A stretch of 64,000 nt of DNA from Macrostomum hystrix. Taxonomy: Eukaryota > Animalia > Platyhelminthes. Location: assembly GCA_950097015.1 (NCBI GenBank), contig CATNEN010000008.1, positions 1,612,001-1,676,000 of the forward strand, read 5' to 3'. Within the stretch, counting starts at the first letter, position 1, and each line of letters starts with the position of its first letter. A program made the translations under genes and the position numbers. Below the pieces are notes generated by a model. The model was not told the origin of the DNA and ran no database searches. It saw only the letters and a program-made list of their open reading frames with translations. Below, one piece after another: positions 1-64,000 of the stretch.

Positions 1-523
1 GTCGACCATTTTCTCGTAGTCAAGAAGCCGAATATTGCGCTCAATCAGTGTGTCCAGTAGCGGCATGTTTTCTTCCTGTGCCTTGATTGTGTGAGAAAAG
101 AATGCATAGGTCTTGTCCGGCATCAGGCTTTGATAGTCTAGAGGAACCGGCTTAACACCGATGATCACTGGCGCCTCGGATATGTCTTCTTGAATGATGG
201 CGCCCGCTTGTAGGTATTCCTATTTGAAGATTTAAAAGTAGACTTGAACTTAAATTTATATAAATTAAATATTTGTTGTAAAATACATAAAAAGAGTAGC
301 TTACATTATGAGTGAAGGCTCGCCTGTTTGAGGGCTGAACAATGACCTTCACACCCTCCTTTACTAACCTCCTAACATGATTAGGTGAAAGAGGCGCTCT
401 TCGCTCCCACAGATTGATAGTTTCCCTACGTATAGCCAAGATCTTGTTCGAGCCATGATTGTCAACAAAGCTGCTTAGCAGGCGTCGCGCCTGAGTATGT
501 GGCAACTTTGGAAAGCGCCACAT
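1..523 (-). CDS. AASS: Alpha-aminoadipic semialdehyde synthase (LKR/SDH), 5' two exons; gene runs off the left edge
   Basis: Exon 523-305 encodes a presequence-like N-terminus plus [53 protein letters not shown] intron 304-220. Exon 219-1 encodes [64 protein letters not shown], the typical LKR N-terminal domain. Confidence 0.95.
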
Positions 524-3500
524 TTTTCGGGGATAAAGCTGTCCGAATTTTTGCTAAATAAGACTTCAGCTGCTTTCTAAAATACCTTTTTTGATTGACG
601 GAATAATCTACGTACAGGATTCAAAGCCATAAATAGGCAATTTTACGCTAGTCAAACTGACGCGCTAATACATAATAGAAACTTAGATAGCTATAACAAA
701 AGAATAACTCTAAAATTAAAATGGCAAAATTCGCGACAGCCAAATATAATGAAGAGAAAAAAACGTAACATTTACATGAATAAATTACTAATATTATTAT
801 GACATCTTTAACTTAAAAAACTCGTGTTTATTTATTCATCTTTGCATTCAATTTGGCATGCAATTCTTGCTTACATGTACATACGAGTATGAAGCCTTGT
901 GGATGCAATGAGTACAGTTCATTTTCTATCGTTGAGATCTTTTTCGCTTGGAAATATTTCTATATAGGTTTTCAACCCAGAAAGACTTACTAGAAACTAA
1001 TTTTCCGTTCTCCAAAAATGCACGCATTAAAAAAAGCAATTAAGTTAAGAAACAAGTTTACACTGGTATTAACAAGCAATGACTTCATGATGAGTGATGA
1101 ATGAACAAAATATTTTTTAATTCCTTTTATGTTTCATGTTTAGCTGAAATGTATTTTTAACTGTATTATTGCTTATACTTAGTTAACTGATTTTAGTTAT
1201 CTTACAGCTAGATTTTCTCCTAGATTCAGTTCATTGCATTTTCATATTAACTAATACAAATATAATTTTTGTCTGATACCTCATTTGGCATCCTTAAAAT
1301 CAACCAATTAAGTTTATGTATGACCAAAATGTTATTGCTTTCTGTAGGTTCCACCAAAGAGAATCAGTACTTGATAAAAACATAAAAATCAGAAGATGCA
1401 GTTTTCGTTTTTTATCAATAAGAAATTTATAAGAATTTTTATGACAATGCAAGTCCTAACTGCCTTTTAAGATGCAACAGGATAAATGAATTTCTCGCTC
1501 ATAACATAAATTGTACATATCTACAGGATGCTTCGTTGTTTTATAGTTTCAGTTTTGAATAAGATTAGAATGAAAACGCAATAGCTAATAAATGAAATAA
1601 TCAATGCTATTAATAAGATCATTTTCGTTCTTAACGTGTCCAGTTTTCTTTCATTTGATTAATATCTTTCAATCGTAACTCTTACTACAAGTAGAGTGAC
1701 AAGCTAACGTAACTCAATGAAACAGTAAGCGATTTTCTCACTACAAAGTATATGTAGTGTACTCGTAACTGTAATATCGTGTTTTTTATTTAGAAATATA
1801 AAAAAATCAGCACCTTTTTTTGGCCTGCGCATTAGATTTTATAAAATTAACATTTTAGTATTTTTTGTTATTATTTTAATTCTATATTAATGGTTTTCAA
1901 CAAACGAAAAAACGTCTTAATTGAATAAGACTTTGCGAAGGCAGCGAACCACTGTCATCCAGTTCGATTGCTATGTATAATGATCGAAAAATTTCACTTA
2001 GAAATGAACTATTCAATAGCCAGTATTTAAATAGAGATTCAACATTGTCCTGTCTGTCTCCGTTATGGTGTTGTTAGACAAGCGAGGCACTAATTAGGCC
2101 AAAGCGTTAATTGTTCCTGCGTTAACGCGTAAATAATAGATGGAAGCCTACTACGATATACTAATCAAAATAAAAGTCTCTGTTAAGATAGGCTTAATTT
2201 TTCACTATCAAATTGTGCATTCTATCTGCATCAATGTACGAGTAATAAAACTTTATGTGGCAGTCGTAGAAGGGCCCACGTGTTTATGTACGAGTATAAT
2301 GTTGTGTGCGTGAGGTCTCGACGCGCGCTCAGTTTGACGCACAGTTTTCGGAAGGAAATTTGTAACTCGTTCGCATATCATACTCATTAATCCAATTACA
2401 TAATTAGCAGCGATAACTGTAGTAAACCATATTTGTCCTTTTGCTAGCTGCAATATATTTCTATTTGATTCGTCGCCCGGCTCGTCGACTGACTGAGGCA
2501 ACAGATTTTATTAATCTCCAGGAAATTGCATTCCCGGCCTGTCATTTAGCGATGGATCCTATTTGGAGACTCGTTCTTCAGCTGCTTTGATAGCATTGTT
2601 CTATACAGGAAATCAAAGTTTGATTGTAAAATTACTGGGGGAGCCAGTTTCGGCTGGACGCGTTTGACTCGATCGTTATTGTTCTATGGGCTACTATAGA
2701 ATTTTATAATTAGAATTTTATCTAAAAATAACACAATGCTCTGATCGATTGGTTAAAGCCAAAAATGTATTACTGTGATATAGGCAGGCTTACACCAGTA
2801 CAGAAAATGCTAAAGTCTAAAGTCGAGCTTTATGCTGATCGGGAGCTCGAATCTTAGCCAAAGGAGGACAACTTGTGTCACCGAGTAAAACATTTCGTTC
2901 CGTTGAGCAGCTCCTGTTCTACCGGCTGTACGAGCTACAATGGCTATTAGCATCAGCCGGTTTAATAAGTATGGTGGGGTGTGGCGGCCTCCCCAGTCCA
3001 CAGACTGAACAGCTATACGCAGCCTTTGGAATTGTCTGGAGACTTGGAATCTGAAGACTGAAGAAAAGTGCTCTCCCATGGAATGCTAAAAACCACCGAA
3101 TATTAGATACAAGCGATATTCTGCGCTAACAACTGAATCATTTAAATTTAAACTGCATTTACGTGAATAAGATTTTGGCCATGGAAGATTAAACATCCCG
3201 CTAGAAAAACTCCACTAGAAGTATTATTGGTGCAAGTCCTTGAATACATGTATACTATAAAAATATGGACAGGTTGCTTAGGGCAGAAATAGGCGAAACG
3301 GTCGAGCCACATCTAGCCCATCATAATTACAACAACTAGGCAATACCATAATCGCCCGCTAGCTGCAACTGTCTATGGTCAAATTGCTTTCAATTTTATG
3401 TAGTGACTTCATTTCGCGCCCACTGTCCATGTCTATGGCATGAAATCATAGAAAAAGTAACTATAAGGTATTTTTAGCTTCAAGAATTCTTCTGTTTCTT

Positions 3501-4729
3501 GGGGTGCAGGGTGAAGCCCACACAATTAAACCATAGACATCATTTCATTGAGAAATGTCGCGTGTAAAAGAAATGATAAAATAATTTGTAATATATAAGC
3601 TTGCGGGCGGAGATTCTTTCTTAAATTACAAGCTATGGATGTTGCGCTATAAAGCCATAGACAAAAGCCATAGACATCGGATAGGTCATATGGACATCGG
3701 CCGCGAGCAAAAACCGTTGGTTTCATCCTCGTTTTGGCTCGCTCTGGCTTGGCATAATACAAAATTCGCGCACTCGTGACCAATAAATACATTCAAGCAC
3801 TAAAAAACCAAGTATATTGAATCCTATACTTGCACTGTTGAACTCGCTTAGAAAATGGACATAAGCCGTCCTCTATTTTGCTTTAAAAACCGGCATTAAT
3901 CGATTATTCTCCCCGATGTACATGTTCAGCCACTGAGGGTTCAGGATTTAACGGGAAGATCGAGCTCGTATTTTTGTCTTAACTTACCGCAAGCCAAAAG
4001 TTTCCACGCAGGATTCGTATAATGCCTCGCCTAGTTTAGAATGATTGATTGGCCCGGTATTTTTGAAAACAGCCTACGTACTCTTTCCTAGCTATTTAGT
4101 GCACCAGTTAGTTGCTAATCCTACACCATAGTCTAGTAGCCGCCGCGTTTCACTTCTGGATCTAATCTTGCTAGAATCCCCATAAATATTTCTAGGCACG
4201 CATACAGTAGCTATACAGTATGTGCATCATGATTTCATTAAAATTTCCTATCGACTCGACACAGGCGAGTCTATATATCTCTATCCATTTGCTGTCAGCT
4301 TCGAACTTTGATAAATTGTTTTTTTGGTTAAGACAGGTTAGAAAAGTTAGCTTTGCAATCAAATATAGTGCCAACAATAGCTATTTGGTAATTGTATTGG
4401 CTGTCACATTTATATCTACAAAAAAATAATGGGAAAATCTTTATCTATAGCTAAGAATGAGATATACTGAACGTGTTTGCAGATCGTGTCACAATACTAC
4501 CTCTATAGTCACTAAACAGCCAAGGTCTGTGCTAGATAATCCCAGACAGTTTCTGGATCCCAACCGATCCCCCTTAGCTACCCCCTCTCCTACCTCTCTC
4601 CCTCACCCCTCACTCTCTCCCTCAGTCTCTTTCTTCCCTCTTGCAAAGTAATCAGAGAATAATTTTTTGGACGGTCGGGAGGACGTTACTGGGGCCCGTG
4701 TTGTTGCTGGCTGCAGCACGATGTTGGGT

Positions 4730-4880
4730 GAGAGAGAGAGAGCGAGTGGGAACTGAAATTCGGGAGCAAGTACTTTGTACTTAGTCTACATCGGTCCCTT
4801 CGCTATATGCTTCACAAGCCTGTAGGCTTGTGTGCTGAATGCATATGCGCTTATAAAAGCTACGATCACTCTCTCTCTCT
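4730..4880 (+). promoter_or_regulatory. Possible core promoter upstream of the GPR158-like gene
   Basis: GAGA tract at about 4730, 20-bp palindrome CACAAGCCT-GT-AGGCTTGTG at 4813-4832, TATAAAAG at 4852-4859, CT-rich tract downstream. No transcript evidence. Confidence 0.3.
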
Positions 4881-5672
4881 TCTTCCTCCACTTTTTTTTC
4901 AGAGACGCTCCATTTTCCTTCCCTCGACGTCCCTGCCTCTATAGATCCTTGACACTCGGGAAGCTCCTGTAGGCCCCTGCTTGCATTTGCTTTCTTTCCC
5001 TTGAGCTCTCCCCTAGCTGAGTCCGCAGTCCCATTTTGCCGTCTCCTGCTGCCATGTCGCGCGAACTAAATCTTTTTACTTTATAGCTAAACTCCTGTAG
5101 CTCCCTGAAATATTCCACCCTCCGTTCTTGCCCTGCCCCGTTTACCAGCCACACCAACCCCATTTAGTCCGCGGGCCTTCCAGACAGGGGAGCACTCTAC
5201 CAGGCTTCCCTCACCCCGTCTCCGTGGGCCCTATCCCCTCCTCCAGCCAACCCTCTCCCCCCGTGGCGGTACCCCCCTACCTCCGCCCTCTCCCCCTCTC
5301 CCAACAGCGCGACCTGCCGACCTCCCCCTGCCAAACAGCGCCGCCGACTCCGTCACTCGCAGAAGCGAGACACAACTGCTCAGCATCCCAGTTTCTCCTC
5401 TTCTCTCTCACTCACTCTCTTCCTTCTTCTCCCAGCAGCCCGTCTGCCTGCGGTGCCTGGCTCTCCTTTTCTCTCTGTGCTTATAAAAATTTCTGTCCTA
5501 TATCTCTCGCCCCCTCTTTCTGCTCTTTCCAATAGCGGCTATACCGAGCAACCAGCTAGCAGCACACACCAGCCGTCTGCCAAACATCTAACAGTTAGTC
5601 TCTGCCATCTAGCTAGATTGTTAAAAATAATACAATTCTCCTTGACGTCTTCAAAGACAAATCCAATGAGCC

Positions 5673-15711
<10,039 letters not shown>

Positions 15712-16680
15712 TTAAGCTAAAGCTACTCCGGAGACTTACGGCCAGATAATTTACCTTCCATCACTATTACAGCGACACAAGAACAACTTTGAATTTTTAA
15801 AGCCATAAATTTATAAATGAAAGTTCATTTTGCATGACTAAACAACAAAAAAAACAAAAAAATCTTTTAAAATATCACTTTTAAATTGCAAGTTGAAGTA
15901 ATGAGCGCTTACATTTAGTGACAAGTCTTTGAAGTTCGATTAGACAAAGACATTTTCCTTGTTGCTATTTATAGAAGTCTTTTGAGGGAAACCCATTTTT
16001 GATCATGACCAATCAAATTTTGAGGGCTGATATATTCACCTAATTTGAGCGCATTTTTGCATAAATCGATGACTGTTAGTAATCGGTAAAAATACTTTAT
16101 TCATCATCTAAGTGAAACAGCTCTCCCATCTCCGCCTACGATATCCTATTTGTCTATCCACAAATTATTGATTGTTTTCACATAATTATGCTTAAATATG
16201 TCTGTACCGGAAAATGCAAGCAGTCATCTTAGTTTGTAATGTTTGGTTCGTTACATATAGCTACTAAGCTTTTGATTTCGAACTAAGAAAGCAGAGAGGC
16301 TAGTCATTTTCTTGTTGCTCTTTTTCAATGCAAGTAAGCAATGTACACACACTCAATATTCGAATTCTGTTTAAAAATATATAAACTTTCTTGAATGCAA
16401 GCCTTAATGTTGTTTCGATCATCTCGTACAATGAGAATACATCTGAAATTCTTTTGATTGAAACAGTTAAATAGCGCATCTAGAAATTCTGGCGTTATAT
16501 TGCATCTCCGCTTAACACCATTTTATCCAGTGATGCAACTAGAAAATCATCTTATGGGTAACTATTTCTTACGGTCTGATAATTTTGACAGTTAGTGAGA
16601 GTCAGGCAGTCAGTGAGACATTCGGTCAGAATCAGAGAATTGTGCTGAGAGTCAGCAACGGAGTTCCAGTACATTCACAG

Positions 16681-19600
16681 TCACACCCAGCTTCTGTCAG
16701 TCGCGGCGGGATTCCGTCTGCCGCCGATGCTCCTGCCGGTTCTGCTGAATGGCGAGGGCGTCGGAGTGGGCCGCCGCGGCGTAAGCAGAATGGCGACATC
16801 GGCGTTGCCGCCGCCGCCGCCGAAGATGACGTCATTGCTAGCGTAGGCTGGTTCGGCAACAACCGCACAGCCAGCCAGGCCTGCCAGCGTGCGCAGAAGT
16901 TCCCGACGGAATCGGCCGCTGAACATGCAGTAGGGCACAATGTTGATGGCGGAGTTCGCCACCACCAGCAGGTTGGACACCTCCTGGAAGACGAAGTTGG
17001 CCAGGTCATCCTTCTCCTGGCAGTCGCCGCCGCTTTCCCTGACGTCCCGCAGCTGCTTGGTGCTCCAGATGAAGTGGGTCAGCGCGGCAGGGATTTGGCA
17101 GACGAAGAACAACACCACCACACCGATCAGCATCCCGGTGGTGTCGCCGCGACAGGCCTCGTTGGCGTTGATTCGTCGACGCGCCCGACGTACCGCCCGG
17201 ATTAGGAAGGTGTTCATAACGGCCAGACTGACGAAGGGAATCAGCACCACCAGCAGCAGCCAGGCAACCAGGTGATAATAGACTCGAAAGGCTGAGGACT
17301 GGCCAAAGCTGGAGGTGTGATACCACAGCACCCCGGCGTCTCTGAGGTAGCGAACCTGGTCCATGCGGGCGCGCCAGGCGGGCTCGCCGTAGCGCTGCAG
17401 AAGTCGAATCTCCAGGTGGGCCAGATCCTGACTGGTCATGTTGCGCAGGTAGGCAGGCGCCTCGGTGCGCCACAGTTCCTGCTCGAAGAAGCGAGGCACC
17501 GAGTAGATAGCGGAGCCGACAAACACCGCGGCGACCACGCGACCAACCAGGCGTCTACTGCAGAGACGCTCGGCTAGGAACGGGTGACAGATCATCAGGT
17601 AGCGATCGGTTGTGAATGCCACAGTCAGCCACACGGATGCCACCTAGCGTTTTTGACAAAAGTGTAAACGCAACTGTAAAAATTTGCGCCAAGAAAACTC
17701 ATCTTTGTTGAACTGACCTTTTAAGACCCACAAAATTGCGTCATTAAAAAGAATTAGTACTTGATGCTTGGCTTTCTAAGAATCAGTACTTGATGCTTGG
17801 CTTACTAAGAATCAGTACTTGATGCTTGGCTTACTAAGAATCAGTACTTGATGCTTGGCTTTCTAAGAATCAGTACTTGATGCTTGGCTTACTAAGAATC
17901 AGTACTTGATGCTTGGCTTACTAAGAATCAGTACTTGATGCTTGGCTTTCTAAGAATCAGTACTTGATGCTTGGCTTTCTAAGAATCAGTACTTGATGCT
18001 TGGCTTTCTAAGAATCAGTACTTGATGCTTGGCTTTCTAAGAATCAGTACTTGATGCTTGGCTTTCTAAGAAGCAGTACTTGATGCTTGGCTTTCTAAGA
18101 ATCAGTACTTGATGCTTGGCTTTCTAAGAATCAGTACTTGATGCTTGGCTTACTAAGAATCAGTACTTGATGCTTGGCTTTCTAAGAATCAGTACTTGAT
18201 TCTTGGCTTTCTAAGAATCAGTACTTGATGCTTGGCTTTCTAAGAAGCAGTACTTGATGCTTGGCTTTCTAAGAATCAGTACTTGATGCTTGGCTTTCTA
18301 AGAATCAGTACTTGATGCTTGGCTTTCTAAGAATCAGTACTTGATGCTTGGCTTACTAAGAATCAGTACTTGATGCTTGGCTTACTAAGAATCAGTACTT
18401 GATGCTTGGCTTTCTAAGAATCAGTACTTGATGCTTGGCTTACTAAGAATCAGTACTTGATGCTTGGCTTACTAAGAATCAGTACTTGATGCTTGGCTTA
18501 CTAAGAATCAGTACTTGATGCTTGGCTTACTAAGAATCAGTACTTGATGCTTGGCTTACTAAGAAGCAGTACTTAATACTTATACTTTCTAAGAATAATT
18601 TCATGATTGCCAAGCTCAGAAAGAGAAAGGTTTAAAGTTTTTTGTCAATTCCTGACTGTCACCCATTGAGTCTAAAAGGACAAGTTTCTCGCTGATGAGT
18701 CTAGCGAAAGCAAATTAGCGGCAAAGGGCCACTGGAACATCCACTTCTGCAACGGCGCATTAGGCAGCTGAATTACAGAGTGCCATGGAGACAGAAACCA
18801 ACTCAACTACAGGGTATGGAGAGAGGCGAAAGACGAGAGTCCTCTAACTGTGCTGTCTGTGTAAGACAAACTGAATGTATTGCTTAAATTACTAAGGAAT
18901 AGAGCTGTCAGTTCAGGGTGTCTGTCAGTTCAGGTGTCTGTCAGTTCGGGTGTCTGTCAGTTCGGGGTGTCTGTCAGTTCAGGGTGTCTGTCAGTTCAGG
19001 GTGTCTGTCAGTTCAGGTGTTTGTCAGTTCGGGTGTCTGTCAGTTCGGGGTGTCTGTCAGTTCAGGGTGTCTGTCAGTTCAGGGTGTCTGTCAGTTCAGG
19101 TGTCTGTCAGTTCGGGGTGTCTGTCAGTTCGGGGTGTCTGTCAGTTTTGGGTGTCTGTCTGTTCAGGGTGTCTGTCAGTTTTGGGTGTCTGTCTGTCTAT
19201 TCTGCAGGTCTGTTCCGATATGCTAGGAGCGCGGAATGATATTCAGATCCGAGACTTTGAGATTCCCTGAAAGTGACGGATCAGGCTGAGCTGTGAGCCT
19301 AATTAGATTTGCGCCGAAGCCCTGCGCCCAAACCCTTGTCTTTTTGGCCAAAAAATGTTCCGTCCGAGAATTCTCTTCTTTCCTTGAGCAATGTACCGCT
19401 CTGCCCCCTATTGCCATTTCCGTTGATGATACATCTGGGATTTGTGAAAAACTCCCAAATCTGAAATTTAATGCTGAACCCATTTTAATGCTGAAGTTTA
19501 TGCTATAATTATCTAGGATAAACAAGCATTCAGATTTTATAGACTGTAGGAGAGGGGAAAGTAAAAAACAACAATGTTTTCTTATTTGCGATTGCTTTTC

Positions 19601-22383
19601 CAATAGTGCATAGTACGAGTTAAGTTATGCCCTCTATTTGTGTCTCTCATCTATTCGAAATACTGAATTAATCTAGGAACATCCTACACCCGCCAATCCT
19701 AAACCAGCCAATCCTACACCAGCCAATCCTACACCAGCCAATCCTACACCCGCCAATCCTAAACCAGCCATTCCTACACCAGCCAATCCTAAACCAGCCA
19801 ATCCTACACCAACCATTCCTACACCAGCCATTCCTACACCAGCCAATCCTACACCAGCCAATCCTAAACCAGCCAATCCTACACCAACCATTCCTACACC
19901 AGCCATTCCTACACCAGCCAATCCTACACCAGCCAATCCTACACCAGCCAATCCTAAACCAGCCATTCCTACACCAGCCATTCCTACACCAGCCAATCCT
20001 AAACCAACCAATCCTACACCCACCATTCCTACACCAGCCAATCCTACACCAGCCAATCCTAAACCAGCCATTCCTACACCAGCCATTCCTACACCAGCCA
20101 ATCCTAAACCAGCCAATCCTACACCAGACAATCCTACACTAGCCAATCCTACACCAGCCATTCCTACACCAGCCAATCCTACACCAGCCAATCCTACACC
20201 AGCCAATCCTACACCAGCCAATCCTACACCAGCCAATCCTACACCAGCCAATCCTACACCAGCCAATCCTACACCAGCCAATCCTACACCAGCCATTCCT
20301 ACACCAGCCAATCCTAAACCAGCCAATCCTACACCAGCCAATCCTAAACCAGCCAATCCTACACCCACCATTCCTACACCAGCCAATCCTACACCAGCCA
20401 ATCCTACACCAGCCAATCCTGCACCAGCCAATCCTACACCAGCCAATCCTACACCAGCCATTCCTACACCAGCCAATCCTACACCAGCCAATCCTACACC
20501 CGCCAATCCTAAACCAGCCATTCCTACACCAGCCAATCCTACACCAGCCAATCCTACACCAGCCAATCCTACACCAGCCATTCCTACACCAGCCATTCCT
20601 ACACCAGCCAATCCTAAACCAGCCAAATTTTACACCAGCAAATCCTACACCAGCCATTCCTACACCAGCCATTCCTACACCAGCCAATCCTAAACCAGCC
20701 AATCCTACACCCACCATTCCTACACCAGCCAATCCTAAACCAGCCAATCCTACACCAACCATTCCTACACCAGCCAATCCTAAACCAGCCAATCCTACAC
20801 CAGCCAATCCTAAACCAGCCATTCCTACACCAGCCAATCCTACACCAGCCAATCCTACACCAGCCATTCCTACACCAGCCAATCCTAAACCAGCCATTCC
20901 TACACCAGCCAATCCTACACCAGCCAATCCTACACCAGCCATTCCTACACCAGCCAATCCTAAACCAGCCATTCCTAAACCAGCCAATCCTACACCAGCC
21001 AATCCTACACCAGCCAATCCTACACCAGCCATTCCTACACCAGCCAATCCTAAACCAGCCAATCCTACACCAGCCATTCCTACACCAGCCAATCCTAAAC
21101 CAGCCATTCCTACACCAGCCAATCCTACACCAGCCAATCCTACACCAGCCATTCCTACACCAGCCAATCCTAAACCAGCCATTCCTACACCAGCCAATCC
21201 TACACCAGCCAATCCTACACCAGCCAATCCTACACCAGCCATTCCTACACCAGCAAATCCTACACCAGCCAATCGTAAACCAGCCATTCCTACACCAGCC
21301 ATTCCTACACCAGCCATTCCTACACCAGCCATTCCTACACCAGCCATTCCTACACCAGCGAATCCTACACCAGCCAATCCTACACCAGCCAATCCTAAAC
21401 CAGCCATTCCTACACCAGCCAATCCTACACCAGCCATTCTTACACCAGCCAATCCTAAACCAGCCATTCCTACACCAGCCATTCCTACACCAGCCAATCC
21501 TACACCAGCCAATCCTACACCAGCCAATCCTACACCAGCCAATCCTACACCAGCCAATCCTACACCAGCCATTCCTACACCAGCCAATCCTAAACCAGCC
21601 AATCCTACACCAGCCATTCCTACACCAGCCAATCCTAAACCAGCCATTCCTACACCAGCCAATCCTACACCAGCCAATCCTACACCAGCCATTCCTACAC
21701 CAGCCAATCCTAAACCAGCCATTCCTACACCAGCCAATCCTACACCAGCCAATCCTACACCAGCCAATCCTACACCAGCCATTCCTACACCAGCAAATCC
21801 TACACCAGCCAATCGTAAACCAGCCATTCCTACACCAGCCATTCCTACACCAGCCATTCCTACACCAGCCATTCCTACACCAGCCATTCCTACACCAGCG
21901 AATCCTACACCAGCCATTCCTACACCAGCCAATCCTACACCAGCAAATCCTACACCAGCCAATCGTAAACCAGCCAATCAGACAGCAGCCAATCCTACCC
22001 CAGCCAACCCCAGCCCCTCGCGCTGTCACCTGAAACAGAAGGTTGAATGCGTGCGAATAAATATAGACGTGCGGCAGCCAGCGAAAGTCGCTCCACACGA
22101 CATAGTCCTGCTGATCGTGCTGAGCCCGAGTGTCCTTGAGGAAGACCAGAAGTGACATGATCAGTACGCTGGTATCAGCGAACGCCAGTGCTATCAGGTA
22201 CAGATTTGTTGTACTGTGCCGCATGCTACGCTTGCTCAGCACGGCCAGTGACAGGAGGTTAGCAGCAACACCGATGCAACAGACACTGGTGCCGCAGCAG
22301 CCCACAAGGTAGTAGGATAGAGTCCTGGCCCTTGTTATCGCCTCTTGCGAGTCGGTTTGATTCAATGCCGATTCCAAAGGCAT
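16681..22383 (-). CDS. Rhodopsin-family neuropeptide GPCR, FMRFamide-receptor-like (about 438 aa, 2 exons)
   Basis: Exon 22383-22030 (TM1-TM3: GVAANLLSLAVL, NLYLIALAFAD) ends TTTCAG|GTGACA. Exon 17643-16681 begins after CTAG (VASVWLTVAFTTDRYLMICHP; PRFFE; FFVCQIP; NLLVVANSAINIVPYC). Phase 0 join; 1317 nt. Confidence 0.9.
17755..18590. repeat. 29-bp satellite (AAGAATCAGTACTTGATGCTTGGCTT[T/A]CT), about 29 copies, GPCR intron
   Basis: Directly visible and highly homogeneous. Confidence 0.97.
18905..19200. repeat. 17-18-bp minisatellite (GGTGTCTGTCAGTTC[A/G]G)
   Basis: Directly visible. Confidence 0.92.
19680..22010. repeat. 15-bp satellite (CCAGCCAATCCTACA), about 155 copies, GPCR intron
   Basis: Directly visible; gives rise to the long GVGLA/GWCRI pseudo-ORFs. 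Confidence 0.98.
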
Positions 22384-22620
22384 TTGACTTGATTGATGGA
22401 ATAATTTTACTCGAAATATAACAAACCGTGATTATTCTGCAGATTATTAAGAAAAACTAGCCCTAAAAACCGAAATCCCAATCCATATATATGCGAAATA
22501 ATAGGAAGAATTGAACAGCCAATCGGAGATCAGATTGACAGATGCACAAAATCAGCGTCCAAGTTCTGGGATATGGGATATTTTACATCTCACCGCAGAC
22601 GACAATGAAGATAATATGGA

Positions 22621-22955
22621 GGTGGCAGAGAGGTCTAACGCGTTTGCCTCTCGCACCAAGGTCCCTGAGCTCGATTCCGCGGCGAGGCCACATTTACTCG
22701 TATTTGGACGTAACTTACGAGTAAATTGTCGTGCAATTTACGCAGTTGAGGGCCAAGGCACATCGAAAGTGTACACTGCCTGAAGATGAGAAAGTCAGGG
22801 CAGATGCACACACCTGTGTGAGCGTGTGCCTGCGTACGGTATCTGTGTGCGTGTGTGCTCAGGAGTCAGCGAAATGCGCAGAATGGTCTCCACGCTGGCT
22901 GCGGGTCCAGTGTCACCAAATGATGTGCCATTGTCTACAGCCCTCCTGCTAAACT
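22621..22955 (+). mobile_element. tRNA-derived SINE family A, most complete copy
   Basis: Head GGTGGCAGAGAGGTCTAACGCG (A-box-like) ... GAGCTCGATTCC (B-box-like), then a body shared with at least six other loci in the window. Confidence 0.85.
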
Positions 22956-23429
22956 TATTTCTATTAGGAGATTTGATAGATTCATAGATGGACGGATTGG
23001 ATTCTAATTATTGGAAGTATCCTGTCACCTCAAAAATGATGCTACTGCAGCGCTTTTTAATTCCAGAATTAGACTTTTTTCAAATCCTCGAAACAGCATC
23101 AAATATGTAAACAGCAAAGCTAGTGACGATAAACAAGTACGAAGTAGAGCTAAAATGTTTGACGTTCTTGGGTTGATTGGCATGGCAATTTTCTAGTTTG
23201 TGCTCCCATTTTTAATTAGGCAAGTCTCAAAATATCCCGACTGACAACAAGCTCAATTCAGTTTTGAGCTGTCTTAAAATTTTTTATATTAAATTGCACT
23301 CACGCAGGAGTTTTGCAAATTTCGGTCAGGAAGTTTCGTCTTTACTACGAGGTAAAAAAAGAACACGAAAACGAGCATACGAACATAGATTTCTTCACTA
23401 CAGATTTCCAGCTGTTACTACTCGTAGTA

Positions 23430-23690
23430 GGGCTGAAGTGGCAGGGTGTTTAAAGCGCTCTCCTCTCGCACCCCAACAATTTGAGCCGAAGCCCTATAGA
23501 AAAGGCTTGTAGGATTGCAGTTCAACACGTGTCCTTGAGACTAACCTCAAGGCACAGTGAGAGTGTACGTACACAACCTGACAATTAAAAAAGTCAGGGC
23601 AGATGTGCAAACCTGTTAAAGTGAATGAATGCGTACCGTATCTGTGTGTTTGTGTCCTCTCGTTGGCTGCGGGTCGACTGTCTCAGAAAG
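23430..23690 (+). mobile_element. SINE family A, degenerate copy
   Basis: AAGGCACAGTGAGAGTGTAC..AAAGTCAGGGCAGATG..GCTGCGGGTCGACTGTC matches the family A body. Confidence 0.6.
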
Positions 23691-23704
23691 AGGAGAGGAG
23701 AGTG

Positions 23705-24130
23705 AAAGCGACTAAGAGAGTGTGTGAAAGAGACTGAAGAAACAGTGAAAGAGACAGAAGAAACAGTGAAAGAGACTGAGAGACAAAGAGACTGAGAAAC
23801 AGTGAAAGAGACTGAAGAAACAGTGAAAGAGACTGAGAAACTGTGAAAGAGACTGAGAAACTGTGAAAGAGACTGAAGAAACAGTGAAAGAGACTGAGAA
23901 ACTGTGAAAGAGACTGAGAAACTGTGAAAGAGACTGAGAAACAGTGAAAGAGACTGAAGAAACTGTGAAAGAGACTGAAGAAACTGTGAAAGAGACTGAA
24001 GAAACTGTGAAAGAGACTGAAGAAACAGTGAAAGAGACTGAGAAACAGTGAAAGAGACTGAGAAACAGTGAAAGAGACTGAGAGACAAAGAGACTGAGAG
24101 ACAAAGAGACTGAGAAAAGGTGAAAGAGAC
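23705..24130. repeat. 20-22-bp purine-rich minisatellite (GAAACAGTGAAAGAGACTGA)
   Basis: Directly visible. Confidence 0.93.
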
Positions 24131-24925
24131 TGGGAGTCATGCATGCATTTCCTACCCCTACCTACCCTACCAGCGCACAGCAACTACCTCGGCGGCATAT
24201 TATCGCAGAAAGTTCCTGCCGTCCTGTTCCTGGTCTGCCCATGGTATTCCAGATTTTGTCCATTTTGCGAATTCTTCCTCCCTGAAATGGTCCAAGTTGC
24301 TGTCCCCTCTCTCCCCGTTACCGCAAGATGCTTGCTGTGTACTTCAACCTCAACTTGGCTGCGAGCGTTCTCTACGATGCCATGGTAGACAGGGATTCGA
24401 TGCCAGAAGCGCAGAGCCTTGCCATTTGCATCCGGACCCGGCACATGCACGCAGGGAGAATGGAAGCTCGCAGGCGCATCAGCTGGCCCGCCGCGTACTG
24501 AAGGAGGAACGAAATACAAATGCTGCTGGTTGCTATGGGGGGACAAAACAGACGGGCGATCTTTCGCTGGTCTACGATATTTCGGCATCGCTTGAAGGGG
24601 AGTTGAAGCTTCGCTTAAAATTCTGGCTACCAACCATTTTCTACCTCAGCCTACCTACCCCCTGGATGCCGATCGATCGGTCCCGACTATCCCGATGAGG
24701 ATTCTTCGGTTTGCAAGCCTGCCCCCAGCAATCCCCTCTGTCCTGATTTCGCAGGAATCGGCCGGCTGCTACAAAACTGGTGCCGAAGCTCCACAGCGCC
24801 TTGGGTCTTAGTCTTAAGGGCGAAAGTTAAAACGGTATAGGCTGTTTGGGAAAATTGCCCCAGCTGCCTTTAAGGATCATCTGGCCAGGTGTCCGCAATC
24901 CACTGCCTGAAAAGTATTCGGTGAA

Positions 24926-27900
24926 ATGCATTCCGCCGAGCTGGCAGTCCTGCTGGCTCTGGCTGCCGCTTCTGCGTGCTTCGCTGGGTGTCAGGCTCTG
25001 CTGAGCAATGGTGAGTCTGGCTAGAAAGAAAAAGAAAAACGTATTTTATCAATCAAAATGCAATCGACATACGTTCTCTTATCGATTGCTCGTGCCAGAG
25101 AGTTCCTCTCTTATCGATCGCTCGTGGCAGAGAGTTGCTCTCTTATTGATCGCCAGTCCATCTTTTATCGATCGCCAGTCCCTCTCTTATCAATCGCCAG
25201 TCCTCTCTTATCGATCGCCAGTCCCTCTCTTATCGATCGCCAGTCCCTCTCTTATCGATCGCCAGTCCTCTCTTATCGATCGCCAGTCCCTCTCTTATCG
25301 ATCGCCAGTCCTCTCCTATCGATCGCCAGTCCTCTCTTATCGATCGCCAGTCCCTCTCTTATCGATCGCCAGTCCTTTCTTATCGATCGCGAGTCCTCGC
25401 TTTATCGAACGCTAACTACTCGCCTCACAACAACGAAAGCCTCCAACAAGGATAGCCGCGGCCAGCCCTGCAGCCATCGGGGCATTCAGGTGGCCATTGA
25501 CGGAGCCGAATTTCAGCATCCCGGCTTTCCCTGCCAGATGTGCGACTGTCGCAACGGCGTCATCGAGTGCCACAGGCGGCCCTGCGACGAACTGCCAGAC
25601 AGCGGCTGCCCAAGAGAGCGCCAGAGCTTCGATGGCTGCTGCGTAGTCTGCTTAGGTAGGGTCTACGAGGTGGCTGTTTAGCAGTGTCTGTAGTAGACAG
25701 TTTTAACACCCCGCCATTTAAAACCAATCAGCTCAAGCAGCCTCCGGCTCGGGCGTTAGCCGGAAGCGTCGACAACTGGATACCACAGACACCGAAGTCG
25801 AGGGCAGTGGCGGAGGCGCCGGCGAAGCAGACGCTCCAGTGCCGACAACGACAACGGCACAACCGACTACAACCACTACCCCGATCACCACAACCACGAC
25901 GCGAGCTCCGCCACCTCCATCTGATGTCAAGGGACCAGGCGGAGGTCGTGCGGCCGGCGGCCGGTCACTTGGTGGCGGCCCGGACGGTGGCGGCCCGGTG
26001 GTCCCCGGACCGGCCGGTCCGCAGGGTCCCCGCGGCGACCTCGGCCCGCCAGGACCGCCAGGACCCGAGGGTCTTCCAGGCGAGGCGGGCAGCCAAGGCA
26101 AACCCGGCCGGAAAGGCGACAAAGGTGTCACCGGACCTGCGGGACTAAAGGGCGACGCTGGGCCGCCTGGCGAGGTCGGTCCGATCGGCCCCAATGGCGC
26201 CCGAGGACGCGACGGCGAGCAGGGCTTCGCCGGATCGCCGGGTCCCCGAGGATCGGCGGGAGAGTCAGGGCCAAAGGGACAGCCGGGCGGTGCTGGGATA
26301 GCCGGAGCCAAGGGCGAATCCGGTCGAGCCGGCGTCAAAGGCGAAGCTGGACAGCGAGGACCGAAGGGCGAGCCTGGCGTCAAAGGCGACAAAGGCGGCA
26401 AGGGCTTCCAGGGCGACGCCGGACGGCCAGGAGCCGACGGGCCACGCGGACCAGTCGGACTGCGAGGACCAGACGGACCGCCAGGACCGGCCGGCGGCAA
26501 AGGACACACAGGCGTGCAGGGCGACGTCGGTCCGACCGGAGTGGACGGACCGCCAGGACCGCCTGGCGATCCGGGTCCGATTGGGCAGCGCGGAGCTCCG
26601 GGCAGCCTCGGACAGGCCGGCCAGCCGGGCGAGAAAGGCGACAAAGGCGAACTTGGCTCTGTCGGACCCGCCGGTCAGCAGGGGCCAATCGGCCTACTCG
26701 GATCTCCGGGTGATCCGGGAGATCCTGGACCGCGAGGCTACGACGGCTCGGCTGGTAGGCCAGGTCCGCCAGGCGTTGCCGGTCAGCCGGGCACACCGGG
26801 AACAGCCGGCATCAAGGGCGACCGTGGACCGAAGGGCGACAAAGGCGTCAGCGGGCAGGACGCTCCGGCCGGCGAGAAGGGTCAGAAAGGCGACGCCGGA
26901 CCGGTCGGACCGCCCGGAAAGGTCGGCGCCCGCGGCCAGCCTGGCCTGACAGGCAGCCCTGGCGAGAGCGGCAACTCCGGAGCCAAAGGCGATCGAGGCG
27001 AGCCGGGCCGGTCTGGCAAGGACGGTGCGCCCGGCCGGGCCGGACAGCCCGGGCCGCAGGGACCACAGGGTGAGGCGGGCTTCGCAGGCGCAGTCGGACA
27101 GCCGGGTGATCGCGGACCAGCGGGCACCCCCGGACGGCCTGGCGAGCCGGGTCCTCAGGGCCAGCAGGGTCCGCAGGGAGCGGCTGGCCCAGTTGGTCCG
27201 GAGGGTCCGAAAGGCGAGGCTGGCGTTCCCGGGCCACCTGGCGAGCCCGGACAGCCCGGACCAGTCGGAGCGCCCGGAGCCGGCGGTCCCCAGGGCTCAC
27301 CTGGCACAGCCGGACAGATCGGACCAGCCGGCAAGCCGGGCGACGCCGGACCGACCGGTCCGCCTGGCCAGCAGGGACCCCAGGGACCGGCCGGACAGGC
27401 TGGCGAGCGGGGCGAAGCCGGACCTCCCGGAGAGCCCGGACCGCAGGGACAAAACGGAGCGATTGGCGCCAGGGGCACTCCCGGTAAGGCCGGACCGAAG
27501 GGTGCGGTCGGCGAGAAGGGTCCAACAGGGCCGACTGGAGCTCAGGGCAAGAAAGGACTGAAGGGCGACGGCGGCGCAGCTGGGCCAATCGGCGCGCAAG
27601 GCAAGGACGGACCGCCAGGCAGCACGGTTAGTTGAACACCCGGGGCCAAGCGTAAAAATACTTAGTACCCACAACCAAGCACTCCATTATAACAGCCAGA
27701 GCAGAGTACATATTTTAGCACCCCGGGCCAAAACGCGGTGCCAAGCACCCCATTTTAACACGCGGTGCCAAGCACCCCATTTTAACACGCCGGCCAAGCA
27801 CCCCATTTTAACACGCGGTGCCAAGCACCCCATTTTAACACGCGGGCCAAGCACCCCATTTTAACACGCGGGCCAAGCACCCCATTTTAACACGCGGGAC

Positions 27901-30900
27901 AAGCAGCCCATTTTAACACGCGGGGTAAGTCACCAGACAAGGCAACATGAGTCGATTTAAAATAGAAAAATTATTTCTCTCCTTCTGCAAAAAACCAGGG
28001 ACCAGCCGGACCGCCTGGCCCGCCTGGCAACCGTGGCTCAACCGGACCGCAAGGCGACGAGGGCGAACAGGGACTAAAAGGTTCAGTTGGATCGGATGGA
28101 GACAAGGGCGAACGCGGAGCTCCCGGACCGGACGCTAAGCTCGGCGGCCTACTGCGCAGTCGTCGCGAAGCCGCAGCCGCCGGACCGCCAGGCGCAATCG
28201 GCGAGCGCGGACCACCCGGCGACGACGGAGTCGACGGCGCCCCTGGCAAAACCGGCGAACCCGGCTTGGCGGGCGATCCAGGACCGCCTGGACCCTCCGG
28301 ACCGCGCGGACCGGCAGGCATCAAGGGAGAGAAGGGCGGAGTCGGCGATGCGGGCGACCGCGGCGCCGCTGGAGTCGTCGGTCCGCAGGGTCCGCCAGGC
28401 GAGCGCGGCGCCGCTGGCCCGCCGGGCGAAAACGGCACGGCCGGCCGCGACGGCGCGCCGGGTCTGTCGGGCCAGCAGGGCCGGCGGGGACCAACCGGAG
28501 AGCGGGGCTTCCCGGGCGCAGCCGGAGCCCCGGGCCAACCGGGCGAGCTTGGCCTGGAAGGTCCAGCCGGCCTGAAGGGCGAGCCGGGGCCGCTGGGCGA
28601 CCCGGGCCTGCCAGGACAGCGCGGCGAGGCCGGCGAACGCGGCCCGGCGGGCGCCAAAGGTGAGCCTGGTAGGGACGGCCAAGCCGGGCCGGCCGGTCCG
28701 CAGGGACAGCCGGGCGTTCGAGGCGCCGCCGGGCAGCCAGGCGAGCCCGGATCAGCCGGCGACAAGGGCGCCACGGGGCCAACTGGAGAGCGCGGCCCGG
28801 ACGGCGATAATGGAGACCGCGGCGCCAAGGGCGGCAAGGGAGCCCCCGGTGCGGCTGGACCTCCCGGCATGCAGGTGACGGAGATAAGATGATAAAAAAG
28901 ATAAAAATAACAAAAACTGTCTACCCCAGCTGTGCAGCCGGCAGCACGGCTGTTCAGTCCATGGACACCCACCCTCAATTACCCCAGCTAAGCCCCGTAG
29001 CCATTTAACAGCTGGACTGAACTGTTGCAGACACAAAACTCTGAAAACTAACGGAAATACGAGCGGAGCGACAAATTATTCGTACAACACTCGCAACCGT
29101 CCTCCAGGGTCACCAAGGAGCGCCCGGCGAGCGTGGCGTCTCAGGTCCACAGGGCGACAAGGGCGAACCGGGCCCGCCAGGTGAGCGCGGCCGTCAGGGA
29201 TTCCCCGGACCCTCCGGCGAGTACGGACCACCCGGACCGGCAGGCGCCAAGGGCGACACCGGATTCCCAGGAGCTCCAGGCGAAATGGGGCCGCGCGGCC
29301 CGATTGGAATAATCGGCATCGCCGGGCCGAAGGGCCAGCCCGGACCGCCGGGCGACGTCGGGCCGACCGGTGCCAATGGCGAGAAGGGCACCCCGGGCCC
29401 ACTTGGATTTCCTGGACTGCCCGGTCCGCCCGGACCGAAAGGCTTCATGGGCCAGACAGGACCGCGCGGCACCAACGGAGAGCCGGGCGCGGAGGGACAG
29501 CGGGGCGAGGCAGGTCCGCAAGGCCCGATTGGGCCGCCAGGGCCGCAGGGCTATCCGGGCGATCCGGGCGCGGCTGGCGACTCCGGCGAGCCCGGCGATC
29601 CGGGTCTGCCCGGCGACCCCGGACCAGCCGGCCCACCCGGACCAATCAGAGTCATCCAGGTGGCGGCCGGAATGCTTAGCGACGAGGCCGGAGCTGCGGC
29701 CTGGCTTGGAGCCGATGTAAGTAACAATTTTTTGTTTAAAAAGTAAAATACAGACCGAATATTCTTATAATACTACTGAATTTGCTGTTTAAGTAGTATA
29801 AAAACTCAATTCATTTAAAAAAAAATTATTTTAGGCGTTCGCTCAACCGGATGGCAGCAAGGAGAAGCCGGCCCGGACTTGCCGGCAGCTGTTTGAGAGC
29901 CGGACCAGCCTGCCCGACGGTGAGGGAGGGTGGCAATCAGATAGGATAGATAAACACTTGGAATAGAAAGATAAGCATAGATTGTGTCGAATCTTCGCAG
30001 GCCAGTACTGGATCGATCCAAACGGTGGCCAGTTGGATGACGCGGTGCAGGTTGTCTGCAGCCGCGGCGATAACGGTCAACAATGGAGCTGCCTGGAACC
30101 CGTGGCAGCCAGCGCTGCCGATTTGACCGCCGCTGCCGCCATAGCCTCCAATGCTGACGGACGCGTCTGGTTATCGGAGACCGAGATGCGAGAGGTGTGA
30201 AAATTTTCCAGGCTCCCCAGTCGACAATTCTGACTTAAGAGCCCTGGGCAAAACACCCCATTTAACAGCCTAGACTAAACACATTTAATAGACTAGACTA
30301 AACATCCCATTTAACAGACTAGGCTAAACACTCCATTTAATAGCCTAGACTAAACACCCCATCTAGACTAAACACCCCATTTAATAGCCTAGTCTAAACA
30401 CCCCATTTAACAGCCTAGACTAAACACTCCATCTAGACTAAACACCCCATTTAATAGCCTATAGTCTAGACACCCGACTTAACAGCCTAGACTAAACACC
30501 CCATTTTAGCACCCTGGAACAAACACCCCATTTTAGCACCCTGGGACAAACACCCCATTTTAGCACCCTGGGACAAACACCCCATATTAGCACCCTGGGA
30601 CAAACACTCCATTTTGACACTCTGGGACAAAGACTCCATTTTAACACCCTGGAACAAACACCCCATTTTAGCACCCTGGGACAGACACCCCATTTTAACA
30701 CCCTGGAACAAACACCCCATTCTAGCACCCTGGAACAAACACCCCATTTTAGCACCCTGGGACAGACACCCCATTTTAGCACCCTGGGACAAACACCCCA
30801 TTTTAGCACCCTGGAACAAACACCCCATTTTAACACCCTGGAACAAACACCCCATTTTAGCACCCTGGAACAAACACCCCATTTTAGCACCCTGGGACAA

Positions 30901-31282
30901 AACCCCATTTTAAATAATCCCGCAGCTTGAATACGGCGTTGACGGCAGCCAGCTGGCCTATCTGCAGCTGCTGTCTAGCCGGTCCAAACAGCGCGTGTCT
31001 GTTAACTGCGAGTCCACCAGCGCTCAGCTCGGCTCCCTGCTGGTACTGTACACCGACTCCGGTCGGACGGTGACCGACTCAGGCCGGCTGGACGACGAAG
31101 ACGACAGCTTCAACGAAGGCAGACGCCTGCTAACAAGCGTCGGCGGCAGCGACGGTTGCCGACCGGGTCGCCGGTTGGACGTCGAACTGGCCGGACGAGC
31201 CGTACATCTGCCAGTCAGGGACGTCGCCGCTGTGCAGGGCCGGCCGCTGCGGCTGCGCCTGCACGGAGTCTGCTTCTCTTAG
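24926..31282 (+). CDS. Fibrillar collagen alpha chain (signal peptide, VWC, about 332 Gly-X-Y triplets, COLFI; about 1438 aa, 8 exons)
   Basis: Exons 24926-25010, 25440-25655, 25732-27626, 27999-28874, 29108-29716, 29835-29919, 30001-30194, 30926-31282; sum 4317 nt in frame. [17 protein letters not shown] signal peptide; [18 protein letters not shown]; [27 protein letters not shown], terminal VCFS. The exon 2 and 3 acceptors have alternatives. Confidence 0.93.
25060..25410. repeat. About 21-bp minisatellite (CTCTTATCGATCGCCAGTCC) in collagen intron 1
   Basis: Directly visible. Confidence 0.9.
27715..27930. repeat. About 26-bp minisatellite (CCAAGCACCCCATTTTAACACGCGG) in collagen intron 3
   Basis: Directly visible. 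Confidence 0.9.
28920..29035 (-). mobile_element. SINE family B tail fragment in collagen intron 4
   Basis: CTGTTCAGTCCATGGAC..CCCTCAATTAC.CCAGC..CCATTTAACAGCTGGA matches 46540-46650. Confidence 0.7.
30250..30915. repeat. Two related 25-26-bp arrays (AAACACCCCATTTAACAGCCTAGACT then AAACACCCCATTTTAGCACCCTGG[G/A]AC) filling collagen intron 7
   Basis: Directly visible; the unit switches near 30495. Confidence 0.93.
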
Positions 31283-32590
31283 GAGATCTGGACACTGATT
31301 GATTTGATCGATTGATCTGAACGGCTGATTGACATAGAACATTGATTTATTAGTATTATAAAACCGCATAAGTAAACCTAGTGTATAGAGTAACTAAATA
31401 TTAATCAATTTGACACACTGACATTATTCTTCTATCGGGTTTTTCGAATAAGGAAAAAGTTCGCAACAAAGTATTAGTTGACATGGAACTTTTTACTTAG
31501 CACAACCAATGGCTTAAAAGTATCAGTAAGTGATTATTCGTTCATTTTTTGTTATAACGAAGTCGTGGCTTTTATCGTATTTAAGTGTCTACGGAGACAG
31601 GAAAGCGAGAATTATGACAACATTATAGTAATATAATTAGAGCTGTATTCAATTGTTGTAATCGTCAATTTTTTCGCAACTCCCATCAGACTAACCGCCC
31701 TGCAAACACTGATGATAATTTAGACTACATAATAAGTTTTGAACTTTCTGATTGCAGACAAATATAAAAGTCAATCTAACACTAAGCTTGCTTCAGCTCG
31801 CAATTAGATGCCATTTTTGCAGGTGGTGCAGACATCAGCACATTTTTTGTCTAGTTGTTTTTCATTTAAAATCCGAAAATTGCATTCTAGCCGCAGGTAA
31901 ACGGCGAAAGCAACTATTCCCTTGTTTAAATATGACAAGCGCTTCGTCATCTAATTAGTTCTAAAATTTGAAAGTAAGAAAGACACTGGCTTAAAGCCGC
32001 TCGCAGACTAGACCAGTGGCCGGTTTGGTGAACTTAATTCAATTCAGAATTAGCGGCTAACAAAAAACTATGGAAATAAAATATTACTTAACAAACAGAA
32101 ATTAGCAAAAATACAAATAGGTATTTTGATTTATCGGCAGGGAAAATACAATTGCTGTTAAACAGGCAGACAGACAGTTACAGTAAAATTGGCTCACACG
32201 TTTCCAGTTGGCACACAGAATGGATGAAAGATAAAATACGAGTATAAAGCAAACAAAAATGTTAAGTTCGAGTGAGAAGACAAAAAAATAGTTTTAAGTT
32301 ATTTTATGTTAATTCGAGTATTTGCTTGTGTGTTGGTATGCACAATGCAACAAAAATATTTATTTACATTGAAGGTAAAAACATATATTAGTGTTTAAAT
32401 GACAATTGTGAGACTAATGAAAAAAGAGACTAATACTCAGACTGAAAAAAAAATGTTTCACTAAACTACACTCTTTTCGCGTTACCTAAAAATGAAATTA
32501 ACAATGATAAACGCACTTAAAAGTTTTCATGTTTGTTTAAGTACACATGCACTTTGATGTGCATAGGTACTTTATTAGTGCGCCAATAAC

Positions 32591-36814
<4,224 letters not shown>

Positions 36815-36864
36815 CTGCAATTTTTTGAAAGATTTTAAGTCTTTCTAATTTATCAGAGCATAAT

Positions 36865-37140
36865 TGACCAATTGGAGAAATCTATGATTTAACTGACCAA
36901 TCACGCTAATCAGATAATAATAAGTCTTAGCTGACCAATCCGAGAACCAAACGTCTTATCGAACGAATCAAAGAATCCTACGACTTAACTGACGAATCAT
37001 AGAATTTTGCGAGTTGACTGACCAATCAGAGAATCCTATGAGTTAACTGACCAATCAGAGAATCCTATGAGTTGACTGACCAATCAGAGAATCCTTTGAG
37101 TTGACTGACCAATCAGTGAATCCTATGACTTAACCGACTA
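36865..37140. promoter_or_regulatory. 29-bp-periodic array of CCAAT boxes (CTGACCAATCAG) directly upstream of the PHRF1-like gene
   Basis: CCAAT at about 36868, 36897, 36935, 37022, 37051, 37080 and 37109; CGAAT variants at about 36964 and 36993. Confidence 0.55.
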
Positions 37141-37659
37141 ATTCAAGAAAGTTTTTTTTAACCAAAATAATTATAGATACCAAAGGCAAAGCTATATGAA
37201 AACAATTTAAACTTTAAAGACATTTACTTACTACTCAAATATTTAAAGAAAAAAGGTATATACGGATGCATGAAACTTGCGCAAAAGATTAATTCATCTA
37301 CTGGTTAAAATAAAGCTGATATGCACAAAGAAAACAAGCAAAGAGAGAAAACACAGGAAGAAGCAGAGAAGCAGTTACAAAAAGATTTTAATCAAGGTAA
37401 ATAAAAACACTAATAAAGCTGTAATTCGTCTTAAACTTTGAAATCTAAAAGGTAAAAACAATAGCGCTATTTATAAAAATACTGAACGCTCGTCTGCAAA
37501 GTGAATATTACTGTGGTCAGAAATAAAATTATAAAGTATGAATCAGCTATAAGTCGGTAAGTCGAAAATTTTCGATTAAGACGGTAGTTATGCAGTGATT
37601 CATTGTGTTCTATTTATAGACTCTTTATGATTTGCCAGATGATTCACATTGAAAGGATG

Positions 37660-37810
37660 AAGGTCGATTGTGATTGGTCAACGAGTGTACAGACATGGGG
37701 TGGGTGCATAAAGGTCGATTGTGATTGGCCAGCAAGTGTACAGACATGTGGTGGGTGCACGAAGGTCGATTGTGATTGGCCAGCAAGTGTATAGACATGG
37801 GGTGGGTGCA
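37660..37810. repeat. About 47-bp tandem repeat x3 (AAGGTCGATTGTGATTGGCCAGCAAGTGTACAGACATG...)
   Basis: Directly visible; each unit carries ATTGG. Confidence 0.8.
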
Positions 37811-38207
37811 AGTTTACATAGGCTGATGATGAATAAGTACCAGCATTTACCAGCTACCAGAATGGATGAGCTAATAACTACCAGCAAATAATTATGAGCT
37901 CGACACAGAAAAAAATAAAAGGTAAAAGCTAACTAAAAGCTAAGAAAAGCACAAAAGGCAAATTCTTGTTATTGTTTATAATCTTCAGAAAAAAAAGTTC
38001 TTTTAACTGTCACCTTAAATAAAACAATTTGCAGATTAACTATAAAATGTTAAAATTATGAATTTGTGATCATTTCAAAGAAACACTATGCAAGCAAGTA
38101 AAAAATTGATCATTTTAAATCACCATTATAAACTTTATATCTTTCATTTTTTGACTACTAAAAGTAGGCCAGTAATGCTTATTCAATAGTTTAAGTTAGG
38201 CCATGCC

Positions 38208-41200
38208 TCACGACACCAGACAGGAGCTTTTCAAATCCTTGCTTCGGCTCAGCGCCAAATCACCGCGCAGTAGAAAATTCAAAGCCGCCTTGGCTATGAA
38301 GCTGGAGGTGCCTCGAGACACAACGGCCTCAGACTGGTAGAACACCACCATGGATTTGTCCACTTCCGGTCCGGTTAATCCGCGCTCGGATTTGAAATCG
38401 CGCCAAGCCTCGTCGATGATGCGCAGTACGTCGAGCTCACCGGAGACGGTTAACTCGGGATTGCGTTTAAGAATTAACTCGATGATTACCAGGGTTTCAA
38501 CTAGCAACTGGCGCAGGGCCGGGTTCTTGGTCTCCCTGAGCATTTTAATTAGAGACAGTTTGCGGATCAGGTAGAGCTTTTCAAATTTTTCCAGTCTTGA
38601 TTCCTCCGCCAAAACTTATCCCAACAACTATCCTAAAACATCAGGGCGTGAGAAGTCGTCTAACGCGTTCGCCTCTCGAACCAAGGTCCCTAAGTTCGAT
38701 TCTAAGGGGAAGCCACATTCATTTGAGGCGCAGCAACGGTAAGAGGGCTTGGGGCTCATCGTGAAATTTACGCTCTTAGAGGGGCCAACATCTAAGGCAC
38801 AGCGGTCGGAAGTTTACTTGCCCGACGATGAGAAAGTCAGGGGCAGATGTACACACCTGTGTGCGCGTGTGCTCCGGAGTCAACGGAATAGGCAGAATTG
38901 CCTCCTAGCTGGCCGCGGGTCTAGTTACATTATTTGGTAAAACACCTTACTTGGTGACACTAGACCCAAAGCCAGAGAGCAGGCAATTCTTCCCATTTCG
39001 CTGACTCCTGAGCACACACGCACACAGATACCGAACGCAGGCACACTCACACAGTTATTTAAATCTGCCCTGACTTTATGATTGTCAGGCAGTGTAAATT
39101 TAACTGTGCCTTGAAGGTTGGCCCTCAAGGATGTAAAAAATGCATTCTTACCTCGCCAAAATGGCCTGCACAGCGAACACAAAGTTGGCATCGTTGCGCG
39201 ACATATCGTTTAGGCAGGGATACTGCTGAATCAGCGTGTTGCCGATGCGCACCCCGCCAGTGCAGGCTTCCAGCACGCCGTAGACACCTTCGTAAAAGCC
39301 CGGCGGCACCCGGCAGAGGCAGCCGTCGATGCGACGCTGCCAGTAGGGATCGCGGCGACGATCGCGACGCAGAATGGACACCAGCAAGGACTGGATCTGA
39401 TGGCGGATTCAAGGACATTGCCAGGAAGTGGGATAATTTAGGGGTATGGGATATACAAAAGGGCAGAGGGAGGGGGTGAGGTTTTTTTAGGCCACATTTA
39501 TTAAGGGCTTGTCGTGAAGAGAAGGCTTGGGGGCTTGTCGTGCAATTCGTGCCAACCTTTAAGGCACAGGGAGAGTGTACACTGCCTGAAGATGAGAAAG
39601 TCAGGGCAGATGTACACACCCTCCTGTGTGTGCCTGCGTAAAATATCTGTGTGCGTGTGTGCTCGGGAGTCAGCGGAATGGGCAGAATTGCCTCTTTGCT
39701 GGCTACGGGTCGACTGTCACCAAATTACGTGCCATACACTGGTCATAAAAATATAAATTGCAGGAGGGCTGCGGGCCATGGCACAGCATTTGGTGACACC
39801 CTTCTCTCCGCGTCTGCGCCCCAAATAAATGTGGCCTTGCCGCGGAATCGAGCTCAGGGGCCTTTGTGCGAGAGGCAAACGCGTTAACCGCTCTGCCACT
39901 GACCCCCCGCAATACAGCGATACGTACAGCCCTTCCAGCGAGTATCATTTTAAGGGTAGTGGAATCATTTCATTTCGAGTATCATTTCAGGATATTATCG
40001 AGTATTTTGTGTGGATTTTTGTGTTATAGACTCCAACCACCTTGTAGTGGCAGTGTTGTCACTAATACGGCCTAAAATCTCACCTTATAAGGCGACAAAT
40101 TCTGCAAAATCTTGCAGCCGCCGTAGAGCACGTCGTCAACATTCTCCAGTTCAATATCCAAGGCGTCAACCAGCGGATCCAATCGAATATAGTGAATGCC
40201 GCTAAACAGTGTGTTTTCCCGGCTAATAAGCGAGCCAAGGAATAATATGAGCTCTTGAAGTAACACGGCTTTGCCCGAAGGTCCTGGTGGATACTGGGCG
40301 TAGAGAATCTGGCAGAGCTCCTTCGGCGTCAGCGGCCTATCGATGACAATGTCCGAGCCGATGATGATCTTCTTGCCGGCGACGATGACGTTAGATAGCG
40401 ACGGTGCGAGACTGTCGACCTCTTTGCGAAGGATGGCCGATGCGTAGCGCACGATGGCCCAGCGTTGTTGGACTCCGGCGGTGCGGCTCAAATCTTCGAG
40501 GCGATGCAACACGCTATCGGCGCCGCCTGAAAATTTTATTTAAAAATATATTAGCAGAGGGAAATCCGACGTGTTTCTAAAAATACATAGTGGAAGCCTA
40601 AGGAAAATCCAAAGGTTGTTTCTAAAAATAGAATAGACAGAAACATCTGTCTATAGAATAGAGTAAAAATAATATATTTCAGTGCGTATTTCTAAATTTA
40701 GAATAGCGGGGAAACCATTTGGAAAATTTCGTTCGCGTAGTTCTACGAGCTAGAAACTTCTAGTTGCGAAATGACCTCAATAAATAGAATCCTATAATAA
40801 AATTAACGATGTCTAATTTTGTAAAATTCCCTTAAAATGTGTTTCTAAAAAAGAATTCTTAGAAGCTTCTATCACGGGAGATTCCCGCAGGAATTTTTAA
40901 ATCTAAAAATAGATTTGGCTGGGATTCCCTGCCTAAAAATAACTCACCAGAGAGCGCGTAATCCGGGCCGTGCCTATCGTGCAGCAAGTGCAGCAGCTGA
41001 GTTCTCGGTCCCATATTCAAAGCGGCGGTGTCAATGAGTTGGCACAGCTGCTCCGAGCTGCTTTCGTCAACTCGTCTAACATCGATCCACTCTTCGCGTT
41101 CGACGGCTACAGCCGCGTGACCTTGAATGTTCATCAGCGAACGAAATGACTTTTCAACGCTGAGCTCTTCAACGCTGGGCAGATCTTTGAAAGCGTCGCC

Positions 41201-44200
41201 GTGATCCTGCAGATAATCCAGGTGATCCACGCAAGCGCTAGCTAGAAGATTCTGAGCGCGGCCAAGTAGAACGCGAACTCCGTTGACGCGGCCGCTGCGC
41301 ATGCCGGTGAGGAAGGCGATCAGCTGTTTGGCGCCGGCCGCTCTGATCATGTCCTCGCGCAACAGGAAGCAGAATGTTGGCCGGCCGCGAAGGCGCCACC
41401 AGTTGGATAGAAACTGCAGATTGGTGCGCACCTGAACATTGGGAAGCGGAACGGAAGTCTATAACTGACTTCAGATAAGGGGCAGTACCGAGTTTTGAGA
41501 AGTATAAAAAGTTACTCTGTAACTACTCTAGAACAAGAGCGTAACGACTGTAACGAGTCGGTAACTAGTCTAGAACGGGTCTGGAATGACCCTAGAACAA
41601 GTCTGTAACGAAAGGATCCTGTAACGAGTCGGTAACTAGTCTAGAACGGGTCTGGAATGACCCTAGAACAAGTCTGTAACGAGTTGGTAACTAGTCTAGA
41701 ACGGGTCTGGAATGACCCTAGAACAAGTCTGTAACGAGTCGGTAACTAGTCTAGAACAAGAGCGTAACGACTGTAACGAGTCGGTAACTAGTCGAGAACG
41801 GGTCTGGAATGACCCTAGAACAAGTCTGTAACGAGTCGGTAACTAGTCTAGAACGGGTCTGGAATGTCCCTAGAACAAGTCTGTAACGAGTCGGTAACTA
41901 GTCTAGAACGGGTCTGGAATGACCCTAGAACAAGTCTGTAACGAAAGGATCCTGTAACGAGTCGGTAACTAGTCTAGAACGGGTCTGGAATGACCCTAGA
42001 ACAAGTCTGTAACGAGTTGGTAACTAGTCTAGAACGGGTCTGGAATGACCCTAGAACAAGTCTGTAACGAGTCGGTAACTAGTCTAGAACAAGAGCGTAA
42101 CGACTGTAACGAGTCGGTAACTAGTCGAGAACGGGTCTGGAATGACCCTAGAACAAGTCTGTAACGAGTCGGTAACTAGTCTAGAACAAGAGCGTAACGA
42201 CTGTAACGAGTCGGTAACTAGTCTAGAACGGGTCTGGAATGACCCTAGAACAAGTCTGTAACGAGTCGGTAACTAGTCTAGAACGGGTCTGGAATGTCCC
42301 TAGAACAAGTCTGTAACGAGTCGGTAACTAGTCTAGAACGGGTCTGGAATGACCCTAGAACAAGTCTGTAACGAGTTGGTAACTAGTCTAGAACGTGTCT
42401 GGAATGACCCTAGAACAAGTCTGTAACGAGTCGGTAACTAGTCTAGAACAAGAGCGTAACGACTGTAACGAGTCGGTAACTAGTCGAGAACGGGTCTGGA
42501 ATGACCCTAGAACAAGTCTGTAACGAGTCGGTAACTAGTCTAGAACAAGAGCGTAACGACTGTAACGAGTCGGTAACTAGTCTAGAACGGGTCTGGAATG
42601 ACCCTAGAACAAGTCTGTAACGAGTCGGTAACTAGTCTAGAACGGGTCTGGAATGTCCCTAGAACAAGTCTGTAACGAGTCGGTAACTAGTCTAGAACGG
42701 GTCTGGAATGACCCTAGAACAAGTCTGTAACGAAAGGATCCTGTAACGAGTCGGTAACTAGTCTAGAACGGGTCTGGAATGACCCTAGAACAAGTCTGTA
42801 ACGAGTTGGTAACTAGTCTAGAACGGGTCTGGAATGACCCTAGAACAAGTCTGTAACGAGTCGGTAACTAGTCTAGAACAAGAGCGTAACGACTGTAACG
42901 AGTCGGTAACTAGTCGAGAACGGGTCTGGAATGACCCTAGAACAAGTCTGTAACGAGTCGGTAACTAGTCTAGAACAAGAGCGTAACGACTGTAACGAGT
43001 CGGTAACTAGTCTAGAACGGGTCTGGAATGACCCTAGAACAAGTCTGTAACGAGTTGGTAACTATTCTAGAACGGGTCTGGAATGTCCCTAGAACAAGTC
43101 TGTAACGAGTCGGTAACTAGTCTAGAACGGGTCTGGAATGACCCTAGAACAAGTCTGTAACGAGTCGGTAACTAGTCTAGAACGGGTCTGGAATGTCCCT
43201 AGAACAAGTCTGTAACGAGTCGGTAACTAGTCTAGAACGGGTCTGGAATGACCCTAGAACAAGTCTGTAACGAGTCGGTAACTAGTCTAGAACGGGTCTG
43301 GAATGACCCTAGAACAAGTCTGTAACGAGTCGGTAACTAGTCTAGAACGGGTCTGGAATGACCCTAGAACAAGTCTGTAACGAGTCGGTAACTAGTCTAG
43401 AACGGGTCTGGAATGACCCTAGAACAAGTCTGTAACGAGTCGGTAACTAGTCTAGAACGGGTCTGGAATGACCCTAGAACAAGTCTGTAACGAGTTGGTA
43501 ACTAGTCTAGAACGGGTCTGGAATGACCCTAGAACAAGTCTGTAACGAGTTGGTAACTAGTCTAGAACGGGTCTGGAATGACCCTAGAACAAGTCTGTAA
43601 CGAGTCTGCAGCAAGTACGAACCTCATCGATGACCATGTCCATATCGTGCAGCAAATAGAAGTCGCGCATTTCAAACAGCAACGGATAGCACAGCACGGT
43701 GCGGCCTGGCACCCTGTAGAACTTGGCTGTCCCCAGCTGGCCAATCGGACGCAGAGGCCGGCCGGTCAGTCCGAGTTTATCGCACTGGCCTAGGCATTCT
43801 TGTACGCGAATCAAATTCTTGGATGGCCATAGGGTGATTGGCTCCACCTGGTTTAGTCAATTGAGATTATTGGTGTCATTTTTTCGATACAGTAACTGGC
43901 AGTCATACTAACATTAGCTTTATGCTGAGGGGAAAACATAATGCTCTAGATCTCTATATATTCGAATAAATTATTTTTTATGACTTCAAAACCAATCACG
44001 ATTCCAGCATCTCTAGACTTGATAAACAACTGCAAAGAAGAACAGACTAGTGCATTGGAACACGCGCATGAGGGCCAATTTTCTTATTCCTCTTGTTTAA
44101 TTCGCGCAAAGCAAGACAGAAGGGAATTAAAACAATTATGTTTAGTCTATCGGCCAGTGACGCCACCTGATAAAGCTATTGGCTGACGAAATGGCAAAAA

Positions 44201-47200
44201 AATTGAGGTGAAAATCAATGGCTAGCTTTCACCGCACCTGGGTCCCTGCATCCGTTCAGGGTGAATGAAACTGAATCAAGACAGGTTTGAAACTGAATGA
44301 AGACAGGTTTGAAACTGAATCAAGACAGATTTGAAAGTGAATAAAGACAGGTTTGAAACTGAATCAAGACAGGTTTGAAACTGAATGAAGACAGGTTTGA
44401 AACTGAATCAAGACAGGTTTGAAAGTGAATAAAGACAGGTTTGAAACTGAATCAAGACAGGTTTGAAAGTGAATAAAGACAGGTTTGAAACTGAATCAAG
44501 ACAGATTTGAAACTGAATGAAGACAGGTTTGAAACTGAATCAAGACAGGTTTGAAACTGAATCAAGACAGGTTTGAAACTGAACGACGACAGGTTTGAAA
44601 CTGAATCAAGACAGGTTTGAAACTGAACGACGACAGGTTTGAAACTGAATCAAGACAGGTTTGAAACTGAATGAAGACAGGTTTGAAACTGAATGAAGAT
44701 AGGTTTGAAACTGAATGAAGACAGGTTTGAAACTGAATCAAGACAGGTTTGAAACTGAATCAAGACGGGTTTGAAACTGAATCAAGACAGGTTTGAAACT
44801 GAATCAAGACAGGTTTGAAACTGAATCAAGACAGGTTTGAAACTGAATCAAGACAGGTTTGAAACTGAATCAAGACAGGTTTGAAACTGAACGACGACAG
44901 GTTTGAAACTGAATCAAGACAGGTTTGAAACTGAACGACGACAGGTTTGAAACTGAATCAAGACAGGTTTGAAACTGAATGAAGACAGGTTTGAAACTGA
45001 ATGAAGATAGGTTTGAAACTGAATGAAGACAGGTTTGAAACTGAATGAAGACAGGTTTGAAACTGAATCAAGACGGGTTTGAAACTGAATGAAGACAGGT
45101 TTGAAACTGAATCAAGACAGGTTTGAAACTGAATCAAGACAGGTTTGAAACTGAATCAAGACAGGTTTGAAACTGAATCAAGACAGGTTCGAAACTGAAT
45201 CAAGACAGGTTTGAAACTGAATCAAGACAGGTTTGAAACTGAATCAAGACAGGTTTGAAACTGAATTAAGACAGGTTCGAAACTGAATCAAGACAGGTTT
45301 GAAACTGAATCAAGACAGGTTTGAAACTGAATCAAGACAGATTTGAAACTGAATCAAGACAGGTTTGAAACTCAATGAAGACAGGTTTGAAACTGAATCA
45401 AGACAGGTTTGAAACTGAATCAAGACAGGTTTGAAACTGAATCAAGACAGGTTTGAAACTGAATGAAGACAGGTTTGAAACTGAATCAAGACAGGTTTGA
45501 AACTGAATGAAGACAGGTTTGAAAGTGAATCAAGACAGGTTTGAAACTGAATGAAGACAGGTTTGAAACTGAATGAAGACAGATTGAAAGCAAACTATAC
45601 ACGAACGAACCTGAGTTGGGGTCTGGCTCTGAACGCCAAAAGTAGCCAGCATCTGCTGCAGTCGGACAGACTCTGAGATGAGTACGACTTGCACCACCAG
45701 ATCCTGCAGTTTATTAATGAACGGCACCCGACGAGACAAATCTAGCGGACGTTCGTGAAAAGCTTTATAGCGTCGCAGTAGATCAAGGTCGTGCGCCATC
45801 AGGTAGCCAGATTCCAACAGTTCAGCTATGAGAGCCACCGCTTCGCCCCATAGGAAGGCGGTGTCGCCGAGGTCGAAGTTGGGTCGGCGGGCCTGACTAC
45901 CGGGCTGGTCCCGTTCCTCTTGAAGGTAGTCACGCGGGACATAGTAGAATCTGGGCAGCCAGCGCCGCGGAGTAGGCGGCTGCGATTGGTCCGGACTGGG
46001 TAGAAGATAGGTGAATCAGGGATTTGGTGAATCAGGGATTTGGTGTTTCAGGGATTTGGTGAATCAGGGATTTGGTGAATCAGGGATTTGGTGAATCAGG
46101 GATTTGGTGAATCAGGGATTTGGTGTATCAGGGATTTGGTGAATCAGGGATGTGGTGAATCAGGGTTTTTGTGAAGCAGAGATTTGGTAAATGAAGAATT
46201 ATGTGAATCAGGGTTTTGGTGAATCAGGGATTTGGTGTATCAGGGATCGGGTATATTTTGGGATTTGGTGCATAGGGATTTGGTAAATAAGGGATTTGGT
46301 AAATAAGGGATTGGGTAAATTAGGGATTTTATGAATCATGGATTTGGTGAATTAAGGATTTGGTGTATCAGGGATTTGGTAAATGAAGGATTTAGTGAAT
46401 CAGTATTGGAGGATATTTTGAATAAAAATAGAAAAAGATACATAATAGTACTAATAATTAATTACACCTGCCCAGATTAGGTTCGATGTGCCACCGACAG
46501 CACAGCCGCAGCTATTGCGCGGCGCATCTGAAGGCTGCGTACAGCTGTTCAGTCCATGGACCTTATTGGACCCTGGGGAGAGGCCACACCCGCCGCCCTC
46601 AATTACTCCCAGCCAATGCAGGTACCCACCCATTTAACAGCTGGATGAACTGAAGCAATGCAGAGTTAAGAGTTTTGCTCTAAAGGACACAAATTGTCAA
46701 GTCGGGAATCGAACCACCGACCTTAAAGTCGTGCGTCCGACGTTCGGGTAGAACAGAAAATTTAGCCCGATATTTGAGGGAAAAAAAGAAAAAATGTGGG
46801 TATTTGAAATTGCCCCATGGTCTTTCTACTGTTAAAATAGAAACCTAAAATATCAGCAAGTAACAGTTGATATCAAGAGTATTATTGTTCCTCACCCAGT
46901 TGGGAAGTCGCATTCCACTCGCAATTCGTCTAGTTTCTCCTTATACAGACTGGCAGTTTTACTGTCGCCCTGCAGACAATGCTCAATAATTAGGAAGGCG
47001 TACATGATTGGCCATTGACACTCGATTAATTCGAAGCTTTTCAATTCGCCGTGACTATATAGGCTGCCTCGTCTGGCTTCCAATACGGTTCCGTAGCCGT
47101 CGCGAGAGAATCGTTTGAAGCCGTAGTCGCCGCGAAATCTGGCAAATATATTGCGCAATGCAGTCTTGCGCACAGCTTCGTGAGTAGCGTGGCCAGGCCA

Positions 47201-48673
47201 GCACAGGGTAGGTATGAGGGCGCTATCGCAGCCTTTGCTGGCACTCTCCCTAGGCAGAAGGTTGGTTAGGATGATTCTATTCCTAGAATGCGCATCGATA
47301 TCCACGTGAATGACAGTGGTGTGATCTCCGGATTGGCCAAACACGTTGAAACTGTTGGCCGCTTCCAAGGCTGCTTTAGCGAATCCAACTGAACTGGCGT
47401 GCAGTTCAACGCTGCCAGTGTTCTGCTTGGTGCCGCGTTCCCACATACCGTAGTCTGGTATGCGGTAGGCCCGCTCCAGGTAGAATATCAGATTCTGGAA
47501 TAGGCTCACCTGACAAGGCAGTGGTGGGGGTGCGTATCCATATCCCAATCTGAGGATTTCTATGATAGGGTGTTGGCCATTCTCAGATCCTAATCCAAGG
47601 ATTTTTTTACTTTTAGGGTGGCGATTCTTTCATCCCAACTTGTGGATTTCTATGAAATTTTGGAGTGGAAATTCTACATCCCAACTGGTGGATTTCTATG
47701 AAATTTTGGAGTGGAAATTCTAGATCCCAACTTGTGGATTTCTATGAAATTTTGGAGTGGAAATTCTAGATCCCAACTTGTGGATTTCTATGAAATTTTG
47801 GAGTGGAAATTCTAGATCCCAACTTGTGGATTTCTATGAAATTTTGGAGTGGAAATTCTAGATCCCAACTTGTGGATTGCTATGAAATTTTGGAGTGGAA
47901 ATTCTAGATCCCAACTTGTGGATTGCTATGAATATTTAATAATAATAGATCCAAATTTTAAAGAATTGCATAAACTATTAGTTTGGCAATTCTAGAATTA
48001 GAGAATTTTTTGAATTTTAATAAACCGAAGTCTATGCACGAACCTCAGTTTTGGTGTGAATAATTTCCAAGCCAGAGCTAATCATCTGGATGCTCATGAG
48101 TACAAACAGAGCAATGGCATCGAGCTGGTGATGCGGATAGTTGCGAAATTGTTCGTCAACCAGCTCGCCACCGGTCCTATAGTCAAACAGCGTCAATAGG
48201 CAGTTCTTTGGACATTGCTGCTCTTTGAATGCCTCCAGTCTGGAAGTCTGGGACATCCAGAAGGCCAACAGCGAGCGCATGCACTTTAACGCTCTCTGAC
48301 GCAATTCCCAACAACGGCCGCTGTCCCGGTCAGTTTTCCTATAGACTTGAGCCAGAGCCCAGATGCTAGTGGCAATGTAAATATTGTCTCTGGCGTGCCC
48401 GGCTGCGGATTGGCGATTGCCGCCGGCCGGATACAACGGGAACAGGCCGCTAATTGGATGCTGAAACACCAAGATGTGATCGGCGCAGCGGCGATAAAAC
48501 GCGTCTAAAGCGGCATCGTCGTATTTTGGCAGTCCGTTGCTTAAAATAGCGAATACGTCCCTGTCAATGGAGACCGTTAATTTGGCGGCCGCCTCGGCCG
48601 CAGCCGGGGCTGCTGGAGTCGAGCCAGAAGCCAGAGGATCAGTTGCCTTGGCAACGTCTACGTCGTTGGACAT
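38208..48673 (-). CDS. PHKB: Phosphorylase b kinase regulatory subunit beta (about 1117 aa, 8 exons)
   Basis: Exons 48673-48044, 47509-46896, 45995-45611, 43847-43623, 41431-40948, 40526-40084, 39396-39152, 38535-38208; sum 3354 nt in frame. Motifs ERAYRIPDYGMWERG, LLPRES, GFKRFSRDGY, WQRRIDG, RQLLVE..LKRNPEL, and C-terminal CaaX CLVS, matching the beta rather than alpha subunit. Confidence 0.93.
38645..38935 (+). mobile_element. SINE family A copy in PHKB intron 7
   Basis: TCTAACGCGTTCGCCTCTCG..AAGTTCGATTC head plus family body. Confidence 0.8.
38945..39130 (-). mobile_element. SINE family A partial copy, inverted against the previous copy
   Basis: ACTAGACCC..GGCAATTC..GCTGACTCCTGAGCACAC..CTGCCCTGACTT..GGCAGTGTA is the reverse complement of the family body. 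Confidence 0.8.
39500..39905. mobile_element. SINE family A composite: plus-strand 5'-truncated copy (39500-39740) followed by an internally deleted minus-strand copy (39750-39905), PHKB intron 6
   Basis: Body in + orientation, then minus-strand tail (TTGCAGGAGGGCT..TTTGGTGACAC) joined to minus-strand head (..GAATCGAGCTCAG..CGCGTTAACCGCTCTGCCAC). Confidence 0.75.
41470..43605. repeat. About 55-bp satellite mosaic (GTAACGAGTCGGTAACTAGTCTAGAACGGGTCTGGAATGACCCTAGAACAAGTCT) filling PHKB intron 4
   Basis: Directly visible, with recurrent shorter variant units. Confidence 0.97.
44270..45590. repeat. 22-bp satellite (TGAAACTGAATCAAGACAGGTT), about 60 copies, PHKB intron 3
   Basis: Directly visible. 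Confidence 0.97.
46010..46400. repeat. 16-bp minisatellite (TCAGGGATTTGGTGAA), PHKB intron 2
   Basis: Directly visible; degenerates rightwards. Confidence 0.9.
46520..46745 (-). mobile_element. SINE family B (tRNA head plus Meta-domain-like core), most complete copy
   Basis: Minus strand reads ..CGTCGGACGCACGACTTTAAGGTCGGTGGTTCGATTCCCG (B box) ..TGTGTCCTTT..CATTGCTTCAGTTCATCCAGCTGTTAAATGGGT. This resembles the MetaSINE core as I recall it; not checked against a database. Confidence 0.75.
47620..47935. repeat. 46-bp tandem repeat, about 6 copies, PHKB intron 1
   Basis: TTTCTATGAAATTTTGGAGTGGAAATTCTAGATCCCAACTTGTGGA units. Confidence 0.93.
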
Positions 48674-48881
48674 ATTATCGAAGTTTTTGTGTCCGATCTT
48701 AAGTCAACAATGAAAGCAAATTCCCGAGTAAAGGGAATCTCTTGACTGGCGGATAAAGCTGGTTCGTACAAAATTTTAACTGAAATCGAAATATAGAATA
48801 ACAGATTTGCAATAATTCTCTAATTCTCAATCCTAATTCTCTTGGGACCGCAAAAGGGAGCTTATAGCCCACCGGTTCGAG

Positions 48882-48950
48882 CAGGGCTCGGCAAACTTGT
48901 CAGCGTGCGGCCCACGGAGAGAATCTAAAAGCCGATAGCGGGCCGCTGTA
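48882..48950 (+). mobile_element. Possible hAT-type terminal fragment
   Basis: CAGGGCTCGGCAAACT...GCGGCCC...GCGGGCCGC resembles hAT/Charlie-type MITE ends. No partner TIR found. Confidence 0.3.
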
Positions 48951-49049
48951 GGGATAGACGAGACAAGTGAGGGATGAGACAGAGATGAGACACGGGAGAG
49001 ATGAGACAGCGGAGAGATAAGGGAGAGAGAGACATGATACTGTAGGTGT

Positions 49050-49230
49050 TAGAAGGGGCAACGGGCAATGGACTCCTGGGTTAGAGCTTCGGACTTTTGA
49101 CCCAGAGGTCAGGAGTTCGATTCTAAGCCTAAAGAAGACCGTTTTTTCGTCCTTAAGCAAGACACTTAATTCCCTTGTGCTTCAGACGTTTGCCCAGTTG
49201 TAAAATGGGTAGCAGCATCAGCTGGGATAG
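49050..49230 (+). mobile_element. SINE family B copy
   Basis: GGGTTAGAGCTTCGGACT..GGAGTTCGATTC head, then GTCCTTAAGCAAGACACTTAA..GCTTCAG..CCCAGTTGTAAAATGGGTA. Confidence 0.75.
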
Positions 49231-50119
49231 AAACTAGGGTAGGTGCGAATTCATTCTATAATTAGCCTATAATTATTCCTTGCGCGATTCCCTAAAAACG
49301 GTTCAAGTCTAACTGTTCCCAGACAAATTTCAAAACAAATAAATGCTTAGTGAATAATAAAAGCGAAAACAAGCAAAATGAAATGGAATTTTTAAGGACT
49401 GGGGACTACCAGAAACGCAGAATTGAAAAAAATGTTGTCCTTATAGCACTGCCGCAGTTTAGCAGTTTTTAACAGATAGTGTATTTATAAATCAAATTTT
49501 AAAATACGGAACAGAATCAGTTTTTCGTTTTTTATTACACAGCGTTTGTGTTTTTTGTAACTTTGTAACAAAATTTGCGTTAAAGTTGATCATCTTCCGT
49601 TTTTTTGTTTAAATTCCTATTTTACATTTGTTAATTAAACAACGAAGCATTAGTGGGCAGAATATAATTAACACAGTTTCAAAAATACACTACGGCTGGT
49701 TTTAGATTAGCAATAAGCAACAAAATAATTATGTGCAAAGCACTAAAAATATGTAGAAAAGAGTTAGACAGAGACAAAGCAATTGGGACAGGGACTAAAA
49801 GACAGCAGGAAAAATTGAGAGAGCAGGCAATACAATATAATTATGAATACAAAACATACAGGAAATACCAAGCAGAAAGCAAGCAAGAAAAGCCAAAAGC
49901 CAGTAGAAAAGGTGCAGCGGGGAGTTATCAAAGCCACGGATTTATTTATTACAGCGGAGGAAAAAGCGACAATTGAGATTCAAAGAAAACGCCTTATTAG
50001 TAAGTGGTGGGTTAGACAAAAAAGTGACACCAAATAAGTAAGAACTGTGATCTTGAAATTCACGAAAAAAGGTGACGATTGACTATATTTAGAATGCTGA
50101 AAACTTGTTTTTGCAAACT

Positions 50120-50620
50120 AGGATGAAAGATAGGATGGAAGGAGAAGATAGGGTGGAAGGGGAAGATAGGATGGAAGGGGAAGATAGGGTGGAAGGGGAA
50201 GATAGGATGGAAGGGGAAGATAGGATGGAAGGGGAAGATAGGATGGAAGGGGAAGATAGGGTGGAAGGGGAAGATAGGATGGAAGGGGAAGATAGGATGG
50301 AAGGGGAAGATAGGATGGAAGGGGAAGATAGGATGGAAGGGGAAGATAGGGTGGAAGGGGAAGATAGGATGGAAGGGGAAGATAGGATGGAAGGGGAAGA
50401 TAGGGTGGAAGGGGAAGATAAGATGGAACGGGAAGATAGGATGGAAGGGGAAGATAAGATGGAACGGGAAGATAGGATGGAAGGGGAAGATAGGATGGAA
50501 GAGGAAGATAGGATGTAAGGAGAAGATAGGATGGAAGGGGAATATAGGGTGGAGGGGGAAGATAGGATGGAAGGGGAAGATATGATGGAAGGGGAAGATA
50601 GGATGGAAGGAGAAGGGTGA
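50120..50620. repeat. 18-bp purine minisatellite (GAAGATAGGATGGAAGGG), intergenic
   Basis: Directly visible. Confidence 0.95.
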
Positions 50621-51490
50621 AAGGGGAAGAGAAGATAGACAGGATGAGTAAATAAAATATTAGAGTATAAATAGGAAGTAGAGGTTAGAATGGACGTGCA
50701 GAATATATCAAAGAGAGGAAAAACAATGCTAAATATAAAGCCGCGATGTAAAAAAATAATTTAATTAAAAATCAGCACGGTTTCGTAAATATGCATACTG
50801 CCTAGCAGGAAAACTTTACATTTCAATATGAGCCTTTTAACCTAAAAATAGGATGCTAGCTTTAGAAAAAAACGGTTAATCATTAATAAGTATGAGACCT
50901 AAATGCACACACAAAATTTTTAATGACTTTTGAAATGTAAAAATTACAACTTATGCCTTGAAGAAAATGGCCATGAAAGCAAAGCAGTCAGCAAAAAAGC
51001 AGAAAACTATTTTAAATTTAAAACAGACAATTACCTTGATTAAAATTTCGACAACAAACCAGCAATTTTTCCTTTAATTTAACGCACAAGAACTAATCTG
51101 TTGGCCAGTACGATAAAATAGCGAAATTGAATTTAAACAAAGCAATTCTAGACCTCACTGGGACATTGGGAGAAGAGCCAGGACAGACAGAAAGCAACGA
51201 ATAAAAAAGCTGCATGCAGATGTGATGACTAGATAATAATACAATACACCAACTTCACGTCAGAGGATAGCTGACAGGAAAGACGACAAAAATTGACGCC
51301 ACGAGAAGGGAATAAGGGGACGAGCTAGAGGGACGAGACTGGAAAGTAGATAAAAAAATCGATTGATTGATTGATTGGACTAAATTAATTAAACAAAAAA
51401 ATTAAATAAATAAACAAACGAATGACGATTGTTTGCGAATCTAAAATGAAACCAGTTAGAACATGGCCGAGCATGCACTTCGGTCAGTTT

Positions 51491-53354
51491 TCAAATGATT
51501 CTAAGCAGGCTAGAATAGAAGCAGTAGCCGTAGAAGTCGCCATCAGCCAGACGGCGAATGCTCATAAAACGCAGATAGCCCAGTAGGTTGTTAACGTCTA
51601 ACATCGCCTCGACGTTAACGCCGGCGGCTGCAGCAACCGAGGCATGCTGCTGCTGCTGCTGACGCTGACCATTTGCAGATGTCGCAGCCGCAGCAACGGC
51701 AGCAGCAGCAGCAGCCGCAGCCAACTGATGCTGCTGCTGCTGCAGTTGCTGCGGCTGACGGCGCCTTCGATCGTTCTGTTGAAGCTCGAGAAAATTTGGC
51801 TGCTGCAGCATCTGGTGCTGCTGCTGCCGCTGTTGCTGCAGTCGAAACTGGCCGCCGGCAGAAACGGCGCGAATGCTGCGCAACAATCGCCTGGAGCCGA
51901 CCCTGGGCCAGACCCGAATATTGGAAAATGGCAGACGATCAAGCGGACAGGTTGCGCTACTCTTGGCCCACTCGCGCAGACAGGGAGGACAATAGGAGTG
52001 ATCGCAGCAGTCCGGGCTGGCGCATTCGCCTACTATGGTCTCCTGACAGATTGGACAGGCGAAGCTGCGGTCAGCGGGTAGCTGCTGGATTACCTTGCCG
52101 CCAACCTGGGCGGGGATTAGGAGATAACGAGATAAGTTCAGTCTGTTGGAAGATTTGAGTAAATAATGGATTAGATTAAAGTAGTTATGAAGGTTTCAGG
52201 GATTTTAAGGATAAACACACTCAGACTGTGGGGCATTAGGAAAAAAGATTTCGAACATATGTGCGTATTAAAATAAAGAGATTCAGATTCATATTGTTGG
52301 GATATTGGGATTCAAATGTTAGGATATTTGGATGAAGAGACTCAGACTGTTGGGATATTTGGATGAAGAGACTCAGACTGTTGGGATATTTGGATGAAGA
52401 GACTCAGACTGTTGGGATATTTGGATAAAGAGACTCAGACTGTTGGGATATTTGGATGAAGAGACTCAGACTGTTGGGATATTTGGATGAAGAGACTCAG
52501 ACTGTTAGGATATTTGGATAAAGAGACTCAGACTGTTGGGATATTTGGATGAAGAGACTCAGACTGTTGGGATATTTGGATGAAGAGACCCAGACTGTTG
52601 GGATATTTGGATGAAGAGACTCAGACTGTTGGGATATTTGGATGAAGAGACTCAGACTGTTGGGATATTTGGATGAAGAGACTCAGACTGTTGGGATATT
52701 GGGATATTGATTTTTGAGTGATTAGATCATAAAATTATAGATATTCAGATAATCGGATCAGATAATAATATAATATTTTTCTGGAAGATGCAGAGGACTG
52801 AAATATCAAAACAGGATGCACAGATCAACGTTAGGTCAGTAGCCCACCTCTCGCCTAACGTAGATAACGGTGAAAGCTCGCTTGCATGTCTCCATTGGAC
52901 ATGCCAGTCGCTTAGCTCCACCGGCCCTCTGCTGCAGCTCCAGCCAGTTGTTGAGACAGATTAAATGAAAATTATGACCCGGACACGACTGCGGACTAGC
53001 CAGTTCGCCGCTGAGGGGCTCGGCGCAAAGCGAGCACTGACTGGCGCTGTCTAGGCGAGGCTGGCCGCCTAGTAACACGCAGCGACGCTTTGAACGACGA
53101 AGCGCCGGCTTCGGTGAGGCGACCGCCGTAGCCGCCACAGCCGGAGTGCCAGGAGTCGGCGATTTTGGCGATTCGGTACGCGCCAAACGGCGCCGCTTTC
53201 TTGACGACGGCGTTGACGACGGCGATGTCGAAGGCGACATCGTTCGCGACGAGAGCTTCGATCGCGTTGACATTGAGACTGGTGTCGACGGCGACTGCAA
53301 CGTGTGCAGAGGCGAAGATTGCAGCTGCTGCTGCCGCTGTTGCTGTTGGTGCGG
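51491..53354 (-). CDS. RING-like plus RING protein with poly-Q tail, paralog of the second module of the PHRF1-like gene; upstream start exon uncertain (possibly ATG at 55168)
   Basis: Exon 53354-52848 (CSLC..SCPGHNFHLIC..CPMETC..IYVRRE) joins in phase 0 to exon 52105-51491 (VGGKVIQQLPADRSFACPICQE..PDCCDHSYCPPC..TCPLDRLPF, then Q/A-rich). Confidence 0.75.
52300..52705. repeat. 31-bp minisatellite (GTTGGGATATTTGGATGAAGAGACTCAGACT), intronic
   Basis: About 12 units visible. Confidence 0.95.
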
Positions 53355-55349
53355 CTGAAATAAATGACAGAAAATTATTATTTGAATGATAAGCATTTGT
53401 ATAATTGTATTGCTTTAGATCACCAACTCATTGGCTATATTTAAATTACAGTACCTTAAAAATACATATTAATTACTAATGGGATTAGCCCGTGAAGGGC
53501 TGTATGAACTGATGCATTAGGCATTATTTGGCAACTGAAACGAAACAAAGCAATTCCAACAATTTTGCTGCTACATGCATATGCACAACAGATGTGTATG
53601 GAGGCACATATTGACTATAGTAAATTTTATTGACAATGAAGACTTCCTTACTAATCACTTGTAGTCATAAATGTAACTTTACAAAGGCAAAATTTTTTAT
53701 TTAACTGCATGAGCACCTAAATTTATGCTTCTTATAATCTTGATTAATTATGACTTTTATATGAGCTATCAGAAGTTACCACTTAAATAGCTACTTGATA
53801 ATGATTACCATTAAAACCTCTATATTTCCATTATGGATGTATGTATAAGTTATAACAAAAACTTATGCAAAATTAAAGCATTTTAAAACATAGGCAAACA
53901 AATATTTATATAACACTTTATTCAGATTTATTCTAAGATTTATTCAGAATAATATCTAAAATTCTAGCTTATTCAAGGTCTTACTCCTTTTTGAGACGCA
54001 AAATATCATTTTTAACTATAGTATTGTGTATGTTTTAGGACCTTGTCCTAACTATGGTGCAGGCTTTCCTGTGTAGCATGAAATACTTTAGGGCCTATAC
54101 TTAATTTTTTAATATACAAAAATATCCTTTATACTTAACAATGAATAGGCTTCTTCAATCCCATAAAACTTTGGGTTTTCTGATTGCCAAGATAAAATTC
54201 TTGCTAAAAACCCAAGGTGTTTTGGAAGCTGCTCTAAGCCCCTAGCTCCATGCTCTAAGCAATGGAGCTAAAAATATGATTATGCAAGCAGGAAAAACTG
54301 AAAACAAAATAGGTCACTAAATTATATCTAATAAGTGCAAATATATACATTTTTGTAAGTGCACACTTCAGATATATTTAAAAATGCTGTTACTAGTAAA
54401 TCCATGTAAAATTACAGAAACTTACTTTTTGTATATATTTAATTCTATGTACTTATTTGGTTAATGATATAAAAATCACATAGTTCTGTTGGGCAAACCA
54501 GAACTCCATCCTGGTCTGTTTGATTTTAAACTTCATCCACTGTCTTCTAGTGGGTTTATGACAATGACCTAATATTTGTTGACCATTGTTGCCAAACTAT
54601 ACATGAAATATTTTTAAGTAGTTGGCACAAGATAGCTTGTAGTTTTTATGAAAAATTCTGTTTGTATGATTAAATAAAGTTATTAGACCTCAAAAAGCCA
54701 TTAGACCTAGGCCTACCACCCCACTAATACAATAAATAGAATTAATCTTCCATTGGTCCCATGCCTCCATTGAAGGTTAATCCTATTTATTTATTAATAG
54801 GATAAATAATAACCACACCAAATAAGCCAAAACTAGAGATTCTCTATGCCCTACTAAGTGTGGTCATTCTGTGATAGGGAAGCCATTCTATAGAAAGTGG
54901 TTGAAGATGGAACAAAAGGGTAGCTTCTTTAACTCAGTACTCCTAACAAAAAGCCACATTAACACAGATTTATTATAAATTCGGGTTTATTATAAATCAT
55001 TTATAATCCTACATATGATCCTATTCTATAGGATTAAAGTTCAAGAAACCTCAATGAGTGTACATAGTAATAAGTGACCCTGATACCGAACAGCTAGCTG
55101 CAGAGTTTTTGCGTTGAGTTGTAGTAAAATTTACATAGACCTGCCTGACTGCATTGATCAGTCGGCATTTTTGAGCTTAACTTAAATTTACGCTTTGGAA
55201 CAGGTTCTAATTTCAGTGCGTAAAACAAATTTGTGATAAATATATTGTAGCAGTACTTTCCCTTTCCGTGTCCTTCCTTGTCCCTTTCTTTTCTTATTTT
55301 TTCTTTGCGTCACCCGCTTTTTGTAAGCACTCTAGATTTTTCCTTTTGA

Positions 55350-55470
55350 ATCTGATTGGCTGTTGCGTGTTCAACGACCCTTACCCAATCGCGCGTTAGT
55401 GGCTTTCGTACCCCACTAGCGCGTTGTGATTGGTTGGGGACGACTGCTCTCTTGTTGACCCCGCCCTTTC
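55350..55470. promoter_or_regulatory. CCAAT/GC-box promoter-like region upstream of the RING paralog
   Basis: GATTGG at about 55355, CCAATC at 55385, GATTGG at 55428-55433, CCCGCCC at about 55459. A GC-richer island in AT-rich DNA. Confidence 0.5.
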
Positions 55471-56849
55471 CCCCAGTTGTTTTTCTATTTATTTACTTTG
55501 CTGTTTCGCAAAAAAAAGACGCTTACTTTCCCTTTTCTCTATTTGCGAAATTCAAATCCTGCGCACACGGCTACAATATTCACATTTAAGTTTCTACGCT
55601 TAAAACAAAAGAAAAAAAGTGACCACTAAACTTTTCCAGCTGCTTCGTTTTTATGTCTTTTCTTCTAATTAGTTACAGGCCACCAACCACGTTTATAACC
55701 GACCACTTGTTTAGCGACTTGTATACCGGCTGACAACAAAGTTCCGCATGTTGTACAGCGAACGACAGTCACTTGAATAAAAAATTCAAGATCCTAAAGC
55801 AAAATTCATCTTTTTTGCTATTTCAATAAAATGTGTTTTGCCGACGCCTCGATTCTGTTTTCTTTTTCCAAATGACAAACTAAATATATAACTTCTATCA
55901 TTTTTTATGTAGACGAAACTACAAGCTTGTCGATATTTATGGAGCCGATTTAAAACGAAAAACAAGAGCGAAGCGATATATTTAGCTATGCATTATCAAA
56001 AGTAGGCTGGCTCTACAGGCCTTAACTTACAACAAATAAACATTTGAAGTTTTTCTACAACTGAGAAATCTAAGAGTATTGTCCGGTACATATCTAAAAG
56101 TGGGGTAGATTGAGACACTGGGAAATAGACTTGATCATTAAACGAAACTTTTTGTTGGGTATATTTTGCTTAGAAAGCAAGAGAATAACAACGTATAAAG
56201 ATAGGCACATTGATGAATCAAGTACAAACCAAAAACTAATATTTTATCTAATCTAAATCTATCTTAAATTACGAGCGTACAAAAGATTGAACTCGCATGC
56301 AATCTTTTTCTCACTTGTACGCTTTAAAAGAATGAATACGAACGAAGGAACAAATTTTTCACAAATTCTGCTTTACATAAGGACAAGTATCTGATTTTTA
56401 ACCAATTAGTAACCATATTACTTTGCCAAGCAATATGTCAAGGAGCATTATGCATGCCGAAATTATATAACTGAAAACTTTAATCGAGCGATATTTAACT
56501 TAAAACTGAATGGCAAGAGTGCAAGCGCACTTTCGGATACAATTAGTCTATGGTAGAAAGATTCTGGCGGTGCTACACGCTTCAAATTTGCTGCTTGAGA
56601 TTTTTATTTGTACCTTTTTGTTTAGCATGAGAGAAAGTAAGTGATATCCACACGCATAGGAAGTTAGTTGTGCAAGAATCTAATTTAAAGTTAATGAAAA
56701 AGACACTACAGTCGAGTAATTTCAAATGGACAGGGGACTACTAACAGACTAAGAGACGATATGTGGATCTCGACTTTGCTTTGAATTATTAAATTTTTAA
56801 GCACTTCTGAAGCAGCTTAAAGTCTAAAATTCCACATCACAAAACGGTG

Positions 56850-57435
56850 GATCTGGGATGATGGCTGCTGATCCTGAGGATCTGAGATAGTGGCTGCCGA
56901 TCCTGAGGATCTGAGATAGTGGCTGCCGATCCTGAGGATCTGAGATAGTGGCTGCTGATCCTGAGGATCTGAGATAGTGGCTGCCGATCCTGAGGATCTG
57001 AGATAGTGGCTGCTGATCCTGAGGATCTGAGATAGTGGCTGCCGATCCTGAGGATCTGAGATAGTGGCTGCCGATCCTGAGGATCTGAGATAGTGGCTGC
57101 TGATCCTGAGGATCTGAGATAGTGGCTGCCGATCCTGAGGATCTGAGATAGTGGCTGCCGATCCTGAGGATCTGAGATAGTGGCTGCCGATCCTGAGGAT
57201 CTGAGATAGTGGCTGCCGATCCTGAGGATCTGAGATAGTGGCTGCCGATCCTGAGGATCTGAGATAGTGGCTGCTGATCCTGAGGATCTGAGATAGTGGC
57301 TGCTGATCCTGAGGGTCTGAGATATTGGCTGCTGATCCTGAGTATTTGGGATGGTGGCTGCTGATCCTGAGGATCTAGGCTGGTGGCCGCTGGTCCTGAG
57401 GATCTGGGCTGGTGGCTGCTGATCCTGAGGATCTC
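56850..57435. repeat. 29-bp satellite (GATCCTGAGGATCTGAGATAGTGGCTGC[C/T]), about 20 copies, downstream of MMUT
   Basis: Directly visible. Confidence 0.96.
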
Positions 57436-57706
57436 GGATTATTTCAGCTACCTGTCACTTGTTACCTGAATATTTTGAAGGGTTTATGGCTGACAATGAA
57501 GAGCGCCCATAGGTTGTTGTAACAGTAAAATCAGATTTTATCATTTTCTATCTGCCAATGTCGAGCTCCAAATAGCTTTTAAAACGTCAGATGAAGTTTT
57601 TCTAAATTAAATATTTAAACAACAAAGCTAAAGACGATCGACATTCTACTTTCGCTAGGTAAATATCCATAGAGCAGCTGTCAATTATTATGTATCATAG
57701 GGGCTG

Positions 57707-60700
57707 TCAGTGAGCAGCCGCGCCAGAATTCTGGTGCACCTTAATGGCCGCCAGAACTTTATCGGCAGCCTCCGGAATTCTGGTGCCCGGACCGAATACT
57801 TCGGCTACGCCGCAGTGTTTCAAGAATTCATAGTCCTGCGGCGGAATGACTCCACCAGCGATGACAACAATGTCTGAGCGGCCCTGCTCGCGCAGCAGTT
57901 TGATTAGCTCCGGGATCAGGGTCTTGTGGCCAGCCGCCAGGCTGCTAACGCCGATAGCGTGAACATCGGCATCAACAGCCTGTTGGACAGCTTCGGCCGG
58001 GGTGGAGAACAGCGGACCGACGTCGACATCCCAGCCGAGGTCGGCGAAACCGGTGGCAATCACCTGGAATTTGTTCGTGCTTAGGAAAAATTTTAAACAG
58101 ACGACGAGACATTCGAATCGAATCGAGACTTCGAGACTATTCGATTCGAGACTATCGAATTTGAAGCATAGTTTCTCACGCCGATTACATAAAATAAATT
58201 GCTAGAAGCTGTTTAAGTTCGTGACATTCAACCAACCTTTCCGCCGCGATCGTGGCCGTCCTGGCCCAGCTTGGCCACCAGGATGCGCGGCTGTCGGCCT
58301 TCGGCCTTGGCGAAATCGCGCACCCGGGCCATGATAGCGTCCAGCTGCTCGCTGTGCCCCATTTCTGACAGGTAGGCGCCGGACACCAGGCGATCGTGAG
58401 CGACATGACGGCCGAACACAATCTCCATGGCGTCGGTGATCTCGCCGATGGTGGCACGCTGTCTGGCGGCCTCAATAGTCAGTGCCAGCAGATTGGCGCC
58501 CTCAGAACGGCAGCCCTCGGTTATGTCGGCCAGAGCCTGTGTTGGGGGGGAAGGGAGCAAAGTATATTTATAGTCCAGATGAGCAAGTCTAAAATCTTAA
58601 ATCATGCGCTTCTAGGTTAGTGCCTCACCTTTTCAACTGCGACCTTGTTTCGCTTCGCCCGAACACGCTGCACCCTGGCCTTCTGAGCCTCCAGCACCAT
58701 TGTGTTGTCGATGACCAATACTTCAACTCTCTCCTTCTCGGCCTGATCCGGTGGCAGGCGGTACTTGTTAACGCCGACAATCACCTCGTGACCGCCGTCG
58801 ATCCGAGCCTGTGTTGGCATGCATGGCTTTTTTATAGTCATTGAATTTCCTCAAATGGAACATTGGAATTTGGAATTGATTGGGATTCGATGGAATTGAT
58901 TGGGATTCTATGGAACTGATTAGGATTCTATGGAATTGATTGGAATTCTATGTAATTGATTGGAATTCTATGTAATTGATTGGAATTCTATATTATTTTT
59001 GGAATTCTATGGAAAGTCATGGAATCTTAGAGAAAATTTGGAATGGAGTCTTATAGCATTCTGGGAACGTAATGTTCGGGGAGTTTTTATAATTATCTTC
59101 TATGCAGTTCAATAAACTTTTAATGGCATTTCATAGAAATTTTTGGAATTTCAACGGAAATTTTTTAAAACTTTCCACGGAATGGAATTCAATGGAACAT
59201 AGTCAGGAATCTCTTTGGGATTCCTGGAATGGAAGAATTTTAATGACAGAATTATAGTTTACAAAAAATCGGAATTCATCAGCTAAGAGATATATCAGAC
59301 ACAGAATGAGTAGAATTAAATTATTGAAGAAATGTATTGCGATAAGGAATTAAAAATTGGCAAATTGAAAACACAATTCAGCGGTGAACTCAGCTGTCAA
59401 TCAAACTTACCTGTTTTTTAGCGGCGGCCTCTTCAATCTGGAGCTTCGGAATGCCGTCGGCCACAGCCTTGGCCATGCCGCCGTGCGACTCAATCTCCTG
59501 GATGAGCTTGAGCGCCCTGTCGTAGATCTCGTCGGTTAGAGCCTCCATCATGTAGGAGCCGCCCCAGGGATCAATGACGCGCGGTATGCCGGTCTCCTCC
59601 TGAAGAATGATTTGCGTGTTGCGAGCGATGCGAGCAGAGAATCTGGTCGGCAGGCCCAAAGCTTCGTCGAATGAGTTGGTGTGCAACGACTGGGTGCCGC
59701 CAAACACGGATGCCATTGCCTCCACCTGAGTGAATTGTAGCAAATTTTATGTCTGGTTTCTCATTTTATCTGTGATTGGAAATTACTATTATAATTAACT
59801 GATCAGTGGTAACAAACCGTAGTCCGGATAATGTTATTGTATGGATCCTGTTCAGTCAGGGACCAGCCAGAAGTCTGCGAGTGGCAGCGCAGCAACAGGG
59901 ACTTATCCGACTTGGGCTTGAAGTGCTCCTTGAGCAGGTTGGCCCATAGACGCCTGGCAGCCCGTAGCTTGGCGATCTCCATGTAGAAGTTCATGCCGAT
60001 GCCCCAGAAGAAGCTCAGCCTGGGAGCAAATTCGTCAATAGTCAGGCCGGCCTTGATGCCGGTGCGGCAGTACTCAAGGCCGTCGGCAATTGTGAAGGCC
60101 AGCTCTTGGATAGCATCGGCACCGGCCTCCTGTCGTACGCGGAAGTAAACCAATATTAACTATAAGCTCCTATGTACTGTGGGGGGAGAGTGGCACAGCT
60201 GTCTTTTGCCAAGCGCAGCAAGTTGGTCTCTAAACTCGATTCCGCGGCGAGGCCACATTCATTCATTTGGGGCGCAGCCGTGGAGAGAAGGCTTGGGGGC
60301 TTTTCGTGCAATTTACGCCATTAAGGGCCAACGTCCAAGGCACAGTGAAAGTGTACACAGCCTGACAGCCCCTAAGTCAGGGGCAGATGACTCCTGTGTG
60401 CTCAGGAGTCAGCGGAATGGGCGGAATTGCTTCCTCGCTGGCTGCGGATCTGGCTCTCAATATGGGCTGCCGGGTGCCAGATCCTAAGATAAGAGTTACC
60501 ACAGCAACGCACACATGATCAATTGAATATTTGCATACTAAAGAAATTTGATCGCTCACCTGCATGTGATAACCGGAGATGCTGATGCAGTTAAACTTGG
60601 GCATATTCTTAGAGCAATAGCTGAAAATGTCGGCGATAACGCGCATACTGGGCTCCGGCGGGAAGATGTAGGTGTTGCGAACCATGAACTCTTTGAGAAT

Positions 60701-61840
60701 GTCGTTCTGGATGGTGCCGGACAATTCCGACTGCTTGGCTCCCTGGAGCAAATAATTAATTCGAGATAGCAGATATTCGATGGATTATAGTTTACAGCGA
60801 ATGTAGCTAAATACATTATTGGGGCCTGTAGCCTAGTGGTTTAAGCGTCGGACTCACGTCGGGATTCGAACCCCCGACCTTAAAGTCGTGAGTCCGACGC
60901 TCTAACCACCAGGCTACAACCTCAACTGTGTCCTTTGGCAAGATAGTTAATTCTGAATTGCTTCTGAGCTGTGGTAATTGAGGGTGGGTTTTTAATAGTA
61001 ATATCATATAATAATACTATTAATACTTTAAGGTCGCTTAGTCAGACTATAAGATTTATATAATGTCGGATATTTAGATACGCACGTATAAATAAAGCGA
61101 TAAATCTAAATAGACAGGTAGATATTAATGTAGTTGGACATCCAGATAGGCAGGTAAACATTAAATTAGACAAAATTATATTACAATCAATAAGAAAACA
61201 GAAGCTATCCATAAGATGACTGGCTTACCTGTTCCTCGGCGGCCACAATATAGAAAGCGAGCACTGGCAGCACGGCGCCATTCATAGTCATAGAAGTTGA
61301 GATCTTATCCAGCGGAATAGAATCGAACAGGATCTTCATATCCTCGACAGTGTCTATGGCCACACCGGCCATGCCAACGTCGCCTTTAACGCGCGGATTA
61401 TCGCTGTCGTAGCCGCGGTGAGTGGGCAGATCGAAGGCCACGCTCAGACCCTGCTGACCGGCGGCGATATTAGCCCTGTAGAATTTATTGCTCTCCTCTA
61501 CAGTACTAAAACCGGCGTATTGTCGAATTGTCCAAGGCTTCTGGGCGTACATAGTCGGATAGGGGCCGCGAGTGAAGGGAAATTTTCCTGACACCTCCCT
61601 AGGAACGTTAGACACATCGTCCTTAGTATATATTGGCCGGATAACAATACCCTCAGCTGTGCGCCAATTCAATTTTGCTGGATCTTGGCCTTTCAGCTGC
61701 TTCTTGGCTAGGGCAGCCCAGTCCTCTGGTACTTTGGCTTGGCACAGGCAGCGAATTGGTTGGCCGGCACTCGCGCTGCTGCCACTGATGGCAGCGGAGC
61801 GGAAGCTCACGATAGTGCGTGAGGCAGATAATAGGCGCAT
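57707..61840 (-). CDS. MMUT: Methylmalonyl-CoA mutase, mitochondrial (752 aa, 7 exons)
   Basis: Exons 61840-61229, 60742-60560, 60129-59818, 59725-59411, 58808-58629, 58536-58237, 58063-57707; sum 2259 nt in frame. [55 protein letters not shown], and cobalamin-binding [15 protein letters not shown]. Confidence 0.97.
58860..59000. repeat. About 20-bp degenerate minisatellite (GGAATTGATTGGGATTCTAT), MMUT intron 4
   Basis: Directly visible. Confidence 0.8.
60185..60480 (+). mobile_element. SINE family A copy in MMUT intron 2
   Basis: AGTGGCA..AACTCGATTCCGCGGCGAGGCCACA head plus family body. Confidence 0.78.
60830..60985. mobile_element. Rearranged SINE family B copy with fold-back tRNA head, MMUT intron 1
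   Basis: A plus-strand 5' half of the head, a reversed full head, then the plus-strand TGTGTCCTTTGGCAAG core. Confidence 0.7.
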
Positions 61841-62559
61841 CTTTTAGCTTAGTGCTGCTTGTCTGCGATAGAAAGCAATTGAGATTGGCTTATGGAAGGA
61901 AGTTGTGTTAAGGCAACCTCTGGGCCAAGTAGTCTCTTTAATATCTATCCACTACTTGTGCCTGTCAACTTTCTGTCCTAAAATTTTGCATCTACTTTAT
62001 CTAAGATGCCAATAATACATATATCAAGATAAACAAATAATTATTAAAATGCTTTAAAAACTATTCAAATTTTAATTAGGAGCAGAAACATGACATATTC
62101 AAATAGATAATGTAGCCAAAATAGAAAATATCTTACCATAAATTAATATTTTGTTAGCTGCAAATACAGAACTGTAGCAAATTGTGTAGATTCTATTAAC
62201 TCATAATTTGCAATTGACACATGGCAAGTGAAAATGGGCATGATTGTGTTGTATGCCCTCTCTATCTTTCCACTCCTGTTTTTCTCTCTGAGTATTATTT
62301 GGGTTAGGATTGGCTAGTCTATGTTACTAGGGTGAGGCTTAAGCTGAGCCCTGGCCTAGGCCAGTCAAGACTTTCATTACACATATGGATTTCAAGGACT
62401 ACTAGGAATAGAAGGATGGGAAACTCCACTTCTTAGAAAAAAAATTAAAGGCAGGTTTTTTCAAATCAATACATTATCAAGATAGGAAATTTTCTATTTT
62501 TCATATTTAAATGGTGACTGCTTTTGATTGGAAGCATATATAAAGCAGTTATCTATATA

Positions 62560-63803
62560 CGAGGGGTGTCCAAAAAGTAGTGATACTTTTGCTCGTACAG
62601 CCTTACTGCATGCTTGAAAATCAGCAAGTTTGGTGTTGTTGGAAAGCGAAAAATATCAGCTTTAATTTGACTGCAAACATTTAACAAAAACACAACCTAT
62701 AACAAAGTTATGAATAGAAACACACAACAAGGTCAGCCATAGAGTTACAATGAATTTATGCATGGTGTAACAGGTCAAGAAGTTTCGACAGTTAGTATGA
62801 CTCATCATCATCAGGGAGGGAAGCTTTCTCGACATAATTACCCCCCGATTGCACGCACTTCTCCCAGCGACGAAACAAGTGATCAATTGCATCTGCGTAG
62901 ATCTGTCGCGGAATCACGTGCAAAAGTACTCTGCGGACTTCCTGTTCCAGGTGATCACGGCTGACATGGACACGGCCCCTCAGGTGGCGCTTCAATTGAG
63001 GGAAAAGGGCAAGATCAGAGATGAACCGTTGATCGTGGCGTGTCGAGTCTGTCAGCAATCTCACGAACTGTCATTCTGCAGTCTTCTTCCAGCAGATCAA
63101 GAATCCGGTCAGCCAAAGCCTTTGAGCTTGGTGTAGATGGCCTTCCTGGCCTTGGCAAGTCAGCCAAATTTGTTCTTCCTGACTCAAATTGCTCGACCCA
63201 TCTGTACACCGTCATGCGACTTACTGCTTCAGCTCCGTGAATGCTGCACAGATGATGGTAAATCTCCTGCCCACTTTTCCCAATACTCCATAGTGTGTGA
63301 ATTGCGTGTCGCTGTCCTTCCTTTGAGCGCACGTCCATAACTGTCAGTTGAACAGAATCTGGTCTTGAAAAAGCAAGCACTTGTGAAAGAAAAATGAGCT
63401 GGCAGTGCAGAAGCAGGCAGGCAGGCAGAAGCAAGCAGGCAGTGCGAAGAAGACTTAGCCACAATTTACCACAGACAAAAAAGCAACCCTCGTACGCTCG
63501 TAAAATGCTATCCCAGTATTTATTGGTTTACATTTATTGATTTGTTAAGCTCTAAAGCTTCATGAATCTTTGAGGCAGATAAAAACTCAACAAAGTCAAC
63601 CATACAGTATTTTTGTAAGTCTATGAGCAACCCTTGCTCAAATAGACAGTGATAACTTTTTTAAAAAACAACATATGAGGATGATTTTTTAGTCAAATTA
63701 AGGCTGATATTTTTCGCTTTCCAACAACACCAAACTTGCTGATTTTCAAGCATGCAGTAAGGCTATACGAGCAAAAGTATCACTACTTTTTGGACACCCC
63801 TCG
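62560..63803 (-). mobile_element. Non-autonomous mariner/Tc1 element, 1244 bp, with about 113-bp TIRs and TA target duplication
   Basis: TA|CGAGGGGTGTCCAAAAAGTAG... and ...CTACTTTTTGGACACCCCTCG|TA; the TIRs match over about 113 bp with 2 mismatches. Transposase N-terminus (VYRWVEQFESGR..PRPGRP..TVREIADRL) fused to the C-terminal remnant (SDLALFPQLK..RWEKCVQSGGNYVEK). Confidence 0.93.
63015..63338 (-). pseudogene. Truncated mariner transposase ORF (107 aa, DNA-binding HTH region only)
   Basis: ATG at 63338 to TGA at 63015; catalytic DD34D region absent. Confidence 0.85.
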
Positions 63804-64000
63804 TATATAAAAGTGAAAACTCTGTCTGTGTGTGTGTGTGTGTGCAACATTTTGTCTTTATAGACGCCGAAACCGCTCAACCAAATCGCACCAAACTTTG
63901 CACATACCTAAAACCACCTACGCTGAGTGCAATAGGCTACTCAAATTCCCGAAAAATCATTTCCTTCCTGCTCAAAAGTGCAAAAAACTGCTCAAAAATC
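63804..64000 (+). mobile_element. Helitron-like non-autonomous element 5' region (true start at 62552, split by the mariner)
   Basis: Removing the mariner restores A|TCTATATATATAAAAGTGAAAAC..TGTCTGTGTGTG..GAAACCGCTCAACCAAATCGCACCAAACTTTG, the TC start and microsatellite layout of Lep1-type Helitrons. The 3' end lies outside the window. Confidence 0.6.

Follow-up and report, generated by a model that had tools for sequence, protein, structure and literature searches.

The major helix of a fibrillar procollagen encoded in the Macrostomum hystrix window (the whole stretch of 64,000 nucleotides analysed here) is interrupted by a 16-residue non-collagenous segment, which is retained in the spliced transcript and contains a match to the proprotein-convertase consensus. 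The chain is an interrupted fibrillar procollagen with the order VWC, helix and COLFI, from a flatworm-like animal. At present the main yield of the analysis is a clean, transcript-verified gene model (Table 1). The segment is a genuine, transcribed non-collagenous linker, an interruption of the G18G type, set into the major helix, and for a mainly mechanical role of this linker we give about equal weight to the case for and the case against. The furin-like cleavage that the RSRR sequence brings to mind is considered below together with the other readings.

The transcript evidence used here comes from two studies with four public runs in all, whose contigs were aligned to positions 25400-31300. 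Although the runs carry no RNA label, we take their contigs to be RNA-derived because the depth over the introns is zero. In these contigs introns 2-4 (25656-25731, 27627-27998 and 28875-29107) and introns 5-7 (29717-29834, 29920-30000 and 30195-30925) have all been spliced out at GT..AG borders. Exon 1 and intron 1 were placed by inference, since the contig end left unaligned before 25439 corresponds to 24980-25009. The resulting eight-exon model gives an open reading frame of 4317 nucleotides, or 1438 codons, which begins with the ATG at 24926 and ends with the stop codon at 31280-31282. Other collagen transcripts in the same runs match this gene over 20-30 nucleotides only and then diverge, with joints such as 26649>28216 and 28119>28587 among others, and several paralogous fibrillar collagens are therefore co-expressed. 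Two of the introns carry related minisatellites, at 27733-27924 and 30251-30912, built of 26-27 nucleotide units that share CACCCCATTTTAAC/CACCCCATTTAAC, and intron 1 holds a different array with a 22-nucleotide unit at 25138-25412.

Table 1. The procollagen gene, its encoded parts and the transcript contigs that span the break (positions are those of the window)
Feature	Positions	Strand	Basis or remark
Fibrillar procollagen gene	24926-31282	+	8 exons, 1438-aa product; spliced contigs and splice-site/frame check
Exons 1-4	24926-25010, 25440-25655, 25732-27626, 27999-28874	+	procollagen gene
Exons 5-8	29108-29716, 29835-29919, 30001-30194, 30926-31282	+	procollagen gene
Signal peptide, residues 1-24, hydrophobic core	24926-24997	+	read from the translation
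VWC (von Willebrand C) module of the N-propeptide, 10 Cys	25440-25655	+	Pfam PF00093
RKRR, residues 111-114, between VWC module and helix	25761-25772	+	motif scan
Thr-rich mucin-like stretch, residues 139-157	25845-25901	+	translation
N-terminal helix part, 195 triplets (585 residues)	26007-28133	+	split by intron 27627-27998
Non-collagenous break, 16 residues, residues 778-793	28134-28181	+	translation; retained in contigs
RSRR, residues 785-788, proprotein-convertase consensus	28155-28166	+	motif scan; predicted scissile bond between R788 and E789
C-terminal helix part, 137 triplets (411 residues)	28182-29647	+	split by intron 28875-29107
C-telopeptide and COLFI C-propeptide, 6 Cys	29648-31279	+	coding 29648-29716, 29835-29919, 30001-30194, 30926-31279
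Contig X1 record 2	27998-28871		spans break
Contig X2 record 6	27998-28330		spans break
Contig X4 record 13	28120-28871		spans break
Contig X5 record 15	5-kb, whole coding region		spans break

The assignment of the chain to the fibrillar family rests on its two ends and on the length of the part between them. The N-terminal VWC module was found with PF00093 at an E-value of 1.7e-5 and 25.5 bits, slightly below the 27.6 cut-off, and its 10-Cys pattern is present. At the other end, PF01410 detects COLFI in the exon at 30001-30194 with an E-value of 2e-7 (31 bits against a cut-off of 26.2) and gives a weak match to the last exon; in a local HMM comparison this COLFI domain can be aligned with those of the collagens P0018, P0065 and P0149. 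The C-telopeptide carries a GA/DA motif. A six-frame scan for Gly-X-Y repeats returned five in-frame blocks between 26007 and 29647, and in the spliced model these form a collagenous domain of 1012 residues (residues 193-1204) composed of 332 triplets and the 16 residues of the break. The domain thus has the length of a fibrillar helix (~1000 residues, ~338 triplets). It departs from the fibrillar prototype, in which Gly-X-Y is uninterrupted, by the 16-residue break and by one Gly to Ala substitution. We keep the chain in the fibrillar family as an interrupted member because most of the planarian members, discussed below, depart from the prototype in the same way. FACIT collagens lack COLFI, have TSPN/VWA at the N-terminus and are divided into a number of short collagenous domains; a FACIT identity was ruled out by the COLFI domain and by the single long helix with one break.

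Two small departures lie elsewhere in the chain. The glycine substitution produces an Ala-Pro-Ala triplet at 26862-26870 (residue 478, helix triplet 96) that is found in the transcript contigs too. A Gly-rich segment follows the Thr-rich stretch and precedes the helix, and here run X1 lacks 15 nucleotides at 25971, which is a copy-number polymorphism of five residues.

The break itself was described in the sequence-only reading as 195 triplets, 16 residues and 137 triplets that add up to 1012 residues, with RSRR at a precise position, and the translation of the spliced model reproduces every one of these numbers and coordinates. The segment lies within one exon (27999-28874) and has complete triplets on either side, GPD before it and GPP after it; both introns of the helix region likewise fall between complete triplets. 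One explanation is that the segment is not a real part of the protein at all but the result of faulty assembly, a mini-intron left unspliced or a lesion in a dead gene, and this we consider hardly credible. The earlier reading had left room for the segment being spliced out. Instead, it is kept unchanged in spliced contigs of the four runs: positions 28131-28184 are covered in four contigs without gap, joint or base difference, and the contigs of two independent studies reproduce the segment exactly within a fully spliced and open frame of 4317 nucleotides. The composition of the break is that of an exon, with GC and GC3 of 73% and 62% against 74% and 65% in the exons, while the introns have 46% GC. 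No GT..AG pair able to excise the segment is present at the 28134-28181 borders, so the borders are without splice signals. Besides the gene's own contigs, the runs contained no other contigs at least 90% identical across the break. The contigs, the borders and the GC and GC3 values together exclude excision, a retained intron, an assembly error and a pseudogene for the major transcript.

Whether the 16 residues replace triplets or were added to a complete helix is a separate matter. The sequence-only reading had proposed that the break replaces triplets rather than adding length, on the ground that the total is close to canonical. The near-canonical total of 1012 residues stands, but replacement is no more than one possible reading, because without the break the chain has 332 triplets in perfect succession, or 996 residues. 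The two helix parts were also slid along an uninterrupted starfish helix of 1011 residues, and the identity at X and Y positions was 13-16% at every offset; positional homology to the starfish helix is unrecognisable because the X and Y positions have diverged too far. An origin by a recent compensated frameshift or by an inversion was considered and rejected, as neither the other two frames of the 48 nucleotides nor their reverse complement contain Gly-X-Y. In a Hulmes-type interaction score calculated for the single chain, which bears both on assembly into D-periodic striated fibrils and on the effective length of the break, there is no peak at the 234-residue stagger, and the relation of the 585 residues before the break to this period (585 = 2.5 x 234) is for that reason arithmetic only.

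The sequence-only reading also took it as given that the major helices of fibrillar collagens are as a rule uninterrupted or nearly so, and this premise does not hold for flatworms. Of the 11 COLFI collagens of the planarian Schmidtea, colf-8 and colf-11 alone are described as free of interruptions, so that 9 of the 11 chains are reported to be interrupted (PMC8072372). The presence of an interruption in the M. hystrix chain is consequently not new in itself (PMC8072372). The planarian colF chains are COLFI flatworm collagens like the one described here, and over the N-terminal ~400 residues, to which the comparison extends, colF-4 shows a signal peptide, a VWC module, a basic KKQRKLRD sequence and a Thr-rich stretch in the same order (PMC6453901). 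In the N-terminal sequences of Supplementary Data 1 of the same paper, the signal peptide of colF-1, -3, -5, -6 and -7 gives way directly to R-x-K/R-R and then Q (PMC6453901). The RKRR of the present chain is also followed by Q and thus repeats, within those N-terminal sequences, the pattern of colF-1, -3, -5, -6 and -7. Because R-x-K/R-R-Q is shared, flatworm fibrillar collagens look like routine substrates of convertases at their N-termini, which suggests that convertases may generally be used for N-terminal processing in this group.

Among collagens outside the flatworms, the prototype fibrillar chain has ~338 triplets without interruption, and the helix of collagens XXIV and XXVII is 997 residues long with small imperfections (PMC2852846). 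The clade A procollagens (vertebrate I-III and alpha2(V), and Acanthaster P0018) resemble the present chain in having VWC (in the present chain a match just under the cut-off), a helix of ~1011-1014 residues, COLFI and introns between complete triplets (PMC2852846). Their helices, however, are uninterrupted, as in P0018 with 1011 residues in one run, whereas the present chain has the 16-residue break and the Gly to Ala substitution. The present chain also differs from clade A in lacking a minor helix, in having no more than two introns within the helix region, and in carrying a dibasic site rather than a recognisable N-proteinase site. The likeness to the clade C collagens XXIV and XXVII lies in an imperfect and slightly short helix, of 997 residues in these types (PMC2852846) and of 996 residues in the present chain without its break. 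In clade C, in contrast, the imperfections consist of Gly substitutions and the insertion of one residue (Gly-Xaa-Yaa-Zaa), with no 16-residue linker, and the clade C N-propeptide is of the TSPN type and not VWC.

Several searches were directed at relatives of the break region. A word search with the break region gave no match among proteins of 160-511 aa. An exhaustive phmmer search returned 47,958 collagens, of which the best 150 were long generic chains, none with an R-X-[KR]-R-containing break in a similar setting, and a search with the exon sequence 25734-27626 gave matches dominated by collagens XXI, IX and similar types. An exact look-up of the open reading frame returned no match, nor did a scan of metagenomes with break peptides. 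The negative outcomes can be traced to the size range of the word search, to the many generic collagens that crowd the results and to DNA collections that were not eukaryotic, and they are no sign that relatives are absent.

A triple helix requires glycine as every third residue, and the 16 residues of the break are therefore non-helical. In a trimer, they would form a short, locally unwound and solvent-exposed segment situated 585 residues (~170 nm) from the N-terminal end of a helix that would otherwise be a rod of canonical length. The break would be comparable to the interruptions of collagen IV, FACITs, C1q and mannose-binding lectin, and in C1q, mannose-binding lectin and collagen IV a break in Gly-X-Y gives a bend or flexible site in a rigid rod. 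These three are non-fibrillar, and their breaks are mostly of 1-10 residues. The primary effect of the M. hystrix segment is most likely to be mechanical, in that it could provide a flexible hinge or kink together with a weak point accessible to proteases. Local unwinding and flexibility at the break follow from collagen chemistry and a hinge function from physical reasoning, and we regard this account as evenly balanced between right and wrong. It draws on the verified break, its retention in the mRNA, the exon-like GC, the combination of VWC and COLFI, the interruptions in planarian chains and the flatworm-best matches of a neighbouring GPCR, and on this basis a hinge explanation would seem to have an even chance of being correct.

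A different role for the same exposed segment is that of a basic docking patch, which would bind glycosaminoglycans, a cell receptor or another matrix protein, and in which RSRR would be kept for its charge and not for cleavage. The three Arg and one Lys of each break would present 12 positive charges per trimer, and multibasic sequences of the furin type are known to bind heparan sulfate, according to work cited in PMC3281273 (its reference 7). We nevertheless think a docking patch improbable, since no specific binding motif was recognised in the break and its one Glu and four Ala are unhelpful for binding.

The remaining explanation is programmed cleavage, in which a furin-like enzyme of the late secretory pathway or cell surface would cut all three chains after RSRR. 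The 300-nm molecule would then become two shorter rods of ~593 and ~415 helix residues, or it would enter the fibril as a pre-nicked molecule that is easily remodelled; we see both the cut and this outcome as possible, while leaning against them. RSRR agrees with R-X-K/R-R, and by inspection of the translation the protein has a signal peptide, so that the motif is found in a protein on the secretory route, as furin substrates are. Only two R-X-[KR]-R sequences occur in the 1438 residues of the chain, RSRR being one of them and RKRR, at the N-propeptide junction, the other. Because of the position of RKRR the protein evidently meets convertases, and N-terminal R-x-K/R-R followed by Q in the sequences available for planarian colF-1, -3, -5, -6 and -7 also favours cleavage. 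On the other side, the motif would arise by chance fairly often in a segment of this kind. Among random 16-mers without stop codons, 7.6% carry it when the composition is that of the exons, as compared with 0.9% at intron composition, and the figure is 10.5% for 16-mers read off-frame from these exons; the high level in the exons is explained by the abundance of Arg codons in GC-rich coding DNA. A chance occurrence in ~8-10% of such 16-mers makes the RSRR motif alone suggestive but not significant.

The geometry of the site can be read both ways. The furin pocket fits an 8-residue core, P6-P2′, of a 20-residue motif and prefers a small residue at P1′ (PMC3281273). The predicted core in the M. 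hystrix chain, LLRSRR/EA, lies wholly within the break and so within the segment expected to be unwound, which speaks for accessibility. However, positions P12-P14 and P6′ of the 20-residue motif (P14-P6′) fall in the flanking Gly-X-Y, where the triple helix may limit access, and P1′ is Glu instead of the small residue preferred by furin (PMC3281273).

Precedent is likewise divided. The C-propeptides of collagens V and XI are processed by convertases. A fibrillar main helix cut in two would be without precedent, as we know of no fibrillar collagen whose main helix is split by cleavage. A convertase site inside a helix interruption is likewise absent from the papers found. The nearest known cases are collagens in which R-X-K/R-R is located in a linker adjoining a triple helix and is cut in the secretory pathway, namely the MACITs (XIII/XXIII/XXV; PMC4678570) and the cuticle collagens of C. 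elegans, which are cut by BLI-4 (PMC10538796). These show that linkers next to triple helices can be cut, but in all of them, the C-propeptides of V and XI included, the sites lie before or after the collagenous domain and cleavage releases it from a membrane anchor or a propeptide; none of them splits a continuous fibrillar helix. The earlier reading had proposed "a programmed cleavage or hinge" for the break. The hinge half of that proposal is supported by the chemistry of 16 residues outside Gly-X-Y, while the furin half is compatible with the sequence and no more than that, given a chance rate of 8-10% for the motif. Nicking at RSRR/E in the middle of the helix by a furin-like convertase is plausible, if on balance the weaker expectation, and cleavage may be put forward as a reasonable hypothesis.

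The rest of the window contains features that are independent of the collagen. Tandem arrays are found at 19681-22007 (15-nucleotide unit, 155 copies), 41619-43606 (55/110-nucleotide unit), 44266-45589 (22-nucleotide unit, 60 copies) and 50127-50615 (18-nucleotide unit, 27 copies). The last of these reads GWKGKI in one frame and so mimics Gly-X-Y, and it is not collagen. A single-exon GPCR of the rhodopsin family that resembles FMRFamide receptors lies on the reverse strand at 16684-17643; its best matches are in trematodes and cestodes, at 36-43% identity, followed by molluscs, a pattern that most likely points to a flatworm, presumably a free-living one, whose near relatives are missing from the protein database. 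Two long open reading frames with zf-RING_2 matches are also on the reverse strand, at 34203-35135 and 35552-36820, the second with a weak PHD match in addition.

The fibrillar collagen of textbooks is an uninterrupted 300-nm rod, and in vertebrates even the substitution of one glycine causes disease. The present chain, well expressed and canonical in length but with a long internal linker, is a natural experiment on how far interruptions are tolerated and on how folding restarts past a break. A more far-reaching version of the story, in which mid-helix cleavage of a flatworm procollagen by a furin-like convertase is a programmed step that yields two rods or a pre-nicked subunit for a matrix of rapid turnover, we consider unlikely. 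Should RSRR really be used, a fibrillar helix split at a convertase site would be seen for the first time, and work on matrix remodelling in regenerating flatworms would gain a simple and testable point of entry.
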